Below, one piece after another: positions 1 to 64,000 of a DNA stretch of 64,000 bases (positions within the stretch are counted from its first letter, which is position 1; each line of letters begins with the position of its first letter). The DNA is from an uncultured delta proteobacterium. GTDB taxonomy: Bacteria; Desulfobacterota; Binatia; UBA9968. The stretch spans positions 1,051,951-1,115,950 of the forward strand of contig CAVSHR010000005.1 in assembly GCA_963727625.1 (NCBI GenBank), given 5' to 3'. A program made the translations under genes and the position numbers. The notes below the pieces were generated by a model that saw nothing but the letters and a program-made list of their open reading frames with translations, did no database searches and had not been told where the DNA came from.

Positions 1-240
1 AAAAATATCCCTCTGCGCCACCGACGACAGATAGGATCCCGCCGCCATGGAGATCGCTCCGGAAAACATCGCCGTGAACCCGGTGATGATCACCACGAGG
101 CTGTTTTCGGTCGCGCCCTGCACTCCCGCGAGCAAACCGACTGTGCTGATTAACCCGTCTTGGATGCCGAAAACGAATTCGCGAATACGCGATCGGCTCT
201 CGATGATTTGTTTTTTCTGCTGGATTTCGTCGAGGGACAT
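1..240 (-). CDS. VIT1/CCC1 family iron/manganese transporter, 5' part (runs off the window edge)
   Basis: Not in the ORF track. Manual minus-strand translation from ATG at 240 gives MSLDEIQQKKQIIESRSRIREFVFGIQDGLISTVGLLAGV...FSGAISMAAGSYLSS, with the VIT1 signatures RExVFGxxDGL and GAxSMAxGxYLS. Confidence 0.85.
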   Translation of the reverse strand, partial: MSLDEIQQKKQIIESRSRIREFVFGIQDGLISTVGLLAGVQGATENSLVVIITGFTAMFSGAISMAAGSYLSSVAQRDIF

Positions 241-250
241 CCGATTTGTT

Positions 251-342
251 AATGGATCATGGATCATGGAGAATGGACAATTGAAGACCGGCTCGGGATT
301 TCCCGATTTCCAAAATTCTCCACTATCCATTATTCATTTTGA
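251..342. repeat. Heptamer-periodic inverted repeat element (ATGGAxx ... xxTCCAT type)
   Basis: aatggat/catggat/catggag/aatggac/aattgaa at 251-285 faces attctcc/actatcc/attattc/attttga at 315-342, with an internal near-palindrome tcgggatttcccga. Confidence 0.7.
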
Positions 343-344
343 CT

Positions 345-878
345 TTAGTATTTGAGTCCCAAATCTCCGGTCGGCTGACCGGGCTGCCAATCGGACGGGC
401 AGAGACGCTCGGTGCGCAGCGCCTTGACGACGCGCAAGGTTTCTTCGACGCTGCGCCCCACGTTGACGTGGCTCACGACCTGATAACAAATTACGCCGCC
501 GGGGTTGATGATGGAGGTCGCGCGCAAGGCGACCTGTTCTTTCTGATCCAGCACAGCGTAGGCCCGGCTGATTTTCTTGTCGACGTCGCTCAGCAGAGGA
601 TATTCCAAACCGCCCAATTCCTCGGCCCAGGCGCGATGGCTGTCGATGGAGTCGACGCTAACGCCGAGAATCGAACTATTCTCGGCGCCGAACGCTTGCG
701 CCATCTTGCTGAAACCGACCACCTCGGTGGGACAGATAAAGGTAAAATCTCCCGGGTAGAAAAACAGCACCAGCCATTTCCCCCGGTAAGCCGATAACGA
801 GTAATCGGCGACGCGGTCGCGGAAGATCCCCTTGGCGGTAAAATCCGGCGCTTGATCGCCAATTTGCAGCGGGTTCAT
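345..878 (-). CDS. ahpC: 2-Cys peroxiredoxin (AhpC/TSA family)
   Basis: Peroxidatic motif FFYPGDFTFICPTE, GRSVEETLR and resolving-Cys motif LCPSDW. Likely start is ATG at 878 (MNPLQIGDQAPDF). Confidence 0.9.
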   Translation of the reverse strand: MNPLQIGDQAPDFTAKGIFRDRVADYSLSAYRGKWLVLFFYPGDFTFICPTEVVGFSKMAQAFGAENSSILGVSVDSIDSHRAWAEELGGLEYPLLSDVDKKISRAYAVLDQKEQVALRATSIINPGGVICYQVVSHVNVGRSVEETLRVVKALRTERLCPSDWQPGQPTGDLGLKY

Positions 879-892
879 CGTCACTTCAACCA

Positions 893-1576
893 TCACGGAA
901 GATTTTGCCAAAGCGAAAAGGCCTCTTTCCGGTTCGGCGCAGCGGCCGCGGTAAACCAACCCTCTTCGATCGTGCCGGACTTGAGCAAGCCGAAAAAGTA
1001 GATTCGCAACATCTGTTCGATCAAACGCGGATACGGCAGATCCCGTTTCGGCTGATACCAGGTGTAAATCCAGTTCATCATGCCGAACAGAGTAAAAGTC
1101 GCCACCCGCAGGTCGAGAACCTTGCCGCCTTCCTGTTCTTGCAGCTCGCCGATCAAATCCATGATGACTTTGACATAGCGCCGTTTCAGCACGAGGATTT
1201 TGTCTTGGAAATCACCGGTGAGTGATTCATCCTCATGGGCCATCACCTTCATTTCCGGCATGTTGTGCAAGAAGAAACTGAGATGATTCTCGGCGAAGGC
1301 GCGGATGCGCGCGCGTACGTCCAGCCCAGCGTCGGCGGCCTGCTCCCAGCGTTGCAACAGGGTCACGAAGCAGCGCTCTTGAATCAAATAAAGCAACTCT
1401 TCTTTAGTGGAAAAGTAATAATACAGCCCGGACAGGCTCATCTTGGTGGCGCGCGAAATGTCGCGCACCGAAGTGTGATGAAAGCCTTTTTCCGCGAAGA
1501 TCTTGGCTGATGTCTTGAGAATCAGCTGAAGCTTTTCGTCGTAGTGCCGTGTTGCGGGCTCAATGCGGTTGGACAT
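893..1576 (-). CDS. TetR/AcrR family regulator (KstR2/PaaR-like C-terminus)
   Basis: N-terminal HTH AKIFAEKGFHHTSVRDISRATKMSLSGLYYYFSTKEELL and C-terminal GMMNWIYTWY. Confidence 0.9.
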   Translation of the reverse strand: MSNRIEPATRHYDEKLQLILKTSAKIFAEKGFHHTSVRDISRATKMSLSGLYYYFSTKEELLYLIQERCFVTLLQRWEQAADAGLDVRARIRAFAENHLSFFLHNMPEMKVMAHEDESLTGDFQDKILVLKRRYVKVIMDLIGELQEQEGGKVLDLRVATFTLFGMMNWIYTWYQPKRDLPYPRLIEQMLRIYFFGLLKSGTIEEGWFTAAAAPNRKEAFSLWQNLP

Positions 1577-1690
1577 GGATAGACGGAATAGTTGCAAATC
1601 GGTCTTGGGCTGTCAACTTAGGTTCCTGCGTCGATAGGGCGTCCGCATCTGACTAGCCCGATCTTGAGCGCTTTGCATTTTCCGGTTTTA

Positions 1691-2779
1691 TCACTTCCCA
1701 ACTTCGAGCTCGCTCCCGCGAGCGGCGAAAAGCATCGCCTTCTCGATGGCGAATCCGAGCTCTTGGCCGTCTTTAAAGACCACCGTCTTGGGGGTCTGAA
1801 CGCGAAGGACAACACCATCCGCCCTAACCTTATAATCAATCAGATGCCCCGAATAATTACTTAACTCGACTCGACAGAGGATCGGACCCGCCTGGCTCAA
1901 AGAGATGTCCTCGGGACGCACCGCAACGACGCACTCGCCCGTAAGACCGCTTCGGTCAATGACGTTAAGGCGATGGTATCCGAGTAATTCGACCGTGGCT
2001 TGTTCTCCGCTCCGGCTGACGACGCGGCCGGGAACGAAGTTCATGAGGCCGATGAAGTCGGCGACGAAGCGGTCCGCGGGTTGTGCATAAATCTCCGCCG
2101 GGACGCCAACCTGGACGATGCGGCCTGCATTCATGACGGCCAGTCGGTCCGACATCGCCAGCGCTTCGCTCTGATCGTGGGTGACGTAAAGAATCGGAAT
2201 GCCGGTTCGGCGCTGCAAGTCCTTCAGCTCGAAGCGCATCTGCTCGCGCAATTTTGCATCGAGATTGCTCAGCGGCTCGTCGAGCAGGAGTATTTCGGGC
2301 TCCTTGATCAAGGCCCGAGCCAAAGCAACCCGCTGTTGTTCTCCGCCGGAGAGCTGGCTCGGATAGCGATCTGCCAAGAGATCGAGACCGACGGAATGCA
2401 AAGCCCCTTCAAGCTTCGTTTTGATGACTTCTTTTGGCAGCTTCTTGAGCTTCAACGGATAAGCGACATTGTCATGAACCGTCATGTGGGGCCAAACGGC
2501 GTAATTCTGAAAAACCATACCGATCGGCCGGAATTCCGTGGGTACGTTGACTCCGTCAGCCGTCGAATTCACGCGCGTTTCGCCGATGTAGATGGTCCCT
2601 TCGCTGGGTTCCTCAAGCCCGGCGACACAGCGCAGCACGGTGCTCTTACCGCAACCGCTCGGCCCGAGCAAAGAGAAAAACTCCTTGTCGCCGACGGAAA
2701 AAGTTACGTCGTTGGCAGCGACGACTTTGCCGTACCGCTTGGATAAACCGATAATCCTGATCTTTTCCATGCTGCTCAA
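1691..2779 (-). CDS. ABC transporter ATP-binding protein (FbpC/PotA-like, C-terminal TOBE)
   Basis: Walker A GPSGCGKS, signature [19 protein letters not shown] and VTHDQ. Confidence 0.95.
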
Positions 2780-4437
2780 AACCCCGCAACGCCGCCGGTT
2801 AGCCTTCGCAGGATCGCGTTACCCAGGATCAATAGACCCATGACGATCGAAGCGAGGGCGGCGGCTATCTCTCGATACCCGGCATCCTGCAAGTTGTAAA
2901 CGACAACTCCGATGGTTTCGGTATGATAGGCGTAGAGTAGAATCGAGACGGTGAGCTCCCGCAGAGCGGGCATGAAAACTAGAATCCAGCCGGCGATCAT
3001 TCCCGGCCGAGCCAATGGAAGAATGATGTCGCGCAATCGTGGCAACAATCTTGCCCCTGAAGCCCTGGCGGCTTCTTCGAGTGAATCGTGCACTTGTTGT
3101 AGCGTCGAATTCGTCGTCCTAACCGCGAATGGCAGATAAACCGCGAGATAGGCCGCCAGGATGATCCACAGTGTACCGTATAGGCTTACCGGCGGTCTCG
3201 ACCACGCAAGAATCATGGCGATGGCAATCACGGTATGGGGCACGGCGTATGGAATCGTCGCGAGAAAGTCGAGCGCGCGACTACCCCTTAGCTTTGCCTT
3301 GACGTGCAGATAGGAAATCACGGTGCCGACAAACATGGCTACCGTGGCCGAGACCGCACCGAGAAACAAACTGTTGATAATCGCTCGCTGCGCCGTTTCA
3401 AACTTGAGCACATAATCAAAATTTTGCAGCGTGAGGTTGGCGGCGCTGATCGGTGCGCCCCAGTAACGCATCAGCGCCGTCAGCACCATGGAAACAATGG
3501 GCAGGATCGAAATAAAGACAACGATCGCCGATGTCAATAGAGATAGCGGATAGCGGATCGAACGAAGTTTGAGCTCGGAGGGGTGAACCGCCTTGCCGGA
3601 AATGACCGTAAAGCGGCTCTCGCCTCTTTGAATGCCGAACTGAAGCGCCATGGTGACGAGCGCCACCAGCACGAGCATACTGGAAAGCGCCGTGGCCAGG
3701 CCGAAATCCGGGATTGCCAAGGCGTAATAGATGCTGGTCGTGAGTACGAAAAATCTCGCTCTCATCCCCAGCAGCGCCGGTATGCCAAAATTGGCGAGGG
3801 CGCCGATAAATGCCAGTAAGCCACCCGCCATAATCGCGGGCAGAACCAGAGGTAAGGTTATCTGGCGCATAATCTGGTAGGTGTTGGCGCCCGATGCGCG
3901 CGCCGCCTCTTCGAGACTTGCGTCCATGCGCTCCAATGCGCCCGCTACGGTGATAAAAACCAAGATGAAATAGTGCACCGTCAGAACAAAGACAATGCCG
4001 CCGGGGCCATAGATGTTCCAGGGCACGGTGGTAAAACCAAAGACCTCAAAGAATAGCCGGGCAAGGTAACCTTGCGGACCCAGAAGTTGGATCCAGGAAA
4101 TCGCGGCAAAAAACGACGGCAGCGCATAGGGCAAAACCAACAACGTTCTCAGTGCCTTTTTGCCGGGCAGATCGGTCCGGATGACGAGAAACGCTAGAAG
4201 CGTGCCCAGCGCCATGCACATCGCGGCAGTGGCACAAGAGACCCAGACCGAATTGAGCAGCGCCCGATAGTAACTGGGATAGGAAAAAACCTTTTGATAG
4301 CTTTTGAGAGACAGGACACCGGCGTCGAGGAAACTCCGATAGAAGACCTGCCAGAGCGGATAAATGACGACAAGTAGAACAAACGCGCCGGCCGCCGCCA
4401 TCAAGAAATAGCGGCGGTCGAAGTTGGAAGCGGTCAT
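2776..4437 (-). CDS. ABC transporter permease with two TM modules (FbpB/AfuB-like)
   Basis: Two EAA motifs (LEEAARASGA twice) and many hydrophobic helices. Confidence 0.93.
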   Translation of the reverse strand: MTASNFDRRYFLMAAAGAFVLLVVIYPLWQVFYRSFLDAGVLSLKSYQKVFSYPSYYRALLNSVWVSCATAAMCMALGTLLAFLVIRTDLPGKKALRTLLVLPYALPSFFAAISWIQLLGPQGYLARLFFEVFGFTTVPWNIYGPGGIVFVLTVHYFILVFITVAGALERMDASLEEAARASGANTYQIMRQITLPLVLPAIMAGGLLAFIGALANFGIPALLGMRARFFVLTTSIYYALAIPDFGLATALSSMLVLVALVTMALQFGIQRGESRFTVISGKAVHPSELKLRSIRYPLSLLTSAIVVFISILPIVSMVLTALMRYWGAPISAANLTLQNFDYVLKFETAQRAIINSLFLGAVSATVAMFVGTVISYLHVKAKLRGSRALDFLATIPYAVPHTVIAIAMILAWSRPPVSLYGTLWIILAAYLAVYLPFAVRTTNSTLQQVHDSLEEAARASGARLLPRLRDIILPLARPGMIAGWILVFMPALRELTVSILLYAYHTETIGVVVYNLQDAGYREIAAALASIVMGLLILGNAILRRLTGGVAGF

Positions 4438-4466
4438 GCGCAAGAACGGCTAGGCGCCGCGGCCGT

Positions 4467-5471
4467 TTACTGAAGCATGATCTTCTCAAATTTTTCCCGG
4501 ATGGCCGGAGCGTTATCGGCCGCCCACTCGTAGGGAATCGCCATCATCTTGATCTGCTTGGCCGAAGGCTGACCTGCCGGCGGTTTGACGTCCCCCCGTA
4601 CCGGGATCACTTGTTGCTTGACCAAAAATTCCTGGCCTTGTTTCGATAACACGTAATCGACGAACGCTTTACCGCCGTTGGGATTTTTGGTTCCCTTGAT
4701 GATCGCGATCGGGCTGGGTACGGAGACAGCTCCATCCGAAGGCCAAACAATCGCAAGCGGCGCGCCCTTCTTGATCAAGCCCGCGACGATATAGTCGAGC
4801 GTCATGGCAACGCCGAACTCTTTGCCCGCCAGAGCACTAGCGGCGTCAGAGTTGCCGCGCACGACGGCTACCCCTTTTGCTCGCGCGCGTTCGAACCATC
4901 CCCAACCGTCTTTTCGCACAAAGGCGGCAACCGTGACGAAATTCGAACCGGAATAGAGCGGGTTGCCCATCGCCGCCTTCTTGCCAACATCGGGAAAATC
5001 ATTCCAAGATTTCGGCGCGTCTTTCAGCGCAATCACCTCGGTATTAACCGCGATGATCATGTTGATCAGTCGCCCTGCAGTGAAAAACCCTTGCGGATCC
5101 TTGAGCTCTGCGGGAATCGCTTTGGCCTCGGGAGAAATATACGCGAATAGCTCGCCGCGCTTTTTGAGATTGTAATAAACGGGTGCGTCGGCTAGCCAGA
5201 GCAGATCGGCGCGGATACCGCCCACCTCACGCTCCGCGGCGATTTTGGCGCCCACCTCGGTGCTGCCGGCGCGGTAAATTTCTACTTTGATGTCCGGCCG
5301 CTTTTTCATAAACGCGTCGGCGAACTGGGTCGCAAGCCGCTGCGGAACCGAGGTATAGAGCAACACGCGGCTGGGCGTTTTCATTTGAGCGAAAACCACC
5401 GCAGCGCTCAACGCGATCATCCCACTCATCAGCATCATTACTACACTCGATCGACGAATCAGCTTTTTCAT
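4467..5471 (-). CDS. ABC transporter substrate-binding protein (Fe3+/sugar-phosphate cluster)
   Basis: Signal peptide, LYTS, ADLLW, PKSWND, NPLYSGS and WPSDG motifs; co-oriented with the permease and ATPase. Confidence 0.9.
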   Translation of the reverse strand: MKKLIRRSSVVMMLMSGMIALSAAVVFAQMKTPSRVLLYTSVPQRLATQFADAFMKKRPDIKVEIYRAGSTEVGAKIAAEREVGGIRADLLWLADAPVYYNLKKRGELFAYISPEAKAIPAELKDPQGFFTAGRLINMIIAVNTEVIALKDAPKSWNDFPDVGKKAAMGNPLYSGSNFVTVAAFVRKDGWGWFERARAKGVAVVRGNSDAASALAGKEFGVAMTLDYIVAGLIKKGAPLAIVWPSDGAVSVPSPIAIIKGTKNPNGGKAFVDYVLSKQGQEFLVKQQVIPVRGDVKPPAGQPSAKQIKMMAIPYEWAADNAPAIREKFEKIMLQ

Positions 5472-5492
5472 GATCCACCTCGCTGTTAGAGT

Positions 5493-6281
5493 TTACTCGC
5501 TTTGTAGCTTGGCCAACTGGGCGTTGAGAAACGCCGTGGATTTCTGCACCATCCCCGCCTCGTCCTTCGGATTCCATCCCTCGATCACCAACGCGCCGTT
5601 ATATTTTTCTTTCAACGCTTGCAGCACCGGCTCGAAGGCGATCTCCCCTTGCCCCATAAGGGCATGAACCTTTCCATTTTTAGTGTCGCTGATGTGAATA
5701 TGTCTGATCCGCCGTAGAGCCCGAATGAACTCGACCACGTCCATCACCGTGTGCGCATGCGAAACATCGAAGGTCACGCCAAAATTCTCCATGTTCACAG
5801 CGTCGGTAATCTGATTGGCGATCTCCGGGTAAATAACCACTTCCTTGTTACGCTTCTCCATCGTTTCCATAGCAATAACCAGGCCCAGCTCCTTGCCCCT
5901 GTTGGCAAAACGCGTGAAGGCGCTGATTTGCATATCCCATATACCCTCCGGCGCGTCCTGCCGACCGGTGAGATAGCCCGGATGAACGGTGATGACTTTG
6001 GCACCCATCGCCGCGGCTTCCTCGATGCCCTGGATAACTTGGCGGACCGATTCTTCTCGGATGCCTGGGTTACTCGAGGTGATGTTGAGATCGCCGATGG
6101 GGCCATGGACGGAAAGGCTCAGGCCGGATTGGCGAAGCCTTTTTAGCAGCTCACCTTTGTCGTCGCGCCATAGGTGCTCGGTCCAAACCTCGAGCCACGA
6201 CACGCCATGGTCACGCGCAAGATCGATCACATCACCGAGCGGATGAGATTTAAAAAGCAGGCTAGAAATTGCCGTTTCCAT
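5493..6281 (-). CDS. Sugar phosphate isomerase/epimerase (xylose-isomerase-like TIM barrel)
   Basis: Metal-binding motifs VHGP, VHPG, AMETM, FDVSHA, HIHISD, H-x(3)-GQG and VIE. Confidence 0.85.
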   Translation of the reverse strand: METAISSLLFKSHPLGDVIDLARDHGVSWLEVWTEHLWRDDKGELLKRLRQSGLSLSVHGPIGDLNITSSNPGIREESVRQVIQGIEEAAAMGAKVITVHPGYLTGRQDAPEGIWDMQISAFTRFANRGKELGLVIAMETMEKRNKEVVIYPEIANQITDAVNMENFGVTFDVSHAHTVMDVVEFIRALRRIRHIHISDTKNGKVHALMGQGEIAFEPVLQALKEKYNGALVIEGWNPKDEAGMVQKSTAFLNAQLAKLQSE

Positions 6282-6359
6282 AGATCTCTCCTTTTATTCC
6301 GGCTACTTAGCTGGCTGCCCAGCTCCTGTCAAATGAATTTTCGGTAAACGGTTCAATGC

Positions 6360-6962
6360 CTAGATCTCGACTCCAAGCTGCTGCAGTTCTATGCGCAACC
6401 GCGCTATTTCGCCGCGCTGGTAAATAATTACATTCACGCCTAGCTCTCTCGCCGGTTGCGCGTAGGAATCGTTATCATCGATATAGACGATCTCGCGCGG
6501 GCGCACTCCCGATTTTTCGATCATAGCCTTGACGAAATTGGGCTCAGGTTTGGTCATGTGCAAATCGAAAGAATAAACTTCGATATCGAACAGGTGGCGG
6601 AAGCTATACCTCTCTTCGAGAAAGGCAACGCGGGTTCTGATATTTCCCGAGAATGCGATGATCGAGTAATTTTTTCGCAATTTTGATACGAGCGCATATA
6701 TCTCCCCGTCGAGAATGTAGCTGTCATACCATTCGCTTTGGATCAAGCGGCCATCGTAACTTGACGGCAATTGCTGCTGCGCCCATTGCCAGAATTCCTC
6801 ATCTGTCATAAGACCTTTACGCAACAAAATACTTTGCGGAGAGGATAAGATAGCACTAACCACGCTGCGGTCGTAGCCATGCGCCGCCAATTTATCCAAA
6901 GCCACGGATTTGCCCTCCGAGAACAAGACACCGCCGAGATCCACGACCACGGTCTTAATCAC
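6360..6962 (-). CDS. HAD-family phosphatase (YihX-like)
   Basis: Motif I DLGGVL, motif III KPEP and motif IV YIDD. Confidence 0.88.
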   Translation of the reverse strand: MIKTVVVDLGGVLFSEGKSVALDKLAAHGYDRSVVSAILSSPQSILLRKGLMTDEEFWQWAQQQLPSSYDGRLIQSEWYDSYILDGEIYALVSKLRKNYSIIAFSGNIRTRVAFLEERYSFRHLFDIEVYSFDLHMTKPEPNFVKAMIEKSGVRPREIVYIDDNDSYAQPARELGVNVIIYQRGEIARLRIELQQLGVEI

Positions 6963-7135
6963 TCCTGGTCACTCCTAAAAAGAATTATCGTTCAAGCGAA
7001 AGTCGTTCCAAGCGACCACCACAGGGCCGCGGGATCGTGGAAAGAGAGATCAAATGTAGCAGAAATTCACCTAAGTAGTGAAGAAAAACCTACCTTGAAT
7101 CACCCATCACACTGGTGTATTGCTAAAAAAACACC

Positions 7136-7909
7136 ATGAACTTCGAGAACGTCATTGTCGAAAAAGATGGCGCCGTGGCCGTAGTTACGTTGAACCGTCC
7201 CCAGGCGCTCAACGCGCTATCCTATGGCCTGGTCAAAGACCTCTCGCTGGCCATGCAGGCGCTCGATCGGGATCAAGAAGTTCGCGTGATCGTCGTCACG
7301 GGGGGTCAAAAAGTATTTGCCGCCGGCGCGGATATCAAGGAAATGGCCGACCGCGGCCCGTTCGATGAACGGATCCGCGAACGGCTCGCCTATCGCGATC
7401 AAATCAATAAAATCGCCAAGCCCGTGATCGCTGCGGTAAGCGGCTTTGCGTTGGGCGGCGGCTGTGAGTTGGCCATGAGCTGCGACATCATCATCGCCTC
7501 CGAGACCGCGCGTTTCGGCCAGCCCGAGGTGAATCTCGGAATCATTCCGGGCAGCGGCGGCACGCAAAGATTGACCCATGTGCTGGGCAAGCACCGCGCC
7601 ATGGAGCTGGTGCTCACCGGCGATATGTTGACGGCGAACGACGCCGAGCGCTTGGGCTTGGCGAATCGCGTCGTACCGGTCGAGCTGCTCTTGGAAGAAG
7701 CGAAAGCGGTCGCCAAAAAAATCGCCGCCAAACCGGCGCTGGCGATCAAAGAGGCAAAAGAAGCCGTGCTCAAAGCGGCCAATATGCCACTCGACGAAGG
7801 GTTGGACTTCGAACGCAAGGCTTTTTACTTGCTGTTCGCTTCCGAAGACCGCACCGAAGGGATGAAAGCCTTCCTCGAAAAGCGCAAGCCCGAATTCACC
7901 GGTAAATAG
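7136..7909 (+). CDS. paaF: Enoyl-CoA hydratase (PaaF-like)
   Basis: Crotonase motifs FAAGADIKEM, GGGCELAM and FGQPEVNLGIIPGSGGTQRL. Confidence 0.85.
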   Translation: MNFENVIVEKDGAVAVVTLNRPQALNALSYGLVKDLSLAMQALDRDQEVRVIVVTGGQKVFAAGADIKEMADRGPFDERIRERLAYRDQINKIAKPVIAAVSGFALGGGCELAMSCDIIIASETARFGQPEVNLGIIPGSGGTQRLTHVLGKHRAMELVLTGDMLTANDAERLGLANRVVPVELLLEEAKAVAKKIAAKPALAIKEAKEAVLKAANMPLDEGLDFERKAFYLLFASEDRTEGMKAFLEKRKPEFTGK

Positions 7910-7924
7910 AAACGAGACTAGGCC

Positions 7925-8704
7925 GTGGCCTACGAAACAATCATCTACGAAAAATCCAATGGTGTGGCGACGATCACGCTCAACCGACCTCAATCGCTCA
8001 ACGCTTTCGTGCCGCAGATGAACAGGGAAGTGCTCGAAGCCCTGCGCGCCGGCGAGCGCGATCAAGAAGTCCGTTGTTTCATGATCACCGGCGCGGGCCG
8101 GGCATTTTGCGCCGGACAGGATCTCAAGGGCCGCACGCCGGATCAGAAAGGTTCTTTGGGCGCGTCGTTGCGGGAAAAATACAATCCGATGATCCGCCAG
8201 ATCCGCCGGTTGGAAAAAATCGTCATCGCCGCGGTCAACGGCGTCGCCGCCGGCGCCGGGTGCAATTTCGCTCTGGCTTGCGACTTGCGCGTCGCCTCGG
8301 AAGACGCCAAATTTATTCAATCGTTCGTGCGCGTCGGCTTGGCGCCCGATTCCGGCGGCAGCTTCATCTTGCCGAGGCTGGTCGGCGTGAGTAAGGCCAT
8401 GGAGCTGTTGCTGCTCGGCGACGCCATCGACGCCAAGGAAGCTCAGCGCATCGGCTTGGTGGCGCGGCTCTTTCCCGCCGCTGAATTTGCCGCTTCGGCG
8501 CGCGCCGTCGCCGAGCAAGTGGCCCGCGCGCCGCGCGGCATCGGCCTGATCAAGCGCGCCGTCAACCACGCCAATTTGGCAAATCTGGAAAACGACCTCG
8601 ATTACGAGGCGCATTTGCAGGAAATCGCCGGAAGAAGCTCCGACTACGACGAGGGTGTGAAAGCCTTTTTGGAAAAAAGAACACCTGTGTTTACCGGGAA
8701 GTAA
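7925..8704 (+). CDS. paaG: Ring-1,2-epoxyphenylacetyl-CoA isomerase-like crotonase (PaaG-like)
   Basis: AFCAGQDL, YNPMIR, NGVAAGAG and GLAPDSGG motifs; follows paaF. Confidence 0.8.
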   Translation: MAYETIIYEKSNGVATITLNRPQSLNAFVPQMNREVLEALRAGERDQEVRCFMITGAGRAFCAGQDLKGRTPDQKGSLGASLREKYNPMIRQIRRLEKIVIAAVNGVAAGAGCNFALACDLRVASEDAKFIQSFVRVGLAPDSGGSFILPRLVGVSKAMELLLLGDAIDAKEAQRIGLVARLFPAAEFAASARAVAEQVARAPRGIGLIKRAVNHANLANLENDLDYEAHLQEIAGRSSDYDEGVKAFLEKRTPVFTGK

Positions 8705-8710
8705 ACTCGC

Positions 8711-8770
8711 GTCTCTAGTCTGAGGTCTTGCGTTTTAACTCCAGACTCTCGACACTAGACCCGAGACAGG
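8711..8770. repeat. Heptamer-periodic inverted repeat (GTCTxxx ... xxxAGAC type)
   Basis: gtctcta/gtctgag/gtcttgc faces agactct/cgacact/agacccg/agacagg in the paaG-paaH spacer. Confidence 0.6.
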
Positions 8771-8778
8771 AAATTCTT

Positions 8779-9645
8779 ATGGCCAACAAAAACCAAAAGA
8801 TCGCCGTGCTCGGCGCCGGCACCATGGGCGCGGGCATCGCGCAAGTTGCCGCTCAAGCCGGCTTTCCGACTCTTGTTTACGACATCAAGCAGGAATTCAT
8901 CGACGCCGGCATGGGGCGCGTGCGCAATTTCCTCAAGGGCAGCCGTAATCGCGGCAAGCTCAGCGCCGAGCAGGAACAAGAAATCCTCGACCGCTTCAGC
9001 GCATCGACGAAGCTGGAGGATTGCCGCGGCGCCGCGCTGGTCATCGAAGCCGCGCCGGAAAAGCTCGACTTGAAGCGCGACATTTTCAAGCAGCTCGATG
9101 TCATTTGCGCGCCCGAGACGCTCCTGGCAAGCAACACATCTTCGTTTAACGTCACCGCCATCGCCGCGAGTACTCGCCATCAAGAGCGTGTCCTAGGTCT
9201 GCACTTTTTCAATCCACCGCCGCTCATGGCGCTGGTGGAAGTGATTCAAGGCGATCGCACCAGCGCGGCGACCATCGAGAACGCCACCGAGCTCGTGCGC
9301 GCCATGGGCAAGACGCCGGCGCGCGCCAAGGACACGCCCGGCTTCATCGTCAATCGCATCGCCCGGCCCTTTTACAACGAGGGACTGCGCATGCTCGGCG
9401 ACGGCGGCGCTTCCGTGGAAACCGTCGATCGGATCATGAAGGAAGCCGGCAATTTTCGCATGGGCCCGTTCGAGCTCATGGACCTGATCGGGAACGACAT
9501 CAACTTCGCCGCCACCGAGTCGCTCTATCGTTCTTTTTTTGAAGATCCGCGCTTTCGCCCGAGCCCGATCCAGCAACGCATGGTGATGGGCGGCAACATG
9601 GGCCGCAAGACCGGCCGGGGTTTTTATACCTATGACAAAAAATAG
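8779..9645 (+). CDS. paaH: 3-hydroxyacyl-CoA dehydrogenase (PaaH N-terminal half)
   Basis: Rossmann motif [26 protein letters not shown] and [12 protein letters not shown] at 8779 follows AGGA. Confidence 0.88.
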
Positions 9646-10378
9646 TCTTGCCATCATCGGCACGAGCCGCCTCGCGGAGGAACTGCTGCGCCTCAGCCAG
9701 GAAAAGGGGCTGGAGGCAAAGCAGGCACGCGACCCCGCCGGCGTGGCCTTGACCACCGAGTGCGTCATCGACACCGAGAACGGCGCCGAAGAGCGCAAAC
9801 GCGACTTGCTTCAGCGGCTCGACACCGCCTTGCCGCAGTCGGCGCTGATCATTACATCCTGTTTGCGCTCGGCTACGACCGTGATGGCGTCCTGGGTGAA
9901 ACGGCCCGAGCGGCTTGTGGGCTTCGCCACCTTTTTTCCGCTTAAAGACCGAAAGTTAGTGGAGCTCGCAGCCGGGTTAAGAACCGCCGACGCCTCGATG
10001 GCGCAAGCGGAGGAGATCTTTAAATCCCTCGGCAAAGCAACCGTGCGCGTCAAAGACAGTGCCGGCCTTACTTTTCCACGCATTTTAAGTTTAATTATTA
10101 ACGAGGCGGCAAGAAGTCTCGAAGAAGGCGTCGCCGGCGCGGAAGAGATCGATGTTGCCATGCGGCTTGGCGTCAATTATCCCCAAGGCCCGTTGCGCTG
10201 GGCCGATCAGATCGGGTTGGACGAAGTACTCGCCGTGCTCGAAGGTTTGCAGCGCGAGACCGGCGACGACCGCTATCGCCCGGCACCGCTCCTCAAGAAG
10301 CTCGTCATCGCCGGTTTTCTCGGCGAAACCAGCGGCAAAGGTTTTTACTCGCATCACGAAGGACAGGTGAAACCATGA
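9632..10378 (+). CDS. 3-hydroxyacyl-CoA dehydrogenase, second degenerate module (PaaH C-terminal half)
   Basis: [22 protein letters not shown] and RYRPAPLL; catalytic HFF replaced by ATFFP. Overlaps the upstream ORF by 14 nt. Confidence 0.82.
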
Positions 10379-11577
10379 GAGAAGCCGTCATTGTTGAAGC
10401 CGTGCGTTCGCCCATGGGACGCCACAGCGGCATACTCAAAGAACTGCGCACCGACGATCTGGCGGCGCACATCATCGCCAAGCTGGTCGAAAAAGCCGGC
10501 ATCAACAAAGAAGAGATTGAAGATGTTTATTTCGGCTGCACCAACCAAGCCGGCGAAGACTCGCGCAACGTCGCGCGCAACGCCTCGCTGCTCGCCGGCT
10601 TGCCTTACACCATTCCCGGTGCCACCGTCAATCGTTTGTGCGGCTCGGGACTGGAAGCGATCAATCAAGCCGGCCGAGCCATCGAAACCGATCACGGCGA
10701 TCTGTTTATCGCCGGCGGCGTCGAGAGCATGACGCGCGGTCCTTGGGTCCTGGGCAAGCCGGCCAACCCCTTTCAGCGCGGCGACGTGCAGATGTACGAC
10801 AGCTCGCTCGGCTGGCGTTTCCCCAACAAACGCATGGCCGAGCTCTACTCCTTGATCAACAACGGCGAGACCGCGGAAAATGTCGCGGAGAAATATCACA
10901 TCAGCCGGGAGGATCAGGACAAGTTCTCCCTCGCCAGCCATCAGAAAGCCCTCCAGGCGCAAAACAGCGGCCGGCTCAAAGACGAGATCATTCCGGTGGA
11001 GATTCCCCAGCGCAAAGGTGCGCCGCTGGTTCGTGACAAAGACGAAGGTCCGCGTCCGGACACCTCTTTGGAAATTCTCGCCGGCCTAAAGCCGGTGTTC
11101 AAAAAAGGCGGCACGGTGACCGCGGGTAACTCGTCGCCCCTGTCGGACGGCGCCGGAGCACTGCTGATTACCACGCCGCAAAAAGCGGAGCAATTAAAAC
11201 TAAAACCGCTGGCGCGCATCGTCGCTTCGGCGGCGGCCGGAGTCCATCCCAACTACATGGGCATCGGCCCGATCCCGGCCTCACAGAAGGCGCTCAAGCG
11301 CGCCGGTTTGACGATTGAGCAGGTCGATTTGGTCGAGATCAACGAAGCCTTCGCGTCGCAAGTGCTCGCCTGCGCGCGCGAGCTCGGCATCGATTTGGAT
11401 AAATTGAACGTCAACGGCGGCGCCATCGCCCTTGGCCATCCGCTCGGCTGCAGCGGCGCACGCATTATGACGACGTTGATCCATGAGATGAAAAAACGCG
11501 GCTGCCGCTATGGTTTGGCCACCATGTGCATCGGTGTCGGCCAAGGCATCGCGACGGTCGTGGAAAGAATCCAGTAG
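10375..11577 (+). CDS. paaJ: Thiolase (3-oxoadipyl-CoA thiolase, PaaJ/PcaF-like)
   Basis: NRLCGSG, NEAFA, GHPLGCSG, CIGVGQG and NQAGEDSRNVAR. Confidence 0.85.
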   Translation: MREAVIVEAVRSPMGRHSGILKELRTDDLAAHIIAKLVEKAGINKEEIEDVYFGCTNQAGEDSRNVARNASLLAGLPYTIPGATVNRLCGSGLEAINQAGRAIETDHGDLFIAGGVESMTRGPWVLGKPANPFQRGDVQMYDSSLGWRFPNKRMAELYSLINNGETAENVAEKYHISREDQDKFSLASHQKALQAQNSGRLKDEIIPVEIPQRKGAPLVRDKDEGPRPDTSLEILAGLKPVFKKGGTVTAGNSSPLSDGAGALLITTPQKAEQLKLKPLARIVASAAAGVHPNYMGIGPIPASQKALKRAGLTIEQVDLVEINEAFASQVLACARELGIDLDKLNVNGGAIALGHPLGCSGARIMTTLIHEMKKRGCRYGLATMCIGVGQGIATVVERIQ

Positions 11578-11731
11578 GCGGATCGGCCCGACAGCAAATG
11601 CAAGTTGGAAGGTGACCTGTTCCACAGTTTCTAGACGCCCTTGTAATTGTTTTAATCTCAGCCGGGATTCGACCGCCGAACCTGATCGTTCGACTCCATC
11701 GCTTCGCCTCTGACCTGCCGTCGCTGGCGCG

Positions 11732-14398
11732 ATGAAAAGTCTGCGAAGACTTCTATTGTTGATTCTAGTGAGCTTGGCGGTCGCGGTCGCTGGCTTGGTC
11801 GAGTCCTTCAATATTCTCGCGGCGCGGCACCGCGAGCAGGTGCGCCAGGAGCTGCAAAAAGTCCTTGGCCAAGACGTGAGCTTCGCGAGTCTGGAAGTCA
11901 ATCTGGTTGGCCGCCCCGGCTTCGTGGCCAGGGAGTTTCGCATTGCCGACGACTCGCGCTTCGCGGCCACCCCATTGCTGCGGGCGAGCGAGCTCGTTCT
12001 CGGCGTCAGCGTCTGGGAGCTGTTTTTCCGCCGCTTGGTCATCACGTCGTTCACTTTTAACGATCCCGAGTTTCAGATCATCACCGACGAGTCCGGGCAG
12101 CTGAATCTTACAGCGTTGATCAACCGCAAAACCGAGTTGCGGCGATTCCCCAGGTTACGGCGGGCGGCACCGGAGCTCAAGCCGCTTGCGGTGAGCTTCG
12201 CTGTCGACGAGATTCGCATCCAACGCGGCCGGGTCGACTATCTCGATCGCTCGGTCAAGGAGCCCGCCGAGCTGCGCATCAGGAACATTTCGTTAAGCGT
12301 GCACGGTTTCGCGCCCGGGGAAACCACCAAGGTTCGTATCCGCGCGGCGCTGACCGAGGGACTTAGCCAAGACGCAAGCATCGACGGGCAGCTCGCCCCG
12401 CCGCCCCAGAATCGTCCCTGGTTGCAGCGCGGCGTCGATTTGACCCTGCGATTTGATTCGCTCCGCGTCCCGGTCGTCGCCCGCGCCATCGGCGCATTGC
12501 GGGACAAGATCCCGAGCGAACTCGACGTCACCGGGCCCATCGCGTTGCAAGCGAAGGCCGGCGGCACGCTGGAGCGGCCGCGCTTCGACGGCATCACGCT
12601 CAAAATCCCGCTGTTCGGCTCATCGGACTACAACGCGGTCATGACTGGCAGCGTGCAGTTCACCGAGCAGCGCACCTGGGAAAGCGCGCAGCTTAAAGGC
12701 CGGCTGGTCGTCCGACCGCTGGCGCTGGCGCGGCTGCGCAACTTGAAATTATTGACGCGTCATTTGCCGCCCGCCCTGATCACCCGCGGCACGGTGAATA
12801 TCGACAGCCGCTTTGAGGGAACCTGGAGGACTCTGCGCATCGGCGCGCTCGTGCGCGCCGACAAAGCTGAGCTCGGCTACAACACATGGTTTCGCAAACC
12901 GGCGGACTCCCCCGCAACGATTCGCGCCAGAATATCCCGGGTAAAACAACGGCTGGAGTTTCATGAGTCGGAACTTGACCTTGGCGCAAACAAGCTGGGC
13001 TTTAGCGGCGCCGTCTATTTCAATTCCGCGCCGCGGCTGCTTTTGACGCTGCGCAGTCAAAACGCTTCTGTGCCGGCGTGGAACGAATTTATCACGACAC
13101 CCCTATTGGCTGGCGCGGCCGGCAATTTCGATCTGAACGTGACCATCGGCAAAAATTTGCTCTCAAACGACGGCAACTGGAACATGGCCGGCCGGCTCAA
13201 GATTGATAACCTCGAGCTCAAGCACAGCGCCGGCGGGCGCAACGTAGAAAACCTGTACTCCGAGGTTGCGTTCACCGGCAAGGGCGCGCGTCTCCACGCC
13301 ATGCGTTTCCGAGTGGGCCATTCCAAATTTTTTATCGACGGGACCATTGCCAATCTCCTCGAACCCCGCTTGCTTTACCGCCTTCGTTCACCTGACCTCG
13401 ATTTTGGAGATCTGCCCATCATCGGCGCCAGCGCGCCGGTCCGGCTCAAGAGCGTCAACGGCGTCGGAGAGATTTATCTTGACAATGACCGGTGGCGGCT
13501 AAACGGTTCGATCGCTTCGCCGCATGGCGAGTTGGGTACTTTTCCGTATCGCGAGCTGCGCGCCGATATTGATTTGTCCGCCAGTGGATTGGGGTTCAAC
13601 AATGTTTCGGCGCGGACGCTGAACGGCGTGTTCCGTGCCGAGGGTTACTGGAGCGCGGCGACCGACCGTGCCCAGCGCTTGCAGTTTGCCGCGCAAGTCG
13701 ACGGCGTCGAGCTATCCGCGCTAATGGGCCAACTTTTACCGCCGCTCAGGGATCGCTTTGAGGGCCAATTGACCGGCAAGGGGAGCTTCCACATAACCGG
13801 CGCGGATGACGCGGAAGCTAAAGATAGCTTGGCAGGATCCTTTGAGACCTCGATTCAGCGCGGCGTCATAAGAGACTTCAACCTGGTAAGCCAGCTCTTG
13901 CTCAGAGGCAGCGGCGCCGCCGTGACCGCCGCTTCGATATCGCGCCTGCCGCCCAGTTTTGCCGCTCTGGTCAAGCGGCGCAATACGCCCTTTGAATCCT
14001 TAAAGGCAAATTTCACGGTCGATCAAAAGCGTATCTTCACCGACAACCTTATCATCACCACGCCGGATTACACCGTCACCGGCGCCGGCTCGATGGCTTT
14101 TGATCGCTCGACCAATTGGAACGGCGCCATTGTGCTCTCGCCGGGACTGACCCAGGAAGTTCAGCGCGACTACCGTATGATCCGTTATCTGCTCGACCGG
14201 CGCAGCCGGCTGTCGATCGCCTTCCGCGTCGCGGGCAAGATTCCCAATGTGACGATTCGACTGGAGAATCGCGCCCTCGCCCAGCTCTTGCGCGGAGGCG
14301 CAGCGCCAAGAGGAGGCTCGGAAGGCGCTGGCGCCGAATCCGCCAAGGAAGGCAAGCGCTGGCTGCCCAATGCCCTCAAACGCTTCCTCAATCGTTAA
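11732..14398 (+). CDS. AsmA family protein
   Basis: 888 aa with an N-terminal anchor, repeated amphipathic beta strands and an AsmA_2-like C-terminus (FESLKANFTV...GAGSM). Confidence 0.75.
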   Translation: MKSLRRLLLLILVSLAVAVAGLVESFNILAARHREQVRQELQKVLGQDVSFASLEVNLVGRPGFVAREFRIADDSRFAATPLLRASELVLGVSVWELFFRRLVITSFTFNDPEFQIITDESGQLNLTALINRKTELRRFPRLRRAAPELKPLAVSFAVDEIRIQRGRVDYLDRSVKEPAELRIRNISLSVHGFAPGETTKVRIRAALTEGLSQDASIDGQLAPPPQNRPWLQRGVDLTLRFDSLRVPVVARAIGALRDKIPSELDVTGPIALQAKAGGTLERPRFDGITLKIPLFGSSDYNAVMTGSVQFTEQRTWESAQLKGRLVVRPLALARLRNLKLLTRHLPPALITRGTVNIDSRFEGTWRTLRIGALVRADKAELGYNTWFRKPADSPATIRARISRVKQRLEFHESELDLGANKLGFSGAVYFNSAPRLLLTLRSQNASVPAWNEFITTPLLAGAAGNFDLNVTIGKNLLSNDGNWNMAGRLKIDNLELKHSAGGRNVENLYSEVAFTGKGARLHAMRFRVGHSKFFIDGTIANLLEPRLLYRLRSPDLDFGDLPIIGASAPVRLKSVNGVGEIYLDNDRWRLNGSIASPHGELGTFPYRELRADIDLSASGLGFNNVSARTLNGVFRAEGYWSAATDRAQRLQFAAQVDGVELSALMGQLLPPLRDRFEGQLTGKGSFHITGADDAEAKDSLAGSFETSIQRGVIRDFNLVSQLLLRGSGAAVTAASISRLPPSFAALVKRRNTPFESLKANFTVDQKRIFTDNLIITTPDYTVTGAGSMAFDRSTNWNGAIVLSPGLTQEVQRDYRMIRYLLDRRSRLSIAFRVAGKIPNVTIRLENRALAQLLRGGAAPRGGSEGAGAESAKEGKRWLPNALKRFLNR

Positions 14399-14414
14399 AG
14401 GAGGCCCATGACCA

Positions 14415-14690
14415 TTGCATGACATTTATTTGGAGCTGTCACCGGCCCATATCGCCTACGTGAAATTCATCTTCGAATCCTACGAGGAGGTCGGCATTAT
14501 TCGCACTGTGGATCGCGAAAGAGCCGTCGTTGTGCTGCTGGCGATGACCGACTTCTTGACCGTCGCGCGCGCCATTTTGGCATCGATCAAGAACGATGTG
14601 CCGCTACGGGAGATTCCACGTCCCGCCGATAGGACGGACGACTGGCTCATGGCCGAGCTCTACTCCGCGACAACTGCGGAGCGGCAGTAG
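14415..14690 (+). CDS. DUF4911 family protein
   Basis: Motif IAYVKFIFESYEEVGIIRTVD; GGAGG upstream. Confidence 0.7.
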   Translation: MHDIYLELSPAHIAYVKFIFESYEEVGIIRTVDRERAVVVLLAMTDFLTVARAILASIKNDVPLREIPRPADRTDDWLMAELYSATTAERQ

Positions 14691-14796
14691 TGGGCCGTGC
14701 CGTCCCGAAAAAAAGGCAATGATCCGTTCGAGCACAGGCCGGGCTGAGCGCGGCCCATGGCAAAGCCGGATGTTCGGATAGCAGCGCGACAAGACG

Positions 14797-16974
14797 ATGA
14801 CACCGCAACCTATCGGGGATACGATTTCGACGGCGACCGCCCCCAAAAAAATTCTAGCGCTCTTTGCAAAGAATCCCCGCTCACGGCTGACGCCGGCCGA
14901 GATCCATCGGCGCGCCGGCTTCGCCGGCCCTGAGCTCCAGCTGGTGATCGATACCCTGCGCGGCCTATGCCGCGAAGGCCGTCTGACCCGCTTAAAGAAA
15001 AACCACTACGCCCTGCCCGACCGGCAAAATCTTGTGACCGGGCGAGTCCACGCTCATCCCGACGGCTACGGCTTTTTGATCCCCGAAAACCGCGACGCCG
15101 AAGATTTGTATCTAAACCGCCGCGAGATGCGCCGAGTCATGCACGGAGACAAAGTGATGGTGCGCGTCGATCGCAAGGCGCGCGGCGGCGCCGAAACCCA
15201 TATCATGCAAGTTTTGGAACGCGGCCAGAAGCGTCTGCTCGGGACCTATAACAGGATCGACCGCCAGGCTTATTTGATTCCGATGGATGCGCGAGTTGGC
15301 GCCATTCGCCTCGATCCGGCCGGACCGAAACCCGAAGAAGGCAAAGTCATCGCCGCCGAAATCACCCGTTTCGGCACTGCGATGACAGCGCCGCAAGCCG
15401 AGATCGTTAAAGTCATGGGTGATCCGGACGATCCCGAAGTGCAGACCCAATCCATCGTCTTTCGCTACGGCCTGTCGACCAGCTTTCCTCCCGAGGTTTA
15501 CCGCGCGGCCAGTGAAATGGCTTACGCCATCGCGCCGGCGGAGATTGCCGCCCGCACCGACCTACGCGATTTGCCGATCATCACCATCGACGGTGAAAAC
15601 GCGCGCGATTTCGACGATGCCGTTTACGTGCGCCGATGGAATCAAGGCTACGAGCTCTTGGTCTCCATCGCCGACGTTGCCGCCTACGTCGCGCCCGGCA
15701 GCGCCATCGACCAGGAAGCCTACGTCCGCGGCACCAGCGTGTATTTTCCCGACCGCGCCATACCGATGCTTCCCGAGGCGCTCTCCAACGGCATCTGCAG
15801 CTTGAATCCGAATGAAGACCGCCTGACTAAAACGGCGGCCGTAGAATTCAATGCCAACGGGGAAGTTGTCCGAAGCCGTTTTTTCAATTCGGTCATCCGC
15901 AGCCATGAACGCATGACCTACACCGATGTGCGGCGCGTTTTAGTCGATCGCGATCCCGACGCGCTCGAGCGCTATCGCGGTCAGGCCGATGAGTTCCGGC
16001 TCATGGAAGAGCTCGCGCGATTGATTTACGGGAAACGCAAAGCCCGCGGCAATCTCGATTTCGATTTACCCGAAGCGGAAATCATACTCGACTTGCAGGG
16101 TGCGCCGGAAAACATCGTGCGCGCCGAGCGCAACATCGCCCATCGGATCATCGAAGAGTTCATGATCGCCGCCAACGAGGCGGTGGCGCGCCATTTGAGA
16201 GAATTGAAATTGCCCCTGCTCTATCGCGTGCACGAAGGTCCCGATCGGGACGCGCTGGAAGCGATCGCGCCATTTCTCCTCTCCCTCGGCTACCCTTTGC
16301 CGCTCAAGAAAGACAAGATCGCGCCGCTGGAAGTTCAAACTCTGCTCGAAGCGGCGCGCGGCAAGCCCGAAGAGCGCGTGCTCAACCGAGTGCTCTTGCG
16401 CTCGATGAAACAGGCGGTCTATCAACCGGAAAACATCGGCCACTTCGGCTTGGCGTCGAGTTGCTACACTCACTTCACCTCGCCGATCCGCCGTTACCCC
16501 GACCTGATCGTGCACCGCATGCTGGACAAGGCGATCGGCGGAGAAAAATTAAAAGCCAGCGAGCGCGAGGATCTCAACGCCTACCTGGTCGAAGCCGGCA
16601 AACGCACTTCCGAACGCGAGCGCAAAGCCATGGACGCCGAACGGGAAATGGTCAATCTTAAAAAAGCTCAGTTCATGATCAACAAAATCGGCGAAGAATT
16701 CACCGGCTTTATCAACAGCCTGGCCAATTTCGGTTTTTTCATCGAATTGGACGATTACTTCATCGAGGGTCTGGTGCGTTTGTCTTCGCTTGCCGACGAC
16801 GACTACGACTATTACGAAAAGGAATACGTCATCAAAGGCCGCCGCCACGGTAAGAAGTTTCGCTTGGGCGATAATGTGCGAGTGAAAGTCGTGCGCATCA
16901 ATGCGTTTCGCAGCGAGATCGATTTTGAGCTCGTCGCCGAGTCCACGCAGGTCCGGCAATCCGATCGAAGTTGA
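14797..16974 (+). CDS. rnr: Ribonuclease R
   Basis: Cold-shock-domain motif HPDGYGF, RNB motif TIDGENARDFDDA, HFTSPIRRYPD and a C-terminal S1 domain. Confidence 0.95.
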   Translation: MTPQPIGDTISTATAPKKILALFAKNPRSRLTPAEIHRRAGFAGPELQLVIDTLRGLCREGRLTRLKKNHYALPDRQNLVTGRVHAHPDGYGFLIPENRDAEDLYLNRREMRRVMHGDKVMVRVDRKARGGAETHIMQVLERGQKRLLGTYNRIDRQAYLIPMDARVGAIRLDPAGPKPEEGKVIAAEITRFGTAMTAPQAEIVKVMGDPDDPEVQTQSIVFRYGLSTSFPPEVYRAASEMAYAIAPAEIAARTDLRDLPIITIDGENARDFDDAVYVRRWNQGYELLVSIADVAAYVAPGSAIDQEAYVRGTSVYFPDRAIPMLPEALSNGICSLNPNEDRLTKTAAVEFNANGEVVRSRFFNSVIRSHERMTYTDVRRVLVDRDPDALERYRGQADEFRLMEELARLIYGKRKARGNLDFDLPEAEIILDLQGAPENIVRAERNIAHRIIEEFMIAANEAVARHLRELKLPLLYRVHEGPDRDALEAIAPFLLSLGYPLPLKKDKIAPLEVQTLLEAARGKPEERVLNRVLLRSMKQAVYQPENIGHFGLASSCYTHFTSPIRRYPDLIVHRMLDKAIGGEKLKASEREDLNAYLVEAGKRTSERERKAMDAEREMVNLKKAQFMINKIGEEFTGFINSLANFGFFIELDDYFIEGLVRLSSLADDDYDYYEKEYVIKGRRHGKKFRLGDNVRVKVVRINAFRSEIDFELVAESTQVRQSDRS

Positions 16975-17093
16975 CAAACCGGTGACATCTCGGCTATCGT
17001 CCGGCCAAAATCAGGTACGCTTGAATAATTCTTGAGTGCGCGATGGCTAAGCGCCTGAAGCGCTTGCGACCACTTCGAACCGGGAGGATTTTT

Positions 17094-17285
17094 ATGGCGA
17101 TTAGAACGTCAATGCGGAAGAGTTTTTCACTCGCCGGCCAACGTGACGAGTATCTCGTCTAAGCGCTGCGCGATTACAAAAACAACACCCGCCGCGGCTA
17201 CAACGCCGCGATGGCCGACGTGTTTTTCTCAGTCACCGACGAGCAGATCCTGGATCTCGCTTATTTTCTGTCGCGACTTCGCTGA
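17094..17285 (+). pseudogene. C-terminal remnant of a cytochrome c4/c553-type gene with an in-frame stop
   Basis: Translates MAIRTSMRKSFSLAGQRDEYLV*ALRDYKNNTRRGYNAAMADVFFSVTDEQILDLAYFLSRLR, matching the class I cytochrome c pattern LAGQ..YL..AL.DYK...R...M. TAA at 17160-17162; no CxxCH. Confidence 0.7.
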
Positions 17286-17363
17286 CGGTGCCGCAACGCC
17301 GCGGCTGAAGGGAAACGCAGATCAGACAACCGAATCACCGATATCAAAAGTAAAGACCTGACC

Positions 17364-17420
17364 AGGGGCCGGACCGCTTCGGACTATCTCAGAAGGCTAG
17401 AACTGATCAACTCCAGACCC
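17364..17420. mobile_element. Solo or internally deleted end of the RAYT-like element
   Basis: ggactatctcagaaggctagaact (17381-17404) is identical to 21945-21968, then tcaactccagaccc as at the element end; no transposase. Confidence 0.75.
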
Positions 17421-17714
17421 TAATTCTTGATTCTGCTTGACGAATCCTTGTCAAGAGATGAAACCAGGGTCATGCCGGGACATTTAGGGCAGGCTTCTCT
17501 TCCGCCAAAGTCAACGACGAGCACGAGAAGACCAAAAAGTGTTGACCATCCTTTGCGTCGAGTGTAATTTACACCCGGAAAAAATGGTCTTCGCCGCTCC
17601 GTGGCCCTTAGTCAGCTTGGTAACAGCAGGCGATAGCACCTTCACGATCGGATGATTCTTTCACGGCTATGGGGGTCAATAGCCATGAACGCGTCAGAGA
17701 AATGGTGGTGACCA

Positions 17715-19124
17715 ATGATTTTTAAAAAATTACACCGCTTCACAAGCCCGACGCGATCGATGCTTCGGGTATTTGCACTAGGCATCGCTATTGGCGCAAT
17801 CCCCTTTTTTGTTAAACCAAGTACGTCAAGCCCGCCGATACTTCCCGACAACACACCTTTTTTTAATTCCAGCGGTTTTGCCGTTACGCTCAACACCAAT
17901 GGTCCCATCGATTTATCAAATGATTTTTTTCAAACTCTTGGAACCAATGGCCGGAGCTGCTCCACCTGCCATAGGATCCAGGCGGGATGGACAATCACAC
18001 CGGAAGATGTCCAGGCTCGGTTCGAAGCTACCGGAGGAGCAGATCCTATCTTCCGCTTGAACGACGGCTCGAACTCTCCCAACGCCGATGTGTCTACGAT
18101 CAGCGCGCGCCGGCAGGCTTATAGCATGCTTCTCAGCAAAGGACTGATTCGCGTCGGGATCGGCATTCCTGAGAACGCAGAGTTTGAGCTAGCGGCGGTG
18201 GATGATCCATATCAATTCGCGAGCGCCACCGAGCTGTCGTTGTTCCGGCGTCCCCTGCCCTCTACGAATTTAAGATTTTTGAGTACTGTTATGTGGGATG
18301 GACGCGAGACCTTTACGGACAAGACGATCCACTTTGATCTGCGGAGCCAGGCCGACCATGCCAATCAAGGCCATGCTCAAGATCCGAATCCGCTGACGGA
18401 TGCGCAGCAAGAGAGCATCGTGAACTTTGAGACAGCGCTTTTTACCGCTCAAGCGTATGATAATAATGCCAAATCCTTGATTGCTGTCGGAGCTCAAGGT
18501 GGACCCAGGCAATTGTCTTCCCAGGATTTCTATATCGGCATCAATGATCTTTTTGGCGATAGCGTGACGCAAGAGCCTTTTTCTCCGATCGTTTTTACTC
18601 TTTACGACGCCTGGAAGGACTTGGCAGGCGGCATCAGTAATGCGAGGGCGGCGGTTGCTCGCGGTCAGGAATTATTTAATACCAAATTGATCAAAATCAC
18701 CGATGTGTCAGGCATTAATGACGAGGCGGCATTCGGCAATCCTGCCGTGGTCAACGGAACTTGCACGACGTGTCACAACAGTCCTAATGCAGGAGATCAT
18801 TCTGTTGCCGCGCCGCTCAACATCGGCATCGCGGATGCCGGTCGGCGGACACCTGATATGCCTCTTTATACTTTACGAAACAAGGCTACCGGGGAGACGA
18901 TCCAGACGACGGACCCCGGACGAGCGTTAATCACCGGAAAATGGAAAGACATCGGCCGCTTTAAAGGTCCTATTCTCCGAGGACTCGCCGCGCGAGCTCC
19001 CTATTTTCATGACGGATCGGCAAAGGACCTTGAGAAGGTTATCGATTTTTACGATCAACGTTTCGGTATAGGCTTTACCGAGCAAGAAAAGAGTGACTTG
19101 ATAGCCTTCTTGCGAACGTTGTAA
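17715..19124 (+). CDS. Di-heme cytochrome c (bacterial cytochrome c peroxidase/MauG superfamily), exported
   Basis: Two CxxCH (CSTCH, CTTCH), MWDGR, DPGRA, FKGPILRGLAARAPYFHDGSA and an N-terminal hydrophobic segment. Confidence 0.85.
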   Translation: MIFKKLHRFTSPTRSMLRVFALGIAIGAIPFFVKPSTSSPPILPDNTPFFNSSGFAVTLNTNGPIDLSNDFFQTLGTNGRSCSTCHRIQAGWTITPEDVQARFEATGGADPIFRLNDGSNSPNADVSTISARRQAYSMLLSKGLIRVGIGIPENAEFELAAVDDPYQFASATELSLFRRPLPSTNLRFLSTVMWDGRETFTDKTIHFDLRSQADHANQGHAQDPNPLTDAQQESIVNFETALFTAQAYDNNAKSLIAVGAQGGPRQLSSQDFYIGINDLFGDSVTQEPFSPIVFTLYDAWKDLAGGISNARAAVARGQELFNTKLIKITDVSGINDEAAFGNPAVVNGTCTTCHNSPNAGDHSVAAPLNIGIADAGRRTPDMPLYTLRNKATGETIQTTDPGRALITGKWKDIGRFKGPILRGLAARAPYFHDGSAKDLEKVIDFYDQRFGIGFTEQEKSDLIAFLRTL

Positions 19125-19164
19125 GCGGATCGAGGGGTGGCTAAGGGGTCAAGTATGGAGTTAG

Positions 19165-20986
19165 GATTCTGCTGAAAAACCCTCTTGTAAATTGTTTTTG
19201 ACTAGCGAAGAAACGAATCATCGTTGAAAAAGTGAGTGGCAGTCTTTAATTTGCATACATGAGCGTACAACGCATGGATTCACAGCGGAGTTTTTATCAC
19301 ACGAGTTTTGTTTGCGGCGAGCTGTTCGGTGCGGCCGACCGATACCGGCTGTTTCGGGAAAAGATATTTCCTCAGCTCTTAGCGCTTCGAGTGGCAGTTA
19401 GAAACGCTTTACTGCGAGAACAATGGTCGGCCGGCGATCGATCCGGTGCTTTTGTGCGGGGTGACGTTACTGCAATTCATGGAGAAAGTGGCGGATCGAA
19501 AAGCAGCCGAGCAAGTGGTCTATCATCTGGGCTGGAAGTACGCCTTGGACTTGGAGCTACCCTACGAAGGCTTTCATCCGACAGTGCTGGTTTATTTTAG
19601 GGATAGGTTGGAGGAGAAAAAGGCTGCCCGGGTGGTGTTCGACGGGATTGTAGATTTATTGATCGAACTGGGACTGATCAAGCGGGCGGGCAAGCAGCGC
19701 ATCGATAGCACCCATATCTTAGGCTACGTCAAAGAGATGAGCCGATTGGAATGCGCGGCAGAGACGATACGCTTGGCGTTGGAGGAGTTGGCCGGAGTGG
19801 TTGCCAGCAAGCGGCCAGTGTTCTGGGAGAGGCTATGGTCGCTGTACGTTCAGAGCGAAGTGGGATGGCGGTTGAGCAAAGCCGAGCGCCAAAGCCGTTA
19901 CCGCCAATGCGGCCAAGACATCATGGAGCTATTGGAGTGGATCGACAACCAGGATGGCAAGCTTGGTGAGATTGAATCGGTGAAACTATTGCGCCGGGTG
20001 TTTGAGGAACAGTTCGAGGTCATCGAGGGCGCCATCCAAACGCGCCGCACCCGGCCGTCACGATCGGTGCAGAATCCCCATGATCCTGGTGCCCATTACG
20101 CCGACAAGGGGACCAAGCAGTGGACTGGCTACAAAGTCCACGTGGTGGAGAGCGTCGATCCAGAACAGCCAGCCAAAGTCAAAGCCGAGCCCGGCGAGCA
20201 TTTTATTACCGAGATTTTAACCACCGAGGCGGCCGAGAACGAAAAGACCGGTTTGGCCGAAGCGCTCAAACGGCAACAACACCACCACGAGATCAAACCC
20301 CAGGCGATCTACGCCGACGCAGGTTATGTGACCGAGAGCACTTTGTCGCAAGCCGAAGGCAACGCGATGGAACTTCTCGGGCCGACCCGTCCCGATCCCC
20401 ACAAAGGACCGTATAATGCCGACGGGTTTGTTGTCGATGTGGAGAACCAGCGGGCGGTGTGTCCCCAGGGAAAGACCAGCACTCAATGCAGCCACATCAA
20501 GGATAGCTACATGGGCAGCGAGTACTACCGTCTGGAGTGGGGTAGCCAATGCGACGGCTGTCTTGTGCAAAAACAATGCACTCGCGCCAAGAGCGGACGC
20601 AGAATCCTGGTAGTTGGCTTACGCCACGATCTGGTCGAGAGGCGGCGCAAGGAAATGAAACAGGCGGAGTACTCCGTAACCATGCATCCCAGAAACGGGA
20701 TCGAGGGAACCCATAGCGAGTTGGTGCGAGGCCATGGGCTGCGACGAACTAAATATCGGGGTTTCAACCGAGTCACCCTGTCGCATTACTTCATGGGTGC
20801 GGCCTGCAACGTGAAACGATATTTAAGACGGCTGGCATTCCAGATCGAATTGGCCACTCTCACCCCGGCGTAAGAGCAAAGAATGAGGGTTTTTCACACC
20901 TACGGCACGCAGCGATCAAAATTATCACTGGCACAACTACAGCCACCGATCAATCACTTTTTACAATGGGGTTTTTCAGCAGAATC
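19165..20986 (+). mobile_element. IS1182-family insertion sequence, 1822 bp
   Basis: Perfect 18-bp TIRs gattctgctgaaaaaccc (19165-19182) / gggtttttcagcagaatc (20969-20986), extendable to 27 bp with 2 mismatches. 7-bp direct repeat GAGTTAG at 19158-19164 and 20987-20993. Confidence 0.93.
19259..20873 (+). pseudogene. IS1182-family DDE transposase with a +1 frameshift near 19391-19395
   Basis: ORF 19259 (MSVQRMDSQ...LLALR) continues in the +1 frame as QLETLYCENNGRPAIDPVLL into ORF 19446..20873, which has IDSTH, GYKVHV, ADAGY and RNGIEGT motifs. Confidence 0.8.
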
Positions 20987-20989
20987 GAG

Positions 20990-28900: not shown

Positions 28901-31287
28901 GTAACGGTGGAGGGAAATGTTTGGCTGGATTCAAAGACAGTGGCAGTCGTGCAGCTCCGCGCGTCGGTCACCGACGTGCGATTGCCGTACGCGTCGTAGC
29001 TGTACGTAACCGTCGGGTTGCCTGCGTTTCCGATATTGCCGGCTAAGCGCGATTCTTCTTTTGTGACCAGGCCCCGCGTCCCGAGTGCGCCGTAAGCGGC
29101 GTTGTCGTAGTAAATCCAGCGCTCGCGCACCGTCGCCCCGGTGTTATCGAGGAGCGCCGTTCGCTTGGGGCGGTGAATCCAGTTGGCACTGTCAACGATC
29201 CATTCGGTGACTTCGGTTCTTTCATCGCCCGTGGTGGCCACGTCGCCCAGATCATTTTTCTGGGTCGGGTTGCCGTTAGTGTCGTAGGTGAACGTCTCGG
29301 CATTTTGGTGGCAGGTGGCCTGGCCTTCGCACTCGTAATAGTCCGTCCGTGTCAGCGCCACGAAGGTTACGCCGGTGTAAGGATTCGACGTGGTAAAAGT
29401 GTTGACGACTTTGTTGTAGAGGGCGCCGGCGGCGCTGCGCGTTTCGATCTGGTAGGGGCGGCCCTTCTTGATGTCGTCTTGGTAAAACCATGTATCGGTG
29501 TAGTTGCCGATGGGATCGATGGCGCGGACTTTGGCGTGGCCGCGAAATTCTTTGCGATCGGCGTTAACCGCAGGGTTATAGTAGGTGAAGTTTGTGGTCG
29601 AGCTCCAGCCGAGCCCATCGCTCATCGTGCGGCTAATAACCCGGTGTCGTGTGCGGTCTACTTCTCCCGGGCGGACATAACCATGCAAACTCCCGCCACA
29701 GTTTCCTGGACCGCTGGTGGAAAATCCGACGAAGTCACAGTTGCTGTTAAAATCCTCGTCCCAAACGTCATAGAGCGCTACCGCATCGAGCACGTTTGAA
29801 GTATACGGGTAGCCATGCAGACTCCCGCCACAGTTTCCCGGACCGCTGCTCGACAGTCCGGCGAAGATGCAGTTGCTATTAAAATCCTCGTTCCAAACGT
29901 CATAGAGCGGAAGTGTGCCGGCTGCGCTTGACGTCAGCACAACGCCGTGCGAAGTCCACTGACACTCAGTGTCGGTACGAGTGTCGGTCAAGCCGCTGAA
30001 AACACAGTTGCTGTTAAAGTCTTCGTACCACACGGAATAAAGCGACTTGATCTCCTCGTAGGCGAAACTCACCGATCCGCCGATGCCGTTGGTGGCGCTG
30101 GCTAGCACCGTGCCGACATAAGTAAAGGACCGGGGCGGTAAGGCGGAGGTTCCGTCACTGCCGATCGGCGTGACGCTTGTCAGCGTGAGATCGCCGGCGG
30201 CGCCGCCTTGCCAGGTTTGGTTGGGGTCACGGTCAATCGAGTAGTCGTATCCGAAATTGTACCGACGCACCAAGCTATTGCCGACGCGGACCTCGATGGC
30301 ATCGAGGCGGTAAAGCTGGTGATAAGAGGTGTGCCAGTCCGGACTGGTGTCCTTCCAGTCGGTTCGATTGCCCCGAATAAACGTCACCGTGCGGCTGTTG
30401 CCGACGAGCGAGCCGGCGTAGTAGGCATAAGTGATGGTATCGGGATAGACCGCCTGATCGTAAGCCTTGTTGTTGTAACTTGAGCTTTGCTTGAAGTAGC
30501 TATATCGGACGGAAACGCCGCTGGTTGTCGAAACCTCATCGACGAAATAACGAAAAGTGACCGGCACTTCAGTGTTGAGCGCGAAGGTGAGCCCCGTGGC
30601 GCGGCTGTTGGAAGTATAGCCGAAGCGGTGTGTGGTTCCGTCTTTGGTCCTTACCGTCCAGTAATCGCCGCTTGAAAAATAGTTGATCTTCCAAAACGTT
30701 TCATCCTTGGTCCGATAGCTTCCGCTGCCGATAGACACCAAATCATAGGTATGACCGCCGAAGACGAGCTTGAAGCTGTCGTCCGACGTGCTGGTTGAAC
30801 CTTTGGTATCTCGAACGATGAACCCACCAGTGTCCAGGCTCCAGCCGAGGCCGGTCCAATCGGCTTGATCGCGCTCGCTGTTGTTGCCCATGTCATCAAC
30901 AACGCCGCTGTTGTAATTGAGCAAGATCTTCGGCGCGATGCCGGCCGCTCCTGGCGGAACCAATATTGGAATCTCGGCGCCGGCTGAGCCGGTGAAAAGA
31001 TCGGCCTGGAAGGATTGAATATTAAAACCATCGACTGAGGCGCCGAGACCCGCCGTTGCTGCGCTAGTCGTAACGGTTGCACCTGGCTTGGTCGGTTTCT
31101 TGGTTGTTTGGTTCGCGGCACTCGACGCGGCTGATGTTGTTTGAGTTGAACTTGCGCTGATATGCGACGCCTCTGAAGAAGATTGATCAACAATTGCTAT
31201 CAGGAATATTAGGGCCGCCACTTGAAATAGATGGGAGAGCATAGGTTGTTGCGAGATTGAAAAAGTTCCAAGCCTGTGAGTGATCAT
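25969..31287 (-). CDS. Large Rhs/YD-repeat polymorphic toxin (signal peptide, SpvB/TcB-like N-terminus, Rhs core, colicin-M-like tip)
   Basis: SpvB-like DLFTGSA..IPILVPPG...GLGWSL, TcdB-midN-like RKEFRGHAKV, many YD repeats, core YHNDHLGS/RFTGQKLDPESGLYYYGGRYYD/NNPQNYIDPDG, and a strong SD (GGAGGCGAGGAG). Confidence 0.93.
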   Translation of the reverse strand: MITHRLGTFSISQQPMLSHLFQVAALIFLIAIVDQSSSEASHISASSTQTTSAASSAANQTTKKPTKPGATVTTSAATAGLGASVDGFNIQSFQADLFTGSAGAEIPILVPPGAAGIAPKILLNYNSGVVDDMGNNSERDQADWTGLGWSLDTGGFIVRDTKGSTSTSDDSFKLVFGGHTYDLVSIGSGSYRTKDETFWKINYFSSGDYWTVRTKDGTTHRFGYTSNSRATGLTFALNTEVPVTFRYFVDEVSTTSGVSVRYSYFKQSSSYNNKAYDQAVYPDTITYAYYAGSLVGNSRTVTFIRGNRTDWKDTSPDWHTSYHQLYRLDAIEVRVGNSLVRRYNFGYDYSIDRDPNQTWQGGAAGDLTLTSVTPIGSDGTSALPPRSFTYVGTVLASATNGIGGSVSFAYEEIKSLYSVWYEDFNSNCVFSGLTDTRTDTECQWTSHGVVLTSSAAGTLPLYDVWNEDFNSNCIFAGLSSSGPGNCGGSLHGYPYTSNVLDAVALYDVWDEDFNSNCDFVGFSTSGPGNCGGSLHGYVRPGEVDRTRHRVISRTMSDGLGWSSTTNFTYYNPAVNADRKEFRGHAKVRAIDPIGNYTDTWFYQDDIKKGRPYQIETRSAAGALYNKVVNTFTTSNPYTGVTFVALTRTDYYECEGQATCHQNAETFTYDTNGNPTQKNDLGDVATTGDERTEVTEWIVDSANWIHRPKRTALLDNTGATVRERWIYYDNAAYGALGTRGLVTKEESRLAGNIGNAGNPTVTYSYDAYGNRTSVTDARSCTTATVFESSQTFPSTVTNCLNHQSTMAYDERFGVMTSQTDANNQTTTSTYDVFGRVTKITGPLDGSSTYGTVSTFYLNWGNPSLQRVTAYRTEQHGTGNYISSEAYFDGLGRNYQSAQEGPGGQAIVSETFFDSRGLEWRTSAPRFTTETAVWTEFLYDVLGRQTRVNFPDGTNAQTAYDHHEVIATDPRGKIKRTYTDSHHRVIQVEEVNSGASYFTTYQYDAADSLTKVTNNAGHNTLNAYDYLGRKIAMCDPNMGTASSLTTCSTSTPGAWVYTYNLAGDLLTQKDAKNQTLTFTYDSLGRPLTKKQGSTTLVAWTYDDAAVPYSKGRVTQIVDQATTTKFAYDQLGRTTQTQRQLLGVWHTMAQSYDALGRITSETFPDSETVTYTYNEAGWLSSAPGYINAVTYNARGQKTALTYANSLTTTWTYNAANFRVTNRTTSNNQQNLAYGYDNNGNVTSITDSLFTASRTFGYDDLNRMISGSGTFGTNQSQQNCTYTYNAIGNLTDKCGAVLSYSDANHPSAVTNHSGLSKNYSYDANGNMLARGNQTLTWDIDNRVSSIAIAGGGSTSMEYDYAGVRVKKNAPGGTTIYPFAGYEIDPNGVITKFIRIGIENFASKRGTNKYFYHNDHLGSVNVITDIAGTRVQLNEYDPWGSVSRTEGTIDPTHRFTGQKLDPESGLYYYGGRYYDAETGRFVSADPFVQTPLDPQNLNRYSYVVNNPQNYIDPDGYFHRHKKKGGFFNSIFGKIFRIVFNLAFIAAGLPPGADFGFGLGTAFALGDIGHSLAGIQSDLQNGGLSAAPPDGSLIPGLSHAGGGGFFSPALQLAVEAGCDVCSDARLDLLRLLISGKENGTDLPTTLILPGLFFMRGALPGRPDIARVPFSSLDTGAQPEQFPGFTRSAADLAPGSARQLRLSLQVDTGSLRTGTSTLLLEGTLAKDPSGNLSFEGFVSGRREAFNFDKPGFANAVGRRLPGRDFLIEFVGQRPVRFPR
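26563..27554. repeat. 992-bp direct repeat, copy B (inside the main Rhs gene)
   Basis: Matches 23310-24301. Confidence 0.92.
29675..30045 (-). repeat. Three ~44-aa Cys-containing repeats inside the Rhs N-terminal region
   Basis: LYSVWYEDFNSNCVFSGL..C..SHG / LYDVWNEDFNSNCIFAGLSSSGPGNCGGSLHGY / LYDVWDEDFNSNCDFVGFSTSGPGNCGGSLHGY. Confidence 0.9.
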
Positions 31288-31380
31288 CTCCTCGCCTCCG
31301 CTTTCAAATTTACGTAAGACCGATTTCTGTTCCGGGAAAATCGTAAGGAGGCTTTTACACGGTGGGGTGAGTCTTGTCCA

Positions 31381-31416
31381 ATGCTATTTTTGCATAGACC
31401 TATGCACCTTTTGCAT
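31381..31416. promoter_or_regulatory. Tandem LysR-type operator boxes (ATGC-N7-GCAT twice, 21 bp apart)
   Basis: atgctatttttgcat (31381-31395) and atgcaccttttgcat (31402-31416) both fit a T-N11-A dyad and lie between the divergent rhs and lysR genes. Confidence 0.7.
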
Positions 31417-31750
31417 GAATCGATTCCGGCCCGTTGCCTTTGGCGGGGGAATTAGGCGGAGAGAAGCGGACGAAATAATGAGGCTTGCAGCAAGAAATTT
31501 AAATTGTTGCCCAATCGAAATAACGCAACCTTGGTTGCATCTCGTGTCAACCAGGATTGCGGATATGTAAACCAGAGTTGCTCCAGTTTATCTGCCTTCA
31601 TTTTGCAACTTTCGAAACTTTCACGACTCGGGAGTCGGTTCCTCTCTATTTACGGGTTGGTATGACATTTGCGTTTTTGTGCGGGCAAAGTCCGAGGTTG
31701 TTCAAATAACTTGCAGAAATATTCATAGTCATCGTGAAGGAAATTGTGGC

Positions 31751-32728
31751 ATGACTCTCGATAGAATTCGATTATTCATTTGTGTCGCTAAGAATCGGAG
31801 CATTAGCCAGGCGGCACGCGAGCTTGGCATTAGCCAATGCGCGGCCTCCCGTAAACTGCAACAGCTTGAAGTCAAGGTTTCCTCCAAGCTGTTCGAGAGA
31901 AAAGGAGGCGGCATGGAACTGACCGCTTCGGGTCGGACGTTTCGGCATGAAGTCTCGTCGCTCTGGTCACAGTTTGAAGAGTTGGAGAAAAGATATACTC
32001 CGAGCCGAGATTCTCTCACCATCGCGGCCAGTCATCGTCCCTCGAAATACCTACTGCCGAGGCTAATGATAGAGTTTAGTAAAATGCGTCCTTCGGCGAA
32101 ATTGACTTTACTCACCCGGAGCAGCGTGGAAATTGAGAAACTGCTGTTGGAGTCCAGAGTTGATCTCGCGATCACCAACAATGTTAATATGTCAGGTACG
32201 GCCTTTTTCACCGAGCCCTATTCTAGCGAGCCACTAACCGCATTCGTTGCAACGAGCCATCCATTGGCGAAAATGAAATTTGTGCAAGCGTCGAACGTGG
32301 GCACGGTTCCGCTCATCGTCAAATGTCGACGCGAGGGTGAAAGCAGGGTTGAGGCACAGCTGGGAAAATTTGAGAAAGGAGGAATGAAATTCAAAGTCGT
32401 GATGCGCTGCGAGTCTCCCGACGTGGTCAAGGAATTTGTCAGACACGGGGCGGGTGTAGGGATCCTGTATTATGATTCAATCAAACGGGGAATAGAGCGT
32501 GGGGAATTTAATGCGATCCAATTCCCACGGTTCGATCTCAAGGGGCAAAATTACATTGTTTACTCCAAGGACAGGCCGCTCTCCCCTCTGGCACGGGAGT
32601 TTCTATCGCTGCTGCGCGCTTCGGTGGCGCAGAATGCGCCGATCAAACCGATGGTGCCTCAGATCTCGTACCGACGCGACAACGGTGGGGCACGGGATCA
32701 CATTCTCCGATCCAAACTTCTATACTGA
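31751..32728 (+). CDS. LysR family transcriptional regulator
   Basis: [31 protein letters not shown]...LTASG plus a substrate-binding domain; ATG at 31751. Confidence 0.9.
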
Positions 32729-32885
32729 ATCGCTTCGGCGATGTAGGATACTTGAATCTCTTCCGCGCCAGTGAGATCGGCGACGGTACGGCCAACTTTG
32801 AGGACGCGGCCGTAGACTCTGGCGCTTAAGCCCAGCAGACAAGGCACTTCGGTTTGAATATCGATGCGATCGAGCCGGAAACTTT
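32698..32885 (-). pseudogene. comM: Degraded 3' remnant of comM/YifB (Mg-chelatase-like AAA ATPase)
   Basis: [11 protein letters not shown] is joined directly to [45 protein letters not shown], two ComM motifs normally separated by a long segment. Confidence 0.8.
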
Positions 32886-32986
32886 CGACCGGCAACGTTA
32901 AAATTGCAGCGGCGTGCAGCGGCGTTCTTTCTGCGGGTCGTGAGCGCACCGCGGCGGCATCTCGGCGCTTCCGCCGAGTCGCCTTT

Positions 32987-34204
32987 TCATTCGTACCGCA
33001 GCGCTTCGATGGGATCGAGTTGCGCGGCCTTTTTGGCCGGATAAAAACCGAAGAAGACGCCGACGGCGCCGGAAAAGACAAAAGCGATGGCGACGATCGC
33101 CGGGCTGATCAGGGTCGGCCAGTGGGCCCATTCTTTGAGGACTTCGGAGCTGCCGATGCCAAGCATAATACCGATGACTCCGCCCGTAGCGGCCATGACC
33201 ACGGCCTCGACGAGGAACTGCAGCATGATGTCGCGGCTGCGCGCGCCGACGGCCATGCGAATGCCGATCTCGCGCGTGCGCTCGGTGACCGAAACCAACA
33301 TGATGTTCATGATGCCGATGCCGCCGACCAACAGGGAAATCGACGCCACGCTGCCGAGCAAAACGGTCATAACACGCGCCGTGGTCGATGCCGCTTCAGC
33401 GATATCGGACAGGTTGCGCACGGTGAAGTCATCAACGCGGTCCGGCCCGATACGATGGCGCTGGCGCAGCAACAAGACGATCTGTTCCGCCGCTTCCTGG
33501 ACGCGCTCGGCTCTGATCGCCTTAACCATGACGGTCTGCACCCAGGTGATGCGCAAGAGGCGCTTTTGCATGGTCGTGAAGGGCACCATCACGGTATCGT
33601 CTTGATCGGTGCCTTGACCGGTCTGACCTTTGGCCGTGAGCACGCCGACGATACGGAACGGAATATTTCTTATCCGGATCACAGCGTCGATGGGATCGTC
33701 GTTGCCGAAGAGCTGACGCACGACGGTTTCGCCAACCACTGCTACTTTGGCGGCGCTATCGACATCGCCCTGGTGGAAAAAACGCCCCTGCGCGACCTCC
33801 CAGTCGCGAATTTGCTGGATCTCCGGCGCCACTCCCTGTATCAAAGTTCCCCAGTTAAGGTTGCCGGCGATCACCTGCTCCTGGCGGCGCACGATCGGCG
33901 AGGTAAACGCGACCGAAGGCAGCTCGCGCACTATCGCTTTGGCGTCGCCGTCGACCAAGGTCCTCACGGCGCCGCTGCCGAAGCGGACGCCGCCCGTGAC
34001 GTTGCTCCCGGGCAAGATGATCAACACGTTGGTGCCGAGGCTGGCGATCTGCGCGCGAATGGTCGCCTTGGCGCCCTCACCGATCGCCACCATGGCGATC
34101 ACCGCGCCGACGCCGATGATAATTCCGAGCATGGTTAAAAAGGCCCTTAGCTTGTTGCGCGCCAGGGCGCGAAGGGCGATCCGGAAGGTCATCAGCCACT
34201 GCAT
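32987..34204 (-). CDS. MacB-family ABC permease
   Basis: [37 protein letters not shown] and [10 protein letters not shown]. Confidence 0.93.
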
Positions 34205-34918
34205 TTAATGCCCCGCCGCGATCATCACCGCGCGGTTCGGCCGATCGGAAATCACTAAGCCATCTTTGAAGGCGATTTGTCTCTCGGCATGGTCGGCGAT
34301 ATCCGGTTCATGGGTGACGAGGATGATGGTGATTCCCTGCTCGCGGTTCAGCCGTTGGAAGAGCGCCATGATTTCCCCGCTGGTCGCCGAATCGAGATTG
34401 CCGGTCGGCTCGTCCGCGAGTATCAACGATGGCCGATTGACCAGCGCCCGCGCGATGGCGACCCGCTGCTGCTGCCCGCCGGACAGTCGGTTCGGGGTGT
34501 GATCGAGGCGCTCGCCCAGCCCGACCAAACCCAACACTTCCACCGCGCGGGCTTGCCGCTCCACGCCGTGAAATCCGTTGTACATCATTGGCAGCTCGAC
34601 GTTCTCCAGCGCCGTGGTGCGCGATAGCAAGTTGAATCCCTGAAAGACAAAACCGATACGCTTGTTGCGGATATGGGCCCACTGGTCCGGCGACAGCGAG
34701 CCCACTTCTTCCTGCTCCAGAAAATATTTGCCCATGGTTGGCCGGTCGAGACAACCGAGGATGTTCATGAAGGTCGACTTGCCCGAGCCCGACGAGCCCA
34801 TCACGGCGACGAACTCGCCGCGCTCGATCGTCAGGTTGATGCCGCGCAGCGCCGGCACTTCGACATCGCCCATGCGATAGACCTTGTGCAGCTCCTCGAC
34901 CCGGATCAGCTCGCTCAT
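34205..34918 (-). CDS. MacB/LolD-type ABC ATP-binding protein
   Basis: GSSGSGKS, LSGGQQQR and ADEPTGNLD. Confidence 0.94.
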   Translation of the reverse strand: MSELIRVEELHKVYRMGDVEVPALRGINLTIERGEFVAVMGSSGSGKSTFMNILGCLDRPTMGKYFLEQEEVGSLSPDQWAHIRNKRIGFVFQGFNLLSRTTALENVELPMMYNGFHGVERQARAVEVLGLVGLGERLDHTPNRLSGGQQQRVAIARALVNRPSLILADEPTGNLDSATSGEIMALFQRLNREQGITIILVTHEPDIADHAERQIAFKDGLVISDRPNRAVMIAAGH

Positions 34919-36203
34919 CGGAACCCTAGGCGCGGCCGGGTAGTCTGAAAGGGATTAATCACGGCTTGGCTCCGGCCGGTGGCGCTACCTGACATGCCGA
35001 TGATAACCAAATCTTTTTCGTTGATTGGCCCGCTGATCACCTCGGACTTGGAACCGTCGGTGATGCCGAGCTGCACGTCCACCGCTTGGGCTTGGTTGTC
35101 CTTCAGCACGTAGATCTTGGCCTGGCGCCGCCGCCGCACGCCGCCGCCTCCACCACCCCCGGGCCGGCTCGTCCGCCGTGCGCCGACCCGCGATACGGCG
35201 CGGTTACGCTGCGGCGCAACGCCTCCTGCGCTTCGTTCTTATCTTCCGGCAGTTTGAAGCGCATGGCCATGTTGGGGATGGTCAACACATCCTCCTTTTC
35301 GCTGACCAGAAACTGCACGTTGGCGGTCATGCCGGGCTTGAGCAAGAGTTCCTTATTATCGATCCGCACCACGGCGTCGTAGGTCACCACGTTCTGGACG
35401 ATGTTCGGTGCGTTGCGCACTTGAAAAACCTTGCCGCGAAAGCGCCGCGCTGGAAAGGCATCGACCGTGAAGCTCACCTGCTGGCCGTCCCGAACGTTAC
35501 CGACATCGGCTTCGTCGACGCTGGTGTGCACCTCCATTTTCGCCAGATCATTGGCGATGGTGAATAACGTCGGCGCCTGCAGCGATGCCGCCACGGTCTG
35601 GCCCACGTCGACGTTGCGCGAAATCACGATGCCATCGACCGGCGAGCGGATGACCGTGTTGTTGAGATCCACCGTGGCCTGAGTCAACCCCGCCTGGGCC
35701 TGCACGGTTTGCGCTTGATTGACGTTCAACTGCGCCAGCGCGGCATCGTGGGCGGTCTGCGCCGCGTCCAAATCGCTCTGCGCCATCAACTCTTTTTTGC
35801 GCAACTCCCGGTTGCGCTCCAGCGTGCGCCGGGTATCGGCGACCACGACTTTGGCCTTGGCGTAATTCGCCTGCGCCGCCAAAAGGTTGGCGCGCGCCTG
35901 ATCGACGGCGGCCTTGAACTTGTCTTGATTGAGTTGTGAGATCACCTGGCCGGCCTTTACTTTGGTATTGAAGTCCGCAGACAATTTATCGATGGTCCCC
36001 GACACTTGGCTGCCCACTTGAACCGTGACCACCGCTTGTAGAGTCCCGGTCGAAGAAACCACTTGCCGGACATTGGCTTTGCTTGCCGCCACCGTGAGAT
36101 ATGGCGACTTGTTTGTCGACTCGCTCAAACGCCAATAGGCAAAGCCGGCGCCGCCGACCAACAGCAACAAGACGACGACTAGCGCGAGCTTTTTTAACTT
36201 CAT
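34915..36203 (-). CDS. MacA-like periplasmic adaptor, apparently frameshifted at the C5 run 35156-35160
   Basis: Starts MKLKKLALVV (ATG at 36203) and has VGSQVSG, RSPVDG and LKPGMTA. One extra G joins it to ORF 34915..35139 (PGGGGGGGVRRRRQAKIYVLK...VQLGITDG). Confidence 0.85.
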
Positions 36204-36676
36204 GCCTCCTCGCGCAACAAGCGGAAAACCTTCGCCGCAAAATCGTTGGCATCCCGTTTGGTCAACCGGCGATAGGTCAATCCGGTGGTGATCTCCGCGT
36301 TGGCTTCCTGATCTTCGATGACCTGTTCCAAGGTAACCCGGAAGCGTGATACCGGCGCCGCGCCGGCCATCTCGAACTGCAATTCGCGCACGCTGCCTTT
36401 GAGATAAAAATTGACCGCCTGGTCGGAAATGATGAAAGTTACTTTGCCGGCGTTTCTGAGATGGATCGCCGTCGAGCTGTTCTTCCAAACCGCCATATCA
36501 AGGGTCGAGGAGTTCTTGGCGACGACCTCGTAGTAGGACAGCAACGCCGGGTGGGCCCAGCCGGTTTCATCGATCGTGCAGATCGGAATGATTTTGCCTT
36601 CATGGGAGTCTATTTCCGTGCCTCCCAAACGCCGGAGCAGCGCCGGCGTCAATTCTTTGCCGATCAGTTGCGACAT
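36200..36676 (-). CDS. Pyridoxamine 5'-phosphate oxidase-like FMN-binding split-barrel protein
   Basis: CTIDETGWAH..LLS and SSTA..LR..GKVT pattern. Confidence 0.7.
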   Translation of the reverse strand: MSQLIGKELTPALLRRLGGTEIDSHEGKIIPICTIDETGWAHPALLSYYEVVAKNSSTLDMAVWKNSSTAIHLRNAGKVTFIISDQAVNFYLKGSVRELQFEMAGAAPVSRFRVTLEQVIEDQEANAEITTGLTYRRLTKRDANDFAAKVFRLLREEA

Positions 36677-36721
36677 GTTTGATTTTTAATCCTTCTTGGA
36701 TGATGGATTCGAGTCGCCCGA

Positions 36722-37195
36722 CTATTTCCCCAGAGTCAATTCCTGCCGTTTGCCGAAGCCCTGCTGGTTGTCGATGAAGAAAAGCTTCTCCGGATCGACG
36801 CGGTAGAACTTGACCTTGAGAAAGGCCTTGTAGAAGGCTCCGCTCGCCGGATCGGTGAAAAGCTTGATGACATCGACATACTTGCGCGCGTAAATCGCCA
36901 TGGCTTTGGCCTTCTCCAGGACGCCGTCCACCAGCACGGCTCGGCCTTCGAGCTGAATGCCTTTGATCGCGCGCCAGTCCTTATAATCTTCTTGAATCGT
37001 CACTGCAACCCGGGGGTTGGCCGCCAAATTCTGCCCATGGCGCGAGTCCGGCGAAGAAAAGAAATATAGCTCAAACTCGTCGCTGGCGTAAAAAACCGTC
37101 GCCGCCCAGGGAACATCGCCGGCCGAGGTCGCCAGCGTCATGGTGTTGTGGGAGTGGAGGTAATCGAGGATTTGCTGTTTCAAAGGATCGGCCAT
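36722..37195 (-). CDS. Pyridoxamine 5'-phosphate oxidase-like protein (YhbP-like)
   Basis: MTLAT, PWAATVFY, SRHGQNL..NPRVAVTI and IKGIQLEG. Confidence 0.8.
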   Translation of the reverse strand: MADPLKQQILDYLHSHNTMTLATSAGDVPWAATVFYASDEFELYFFSSPDSRHGQNLAANPRVAVTIQEDYKDWRAIKGIQLEGRAVLVDGVLEKAKAMAIYARKYVDVIKLFTDPASGAFYKAFLKVKFYRVDPEKLFFIDNQQGFGKRQELTLGK

Positions 37196-37253
37196 GGGCG
37201 TTCTACATCAACTCGTCGAGGCCGCTTAAGCAAAATGCCGGCAGGTAAAACTA

Positions 37254-38306
37254 CTAATGCGTCTTACCCACCAGTGGTGCCTGGCGCAACTCCGCCAAAT
37301 TCGCCGCGCCGGCGCAGAGCATGCTCACCTTGAGTACATGAATAACACCGGAAATGTATTCGAGGACCCTTGCCGAAGATTCCAAGGCGGCGGCCAAAAG
37401 CGGCTGTCCGAAGGCGGCGATATCGGCGCCGAGAGCGATTGACTTGGCGATATCCACGCCGGTACGAATGCCACCCGAGGCGACCAGTGGAATTTTGGGC
37501 AAAGCTTTACGCACACCAACCAGCGCCTCCTCGCTTGGAATGCCCCAATCGGCAAACGCGGTGTCCGGCCGTTGCCCTTGTTTTGCCGAGCGCTGGGCCT
37601 CCACCGCCGACCACGAGGTGCCGCCCTTGCCGGCGATGTCGATCGCTTTGACGCCGGCCCGCTGCAAGCGCATGGCGACGTCCACCGAAATACCGTTGCC
37701 GACTTCTTTGGCCATCACCGGAACTTCAAGATCGCGGCACACCGCGGCGATCTTTTCACCGAGGCCCTTGAAATTCCGATTACCTTCGGGCTGGACCGCT
37801 TCTTGAAGGACGTTGAGATGGAGAATCAGCCCGTCGGCGCCGATCATCGCCACCGCGCGGCGGCAATGGTCCACGGTGTAGCCGTAGTTGAGCTGGACCG
37901 CGCCGAGGTTGCCGAACAAGAGGATATCAGGAGCTAGATCCCGGACCTGGAAGGAAGGCGCCGCGGACGGCTCTTCGATGGCGACACGCTGGGACCCCAC
38001 ACCCATGGCGAGGCCCAATGCCTGCGCCGCCGCGGCCAAATTACGATTGACCTTGCGCGCCAGATCGAAGCCACCGGTCATCGAAGAAATCAGGATCGGC
38101 GCCTTGAGCGGCTTGCCGAGAAAAGTCGTGCTTAAATCAATCTCGTCGATGTCGAGCTCGGGCAGGGCGTTGTGGATGAAGCGGTAGCCCTCCAGCCCCG
38201 TGTTGGAAGGGCTGGAAACGCTCGCGGTGTCGAGACAGAGTTCGAGATGCTCCTTCTTGCGCCGTTGGGTTTTCGTGAAGGCGTTTTTGACCCTGCGGTT
38301 CGGCAT
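37254..38306 (-). CDS. fni: Type 2 (FMN-dependent) isopentenyl-diphosphate delta-isomerase
   Basis: RKKEHL, HNALPE, SSMTGG, GVGSQR, HLNVLQE, KEVGNG, GKGGTSW and ASGGIR. Confidence 0.95.
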   Translation of the reverse strand: MPNRRVKNAFTKTQRRKKEHLELCLDTASVSSPSNTGLEGYRFIHNALPELDIDEIDLSTTFLGKPLKAPILISSMTGGFDLARKVNRNLAAAAQALGLAMGVGSQRVAIEEPSAAPSFQVRDLAPDILLFGNLGAVQLNYGYTVDHCRRAVAMIGADGLILHLNVLQEAVQPEGNRNFKGLGEKIAAVCRDLEVPVMAKEVGNGISVDVAMRLQRAGVKAIDIAGKGGTSWSAVEAQRSAKQGQRPDTAFADWGIPSEEALVGVRKALPKIPLVASGGIRTGVDIAKSIALGADIAAFGQPLLAAALESSARVLEYISGVIHVLKVSMLCAGAANLAELRQAPLVGKTH

Positions 38307-38327
38307 AATGACGACAGGCCGGATCGA

Positions 38328-38978
38328 TCACCGCTGCTTTTTTGCGGCTGGCCGTTTGACGGCGGTGAGCGTGGGCGCCTTGCCGGCGTCCGGGTGGCGG
38401 CTCATGCCCTCGTCATCCCAGCGTTGGAATAGATCCACGTCGATGTCGAATTGATCGAGAATCCGGGTCACGGTTTGGTTGATCACGTCATCCAAGGTTT
38501 TCGGCCGATGATAGAATGCCGGCACCGGCGGAAAAATGATCGCTCCCATGCGCGTCAGCGATGCCATAGCTTCCAAATGGCCGAGATGCAGCGGCGTCTC
38601 GCGGACCACCAAGACCAGCTTTTTGCGTTCCTTGAGAACCACATCGGCGGCGCGCACCAAAAGATCGGCGCCGAGCGAATGGGCGATGGCGCCCATCGAC
38701 TTCATCGAGCACGGCGCGATCACCATGCCTTCGGTGCGGAACGAGCCGCTCGAAACGCTGGCGCCGACGTTGTTGATATCGTGCACCACGTCGGCCAATG
38801 CTTCGACGTCCTTCACCGCATAAGGCGTCTCCACTTGGATCGTCATGCGGCCGGCCTTGCTCATGACCAAATGGGTTTCTATTTCATCTATCTTGGCGAG
38901 AATTTCCAGCATGCGCACGCCGTAGATCGCCCCGGTGGCGCCGGAGATGCCGATGATCAGTCGTTTCTTCTTGTTCAA
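38328..38978 (-). CDS. ubiX: Flavin prenyltransferase UbiX
   Basis: GISGATG, SSGSF, APCSMKS, RAADVVLKERKKLVLVVRETP and PAFYHRP. Probable TTG start overlapping the upstream stop. Confidence 0.95.
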   Translation of the reverse strand: MNKKKRLIIGISGATGAIYGVRMLEILAKIDEIETHLVMSKAGRMTIQVETPYAVKDVEALADVVHDINNVGASVSSGSFRTEGMVIAPCSMKSMGAIAHSLGADLLVRAADVVLKERKKLVLVVRETPLHLGHLEAMASLTRMGAIIFPPVPAFYHRPKTLDDVINQTVTRILDQFDIDVDLFQRWDDEGMSRHPDAGKAPTLTAVKRPAAKKQR

Positions 38979-39388
38979 TTGACGAACTCCCAAGTCAGCG
39001 AATCGCCGTCGCGCACGCCCAGATGATCTTTCAAGCGCACCGGCGCGACGATCTCGATTTTGTCGCTCGGATAATCTTTCACTTCCGGCAGCAGAATGGC
39101 CGCCTCGATTGTGTCAGCGGCGGAACCTGCGCCGCTCAAGACTTGGATCCGATAGAGCCGCGCGCTGCAGAAACCGCCTTCTGCCGGCGCCAGTGGCACC
39201 CCGGATGATTCCGTCTGCACGCGCCGCCAAATTTCTTCATCGGCTGCAGCGCGGGGGTGAACGTTGAGCGTCCCCGGAAACGGACTAAAGCCGAGGTTCC
39301 GCTGCAAGCTCTGCCGCACCCAATCCAACCTCATAAACGAGCAGGCCAATCCAAGATCGGAATAAATAACTCCGGTCATCCGCCCCAT
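38975..39388 (-). CDS. CTP-dependent (archaeal-type, DUF120) riboflavin kinase
   Basis: GVIYSDLGLA, LGFSPFPGTLN and IEIVAPVRLKDHLGVRDGD match archaeal RibK motifs. Confidence 0.82.
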   Translation of the reverse strand: MGRMTGVIYSDLGLACSFMRLDWVRQSLQRNLGFSPFPGTLNVHPRAAADEEIWRRVQTESSGVPLAPAEGGFCSARLYRIQVLSGAGSAADTIEAAILLPEVKDYPSDKIEIVAPVRLKDHLGVRDGDSLTWEFVN

Positions 39389-39399
39389 GATCCCGTGCC

Positions 39400-40173
39400 T
39401 CAATGGCCGGAGAGCGAAGCCGCTTTGCCGCCGCGCCGCACTTTGATGACTTCGCCGAGGATCGAAAGTGCGATCTCCGCCGGCGTTTCGGTGGCGATAT
39501 CAAGGCCGATGGGGGCATAGACCCGTTCGAGCAGCTCTTCGGCGATCTTGTCTTCGTCGCGAAATCTCTGGAAGCAAGCTTTGATTCGCCGCCGGCTGCC
39601 GATCATGCCAATATACTTGGCCTGACTGCCGACGATCACGCGCAAGCAAGGTTCGTCGTAAGCGTGCCCCCGAGTGATTAAAACGATGTAACAGGACGGC
39701 GTGATCGTCATTTCCTTGAGCGTCTGCGCCATGTCGCCGACCACGACTTCATCGGCATCCGGGAAACGTTCGCGGTTGGCATAGAGCAGACGGTCGTCAA
39801 TTACGGTGACATGAAAATCCAAGACCTTGGCGATCTTGGCCAGCGGCACGGCGATATGGCCGGCACCGACCACGATCAGCTTCGGCGGCGCCGGCATCAC
39901 CTCGAAAAAAATTTCCAATTTGCCGCCGGCTTGGGGAACGTCCAACGAAACGAGCTTGGATTTCTCTTCGCGCAGGCGATTGGCAGATTCCTGGACGATC
40001 GCGTGGACGACCCGCGCATCGCCGATGTTCTCGGCGCGCACCGCGCCGTCGCGCACCAGGCACTTCGCCCCCGGCTCGACATGAACTTCACCGGATATTT
40101 CGACGACCGTGGCGAGCACCGCCGCAGCGCCCAGCTCGCTAATTTGAACCAGTTCTTCCGAAAGCGAGCTCAT
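39400..40173 (-). CDS. XdhC/CoxF family molybdenum-cofactor chaperone (Rossmann C-domain)
   Basis: GAGHIA, DDR, TRGHAYD, YIGMIGSRRR and PIGLDIATETPAEIA. Confidence 0.9.
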   Translation of the reverse strand: MSSLSEELVQISELGAAAVLATVVEISGEVHVEPGAKCLVRDGAVRAENIGDARVVHAIVQESANRLREEKSKLVSLDVPQAGGKLEIFFEVMPAPPKLIVVGAGHIAVPLAKIAKVLDFHVTVIDDRLLYANRERFPDADEVVVGDMAQTLKEMTITPSCYIVLITRGHAYDEPCLRVIVGSQAKYIGMIGSRRRIKACFQRFRDEDKIAEELLERVYAPIGLDIATETPAEIALSILGEVIKVRRGGKAASLSGH

Positions 40174-40565
40174 TTGCCGGTGGACACCTCTTGATCCCGC
40201 TCTTTCCACCAGGGATCGATGAAGACGTTCATGATGCCGCCGCACACCGCCGGGCTATCCGAGGAAATATCGTCCAGCAGATCCACGCGCACAGTCCGCG
40301 GCTTGCGCGTGCGGATGACTTCGATGGCCTCTCGCTTGACGTCGGCCTCGCCGCAACCACCGCCGATGGTGCCGAGAATTTCGCCCCAAGCCGTCACCAC
40401 CATCTTGGCGCCGACTTCGCGCGGCGTCGAACCTTTGGTCGACACGATCGTCGCCACCGCCAAGGTCTCTCCCTTATCAATAAACTCCTTCACTTGGTGA
40501 TAAACGGAGTCTTTCTTTTTAGCTTCTAGATCCGCATCGCTATAACATGCACCCGGTCCAGCCAT
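40170..40565 (-). CDS. XdhC/CoxI N-terminal domain protein
   Basis: GSTPREVGAKM, GTIGGGCGE and CGG. Confidence 0.9.
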   Translation of the reverse strand: MAGPGACYSDADLEAKKKDSVYHQVKEFIDKGETLAVATIVSTKGSTPREVGAKMVVTAWGEILGTIGGGCGEADVKREAIEVIRTRKPRTVRVDLLDDISSDSPAVCGGIMNVFIDPWWKERDQEVSTGK

Positions 40566-40605
40566 GATTTTACCTCCCTGCTTTCAACTCGATGGCACCG
40601 ATCAT

Positions 40606-41820
40606 TCAAGCCACCATCTTTTGCAACGTACGTCCGAGGGCCACCAAACTATTAACGTTGTGCACCGACAGAAACAAGTCCAAATAAGGCAGCGCCGCCT
40701 GCATGCCCTTGCACAGCGGTTCGTAGTTTTCGCTCGCCAGCAGCGGGTTTAGCCAAATAATTTTCTTGCAGCGCCGCTTGAGATCCCGCATTTCCTGTTC
40801 GAGCAGGCTCACATCGCCGCGATCCCAGCCGTCGCTGATGATCACGACGACAGTTCGATGCGTGACCATGCTCGGCGCAAAATTGCGATTAAAAGTGTGC
40901 AGCGAGCGGCCGATGTTGGTGCCGCCGGACCAGCCGAGAATGCTGCCGGAAATCTTGTCCAGGGCGTTGACGATGTCCTTGGTGCGAATCAGGTGAGTGA
41001 TCCGGCTGAGCGAAGTGCTGAAAACAAAAGTTTCCACGCCCCACAGCTCGTTTTGCAAACCGTACATGAATTGAATCAAAAAGCGGCTGTAACAATCCAT
41101 CGAGCCGCTCACGTCGCAGAGCAGCACGACTTTGGTTTTTTTGATGCGTTTCTTGCGCAGGACCAGATCTATGACCTCGCCGCCGTACTTCATGCTGCGG
41201 CGCATGGTCCAGCGCGGATCGACGGTGTTTCCCCTTCGGCCGATTTTTTTGCGACGGCTGATCTGCGTGGCGATCTTGGTGGCGATCAGCATGATCGCGC
41301 GCGCAATGGCGCGGCTTTCCTCCACGCCCATCTCGCTGAAGTCTTTGCGATTCATCAGCTCCTGCGGGCTGTAAGTGGGCACCGTGAACTCGTCGAGATT
41401 ATCGAGCTCCAAATTCTCGTTCGCCACGCTCTCCGCGGCCGCTTCTTCCAGGCCGCCCTCTTCGTCACCACCCTCCGGCGCATCCGACTCGGTCGGCGTG
41501 CCTTGAATCTCCATGGTCTCCATCGGCACGCGCTCGTAACTCTGCTCGCGCCAGAAACAATCGAAGACCATGTCAAACACAGGAAAGTCTTCTTTCTGAG
41601 AAATTAGATTAGCGCGCAGCAAGGCGCGGAAGTCCGCCTTTTCGCCGATATCGACGAGATCCACCGAGCGCGAAGCGTCGAGCACCTGGCTCAAGCTCAC
41701 CTTGACGCCCAGTTCTTTCAAGGCGCGCGCAAATGCCATCACATTGGGCAAGGTGCCCTTGCCGCGCGCCGAAGCGACCTGGCTCACTGCTGCGGCAACG
41801 TTTTCGGGGGTGACATCCAT
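40606..41820 (-). CDS. coxE: CoxE-like VWA domain protein
   Basis: MIDAS motif DVSGSM, WSGGTNIG, ISDGWD and WLNPL. Confidence 0.88.
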   Translation of the reverse strand: MDVTPENVAAAVSQVASARGKGTLPNVMAFARALKELGVKVSLSQVLDASRSVDLVDIGEKADFRALLRANLISQKEDFPVFDMVFDCFWREQSYERVPMETMEIQGTPTESDAPEGGDEEGGLEEAAAESVANENLELDNLDEFTVPTYSPQELMNRKDFSEMGVEESRAIARAIMLIATKIATQISRRKKIGRRGNTVDPRWTMRRSMKYGGEVIDLVLRKKRIKKTKVVLLCDVSGSMDCYSRFLIQFMYGLQNELWGVETFVFSTSLSRITHLIRTKDIVNALDKISGSILGWSGGTNIGRSLHTFNRNFAPSMVTHRTVVVIISDGWDRGDVSLLEQEMRDLKRRCKKIIWLNPLLASENYEPLCKGMQAALPYLDLFLSVHNVNSLVALGRTLQKMVA

Positions 41821-41825
41821 GAATT

Positions 41826-42758
41826 CTAGCTCACCAACTCCGGCGACACGCGCAGCAAAGCGTCCAGATTCAACTGGCGGCTTTCGACCTGCTCGCGCAG
41901 GTGATGCAGATCCTCGCGATATTTGAAAACACAGCCCATGGTTTCGATGACGCTCTTGTCGTCGAGATTTTTCCGGTTGAGCGCGATCAAGGCCGACGCC
42001 CAGTCCAAAGTCTCGGCAACTCCCGGCCGCTTATAGAAATTCATTTCGCGGACCTTTTGCATGAATGCGCAAATCTGCTGCGCCATGCGATCTTCCACTT
42101 CGGGATACTTGGTGGTGATGATTTCGTATTCCTTCTCGAAGCTCGGGTATTCGATCCAGTGGTACAGGCAGCGCCGCTTGAGCGCATCGTGAATCTCCCG
42201 GGTGCGATTCGAAGTGAGAAATACGTAAGGCCGGTGCTTCGCCGCCACCGTGCCGAGCTCGGGAATGGTGATTTGGAAATCCGATAGGACTTCCAACAAG
42301 AACGCCTCGAATTCCATGTCGGCGCGGTCGATCTCGTCGATCAAAAGCACCGGTGGGTTGGCGTCGTGGGTTTGGATCGCTTCGAGCAGCGGCCGCTTGA
42401 TCAAATACTCCTCGCTGAATATTTCCGTTTCGACCTTGGCCTTGTCGCCGTGTTCGACTTCTTCGAGCTTGATGCGCAGCATCTGCTTCGGATAGTTCCA
42501 CTCGTACAGAGCCGTGTTGGCATCGAGACCCTCGTAGCATTGGAGCCGGATGAGCTTGGCATCGAGCACCTTGGAGAGCACCTTGGCGATCTCGGTTTTG
42601 CCGACCCCCGCCTCGCCCTCTAGAAGCAGCGGCTTGCCCATGATCAACGAAAGGTAGACCACCGTGGCCAAAGCGCGATCGCAGACATACTTTTCCTTGA
42701 GAAGAATCTCCTGGACTTTTTCAATCGAAAGTTGATTTGGATTCACGCTCTCCCTCAC
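41826..42758 (-). CDS. coxD: CoxD-like MoxR AAA+ ATPase
   Basis: EGEAGVGKT, RLQCYEG, LIDEIDR and HDALKRRC. Confidence 0.88.
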   Translation of the reverse strand: MRESVNPNQLSIEKVQEILLKEKYVCDRALATVVYLSLIMGKPLLLEGEAGVGKTEIAKVLSKVLDAKLIRLQCYEGLDANTALYEWNYPKQMLRIKLEEVEHGDKAKVETEIFSEEYLIKRPLLEAIQTHDANPPVLLIDEIDRADMEFEAFLLEVLSDFQITIPELGTVAAKHRPYVFLTSNRTREIHDALKRRCLYHWIEYPSFEKEYEIITTKYPEVEDRMAQQICAFMQKVREMNFYKRPGVAETLDWASALIALNRKNLDDKSVIETMGCVFKYREDLHHLREQVESRQLNLDALLRVSPELVS

Positions 42759-43218
42759 CGTAAGAAATTTATCTGCCGCCCGAGCAGCTGACTGGTTAAA
42801 TTTCTCTCCCCACCTCCATCAATCGCCACCGCCAGCCACTCTTAAATCAAGTAACCATACCCTCTTAGCCGATTTGGATCAACGTGACAAACCCGAACTA
42901 CGCCTGTCGACTGCGGGAGACTACCAGGTATGCCAACGGTCGAGCGGGCAAGAAGCGCTGCGACCGAAGAACCGAACAGGTAAAGCGCCAAGTAAGTAAC
43001 GGCCCGCTCTACGCGCCCTGAAATCGCGAGATTTTAAGGCTACGATCTAATTATAACAAATCGCTATGAAATACGAAATTCCAGGAGGGTAAGGATAAAT
43101 CGGCCAAACCCCGTGACCGCTACGAATGCCTATCGTCCAAGCGATCTCATGCGTACAACCGACCTCGATCCCGCATTTTCGTTTTCTTAGCTTGCCTTAG
43201 GCTGGGGATGAGAGCCAT

Positions 43219-46209
43219 CTAATACGCAATAACGAAAGCCTGCTTGAATGAAGCTTGATCAGCCAACGATTGTCTGAGCCGGTTTGCAGCGTTCAGCTCC
43301 GACAGCTGTCCTACCCTAACGCGGTGCCAAGTTTTGCTCTCGGTTTCAACGGTCACAATGTAGGCATCGTAACCGCTTGACCGCAATTGGTTGACCATTG
43401 TCTCCGCGTCCTGCTTATATTCCAACGCCGCCACCTGGACGGTCCACTGCCGAACCGGCTTAGGTTCCTTTTGCCGCTCTGGCTTATTCTCCGGGGAAGT
43501 CGGCGCTGTCGTACCATCACGCGGGAGCGAGAGCATGTATGCGGGTTGATTCTGCACTGGCTTTATCGAAGTGGGTTCCACAGCTTGGTCTGGGTTTGGT
43601 GTATTATTGGGCAAATCGTCGACCTGATTCATTGGCCTCGACTCGCCCACAGCCGGTAGAGAGCCGGGAGTGTCGTGAGGCGGTGCTACAGTGGAAATCT
43701 CGGTGACAACAGCAGAACTTGGCGCTAAAAGCGCGTCGGTTCGAGGCACTGGGCCTCGACTATCGGACGCCGGCTTTTCGCCGCCATTCGGTGTCGGCTC
43801 CACCGCAGGCGGCGTGTTCACTGCGGGCGGTTTGGCCTGAAGTTTTGCGCGATCGCGATTCATCCGTTCGAGCTCGTTTTTCAGGGTCGATAACTTATTT
43901 TTAAAATCTTGTGAAACGGTCTGGGATTCGTCGCGGTTACGAATGACGTGAGGCGTAATGAGCATGATCAGTTCAGTGCGCTCGGAATCATCTCTGGTCG
44001 TCTCAAACAATCGTCCGATAACCGGTATATCCATCAGATAGGGAATTCCGCTCCTCGTGCGATTCTTATTATCGGTGATAATCCCGCCGATCACTAAACT
44101 GTCGCCATCCTGGACGACCGCCGTTGTTTCCGCTTGCCGCGTATCGAAAGCAGGGAAGGTATCGGCCCCCACCGACACATTCTTGTCGCGCTTCTGGCTT
44201 ACCTCGGCAAGTATTTGCAAGTTGACCAAGCCTTGCGAGTTGACTTGCGGGATGATGGTCACGATTCGACCCGTGTTGCGGTATTGGATGGAAGTGCTCG
44301 ATGCCGGGGTGCCGACTTGCGTCGTCGTGGTTCCGGTCGCTACCGGCTCCTCGGTGCCGACCTGGATTCGCGCGGGCCGATTATCGGTGGCAAGTATCGA
44401 CGGCGATGAAAGAACTTTAAAGCGTGAATCCGACTGCAAAGCGTTAATGAAAGCTTTTATATCCTTGCCGCCGAAAACTCCGCTGACGCCGCCACCAAAT
44501 GCATTGTTCGTCGGGAACAGCTCGCCAAGAGTTTTAATTGCTCCAGCCGAGCCAAATTTTTGGCCGAATATCGTGCCTGGATTCCGCCTAAGAATTTCAT
44601 AATCAACGCCAAGCGACTGGTTATCGGTAAGCGTTACCTCGGCGACGAGTACATCCAGAAGCACTTGGCGTGGAATTGCGTCCAGATCTTTTAGGATCAT
44701 TTTGATGTTCTGAAACTCTTGCACGGTGCCGTAGATGATCAGCGAGTTGGTCGACGGATCGGCAACGATTCGAAGTTGTTCTTGCTGTTGCTGAACTTGG
44801 GATGGCGGCCGCGCTGCGCCGGGAGGCTGGGTCGGCGCCGGCGGCGGCGCTACCGCGGTAGGCGGAACGACCCGCCCCGGTGCTGGAACCGCAGCGTAGG
44901 CTCCGAGCGGCCGGCTTTGCTGGCCGATTGAACTGGACGAGCCAAACGTGGAACCCGTAGAGCTTTGTCCTGTCGACGATGCCGTTCCCCCCGGGGTCGA
45001 TCTGTGTAAATCCTCAAGCGTTCGAGCCTTTTCCCTGCTACCAGTCGAGGGTTGGCCCAACGCCTGGCTCAGAACGTCGGCGAGTTCCGTCGCCTTGCCA
45101 TTTTCCACCGGATAAATAAATATGCGCCGGCCCGGCCCCTCGGCGACGATGTCGATGCGATCCAGCCAGCGCTTGGCGTAGGTCCAGGCCGCATCGCTGT
45201 GGCTTATGATTAAAAGTTGGTTAATCCTCGGCAGTGCTATGAATTGCGCGGCAAAATTCTCGGCCTGCGGCGCCGACGAGGCAAAGGACTGCATGACTTT
45301 GGTCATTTCTTGGGCCAGTTCTTCGGCGCTCGCCACCTTAGGCTGGTAGATCTCCATGCGCGTTCCGGCGAAGACTTGCACGTCGATCAGGCCTGCGATC
45401 TCCATCAGGCGTTGGATATTGGACGGCAGGTCCATGACAATGAGAAAGTTGCCGCGCGGATTCTCGATGATTTCGCCCCCTGGCTGGAGAAACGGCGTCA
45501 ACAACCGTTTCATTTCTGCTACCGCGAAAAATCGCACTGGAATCACTTGCAGCGCGAAGCTATCTTCTTTGCTCTGACCCACCGGCCGCGCCAAACCTTT
45601 GCCATCCTTGATGGGCATGATGTGGTACAGGTTCCCGGTCCGAATCGCCACCGCACCGTTCATGCGCAGCACTTGGTGAAAAATCGGCAGCAGATCTTCT
45701 GCCCGCAGGGGCTCGGCGCTATTGATCGTCACGGTGCCTTTGACTTCGGGATCGATCGTATAGTTTAGGCGAAGCTGTTGGGCAATGATGTGAATAATTT
45801 CCACCAGGTCGGCGCGATTAAAATTTAAAGAAACCATACCACCGGCCGCAGGTGATGACGCGCCCACGCCTCTGCCCTGCAGCCCCTGTGGCGAGGTTTG
45901 AGGTTCTGGCGTCTCCTGCGCTTGAGGTCCGAGTTGTGGATTGGCTCGCGGCGCGATTTGAGCCGGAGTCGGAACCGGAATTGGCGACCGGCGCGGGATG
46001 ATCGGTGGACTCGAAGTCGGCGGCGTTCTCGTTTCTGTCGGCGTTGTGGGTTGAGCAGCCCCGGGAGATCTTTGGCTGGGGTTGGGGCTTGGTTGAGCCG
46101 GTGCTTGCTGCGCCGCCAGGGGAATGGCAATTCCGAGCATTGAAGCCCACGCCACAAAAGTTGCCCAGCGCAATTCTGCCATCGAAATTCCCCTTCCGAA
46201 AATCATCAA
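43219..46209 (-). CDS. gspD: Type II secretion secretin GspD with C-terminal SPOR domain
   Basis: N0/N3 domains, secretin motifs (RQVLLDVLVAEV, VLSSPSI, GIPYLMDIPVIGRLF, RTELIMLITPHVI), a Pro-rich linker, then WTVQVAAL...WHRVRVG. Confidence 0.92.
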   Translation of the reverse strand: MMIFGRGISMAELRWATFVAWASMLGIAIPLAAQQAPAQPSPNPSQRSPGAAQPTTPTETRTPPTSSPPIIPRRSPIPVPTPAQIAPRANPQLGPQAQETPEPQTSPQGLQGRGVGASSPAAGGMVSLNFNRADLVEIIHIIAQQLRLNYTIDPEVKGTVTINSAEPLRAEDLLPIFHQVLRMNGAVAIRTGNLYHIMPIKDGKGLARPVGQSKEDSFALQVIPVRFFAVAEMKRLLTPFLQPGGEIIENPRGNFLIVMDLPSNIQRLMEIAGLIDVQVFAGTRMEIYQPKVASAEELAQEMTKVMQSFASSAPQAENFAAQFIALPRINQLLIISHSDAAWTYAKRWLDRIDIVAEGPGRRIFIYPVENGKATELADVLSQALGQPSTGSREKARTLEDLHRSTPGGTASSTGQSSTGSTFGSSSSIGQQSRPLGAYAAVPAPGRVVPPTAVAPPPAPTQPPGAARPPSQVQQQQEQLRIVADPSTNSLIIYGTVQEFQNIKMILKDLDAIPRQVLLDVLVAEVTLTDNQSLGVDYEILRRNPGTIFGQKFGSAGAIKTLGELFPTNNAFGGGVSGVFGGKDIKAFINALQSDSRFKVLSSPSILATDNRPARIQVGTEEPVATGTTTTQVGTPASSTSIQYRNTGRIVTIIPQVNSQGLVNLQILAEVSQKRDKNVSVGADTFPAFDTRQAETTAVVQDGDSLVIGGIITDNKNRTRSGIPYLMDIPVIGRLFETTRDDSERTELIMLITPHVIRNRDESQTVSQDFKNKLSTLKNELERMNRDRAKLQAKPPAVNTPPAVEPTPNGGEKPASDSRGPVPRTDALLAPSSAVVTEISTVAPPHDTPGSLPAVGESRPMNQVDDLPNNTPNPDQAVEPTSIKPVQNQPAYMLSLPRDGTTAPTSPENKPERQKEPKPVRQWTVQVAALEYKQDAETMVNQLRSSGYDAYIVTVETESKTWHRVRVGQLSELNAANRLRQSLADQASFKQAFVIAY

Positions 46210-46823
46210 TTGGGAGTTACATTTCCCGGAGCCGGAATTCGCCCGCGTCTCGGCAAATTTGGGATAACCCGTGGGCGCGGGGCGACAATACCCGGCGGAA
46301 CGACCCGGCCAGGAGGCGTTGGCCTTGGCTGCCGGACTTCGACTTTACGAAAATAATCCAGTACTAATTCGACCCGTGCAGCACCTTTCGTAAAGACGAC
46401 TCGTTTATCGGCAATTTCAGACAACCTGTAGCCTTCCACGTTGTCGCCGACCGTCAGCCGCAAAGGGACCGCCGATGGTGGGGCCTGTCCCGCCGGCCCT
46501 ACGCTCGGTTCCGCGCCTTCTTGGAGTATCGCCGTCCGATTGGTGCCAATGATGACCGTGCCGACCAGGATCATATTACGAATACGTTGAGACGCCCGGG
46601 AGCCTTCTTCCGCTTCGCGACTCGCACCCGCGCCTCTTTCCGGGTCAAAAAGGTTTCTGCTAATGATCACGTCCGTGTTTGTTGCTACTCTGGGAGCTGC
46701 TGCAACTACTTTCTCGGCTACGGGAGCTGGCGAGTCGGTCTTGGTCGGAACCGGCAATTGCCAAGGTTCATCTTTCCAAGATTGATAAATGCCCCAACCG
46801 ACGAACCCGACAGCCGCGGTCAA
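46206..46823 (-). CDS. GspC-like T2SS protein (start uncertain)
   Basis: N-terminal TM, NLFDPER, LVGTVI and VGDNVEGYRLSEI; directly upstream of gspD. Confidence 0.7.
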   Translation of the reverse strand: MTAAVGFVGWGIYQSWKDEPWQLPVPTKTDSPAPVAEKVVAAAPRVATNTDVIISRNLFDPERGAGASREAEEGSRASQRIRNMILVGTVIIGTNRTAILQEGAEPSVGPAGQAPPSAVPLRLTVGDNVEGYRLSEIADKRVVFTKGAARVELVLDYFRKVEVRQPRPTPPGRVVPPGIVAPRPRVIPNLPRRGRIPAPGNVTPN

Positions 46824-47142
46824 GATAATACTCAGTAGAGAAGTTCGTGTAAGAATCGCGTTTATCCCTTGATGACCCTGCTTGCCCCGAAGGCGTTTAA
46901 TTTACGCTGGCGAAATTCCAGGGTCAAACTGATCACGAAATTATAGCGTTGCCGACGAGAATATAAAATCCGTTTTTCACAGCCTTTGGAGTCTTCGAAG
47001 CCTGCAAATCCCTTGATTACATTATTACTTTACGCCCCGGTTGCCTTGATCACCCGCGAAATAGGAAATCCCCAATTCAACACATCAAAATCCGGCGCGG
47101 CGCCTTTGACGAATCAAGCCCAAATTGTTTTTGAGAAACCGC

Positions 47143-47787
47143 TCAGGACGAACCGGCCGACGCTTCGGTTTTTTGGGGTTCTGCTGCCTGGGCTCGCGCA
47201 TAACCCGAAATCATCAGGCTGATGCGCAGGTTTTGCGCCGGAACTTGGGACACGCCTCGGCGCTGGGGAAAACCGATAGGACGAAAAAGCGACCGAATAT
47301 TGATTTCATCGACCACAAGCAATTTCGGTGAATTTTCGATGGCTCGGATCAGGTTGGCAAGCTGCTGAATCTGTCCGCCAATCTCAAGTTGAATGCCAAT
47401 CTTTGAAAATGACCCGGCCAGTTCGGGATTGAGCACCCGAGTAGTAATAACTTGAGTACCTTCCCTGGCAGCCATGGCTTGCACGGTCGCTTGAAGATCG
47501 GAAGCGCTAACCGACGGCGTGTCCCCGGTGAGTAATTTAGGATCTTGCAACCGAATCTGCGCACGGGCGGCTTCCAGCCCCGCCAAAAATGCGTCCTTTT
47601 TAGCAAGATAGCCGAGATTTCTAGCGAGCAGTCGCGGCTGGTTTTCGAGCTCACTCTTCACCCGCGCGCGGCGGTCCAAAAACGGCGCCAAAACCGCGTA
47701 TTTGGCGACAAACAATAGCAGAATCAACGCCGTTAGTATCACCAAAGCTCGCTCACGCCGGGATAGCCTCTGCCAAAATGTGCTCAC
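47143..47787 (-). CDS. gspM: GspM/PilO-like T2SS protein
   Basis: WQRLSRRER followed by a TM helix; position in the cluster. Confidence 0.75.
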   Translation of the reverse strand: MSTFWQRLSRRERALVILTALILLLFVAKYAVLAPFLDRRARVKSELENQPRLLARNLGYLAKKDAFLAGLEAARAQIRLQDPKLLTGDTPSVSASDLQATVQAMAAREGTQVITTRVLNPELAGSFSKIGIQLEIGGQIQQLANLIRAIENSPKLLVVDEINIRSLFRPIGFPQRRGVSQVPAQNLRISLMISGYARAQAAEPQKTEASAGSS

Positions 47788-49349
47788 GGCTTTGCCTTTG
47801 TGTCCTTCGACGGCGCTACCGCCGTTGTGCTCTTTGGGATTTCTTTGGCAACTTCTTTGGGCTTTTCGATATTCGTCTTCAACGAAAATGTTTCACGATT
47901 GTCACGGCCGCGGTTCGACGGCGCATTGAAACCAACGTTTTCGAAAACCGGGGACCGTTCCAACAACGGAATCAAAGCGGACGCGTTCTCGGCGTTGCCC
48001 TGAATTTCCAAAAGCCCGGAGCGGTAGCGCAGGTTCGACAGATAGGCGCTGTTCGGAATGATTTTGGTAAGCTCATCGAGAATCCGCAAAACTTCGCCGC
48101 GGCGCTGTTCAAGGCCGTTGAAAAAACTGAGTTCTTTGCGCAGCCGATCGTGCTGCTCCTCCTCGCGGCGCAAAGCCTCGATTGCCGGCGCGAACTTCCT
48201 ATTCTCCTGCTGGAGCTCACGCAGACGCAATTCATCTTTAATCGGAAAACTCACTCCCCAGGCAACCACGGAAATCACCAGGAGTGCCAAGAGGACGGTG
48301 TTGAGTACCGATAGATGGTTGATCCCCTTTGCGTCACTGGCCTCATGGCGCAAAAAATTCACTCGCAAAAACCCTTCGCGCACGCCATGCAAGGCGGCAC
48401 CAATCGCAGGAATCTCGTCGGCTTCGCTGCCAGTCTTGAGACCTGCCAGCCGTGGATTAACTCGCGCAGTTACGTCCTCCGCCTGTGCGATTTTACCGCC
48501 GGCGGCGCCGTTAAGCGCTGTAATATCGCCGCAGTGAAAGAGCTTGGGCACCTCCCTCAAGCACTTTTGCAACAGCTCCTGTCCAGCGTTCTGTGCCCAC
48601 GCCGCAGTAGGGAGTCGGTGACTAAAGAGCAATTCAGCCGTCGAAGCCCAGCCACTGCCCTTGGCCTCGACGCCGACCAATTCCCAATGGTTTGGGTGCC
48701 CGGTGATCACCGCGGCGCTCTTGGCTTTGGCTTCATCGGCGAAGAGCACATAATTCGCGAGCGCGGTCACGGTGGTCTCGACGCCGCTCGGTTTGATGCC
48801 CAGAGACTCCAGTGTCGTCAGCAGAGTATCTAAAATTTTTTTTGGAATAGCAAAAACATAAACGCTGAGCTTTTCACCCTTTATTTCGCCGGGCAGATAG
48901 TCGTAATAAATCTCATCGCGCTTGAACGGTAACTGCCGTTCAATTTCGTAATCCAGCACGTATTGCAGATTGTCCTGCGCCGCCACCGGCAGAAACACTT
49001 GCTGCACAATCGCTTGCTCCTGAGGCAAGCAAATATAGACTTGGTCCCGCGCGGCATTGATATGCGGCAGCAAGGAAACGATGGCTTGCCTTAGCGCGCG
49101 CTCGCGGGTATCGCTTTCAGCTCGGAGCGCGATTTCTCGGACATCGTCGATGACCCACCCGGTAAGCTCAGAGATCGCTTGACGACTGTCGCCCGCACCA
49201 AACCCGCGCTGCTCTTGATCGAGCATGGACAGGGTGAGAAAACTCTTGCGCAGACGAACCATAAACAGCCGGTCGCTCGCGACGTAGAGCCCGACGCTGG
49301 TGAGAAAATCCGCCCGTGAAAGGTCCTTTAATTGACGCAGCCCGATCAT
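47784..49349 (-). CDS. gspL: GspL-like (PilM-PilN fusion type) T2SS protein
   Basis: Actin-like cytoplasmic part (YEIERQLPF..YYDY), TM, coiled coil and PilN domain (LEIQGNA..ASALIPLLE.SP.F). Confidence 0.75.
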   Translation of the reverse strand: MIGLRQLKDLSRADFLTSVGLYVASDRLFMVRLRKSFLTLSMLDQEQRGFGAGDSRQAISELTGWVIDDVREIALRAESDTRERALRQAIVSLLPHINAARDQVYICLPQEQAIVQQVFLPVAAQDNLQYVLDYEIERQLPFKRDEIYYDYLPGEIKGEKLSVYVFAIPKKILDTLLTTLESLGIKPSGVETTVTALANYVLFADEAKAKSAAVITGHPNHWELVGVEAKGSGWASTAELLFSHRLPTAAWAQNAGQELLQKCLREVPKLFHCGDITALNGAAGGKIAQAEDVTARVNPRLAGLKTGSEADEIPAIGAALHGVREGFLRVNFLRHEASDAKGINHLSVLNTVLLALLVISVVAWGVSFPIKDELRLRELQQENRKFAPAIEALRREEEQHDRLRKELSFFNGLEQRRGEVLRILDELTKIIPNSAYLSNLRYRSGLLEIQGNAENASALIPLLERSPVFENVGFNAPSNRGRDNRETFSLKTNIEKPKEVAKEIPKSTTAVAPSKDTKAKP

Positions 49350-49416
49350 GATATTAGCACTTGCGATGTCATATCAGTTCCTCAGTCTTTGTCTGCAAGT
49401 CATTGTAGCTCAAGAT

Positions 49417-50433
49417 TCAACTATCGGGTAGCGCTGGTTCGCGGTCCGACCAGCGCAGCAGTTCGAAGCCCTGGCCGCCGCCGAGCCGGACGATGCCCTT
49501 CACCCGGCGCGCCATGGGGGAATTGGCCGCTCGCCCTTCCGCCACCACCGCGACCACCGACGGATGGGTGAAGATGAACATCTGCAGCGCCGGGTCGCCA
49601 GAGCCGATACCGAGCAGAGGCAGAAGGTCGGTCAAGGTTTTCTCCGAGAGCTTGCGGCGTTCCTCGACGAAGGTGCGAGATTTCTCGAGAGAAATGCCCA
49701 TCAGTGCGTGGAGGACTTCGGCCGACGCCGTGCGTAGATTTACCCGATCGATGGGACTATCAACGGTGAAAATGTCCCGCAGCGCAATTCTCCCGGATGG
49801 CTGAGCTGCTGGATCGGCCGGCTCAGGGGCACCAAAAAAAAGCTCGTTGGTCATGCCTCGGATCCAAAGCAAATCTTCGACGGTATCGAGCGGACCGTTC
49901 TTAGCAGTGTAAGCTGGGCTGAGGCTGGCATAGTAATCGTTCTCCGCGCCGTTGGCACGGTGCAAGTCGTCGGCATCGCGCCAATCCATGATCGAGTCCA
50001 CCAGGATATCCCGACGGGCATCGTCGATGCCGAGATTGGTAAACACCCGCCGCAGCGTTTCCTCACTGACCCGGTTAATATTGATTCTGCCGCTTTCGTC
50101 GACGAGCCGGACGCGGAATCTGCCGTCGCCGAGTTCTTGCTCGCGCCAGCGGCCGTCGAATAGATCGGCTTTCTGCGGCTCTTTTTGGGCCAAAGGCGCG
50201 TTTCTTTGTTGATTGAGAAAATCATACAGACCGCGCTCGAAGCCGGCCACTGCGAGATAATAGCCTTGGGTCTCGTCGTCAAAGCGCAGCGCGGCGGCGG
50301 CTTCCTCGCGCATCGCGGCGCTGAATTCGAAAGCCACCGCGGATAGGAAAATAAAAATCCACAGCACGAGGATCAGAGCCACGCCGCGCTCGCCGCTGAG
50401 CTTCGACTGATAAGAATGCGATTTAAATTTCAT
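49417..50433 (-). CDS. gspK: Minor pseudopilin GspK
   Basis: ERG|VALILVLW, DESGRININ, DWRDADD, GAENDYY and VNLRTAS. ATG at 50433 overlaps the gspJ stop. Confidence 0.9.
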   Translation of the reverse strand: MKFKSHSYQSKLSGERGVALILVLWIFIFLSAVAFEFSAAMREEAAAALRFDDETQGYYLAVAGFERGLYDFLNQQRNAPLAQKEPQKADLFDGRWREQELGDGRFRVRLVDESGRININRVSEETLRRVFTNLGIDDARRDILVDSIMDWRDADDLHRANGAENDYYASLSPAYTAKNGPLDTVEDLLWIRGMTNELFFGAPEPADPAAQPSGRIALRDIFTVDSPIDRVNLRTASAEVLHALMGISLEKSRTFVEERRKLSEKTLTDLLPLLGIGSGDPALQMFIFTHPSVVAVVAEGRAANSPMARRVKGIVRLGGGQGFELLRWSDREPALPDS

Positions 50434-51116
50434 GGCGCGAGCACCATCATCATCACGGGATAAATCCAGCGCACCTCCCGGCCGTTTTGGTCCCGATAGG
50501 TTAAGCGCACCGCGCGCGGCAACATGCGCCGCTCCTGGCCATCCCAAAGCTCTTCCCAGGTTTCATCCTCGGCTTGCGGATCCAGATACTCCAAGCGAAA
50601 GTCTTTGATGCCCTCCCGCAGCACCAAGGATTGACTCTGCCCGGCACTGTCCTGATCGCCGTTTAGGCGCACCGGAGTGGTCTCTTCGAGGCTGAGCGCC
50701 GCCTGGCCGTCGTCGGCTTCCGCGGCGCGGATCTGAATTTTCGCCATGCCGCGCCCGCCCAGCGCATGGGAATATGCCGAGACAAAAGCCAAACTATCGC
50801 TCGCGCCGTCGAAAAAAATCGCCTGATTTTGCGGCGTGGGGCGGTACGGATAAGCGGAACGAAGATAACTGCCGAGCAGGTCGACGGTGGAGCGCTGCTT
50901 CTGGTTGCGTTGGGCGCTCGTTTGCGCCTTTGCCACGGCGCGCTGGCTCAATGAGAGCGCTCCGTAAACGATGCCGGCCAGCAGCGCAAAGATCGTCAGC
51001 GCCAGAATCACTTCGATGAGCGTAAAGCCGCCCGAGCCGCCATCCCGGCGCGCAGCGCTGTGAATCACGCCGAGCCCAAGGCGGCGGTGCCGCGTCGAAA
51101 TGACTTCAACGTTCAT
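50430..51116 (-). CDS. gspJ: Minor pseudopilin GspJ
   Basis: GFTLIEVILAL prepilin motif and C-terminal LPRAVRL. Confidence 0.85.
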   Translation of the reverse strand: MNVEVISTRHRRLGLGVIHSAARRDGGSGGFTLIEVILALTIFALLAGIVYGALSLSQRAVAKAQTSAQRNQKQRSTVDLLGSYLRSAYPYRPTPQNQAIFFDGASDSLAFVSAYSHALGGRGMAKIQIRAAEADDGQAALSLEETTPVRLNGDQDSAGQSQSLVLREGIKDFRLEYLDPQAEDETWEELWDGQERRMLPRAVRLTYRDQNGREVRWIYPVMMMVLAP

Positions 51117-51526
51117 CGGTTCGCCTTCTTGGCCAGACGAAGGGTCTTTAGCTCGATCTGCCGTTCGCGCTCGCCATCGGTTACCATCAACTCTAAAGCC
51201 ACTTCCTTGAGCTCCCAGCTGCTCGATAGGTCAAGCGCCGGCTCGTTGTCCCGCGTCGTTCGAATCTGTGCGTTCCAGCGCCCGTCATCGCCGACCCTGC
51301 CGCTGTCGGAACCGTCGGTGAGTTTCTTGCGGGCCAGCAGCTCGTCCATCACCCGGGCGCCGCGGGCGACCGCCTCGGTGCGTACCGTGCTGCGCGTTTC
51401 GAGACGCAAGCCTTGAGAAAAAATTTGCAGCAGGATCACCACACCGAGGCCAACGATGGTCATGGCGACCACCACCTCGATCAAGGTAAATCCGTTGGCC
51501 GATTTGCGGCAAGCGGTAAAATTCAC
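51113..51526 (-). CDS. gspI: Minor pseudopilin GspI
   Basis: GFTLIEVVVAM prepilin motif; gene order. Confidence 0.82.
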   Translation of the reverse strand: MNFTACRKSANGFTLIEVVVAMTIVGLGVVILLQIFSQGLRLETRSTVRTEAVARGARVMDELLARKKLTDGSDSGRVGDDGRWNAQIRTTRDNEPALDLSSSWELKEVALELMVTDGERERQIELKTLRLAKKANR

Positions 51527-51990
51527 GGGTTATCGCCGTGCGCGACCGCGACTCTGCCGGTCAGCGCTTCCAGACGGATGAGATAGGAAATCGATTTTGC
51601 GCTATCGGCGAGCACAATGGTGCCGCCCATGCTGCTGCCATTGGGGAAAAAGTAGAAGCGTTTGTGGTCGCGGTCCAGATCCTCGCCGCCGTCGACCGAA
51701 GCAAACTTGACTTCGACCGGCAAACGAACTTCGACGGATGGCGCCGCTCGATAGCTATTCTCGGGCAAATTGAGGACGAGTTGTTGCGGAACCCCGTCGA
51801 GCAAGGCGCGGCTGCGTAAATCGCGCGCCGTAGCAGCCAAACCGAGAGCGGCACCGCGCACCTCGCGATCCTGCATGCCTTTTTCGATATTGGGCAGAAC
51901 GATGGCCATGCTGACCCCGAGCAGCAGCAGCACCAAAATGAGCTCGAACAGCGAGAAGCCCCGGCTATCGCTCCCAGCTGGTGATATCAC
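51523..51990 (-). CDS. gspH: Minor pseudopilin GspH
   Basis: GFSLFELILV and FFPNGSSMGG; probable GTG start at 51990. Confidence 0.82.
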   Translation of the reverse strand: MISPAGSDSRGFSLFELILVLLLLGVSMAIVLPNIEKGMQDREVRGAALGLAATARDLRSRALLDGVPQQLVLNLPENSYRAAPSVEVRLPVEVKFASVDGGEDLDRDHKRFYFFPNGSSMGGTIVLADSAKSISYLIRLEALTGRVAVAHGDNP

Positions 51991-52402
51991 GGTTAACGTC
52001 GTCGCCTCCGGGAGCCCCGTCGGCGCCATAGGAAAGGATATCGTAGGGGCCATGGTCGCCCGGACTTTTGTAAACATACGGCTTGCCCCACGGGTCAGGC
52101 GGCACGTCCTTCTTCAAGTAAGGCCCATCCCAACGATCGACCCCGCTGGGTTTCTGGTTGAGCGCCTCTAAACCTTCCTGCGTGGTCGGATAGCGTCCGA
52201 CGTCGAGCCGGAAAGTATCGAGCGCGGTGCCGAAACTTTCGACTTGAGCTTTCGCCGCTTTCGCCGTGGCCTTCTCGCCTTGTCTGATATATTGCGGCAG
52301 CACCAGTCCCGCGAGCAACACGATAATGGTGGCCACGATGATCAGCTCGATGAGCGTGAACCCCGTCGAATTACCTAGGATTTTTTTAAAAGGGTAAGTC
52401 AT
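51965..52402 (-). CDS. gspG: Major pseudopilin GspG
   Basis: GFTLIELII, FRLDVGRYPTTQEGL, WDGPYL, DPWG and SYGADG. Confidence 0.95.
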   Translation of the reverse strand: MTYPFKKILGNSTGFTLIELIIVATIIVLLAGLVLPQYIRQGEKATAKAAKAQVESFGTALDTFRLDVGRYPTTQEGLEALNQKPSGVDRWDGPYLKKDVPPDPWGKPYVYKSPGDHGPYDILSYGADGAPGGDDVNRDITSWER

Positions 52403-53609
52403 TGATGCTAAATATCGCCAGCAACATCGAGATCACCACGGTGCCGATGATCAACCCCATGGTCAGAATCAAAGCCGGCTCCAGTAGCGCGGTTAATCTC
52501 TTGGTGGTGCGCTTGACCTCTTGGTCGTAATAGCCCGCGACTTCGGCGAGCATGGCTTCTAGTTTACCGGTTTCCTCTCCGACCGCAATCATATTGAGCG
52601 CCAGCGGCGGGAACAATCCGCTCTCGCTCAGCGGCCGCGCCATACCCCGGCCTTCCCGCACGCGCAGCTGAACTTGACCGACGGCGCGGGCGAGCAAGCG
52701 GTTGCCGACGACGCCCTGAACCGTCACCAAGGCTTCGAGCATGGGCACACCTCCTTTCAGCAAAGCTGATAAGGTTCTGGAAAAACGCGCGGTTTCGAAC
52801 TTCCGCACCAGGTCGCCAAACAACCAGCCGCGCACGCAGAAACGATCCCACTCGTTGCGCCCCTCGGGACTCCTGACATAAACCACCACGCCGATAACCG
52901 CGAGGCCAAGCGCCAGCAAGATAATCCAGCCGTACTGTGTGAGTACCTGGCTAAAATTAATGACAATTTTGGTGATCAACGGCAGAGCTTTGTTGTTATC
53001 GCGAAAAATCATAGAGAACTTCGGGATCACGAAGAGAAACAAGACGATCAAAGAAACTCCCGCGGCACTGGCGAGTATGATCGGATAAATCAGCGCGGAT
53101 TTGATCTCCTCTTTGAGCGCCAGGGTGCTTTCCAAGTACTCGGTCAAATAGCGCAGCACGCTTTCCAGAATTCCGCCCGCTTCGCCGGCGCGGATCATAT
53201 TGACATAGATTTTGGGAAACACCTCGGGATGCTCGCCCATGGCGACCGCCAGCGACTTACCGGCGCGCACCGCTTCGACCAACGTACGCAATATCTTGCT
53301 CAGCTCACTGTCCTCGACCATCCCGCCGAGAATCGACAGGCTGCGATCGAGCGGCAAGCCGGCCGCCAACAGCGCGCCGAGCTCGCGGGTAAACTGCAAG
53401 AGTTGTTGCGGATTGACCTTGCGCTTGGAAAACAACGCGAGCTGTTGGCGCGGCGCGCCGATGGCCCGCGCGCTGGGCAGGGCGATGCGCAGCGGCACGC
53501 AACCCATTTCGTGCAAGCGCAACACCACGCTTTGCTCGGCATCCGCTTCCATCACGCCCTCGATAACTTTTCCCGCTTGATCCGCGGCGCGATATTGGAA
53601 AAAGGCCAT
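52386..53609 (-). CDS. gspF: T2SS inner-membrane platform GspF
   Basis: AGEAGG, SALIYP, VGEETGKL and LLEP. Confidence 0.93.
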   Translation of the reverse strand: MAFFQYRAADQAGKVIEGVMEADAEQSVVLRLHEMGCVPLRIALPSARAIGAPRQQLALFSKRKVNPQQLLQFTRELGALLAAGLPLDRSLSILGGMVEDSELSKILRTLVEAVRAGKSLAVAMGEHPEVFPKIYVNMIRAGEAGGILESVLRYLTEYLESTLALKEEIKSALIYPIILASAAGVSLIVLFLFVIPKFSMIFRDNNKALPLITKIVINFSQVLTQYGWIILLALGLAVIGVVVYVRSPEGRNEWDRFCVRGWLFGDLVRKFETARFSRTLSALLKGGVPMLEALVTVQGVVGNRLLARAVGQVQLRVREGRGMARPLSESGLFPPLALNMIAVGEETGKLEAMLAEVAGYYDQEVKRTTKRLTALLEPALILTMGLIIGTVVISMLLAIFSINDLPF

Positions 53610-53620
53610 CTGTAAGTCTA

Positions 53621-53725
53621 TTTTGGCTTTTGGATTTTAGATTTTCGATTTACCGGAGTGCATCTCAGAAATAATCCTACTATCTCGGTCTGACAATCCA
53701 AATTGGGAAATCCAAAATCTAAAAT
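53621..53725. repeat. Heptamer-periodic inverted repeat (TTTTGGA ... TCCAAAA type)
   Basis: ttttggc/ttttgga/ttttaga/ttttcga faces aatccaa/attggga/aatccaa/aatctaa in the gspE-gspF spacer. Confidence 0.75.
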
Positions 53726-53728
53726 ATT

Positions 53729-55429
53729 TTAGGTCTCTTCGCTGGTAACCCGTAAGACCTCGGCCAGTGTGGTGGTGCCGCGGCGAACCTTGTCCCAGCC
53801 GTCTTCCCTGAGCAGACGCATGCCCTGCTGCACAGCCAGGCTGCGGATCGCGCCGGCATCGGCGCGCTGAACGATCACTTTGCAGATTTCGGAGGTCACC
53901 GGTAAAAATTCGAAAATACCGACGCGACCCAAGTAACCTGTACCGTTACAAGCGTCGCAACCGACCGCCTCCCAGACTGTGCGCAGCGAATTGCTTTCAT
54001 AAATTTCCAACTCCGCAGTTAGGCCATCCGAACCGGAAAACGGTACATCTCTACGGCAGCTCGGACAGAGCTGGCGCACCAGCCGCTGGGCCAACACGCC
54101 CAAGAGCGACGACGAGAGCAGATAATCTTGCACGCCCATTTCGAGTAAACGGGAGATCGCGCCGGCAGCGTCGTTGGTGTGCAAAGTCGAAAATACCAGG
54201 TGGCCGGTGAGCGCCGCCTGAACTGCGATCTCGGCGGTCTCGGCGTCGCGGATCTCGCCGACCATGATCACGTCAGGGTCTTGGCGCACGATCGAGCGCA
54301 GTCCGTTGGCGAAGGTCAAACCGATCTGCGGTTTGACGTGAATCTGATTGACGCCGTTCAATTGGTATTCCACCGGATCTTCGATCGTAATAATCTTTTT
54401 GCCCGGATCGTTGATTTTTTGCAGCGCGCCGTAAAGCGTGGTGGTTTTGCCGCTGCCGGTGGGCCCCGTGACCAGGATCATGCCATGGGGCTTCAAAATC
54501 ATTTCATTGAACTGAGCGAGCAACGCCGCCGGGAATCCCAGGGTTTCTAGCTGAGTGAAGATTTGGCCGCGCTCCAAAAGCCGGATCACCACGCTCTCGC
54601 CGTAGAGAGTCGGGACGGTGGCAATGCGCAGATCGACGTCTTTACCGGCCAGCCGCGTTTTGATCCGGCCATCCTGCGGCAGGCGGCGCTCGGCGATATT
54701 GAGCTGGGCGAGAATTTTTAGACGGGAAATGACCGCGGCTTTGAGCTGGCGCGGCGGCGATTCCACCTCATGGAGGATGCCGTCGATGCGGTAGCGCACC
54801 TTGAGCTGATTCTCGAACGGCTCGATATGCACGTCCGAGGCACGGCTTTCGAGCGCCCGCACGAGCATCTGGTTAACTAAACGAATGACCGGCACCTCAG
54901 ACGCCATATCCCGCAAGTGAGCAACATCTTCGTCGTCGCCGATTCCTTCAATCTCTTGTGCCTCGGCTTGTTGCGCCTCGTCCGCTGTGTAACCACTGGC
55001 AAAGAGCGCTTCGATGCGAGCGGCAATTTCCTTTTCCCGTGCCAGCACAGGCCGAATGCGCATACCGACAGCGACCTCCAATGCATGCAAACGCGAGACA
55101 TCGAGCGGATCGGTGGTCGCGACCAATAGCTCGGCCCCTTCAATCGTCAAAGGGACCAAGTGGGCAAGCTTAAAAAAGTCCCCGATGCCGGGGGGAAATT
55201 CGATCGGAAGTGGAGAATTCGGAACGTCTTTAAGCGCCATCACAGGAATATCAAAGTGATCCCGCAAAACCGGCAGCAAATCCTCTTCGGATAAGAATCC
55301 CAACTCAACGATGAGGCGAGTCAGAGGAGCCTGCTGCTCGGTCTGCAACTTGATGATCCGATCGAGCTCGTCGCTGGAGAGGAGACCGCGCTCGACCAAT
55401 CGCTCGGAAAGACTCAACGGTGCGTCCAT
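53729..55429 (-). CDS. gspE: T2SS ATPase GspE
   Basis: ASDVHIEP, GPTGSGKTTT, RQDPDVIMVGEIRD, TGHLVFSTLHTN and two CxxC motifs. Confidence 0.95.
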   Translation of the reverse strand: MDAPLSLSERLVERGLLSSDELDRIIKLQTEQQAPLTRLIVELGFLSEEDLLPVLRDHFDIPVMALKDVPNSPLPIEFPPGIGDFFKLAHLVPLTIEGAELLVATTDPLDVSRLHALEVAVGMRIRPVLAREKEIAARIEALFASGYTADEAQQAEAQEIEGIGDDEDVAHLRDMASEVPVIRLVNQMLVRALESRASDVHIEPFENQLKVRYRIDGILHEVESPPRQLKAAVISRLKILAQLNIAERRLPQDGRIKTRLAGKDVDLRIATVPTLYGESVVIRLLERGQIFTQLETLGFPAALLAQFNEMILKPHGMILVTGPTGSGKTTTLYGALQKINDPGKKIITIEDPVEYQLNGVNQIHVKPQIGLTFANGLRSIVRQDPDVIMVGEIRDAETAEIAVQAALTGHLVFSTLHTNDAAGAISRLLEMGVQDYLLSSSLLGVLAQRLVRQLCPSCRRDVPFSGSDGLTAELEIYESNSLRTVWEAVGCDACNGTGYLGRVGIFEFLPVTSEICKVIVQRADAGAIRSLAVQQGMRLLREDGWDKVRRGTTTLAEVLRVTSEET

Positions 55430-55443
55430 GGGTTTTTATTTCG

Positions 55444-55824
55444 TTATTTTTCTGGTTTAGACCCCGCCCGGCCGTAGCGGTCCTCTAATCGAACCACGTC
55501 GTCGAGCTCCGGAGTCGACACTTCCAGAACGTCGCAATTCTCCAATGCGATCATGCGATGCTTCATGCCCGGAATGATGTGCAGACCATCTCCCGGCAAA
55601 AGCTCAAGCTTATGCCGCTCGCCCTCGATCTCGATGTCCATGGCCAGAAGCCCCGACAGCAGGCGAACCGTTTCGTCCTTCACCACATGGTACTGGTAGC
55701 TCAAGGACTCGCCTTTATTGATATGCAAAACCTTGCCGACATAACGGTCGGTATGGGCCCAAATAAGCTCGTACCCCCAGGGTTTCTCGACTCTTCTGTC
55801 CCTCGTGATTAAGTCTACCGCCAT
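55444..55824 (-). CDS. Cupin (mannose-6-phosphate isomerase type II C-terminal-like)
   Basis: VEKPWG, LSYQYH..KDE, HRM and EVSTPELDDVVRLEDRYGR; ATG at 55824. Confidence 0.85.
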   Translation of the reverse strand: MAVDLITRDRRVEKPWGYELIWAHTDRYVGKVLHINKGESLSYQYHVVKDETVRLLSGLLAMDIEIEGERHKLELLPGDGLHIIPGMKHRMIALENCDVLEVSTPELDDVVRLEDRYGRAGSKPEK

Positions 55825-55877
55825 AGCGATGCCTATGATAACAAATTCCCATCGGACAGGGAATCGCCGCGGCAGGT

Positions 55878-56045
55878 AGCAGCCCGGAGCGGTTCCCGGT
55901 CTCCCGTCTCCGGTCAATCAGAGCAAAGAGCATGGCGCAGAGAGCAGCCGGCAGGAGAGGGCAAGGGGCGTGGGACAAAGAGCAGGGAGCAGCTGGCAGC
56001 TTGCAGCAGGCAACCTGAAAAACCCTCTGCGCCTCTGCGGTGAAT
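55878..56045. repeat. Heptamer tandem repeats plus a CTCTGCG-type half element
   Basis: ttcccgg/tctcccg/tctccgg; cagagca/aagagca/tggcgca/gagagca; gcaggga/gcagctg/gcagctt/gcagcag; ctctgcgcctctgcggtga. Confidence 0.65.
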
Positions 56046-56072
56046 GGTTTTTACGTTGGGTTGCAGAGGCGC

Positions 56073-57299
56073 CTAAAGCATCGCTTCGCCGGTGCGTTTG
56101 GCACAATACAGATGCGCCAGTGCAAAGAGAGTAAAAAAGTAAATGCGCGTTCCATGATGATAGAAAGGAATATCCCCAATACCCGTGACCATGGCGGCAA
56201 CCCACGAAGCGGCGAGGCCAAATCCCAACAGACGCTCCGCGCCTTCACGTGTAAGCGCGCATCGCCACAACTGCCACTGGGTTTGACCGATCAACCAGAG
56301 AAACGTCAAGAGACCGATGGCGCCGGTTTCCGCAAACAGCTCGACGTAAACGTTATGCGTGTGCAAAACCGGGGCGCCCTCAAGTAACGTCCCCTTCAAG
56401 TAGGACGGCAGCCATTCTTTTAAGCGGCCACGACCGTACCCCACCCCGAGTATGGGATGGTCAATGCCAAGCTGTAGCGCGCTTTTGAACCGCTGCAACC
56501 GCTCTTGCGTTGCCGGATCGTCTCCAGGACGGGTCACTGAGTCGAGGCGATCCCGCAACTCCGGAAAGACCAGCGCAGACGCGGCTGCGACCAAGATGAA
56601 CGCCGCAAGAAGTTTCAGTTTCTTTGACGCGACGGTCAGATAAACAATCGACGCGGCCGAGCCAAGCCACGCGCCCCGGGAAAAGGTCAGAACGAGCGCC
56701 AACATTTGACTCGCGCAGGATACCAATCCAAAACCGCGCCACCAACCCGTTCTTGCCGCCGCAACGACCACGCCCAGCGGCAGACTCATAGCTAAAAGAT
56801 AACCCGCTGTATTGGCATGATCCAACGGATCGGCAAAGCGCTCCGCGAGCGAGAAATCAAAAATAGCCGGATTATAAAGGAACCCGCGCAGCACGAGAAC
56901 GATCGGGAGTAACCCAAGCAGCGGAGGTAGCCAGCGTATTTTCGGCGCGGTCGAGAAAACATCGACGATCATCACCGCATGAGCACAACCGAAAAAGAAA
57001 TAGCGATAGTCCCCAGCCTGATGAAAATCCGGGAGAAGAGAGAAAGTGACCCCCATAAGAAACAGGTACAACGGCGCAAGTGACTTGAGTCGATTCAGTT
57101 CTATTCGTTCCCAACCGCCTTGGTAGAACAGTAGCATTTTCCAAAGGAGCCAAAAAAAGAACGTCGTCCGCGAAACGCTCCAGGCGCTCACGCTGCCGCC
57201 CGAACCAAAGAACTGCAGGCGGCCGACGCCGAGCAAGCCAATCGAAACGGCCAGGGCGGCGATCAAACCGCGTTGCCACCAGTCCAGAAGCTTATCCAT
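56073..57299 (-). CDS. O-antigen ligase family protein
   Basis: Polytopic membrane protein with HANT, TFSRGAWL, HPILGVGYG and HTHNVYVELFAETG. Confidence 0.88.
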   Translation of the reverse strand: MDKLLDWWQRGLIAALAVSIGLLGVGRLQFFGSGGSVSAWSVSRTTFFFWLLWKMLLFYQGGWERIELNRLKSLAPLYLFLMGVTFSLLPDFHQAGDYRYFFFGCAHAVMIVDVFSTAPKIRWLPPLLGLLPIVLVLRGFLYNPAIFDFSLAERFADPLDHANTAGYLLAMSLPLGVVVAAARTGWWRGFGLVSCASQMLALVLTFSRGAWLGSAASIVYLTVASKKLKLLAAFILVAAASALVFPELRDRLDSVTRPGDDPATQERLQRFKSALQLGIDHPILGVGYGRGRLKEWLPSYLKGTLLEGAPVLHTHNVYVELFAETGAIGLLTFLWLIGQTQWQLWRCALTREGAERLLGFGLAASWVAAMVTGIGDIPFYHHGTRIYFFTLFALAHLYCAKRTGEAML

Positions 57300-57316
57300 A
57301 TTCGGGGGTCATACGA

Positions 57317-57354
57317 GGGGAGACAGCCCCCTTCCGACAAGGGGACTGTCCCCT
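57317..57354. repeat. REP-like palindrome (GGGGACTGTCCCC type)
   Basis: ggggagacagcccc-ttccgacaa-ggggactgtcccc; the two halves can pair. Confidence 0.55.
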
Positions 57355-57385
57355 AAATTCTCCAGAAACGCTTTGACAGTATGAC

Positions 57386-58767
<1,382 letters not shown>

Positions 58768-58796
<29 letters not shown>

Positions 58797-59000
58797 CTTC
58801 TTGTTCGGCTAAATGGACTCGCCCATCGATCATAGCGTCAATAAAATCTTTTAGTTGAGATTTGAATTCGCCGCGGGAAAACCGCGACGCGCAACGGCGC
58901 AGCGCCGCGGCACCGAACGGATGCTTGAGCTTCTGGTTTCGATGAACAGCCTCGGTTAGAGTAGCCGGTGAACTTTTCATGAAGAAAATAACCGGAGGTT
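58768..59000 (-). pseudogene. Degenerate 3' remnant of a GT4 glycosyltransferase
   Basis: VIFFMKSSPATLTEAV...FGAAALRRCASRFSRGEFKSQLKDFIDA aligns with the C-terminus of 60447..61586 (GIYFHEATAESLIEAV...FEPAGVRQHASQFSRERFKTQIKEYLDA). Confidence 0.75.
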
Positions 59001-59377
59001 TATTCTTCCTACCGTTTGAAGCTTTTTTGGCATGGGCAAATTTTTTCGCCGCCCACAGCTCGCAAAGCAAGAAGATTTACTCGCGCCAGGGCGCCAACAA
59101 CGCCAAGTGACAGGCCAAGGCATGTCATCCCGAGCCAGTGCAAGGGATCTAAGCAAGCTTTCTCCCATTCAGTCGAGACGACATCTTTGCGGCCTTTGCG
59201 GTCGATTCGCCTTTGCGGCTTTCGGTGCTGTCGCGCTTGGGTATTTGTAACCTATTTAGGGCCTGCGCGGCAATATCAATTTGCGACGCGTCGGTCGCCA
59301 AACGGTTGCCGCGCCAGCCCGCCGCCGTACGCAGTCTTGCAAGGAATTGAAATCCTTTACCCCGCTAACAACGAATT

Positions 59378-60445
59378 GTGTTATGGCTCGATTGCTTATT
59401 TATGGACCTGGTCGGAATAGGTTGCACGGCGCTTCGCGCGCCGCTTGCCGCGCCGCTCATGACGGCGGCGGCATATTTTGGTCATGGTGCGGTAGGCAGC
59501 GCCGTAGCGATATCCCTGCTCGCACATGGATACCTATGCAAGAATGTCCGCACGAAACGCGCCGGGCTTGCCGTAATCATCGTTCTGATCCTCGCCGGAA
59601 CTGCGGCAGCCGTGCTGAAAAATATCGTTGACCTGCCGCGCCCCAAACTCAGAACCAGCTCCGGATTTCCCTCCGGCCACACCAGCGCGGCCTTCGGTTT
59701 GGCCGCCGTTTTGGGAGTCGTGTTCCCAAGCGCAAGTCCGGTTTTCTATCTCCTTGCCGTGCTCACCGCCCTGTCGCGGCTTTATTATCGCGCCCATTTT
59801 ACCTGGGACGTGGTCGGCGGCGCCGTCATTGGAATCGCCGCGGGATTATCCGTCGGCCGAAAGCTCATCGGTCCGCCATTTGCCGTAATTCGGAGCCGCC
59901 TGAGTACGCTAGGCTTGTTGCTGCCTGCGGCAATCGGCATCGGGGTCCTGATATTTTTTCACGCGATTGAGCGCGAGATCGAAGCTTCCATCTCGGTAGA
60001 TCAGAGACCCACCATAAGCGCGGCCGAATCGTTGGACTTCGGCACGCTTGACGCACGCAAATCGCTGCGTAGCGGGTGGTACCAGGACGAGCTCTGGGAC
60101 AACGGCAAGCTGTCGCTCGTGTGGGCGGGGAAACGGAGCGCAGAAGTGGCCCTCGCCCTCCCGAGCGCGCGCGACTACCTTGTTTACCTGACGCTGTTCC
60201 CCTACTCGCCGAAAGGGTTGGTCTGTCAGCAGGTGGAAGTCAAGCTCAACGGCAAGCCGGTCGCCAACCTCTTCTTAGAAAAAGGCTGGCATTCCTACGA
60301 ATTCAGGGCGCCGGGCAAGATGATCGTTCCTGGCGACAACGTTCTCCAGTTTTCCTTTGATTACGACACCTCGCCCAAGTCGCGCGGCCTGGGCCCCGAC
60401 CCCCGCCCCTTGAGTGTGGCGTTCGATAGACTCGACGTATATTGA
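59378..60445 (+). CDS. PAP2 family phosphatase with a C-terminal extracytoplasmic beta domain
   Basis: The three PAP2 motifs KNIVDLPRP, FPSGH and SRLYYRAHFTWD; start uncertain. Confidence 0.85.
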   Translation: MLWLDCLFMDLVGIGCTALRAPLAAPLMTAAAYFGHGAVGSAVAISLLAHGYLCKNVRTKRAGLAVIIVLILAGTAAAVLKNIVDLPRPKLRTSSGFPSGHTSAAFGLAAVLGVVFPSASPVFYLLAVLTALSRLYYRAHFTWDVVGGAVIGIAAGLSVGRKLIGPPFAVIRSRLSTLGLLLPAAIGIGVLIFFHAIEREIEASISVDQRPTISAAESLDFGTLDARKSLRSGWYQDELWDNGKLSLVWAGKRSAEVALALPSARDYLVYLTLFPYSPKGLVCQQVEVKLNGKPVANLFLEKGWHSYEFRAPGKMIVPGDNVLQFSFDYDTSPKSRGLGPDPRPLSVAFDRLDVY

Positions 60446-60446
60446 C

Positions 60447-61586
60447 CTATGGCGAGACAGCCTTAGAGCGATTGTTTACCCGCGCATCTAGATACTCTTT
60501 TATCTGCGTCTTAAAGCGTTCCCGGGAGAACTGTGACGCATGTTGTCGAACGCCGGCGGGCTCAAACCTGTGCACATTCTCTCGAAAGTAACCGACGGCC
60601 TCGATGAGACTCTCGGCGGTCGCCTCGTGAAAGTATATCCCGGTGGGTTTACCGGAGGGTGGAACGTTCCCGGAATTTAACGGGACGACGGTTTCGAGCA
60701 CGCCTCCCTTGCCATAGGCGATCACCGGCCGGCCGCTCGCCTGCGCCTCGAGCGGTACGATGCCGAAATCTTCTTCGCCGGGGAAAATCAACGCTTGGCA
60801 CCGCGCGTAGAGCCGCGCCAGTTGGGCATCGTCGACCCGGCCCAAGAATTCGATATTGGGCTCCGCCATCGCCTCAAGCCTCTTGCGTAACGGCCCGTCT
60901 CCGATGATCTTCAGGGGTGCTTTTAACCGATTGAAAGCTGCGATGGCAAGATCAATCTTTTTGTACGGCACGAGAGCAGAAACCAGCAGGTAAAAAGGCG
61001 CCTGCTCGTTGACGATGTAGAAGCGTTCCAAGTCTACCGGCGGGTGAATCACCGTTGCGTCTCGCCCATAGAGTTTTTCGATCTTCGCCGCCACGTTCTG
61101 CGAATTCGCGCAAAAGAAATCCACCCTCTTGGACGAACGGAGATCCCACTTTTGCAGATACTTGCGGCAGATAGACATTCCCATTCGTACCGGCCAGGGA
61201 GAATCCGAACCGAAATAAGCATCGTACATGTCCCAAACGTAACGCATGGGCGCATGGACGTAAGCTACATGAAGGGCCCCCTTTGGCAAAACACCCTTCG
61301 CCACGCAATGGCTGCTGGAAATGATCAGGTCATACCCTCTCAAGTCGAGGCTCTCAATTGCGCGCGGAAAGACGGGAAGACAATAGCGATAATAATGTTC
61401 AATACCCGGCAGTCGACTGATCCAGGAGCAGTAAACCTTCGCGGAGCGAAGGGTCGGCGAAACTTTCTCTGGAAGGTAAATCAGCGTGTAAAGATCGGCC
61501 CTTGGGAAAAGCTCGCAAAAAACTTCAAGAACTTTTTCACCTCCTCGCATGCCTGTCAGCCAATCGTGGACCAGTGCGACTCTCAC
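60447..61586 (-). CDS. Glycosyltransferase family 4 (WbaZ-like)
   Basis: VHDWLTGMRGGEKVL, SSSHCVAKG and EDFGIVPLEAQASG. Confidence 0.92.
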   Translation of the reverse strand: MRVALVHDWLTGMRGGEKVLEVFCELFPRADLYTLIYLPEKVSPTLRSAKVYCSWISRLPGIEHYYRYCLPVFPRAIESLDLRGYDLIISSSHCVAKGVLPKGALHVAYVHAPMRYVWDMYDAYFGSDSPWPVRMGMSICRKYLQKWDLRSSKRVDFFCANSQNVAAKIEKLYGRDATVIHPPVDLERFYIVNEQAPFYLLVSALVPYKKIDLAIAAFNRLKAPLKIIGDGPLRKRLEAMAEPNIEFLGRVDDAQLARLYARCQALIFPGEEDFGIVPLEAQASGRPVIAYGKGGVLETVVPLNSGNVPPSGKPTGIYFHEATAESLIEAVGYFRENVHRFEPAGVRQHASQFSRERFKTQIKEYLDARVNNRSKAVSP

Positions 61587-61724
61587 CGATGATTCCTTTA
61601 GCCGGAGCGATTAGCAGAGGACCACGAAAATGGGAGAGTGTTCATATTACTAGGGTTGTAAATATTTCCCCGCGCGCACAAATTATCCACCGGCCCAGCC
61701 TGATTGTCTCAGTCCGGAAAAGAA

Positions 61725-61855
61725 TTCACCGCGGAGGCGCGGAGGTCGCCGAGAAAAGAATTTTATCAAGAAATACTCCGAACTCTGCGAACTCTGGGCC
61801 TCTGCGGTCAGTCCTTCTTTTTCTCCTTTGATTGCGGCTTCGCCACGCTGGGTTT
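61725..61855. repeat. CACCGCxGAG...CTCTGCGGT palindromic intergenic element
   Basis: ttcaccgcggaggcgcggaggtcgccgag pairs with ctctgcgaactctgggcctctgcggt and is followed by tgattgcggcttcgccacgctg; related to 56025-56045 and 59185-59235. Confidence 0.6.
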
Positions 61856-61924
61856 TAGCGCAGCGGGTTGTGGTTGGAGAGATAGGATAGCCCTAAATTC
61901 GAACGGTCTACCGACCGCCAAATT

Positions 61925-62335
61925 TTAGCCGCCTTCCACCTTTTTTGCCAACTCCACTACCCATCTGGCGTCCTCAATGGCTTGGCGCGCGTCTTCCTCC
62001 GTATACTCTTCGGTGGGGATGAAATCGATGTCGCCGTAAAAAGCCAGCTCCCGTTCCCTGCGCAGACGTTTAGAAATAGCCGCCGCCCGCTCAAGGTCAT
62101 TCGTAATCGTTGACTCAAACCTGTCGCCATGTTCCAGGAGGAGGCCGCCAACGTCGTGATATTTAGGGGGTTCCACTCCTACAGCCCGAAGCATACCCTT
62201 CAGGGCGAGTTCAACCGTCTCCTGCGCCTCGCGAACAACATCGGAAAAATTTCGCCTTTTTCTCAAGGCCTCTAATGCATCCAATCGAGTCTCGGCCTTC
62301 CAAATGTAGCTCTTTGCCAGGTCGCGGTTGGTCAT
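61925..62335 (-). CDS. HEPN domain protein
   Basis: AQETVELALKG, PKYHDV, R.LAFYGD and YTEEDARQA; ATGA-coupled to the MNT gene. Confidence 0.85.
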   Translation of the reverse strand: MTNRDLAKSYIWKAETRLDALEALRKRRNFSDVVREAQETVELALKGMLRAVGVEPPKYHDVGGLLLEHGDRFESTITNDLERAAAISKRLRRERELAFYGDIDFIPTEEYTEEDARQAIEDARWVVELAKKVEGG

Positions 62336-62823
62336 AACTCAAAAATTTCTCCCGGCTTAAAGTCCGGTTTGAGATCCCAGTACCATGCGTTTCCGCAATG
62401 GATGCGACGAGCGCCAAGCTGCCGTAAACGACCGCGGACTCGATCTAAAAACCCCTTCAAGAAACCATCGCGGTCGTAGAGCAACCGACCATCTTCGACC
62501 AAGTCGATATAAAACAGTCCGCCTCGCTGCACTTCTGCCGGGGTTTTTAACACAGGGGACAAACACGTCGATATTCCCTGCAGGCTCAGGTTCGAGAGCA
62601 CAGGGCCCAGCCTTTTCTCCGCAACCTCGAATTCTGCGATGCGCCGCATGCGGCCGGAAGGAAGGGAATTACATACGACGAGCAGGTCAATATCGGAGTC
62701 CGGGCGTTGTGTTCCACGCGCCACCGAACCAAAAACAGCGACACTGACAAGCCTGTCGCCATAAAATTCGCGAAGCATAGCGAGAATGTCTCCGAGCAAT
62801 CTTTCGAAGGTTTCTTTCAACAT
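62332..62823 (-). CDS. Minimal nucleotidyltransferase (MNT)
   Basis: VFGSVARG...DSDIDLLVV; ATG at 62823. Confidence 0.88.
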   Translation of the reverse strand: MLKETFERLLGDILAMLREFYGDRLVSVAVFGSVARGTQRPDSDIDLLVVCNSLPSGRMRRIAEFEVAEKRLGPVLSNLSLQGISTCLSPVLKTPAEVQRGGLFYIDLVEDGRLLYDRDGFLKGFLDRVRGRLRQLGARRIHCGNAWYWDLKPDFKPGEIFEL

Positions 62824-63168
62824 GCGGGACGACGTTACCTTTTTTGTCGGCAAAATACCATGCCAACAAGGGACGAAAGCATGTCCGGGCGCCCGGCAAA
62901 CGATCGATCCAAGACGACCGTACATTCATCCGCTGGATCGTCGGCGACACGGCGTCGCGGTCGTAACTGAGAGTGTAGAGATCGGCTTCCGGAAAAAGCT
63001 CACAAAAAAACCTCCAGGCATTTTTTTCCGCCGCGCATGCCGGTCAGCCAGTCGTGAACTAGAGCGACCTTCATCAAAAAAATCTTCGGGGGTCGGCGCG
63101 TCTAACCTGATCCAAAATGACCGCCTCCCACGCAAGAGAAGCAATTCCTGTTTAGAAAATTTACAAAA

Positions 63169-64000
63169 TTAGCGGCTGGTGACGATGGAGCGCTCCAGTT
63201 TTTCGGCACTCCTGAGGTTATCGCGGAGGGTCTCGGCCTCCGCCCGGCGTTTCAAGTGACCGACGCGAACGCGGTGCCACTCTTTTCCTTTGACCCTAAC
63301 GACCGCAATGTAAGCGTCGTAACCTTTGTCCTTTAATTTGTTGACCAAGCTTGCGGCGATTTTTCTCTGCGCGTAGGAGCCCACTTGAACCGACCAAGGG
63401 CCGCTATCGCCGTCGGAAGAACGGGCAAGCTTATCTGTTTTAGCCGCGGCGTCGTGGGCCGGGGTTTTTTTCGAAGGCGTTTTTCCAGCGCCCTTGGCTA
63501 CTTGCTGAGGCGTCTTGGGTTTTTCGGAAGCTCGAGTTTTTTTCTCCTGGATCGCCGCGCGAGCTTGCGTCTGAGCGGTCGCGTTGGCGCCAGCATCCGC
63601 GCTAACTTCACCGCCTTCAACCACGGTTACCGGAAGCACGAGCTTGCCGCCGTCTTTCTCAGGAAACCACGCAGAACTTTCCTGCACTAGTGTCAGCTCC
63701 AAGGTGTAGCGACCGGGCTTTGCGGGTGCTTGGATCGCAGCCTTGAGATCAACCGACTCGCCCGGCTTGAGGTCACGCGGCAAGGGCGTGCGCAGCCCGT
63801 CGAAGACAACCGTTCTCCCTTTGTGATCCAGCCAGTGATACGAAAGATTCACGGCATAGCGGCCGTTGGAGTCGGGCTTGCTAGGCCAAGTCACGGGGCT
63901 GAGGTTTTTGACAGTGATACCCGCGGATACCATCTTGCCGCTCGTCATCTCAGAAGCGATCTTGTGGGACTCGAATGCCACCTGGAAACCGGTATCCGGC
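63169..64000 (-). CDS. SPOR domain protein with an NBR1/Wzt-C-like Ig domain (5' end outside the window)
   Basis: Ig-like domain LSYHW...RTPLP..LKPGES...PGRYTLELTLVQE..WF, Lys/Ala linker and SPOR WSVQVGSY...WHRVRVG. Confidence 0.85.
   Translation of the reverse strand, partial: PDTGFQVAFESHKIASEMTSGKMVSAGITVKNLSPVTWPSKPDSNGRYAVNLSYHWLDHKGRTVVFDGLRTPLPRDLKPGESVDLKAAIQAPAKPGRYTLELTLVQESSAWFPEKDGGKLVLPVTVVEGGEVSADAGANATAQTQARAAIQEKKTRASEKPKTPQQVAKGAGKTPSKKTPAHDAAAKTDKLARSSDGDSGPWSVQVGSYAQRKIAASLVNKLKDKGYDAYIAVVRVKGKEWHRVRVGHLKRRAEAETLRDNLRSAEKLERSIVTSR

Follow-up and report, generated by a model that had tools for sequence, protein, structure and literature searches.

Do the small transposable elements found among the toxin cassettes of an Rhs locus take part in cassette exchange, or do they only sit there? 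The question arises from a locus in the window (the whole stretch of DNA that was analysed, 64,000 nt), for which a sequence-only reading had proposed that RAYT-like HUH transposase elements make, deliver or prune the cassettes.

An Rhs locus interleaved with TIRtrons

ORF calls, domain searches and repeat alignments in the window bore out the claimed order of cassettes and elements. The region is a polymorphic-toxin locus of the Rhs type, in which an expressed-type gene, a complete orphan cassette and the stump of a further cassette are interspersed with two intact TIRtrons and a solo TIRtron end. All array ORFs are on the minus strand and, in the direction of transcription, comprise full-length rhs (tip1), imm1, TIRtron 2, the orphan (core and tip2), imm2, a core remnant that leads into the beginning of tip3, and TIRtron 1. 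The features are as follows.

31679-32728, plus strand: LysR-family regulator, divergent from rhs
25969-31287, minus strand: full-length rhs, 1772 aa; TcB-like N-terminal part, YD/RHS repeats, Rhs_assc_core
26531-27554, minus strand: main-gene copy (H) of the core repeat, paired with the orphan core over 1024 bp
25406-25972, minus strand: imm1, 188 aa, hydrophobic segment at the N-terminus; overlaps the rhs stop
24302-25373, minus strand: TIRtron 2 (RAYT2 of the earlier reading); TIRYT gene 24330-25277, 315 aa
22686-24302, minus strand: orphan rhs fragment (ORF of 538 aa) with its copy of the core repeat, 23278-24301, ahead of tip2
22270-22689, minus strand: imm2, 139 aa, membrane-like
21997-22199, minus strand: third cassette remnant; last ~150 nt of the Rhs core and ~35 codons of tip3
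20987-21996, minus strand: TIRtron 1 (RAYT1 of the earlier reading), main part; upstream TIR 21973-21990; TIRYT gene 20990-21937, 315 aa
19165-20986, plus strand: IS1182-family IS inside TIRtron 1; transposase 19446-20873; 37-nt inverted repeats
19128-19164, minus strand: displaced downstream end of TIRtron 1; TIR 19145-19162 and one stutter unit
17715-19124, plus strand: di-haem cytochrome c peroxidase/MauG-like gene; CCP_MauG 6.6e-07, MbnH-family 2.4e-15
17375-17437, minus strand: third A-type TIRtron, present as a solo upstream end; 81% over 63 nt to 21939-22001

The main rhs product matches Pfam RHS_repeat (5e-44) and TIGR03696 Rhs_assc_core (1e-22) as well as SpvB and TcdB_toxin_midN, the latter two in its N-terminal part. 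Its core ends in PQNYIDPDG, a PxxxxDPxG-type Rhs core-end motif present at 3/3 core ends in the window, and is followed by tip1 (262 aa after DPDG); tip2 comprises 272 aa after DPDG, and the first 77 residues are common to both tips. The locus shows the Rhs polymorphic-toxin architecture, i.e. a variable C-terminal tip, a small downstream gene and 5'-truncated copies of core, tip and immunity gene, the toxin and immunity roles being predicted. Judged by position, imm1 is the presumed immunity gene of tip1; it has no Pfam or NCBIfam match and no second copy in the genome. The immunity gene of tip2 is presumed to be imm2, and in another array (C8) a 95%-identical tip2 toxin domain is followed by a 76%-identical imm2 copy. 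The core part of the third cassette remnant (ORF 22050-22199) is 85% identical to the other two cores, and the remnant continues straight into the upstream end of TIRtron 1. Two further Rhs loci in the genome show the same divergent LysR/rhs pair. The di-haem cytochrome gene, which is convergent with the array, is no part of the Rhs system; it is only remotely similar to the di-haem gene adjoining another TIRYT gene (C5:959k).

A TIRtron of this kind spans ~1.03 kb and holds one TIRYT gene (a Y1 HUH transposase with a C-terminal DnaA_C-type HTH) between terminal inverted repeats (TIRs) of ~18-20 bp, which begin with GGGGTCA and have variable short G-rich stutters outside. In TIRtron 2, the stutter CAATTGGGGG extends beyond the upstream TIR (25312-25329) up to about 25373, and the downstream TIR (24314-24331) has its stutter at 24302-24313. 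TIRtron 1 is split just past its stop codon by an IS1182-family insertion (7-bp target duplication, CTAACTC, at 19158-19164 and 20987-20993), which the sequence-only reading had overlooked. As a result, the real downstream end of TIRtron 1 is found at 19128-19164, adjoining the cytochrome gene; it is 86% identical to 24297-24333. The inserted transposase (DDE_Tnp_1_6/DUF772) has NF033551 transpos_IS1182 as its best family (4e-69, 233.8 bits versus an equivalog cut-off of 270), and further copies of this IS exist elsewhere in the genome. The solo RAYT end claimed at the edge of the region proved to be real (81% identity over 63 nt to the upstream end of TIRtron 1); its homology ends at the expected start codon, and the gene is deleted from there onwards.

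The window TIRYT proteins match Pfam Y1_Tnp (1.6e-13 and 1.9e-14) and Bac_DnaA_C (1.2e-09), a PDB sequence search matched the DnaA domain only (DnaA domain IV chains at 1.7e-06), and residues H60, H62 and Y119 (HUH motif and catalytic tyrosine) are invariant across 7 paralogues. TIRYT paralogues in the genome carry HTH_23. As had been stated, the two transposases are intact (315 aa each), co-oriented with rhs and mutually diverged (93% identical in amino acids, 92% in nucleotides), with a dS of 0.22 and a dN/dS of 0.14. Both copies are old and have been kept functional; neither is a product of recent transposition.

The assignment as a Y1 HUH enzyme stands. Of the two NCBIfam models compared, NF047646 REP_Tyr_transpos scores 72 bits (cut-off 80) and NF033573 IS200 17 bits (cut-off 55). 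A REPtron (RAYT/REP) was rejected, as no abundant dispersed REP/REPIN hairpin family flanks the gene. The A-type TIR has 7 matches in the genome at up to 3 mismatches, all of them element copies or remnants, and the 28 B-type-like TIR matches are mostly element ends. Five single element ends gave folds that did not improve on shuffled sequences (z 0 to +1.25), and only a tandemly duplicated end (L158) folded well (z -4.99), its two copies pairing together. IS200/IS605 was likewise rejected, given the TIRs, the 315-aa protein with its HTH tail and a score below the cut-off for the IS200 model (NF033573, 17 bits versus 55). The elements are TIRtrons and so of a known kind: TIRYTs and TIRtrons, with the TIR consensus GGGGWSAS, a tail of Bac_DnaA_C or HTH_23 type and no associated REP family, are described in the parts covered here of PMC3733652 and PMC6006769. 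The A-type ends, GGGGTCAA(A/G)T(C/A)TGGAGTT, fit GGGGWSAS at 7/8 positions and the A-type outer stutter, GGGGTCAG, at 8/8; B-type elements have a perfect 18-bp TIR, GTCAGGCCTGAGTATTGA, with AGG just before it.

Breakpoints at element ends and the link to Rhs loci

The orphan and main cores (23278-24301 and 26531-27554) are 99.5% identical over 1024 bp, the first 991 nt from the 24301 end being 100% identical and all 5 mismatches lying in the last 32 nt. Alignment bore out the claim that this homology breaks off at 24301; there the end stutter AAGGGGTCGGGAAGGGGTCAAG starts and the core abuts the right end of TIRtron 2. Cassette 3 was also rightly seen as cut by an element end, meeting the upstream end of TIRtron 1 at about 21990-21996. 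The check proposed with these claims, comparison of element ends with cassette breakpoints, shows that the two coincide in several independent loci and with two element subfamilies. The B-type copy C8c joins an orphan core through its right end, at a point of this core stretch ~24 nt beyond the one met by TIRtron 2; a 5'-cut tip2 toxin domain starts 4 nt from the right end of C8b, C8e joins a 5'-cut rhs, and in L158 a TIR stutter cuts the core inside NNPQ. Host repeats starting exactly at the right end were found at 3/22 TIRYT loci of the genome, 3/3 of them Rhs-linked. One is a tandem duplication of 3-HAO, which is absent from all 25 relatives carrying the orthologue and has between its copies a unit of a 182-bp core stump, 14 bp and a TIRtron. 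Junction positions are heterogeneous across loci, and no common target motif was found at the element junctions compared; some junctions lie inside the TIRYT gene (C2, L175, L183) and look like plain deletions. The core-end codons (TTGACCCC) were considered as a TIR mimic and rejected (the word occurs in 1/92 core-end-like motif matches, and codon choice there varies).

Between the window and C2, the core (93% identical) and the TIRtron upstream end with the 5' part (90.7%) are shared, and the 1.2-1.35 kb between core and TIRtron are unrelated; in L194 these two kinds of arm enclose a different cassette again. The tip2/imm2 cassette is flanked by A-type elements in the window and by B-type elements in C8, and a cassette is therefore not bound to a single type of element. 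In three genomes (G003, G017, G012), homologous giant-Rhs loci carry TIRYTs of different subfamilies, one of them inverted, a pattern that fits repeated insertion better than conserved arms. Orphan arrays with neither a TIRYT nor a TIR motif were also found (L154, L172, L197), and close relatives yielded no empty site.

In the lineage of the window, TIRYT genes lie near Rhs cassettes far above chance. All of the Rhs loci of its own genome (5/5) have one within 5 kb; random placement gave a mean of 0.26 loci and reached 5 in 0/200,000 trials. The same holds for 7/18 Rhs loci in 12 relatives (expected ~0.07, by arithmetic from 49 TIRYT matches in ~76 Mb) and 9/64 metagenomic Rhs loci, counts that overstate independence, since the relatives are kin and the metagenomic loci were picked through the Rhs core. 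The enrichment test proposed earlier is positive in this lineage (5/5, 7/18, 9/64) and negative for the wider family, as only 1/80 loci with TIRYT homologues in other phyla has an Rhs match in its flanks. At least three TIRYT subfamilies (33-42% identical) show the association. TIRYT is co-oriented with rhs in 16/20 independent loci; in 8 co-oriented ones it starts ~0.75-1.5 kb past the core end, i.e. the length of a tip plus an immunity gene, and in two more of them (L160, L191) ~2.5 kb past it. No Rhs-TIRYT link was found in the published literature searched.

Homology arms, passive passengers or cassette traffic

We see about an even chance that TIRtrons settle just after toxin-immunity modules and serve as junctions and homology arms for ordinary recombination. 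In this lineage they would land or survive preferentially right after such modules and inside the 3' part of rhs, mostly co-oriented with it, and would then act mainly as repeated conserved DNA that, together with the core, brackets each tip/immunity cassette. The TIRtron would supply a second arm for homologous recombination, i.e. for cassette replacement, duplication, looping out and re-integration. TIRtron insertion and recombination between copies would also truncate neighbouring cassettes, so that breakpoints would fall on element ends. Switching of the expressed tip would need no transposase, as recombination of the known RecA type between core repeats suffices for it: the 991-bp perfect core repeat flanking tip1, imm1 and TIRtron 2 would be a ready substrate for the published main/orphan recombination, which would also release a circle with core, tip1, imm1 and TIRtron. 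The proposal that the elements make, deliver or prune cassettes survives in part: the Rhs link and the element ends at breakpoints speak for it, whereas element-free orphan arrays, heterogeneous junctions and the sufficiency of the RecA-type route speak against its stronger form, in which the transposase itself would do so.

Rather unlikely, in our judgement, is a purely passive role, in which dispensable, often horizontally acquired Rhs orphan arrays let any mobile element survive and TIRtrons are merely the commonest small element of the lineage, their insertions truncating targets and hence leaving ends at breakpoints. The genome holds about 30 Y1 loci, most in unrelated contexts, and its Rhs loci also carry IS1182, IS110 and IS256 (among them the sole IS256 copy and one of two IS110 copies); part of the Rhs enrichment in this genome may reflect a general sink effect for IS. 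The 1/80 count in other phyla and the arrays formed without TIRtrons agree with such a role. On the other hand, the three IS families, taken from this genome's Rhs loci, were found at 1/82 Rhs loci elsewhere versus 16 for TIRYT, and recurrence with several TIRYT subfamilies, together with the biased position after the immunity gene and the biased orientation, is not what a mere sink would give. Moreover, none of the Rhs-locus TIRtrons has the contiguous flanks expected of a simple insertion, unlike the window IS1182, which does.

A dedicated, transposase-catalysed cassette traffic, which makes the idea of the sequence-only reading explicit, is unlikely. TIRYT would either nick the right end and resolve at one of various points upstream, in the manner of one-ended IS91/ISCR transposition, or join right ends to targets in rhs; either version would yield units or circles of 3' core, tip, immunity gene and TIRtron that integrate at a resident rhs core. 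Consistent with it, exact right-end junctions meet variable rhs or tip points in four cases, two right-end/core junctions of different subfamilies lie within ~24 nt, and the three host repeats beginning exactly at the right end have the signature of a circle closed there and integrated by homology; the core stump-TIRtron unit between the 3-HAO copies points the same way (duplication in 0/25 relatives). The orientation bias (16/20 loci), the purifying selection on the TIRYT gene (dN/dS 0.14) and the differing terminal stutters of the copies, which look like the outcome of repeated cutting and rejoining, can be added. Against it stand the deletion-like junctions inside the TIRYT gene, the lack of a common target motif, the failed core-end TIR mimicry (1/92) and the 8-10% divergence of TIRtron copies within the genome, unlike the near-identity that follows recent transposition. 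That TIRYT is the enzyme of a polymorphic-toxin cassette-traffic system in this lineage, with proposed cutting at the GGGGTCA ends, and not an idle domesticated transposase, is a doubtful proposition. If true, units of 3' rhs core, tip, immunity gene and TIRtron, closed at the right end, would integrate at any resident rhs core, and toxin/immunity modules would be captured, stored in TIRtron-separated arrays and re-deployed, an integron-like or ISCR-like role built on a Y1 HUH enzyme.

An assembly artefact, with 1-kb repeats (core, TIRtron copies) mis-joined or the C2 locus derived from a co-binned strain, is very improbable: the genome is rated 6.3% contaminated and the core repeat is perfect over 991 nt, but the contig is 1.1 Mb long in a 15-contig assembly, there is 8% divergence between the two TIRtron copies, every junction is flanked by unique sequence, and the same architecture occurs on other contigs and in other genomes and metagenomes.

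The preferred reading, TIRtrons as homology arms, bears on a practical puzzle of tip exchange, namely that an Rhs cassette has a conserved left arm (the core) and normally no right arm. A conserved element directly after the immunity gene would provide one, with or without catalysis, and could explain both clean tip exchange and the growth of orphan arrays. In the literature searched, only two works name TIRYTs and TIRtrons (PMC3733652, PMC6006769), and in the parts covered here they assign them no activity, target or biological context. A reproducible link to the boundaries of Rhs toxin cassettes, specific to this lineage, would give them a genomic context for the first time and points biochemical work to defined DNA substrates.

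Comparison with known systems

The Rhs link of TIRtrons appears to be what is new here; the kind of element and the orphan recombination route were already known. TIRYTs form subclass 2.1.2 of TnpA_REP, marked by a C-terminal HTH of Bac_DnaA_C, HTH_23 or HTH_28 type (Quentin et al. 2018, PMC6006769), and TIRtrons were treated by Di Nocera et al. (2013, PMC3733652); the parts of both covered here describe no gene-neighbourhood preference, and the word "Rhs" is absent from PMC6006769. The window elements share with them a single Y1 HUH gene, longer than RAYTs and with a Bac_DnaA_C or HTH_23-type C-terminal HTH, GGGGWSAS inverted repeats instead of REP hairpins, and few or no dispersed solo repeats; they differ in that several subfamilies lie at Rhs cassette boundaries, in tandem arrays and with variable terminal stutters. 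To our knowledge, no transposition chemistry has been shown for TIRYTs. IS200/IS605 elements have the same Y1 HUH catalytic domain, with HUH motif and tyrosine conserved, but they lack TIRs, have subterminal hairpins and encode a TnpA of ~130-150 aa with no C-terminal HTH.

IS91/ISCR elements capture neighbouring genes one-endedly and IS26 forms translocatable units, their enzymes being of the Y2 HUH or DDE type. The likeness is one of pattern only: the elements lie at the edges of variable cassettes, exact at one end and variable at the other, and circles of unit plus element can integrate by homology. The transposase of H-rpt is of the DDE type (ISAs1) and not a Y1 HUH enzyme. H-rpt has long been known as an IS-like component within E. 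coli Rhs elements, and its transposition was never observed according to the parts of PMC3032704 covered here. The window resembles this case in having an IS-like part within Rhs elements and differs in the Y1 HUH enzyme encoded.

Rhs main/orphan cassette arrays were reportedly described by Poole et al. in 2011. Like them, the window array has a full-length rhs followed by 5'-truncated modules of core, tip and immunity gene. Activation of orphans by homologous main/orphan recombination was reported by Koskiniemi et al. (2014, PMC3967940), where the Salmonella main/orphan core repeat is 522 bp at 95% identity (1024 bp here) and the parts on orphan activation covered here mention no transposase or insertion sequence. 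In the array studied here, by contrast, the orphan begins, at its 5' end, exactly where a mobile element ends, and core and element together enclose the cassette.

Array anatomy and identity of the elements

The ORF listing, domain scans and sequence comparison bore out the order of parts that a sequence-only reading had proposed for the Rhs toxin array, including the stop of core homology at 24301 and the solo element end at its far side, but an IS1182-family element within the array had been overlooked. Here a TIRYT is a Y1 HUH protein with an HTH tail, and a TIRtron is a TIRYT gene between terminal inverted repeats (TIRs), its right end being the downstream one. Core, tip and imm denote the Rhs-associated core, the toxin C-terminus and the presumed immunity gene, and an orphan is a 5'-cut cassette of all three.

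Features of the array in the window, from high to low coordinates
25969-31287, minus strand: main rhs gene, 1772 aa (RHS repeats 5e-44, Rhs-associated core 1e-22)
25406-25972, minus strand: imm1, 188-aa ORF overlapping the rhs stop
24330-25277, minus strand: Y1_Tnp + Bac_DnaA_C gene, 315 aa, upper copy (TIRtron 2)
22686-24302, minus strand: orphan Rhs fragment, core and tip, 538 aa
22270-22689, minus strand: imm2, 139-aa ORF
21997-22199, minus strand: core remnant of 150 nt, then ~35 tip codons
20990-21937, minus strand: Y1_Tnp + Bac_DnaA_C gene, 315 aa, lower copy (TIRtron 1)
19165-20986: IS1182-family element, 1822 bp, 37-nt inverted repeats, 7-bp target duplication CTAACTC
17715-19124: cytochrome c peroxidase-like gene, adjoining the displaced TIRtron 1 end
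17375-17437: solo upstream TIRtron end

The N-terminal part of the 1772-aa Rhs gave weak matches to SpvB and TcdB_toxin_midN in the domain scan, and tip1, tip2, imm1 and imm2 are without any family match in Pfam and NCBIfam. The orphan core (23278-24301) is 99.5% identical to the main-gene stretch 26531-27554; counted from 24301, 991 nt are perfect, all five mismatches adjoin the tips, and the homology ends at 24301, at the start of the TIRtron 2 downstream end. The IS1182 element is inserted directly past the TIRYT stop codon of TIRtron 1, so that the true downstream end of this TIRtron is 19128-19164, beside the cytochrome gene. Elsewhere in the genome (G000) this IS has an 84%-identical full-length copy (C5:294185-296009), two relatives at ~74% and an end fragment of 201 bp. 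A ~132-bp repeat stands three times in tandem, with copies 78-87% identical, in the N-terminal half of the main rhs (29678-30044).

The elements are ~1.03 kb long. In the A-type, to which the window copies belong, the gene is enclosed by imperfect inverted repeats GGGGTCAA(A/G)T(C/A)TGGAGTT, outside which lie short direct stutters (for copy 2, CAATTGGGGG four times upstream and GACCCCTT twice downstream); the two 315-aa Y1 proteins of the window are 93% identical. A second subfamily of the same genome, the B-type, shares 33-34% protein identity with the A-type and ends in a perfect 18-bp repeat GTCAGGCCTGAGTATTGA with stutters GGGAATA/GGGAGA. The window elements agree with the published description of TIRYTs and TIRtrons, i.e. 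RAYT-like Y1 proteins with flanking terminal inverted repeats sharing GGGGWSAS (PMC3733652, PMC6006769, in the parts covered here); for their subclass 2.1.2, Quentin et al. describe a Bac_DnaA_C, HTH_23 or HTH_28 tail and, in the portion of PMC6006769 covered, an absence of REP sequences nearby. Since, in addition, the element ends, searched for REP-like hairpins, fold no better than shuffled sequence, the A-type repeat is confined in the genome to element copies and remnants, and the HUH motif and tyrosine are invariant (7/7 paralogues compared), we regard the elements as of this known kind rather than as new.

The best outside matches of the TIRYT are records titled as Verrucomicrobiota, Deltaproteobacteria and Nitrospirales MAGs. 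Window TIRtrons 1 and 2 differ by a dS of 0.22 (dN/dS 0.14), and a fragmentary A-type element on contig C2 is ~10% divergent from both; these are old, selected copies and not fresh transpositions. When the TIRtrons were checked for mosaicism or recombination tracts, identity proved even along their length (90-97%).

Several further arrangements were seen around these genes. On contig C9 two co-oriented TIRYT genes enclose a TctC-TctB-TctA-EamA-TctC transporter block (L114 8873-16737) in the manner of a composite transposon, adjoined by a Cas4-Cas1 fusion and Cas2; on C4 the genes for a TIR-domain protein and for a group II intron reverse transcriptase/maturase (L115 13730-15055) are situated among three clustered TIRYT fragments. 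A divergent LysR-family regulator gene, which may control the toxin genes, stands upstream of rhs at 3/5 Rhs loci of the genome (window 31679-32728; L031 15926-16480 on C2, a shortened copy; G000:C5:968790-969710). Just past the truncated C2 gene there is a perfect 415-bp tandem duplication (L031 16447-17276) with two B-type TIR-like words inside it (C2:453463 and C2:453878).

Junctions, repeats and cassettes at element ends

The genome has four other Rhs loci. On C8, the array lacks any full-length rhs and all its parts are co-oriented. Its first part, a B-element 3' fragment, adjoins an rhs that is cut at its 5' side and has a tip and a DUF4279 immunity gene; after these come a 5' fragment, one full B element, an orphan core and tip, a further B element, a tip with its immunity gene, and a final B element. 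On C2, the A-type element is truncated after 409 bp and followed by two orphans; this locus is a paralogue of that in the window or else belongs to a co-binned strain, and it may be a strain variant, the genome being rated 6.3% contaminated. The locus at C5:959k combines a different Rhs with an immunity-like ORF, IS110 and a third TIRYT type, and on C4 a 182-bp core stump is followed, after 14 bp, by a B element. A di-haem peroxidase suspected of recurring beside TIRYTs was dropped as a candidate, the two proteins being only remotely related.

Contiguous flanks typical of simple insertion are present for IS1182 and were found for none of the Rhs-locus elements. The coincidence of element ends with cassette breakpoints, anticipated from the window, was seen in four cases where a right end lies exactly at rhs or tip sequence: window copy 2 joins the core at 24301, B-type copy C8c joins an orphan core ~24 nt farther on in this conserved stretch (YDDLNRMI...), the end of C8e abuts a YD-repeat region, and C8b stops 4 nt from the toxin domain of tip2, whose cut is at residue 119. 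Upstream ends lie 20-75 bp past an immunity gene or, in window tip3 and on C4, cut a tip a short way beyond the core. Metagenomic contig L158 has its core cut inside NNPQ by an A-type element in inverted orientation, whose end is stuttered in tandem. The remaining junctions, inside the TIRYT gene itself (C2, L175, L183), look like plain deletions.

At 3/22 TIRYT loci of the genome, all three Rhs-linked, a repeat of host DNA starts precisely where the element's right end lies, its other copy being upstream of that element: 1024 bp at 99.5% in the window, 830 bp at 92.8% for C8c and 677 bp at 79% on C4. The C4 repeat is a 3-hydroxyanthranilate dioxygenase gene duplicated (79% nt) around the unit of Rhs core stump and TIRtron (L033 8361-10974); because tandem copies occur in 0/25 genus members with an orthologue (at least 72% identity; single copy in each), this duplication arose together with the inserted unit. 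The three repeats starting at right ends, and the exact junctions found there, also fit a bolder model to which we give a low probability: units of cassette plus element would be closed by the HUH enzyme and would then integrate at a core.

Between conserved arms, cassettes differ. Window and C2 share a left arm (the main gene as far as 50 nt beyond the core, 93%) and a right arm (element upstream end and 5' part, 90.7%), between which 1.2-1.35 kb of tip and immunity sequence are unrelated; L194 has a third cassette, with a related core on one side and an A-type TIRYT of 84% identity on the other. Both imm2 and the toxin domain of tip2 reappear in C8 between B-type elements (window 22258-23151; L030 6932-7825), with 898 bp at 89% nt identity; in protein the toxin domain shows 95% identity but the immunity gene, which has diverged faster, 76%.

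Boundary motifs were also considered. Mimicry of the TIR word GGGGTCAA by core-end codons (IDP = ATT GAC CCC) was rejected: among core-end-like motif matches TTGACCCC occurs in 1/92, and codon choice at DP is variable. An integron-like attC boundary motif is not universal, L154, L172 and L197 being without a GGGGTCA-type motif. Within -350..+60 this motif accompanies 8/72 loosely defined orphan starts, many of them diverged full-length genes, versus 273/5000 random windows; it is clear at orphan starts of L147, L151, L181, L183, L184 and L190. On metagenomic contigs without a TIRYT gene, stuttered TIR-like sequences stand alone at 20-180 bp on the upstream side of orphan Rhs cores (L190 5674-5820; L151 4392-4540; L147 376-410), the L190 one being a MITE/REPIN-like inverted doublet, 125 bp apart.

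None of the public sequencing runs searched contains the locus (in the best, 0.09 of its words were present), and reads placed on the window fall mainly on the IS1182 part and come from other organisms. In the genus, the rnr flank is kept in 29/30 members (74-84% aa); for the LysR flank the same 30 gave no close homologue (best, one 37%-identical match), and an empty-site comparison among them found no close relative.

Proximity of TIRYT genes to Rhs loci

The enrichment near Rhs cores suggested by the sequence-only reading held in the lineage and failed in the wider family. In its own genome, with ~30 Y1 loci, a Y1 gene lies within 5 kb of 5/5 Rhs-core loci (within 2 kb of 4/5); random placement of five Rhs loci gives a mean of 0.26, all five being reached in 0/200,000 trials. 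In 12 published genomes of relatives, which are kin (two loci of unpublished genome G005 left out), a TIRYT gene occurs at 7/18 Rhs-core loci, with 2/11 negatives having <1.5 kb of downstream sequence, against a chance expectation of ~0.07 reckoned from TIRYT copy numbers. For six of the seven genes the distance beyond the core end is 0.75-1.3 kb, and the seventh adjoins a core stump; 5/7 are co-oriented with rhs. Among 64 metagenomic contigs, chosen via the window's Rhs core and in many cases too short to reveal a TIRYT, nine carry one (eight if two near-identical contigs are counted once). In the reverse direction, an Rhs match was found at 1/80 loci of TIRYT homologues (34-55% identical, other phyla), and the contexts of most Y1 loci of the genome are unrelated to Rhs. 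The Rhs link is thus real and specific to this lineage and Rhs type, rather than to the whole family.

A purely passive sink for mobile elements is weakened as an explanation by the positional and orientation bias (16/20 loci co-oriented), by the recurrence with several TIRYT subfamilies, and by a control in which the IS1182, IS110 and IS256 transposases of the genome's Rhs loci matched 1/18 relatives' and 0/64 metagenomic loci.

Proposed course of events and known systems

The best-supported account has three steps. In this lineage TIRtrons would settle preferentially in the 3' part of rhs genes and directly behind toxin-immunity modules; once settled, they would act as conserved repeats, TIRtron and core bracketing the cassettes; and they would mark where later rearrangements, homologous or illegitimate, have their junctions. 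Tip switching could proceed via the perfect core repeat, by the main/orphan recombination route described in PMC3967940 (in the part covered).

Among titles and abstract openings we found no literature linking RAYT or TIRYT with Rhs or polymorphic toxins, and the term 'Rhs' has 0 occurrences in the main text of PMC6006769; the name TIRYT itself occurs in two works among those searched. The supplementary lists of TIRYT genes and flanks belonging to PMC3733652 and PMC6006769 may already reveal Rhs neighbours. The components are each already known: Rhs orphan arrays, the IS-like parts of Rhs elements (H-rpt, as described in the covered part of PMC3032704) and TIRtrons.
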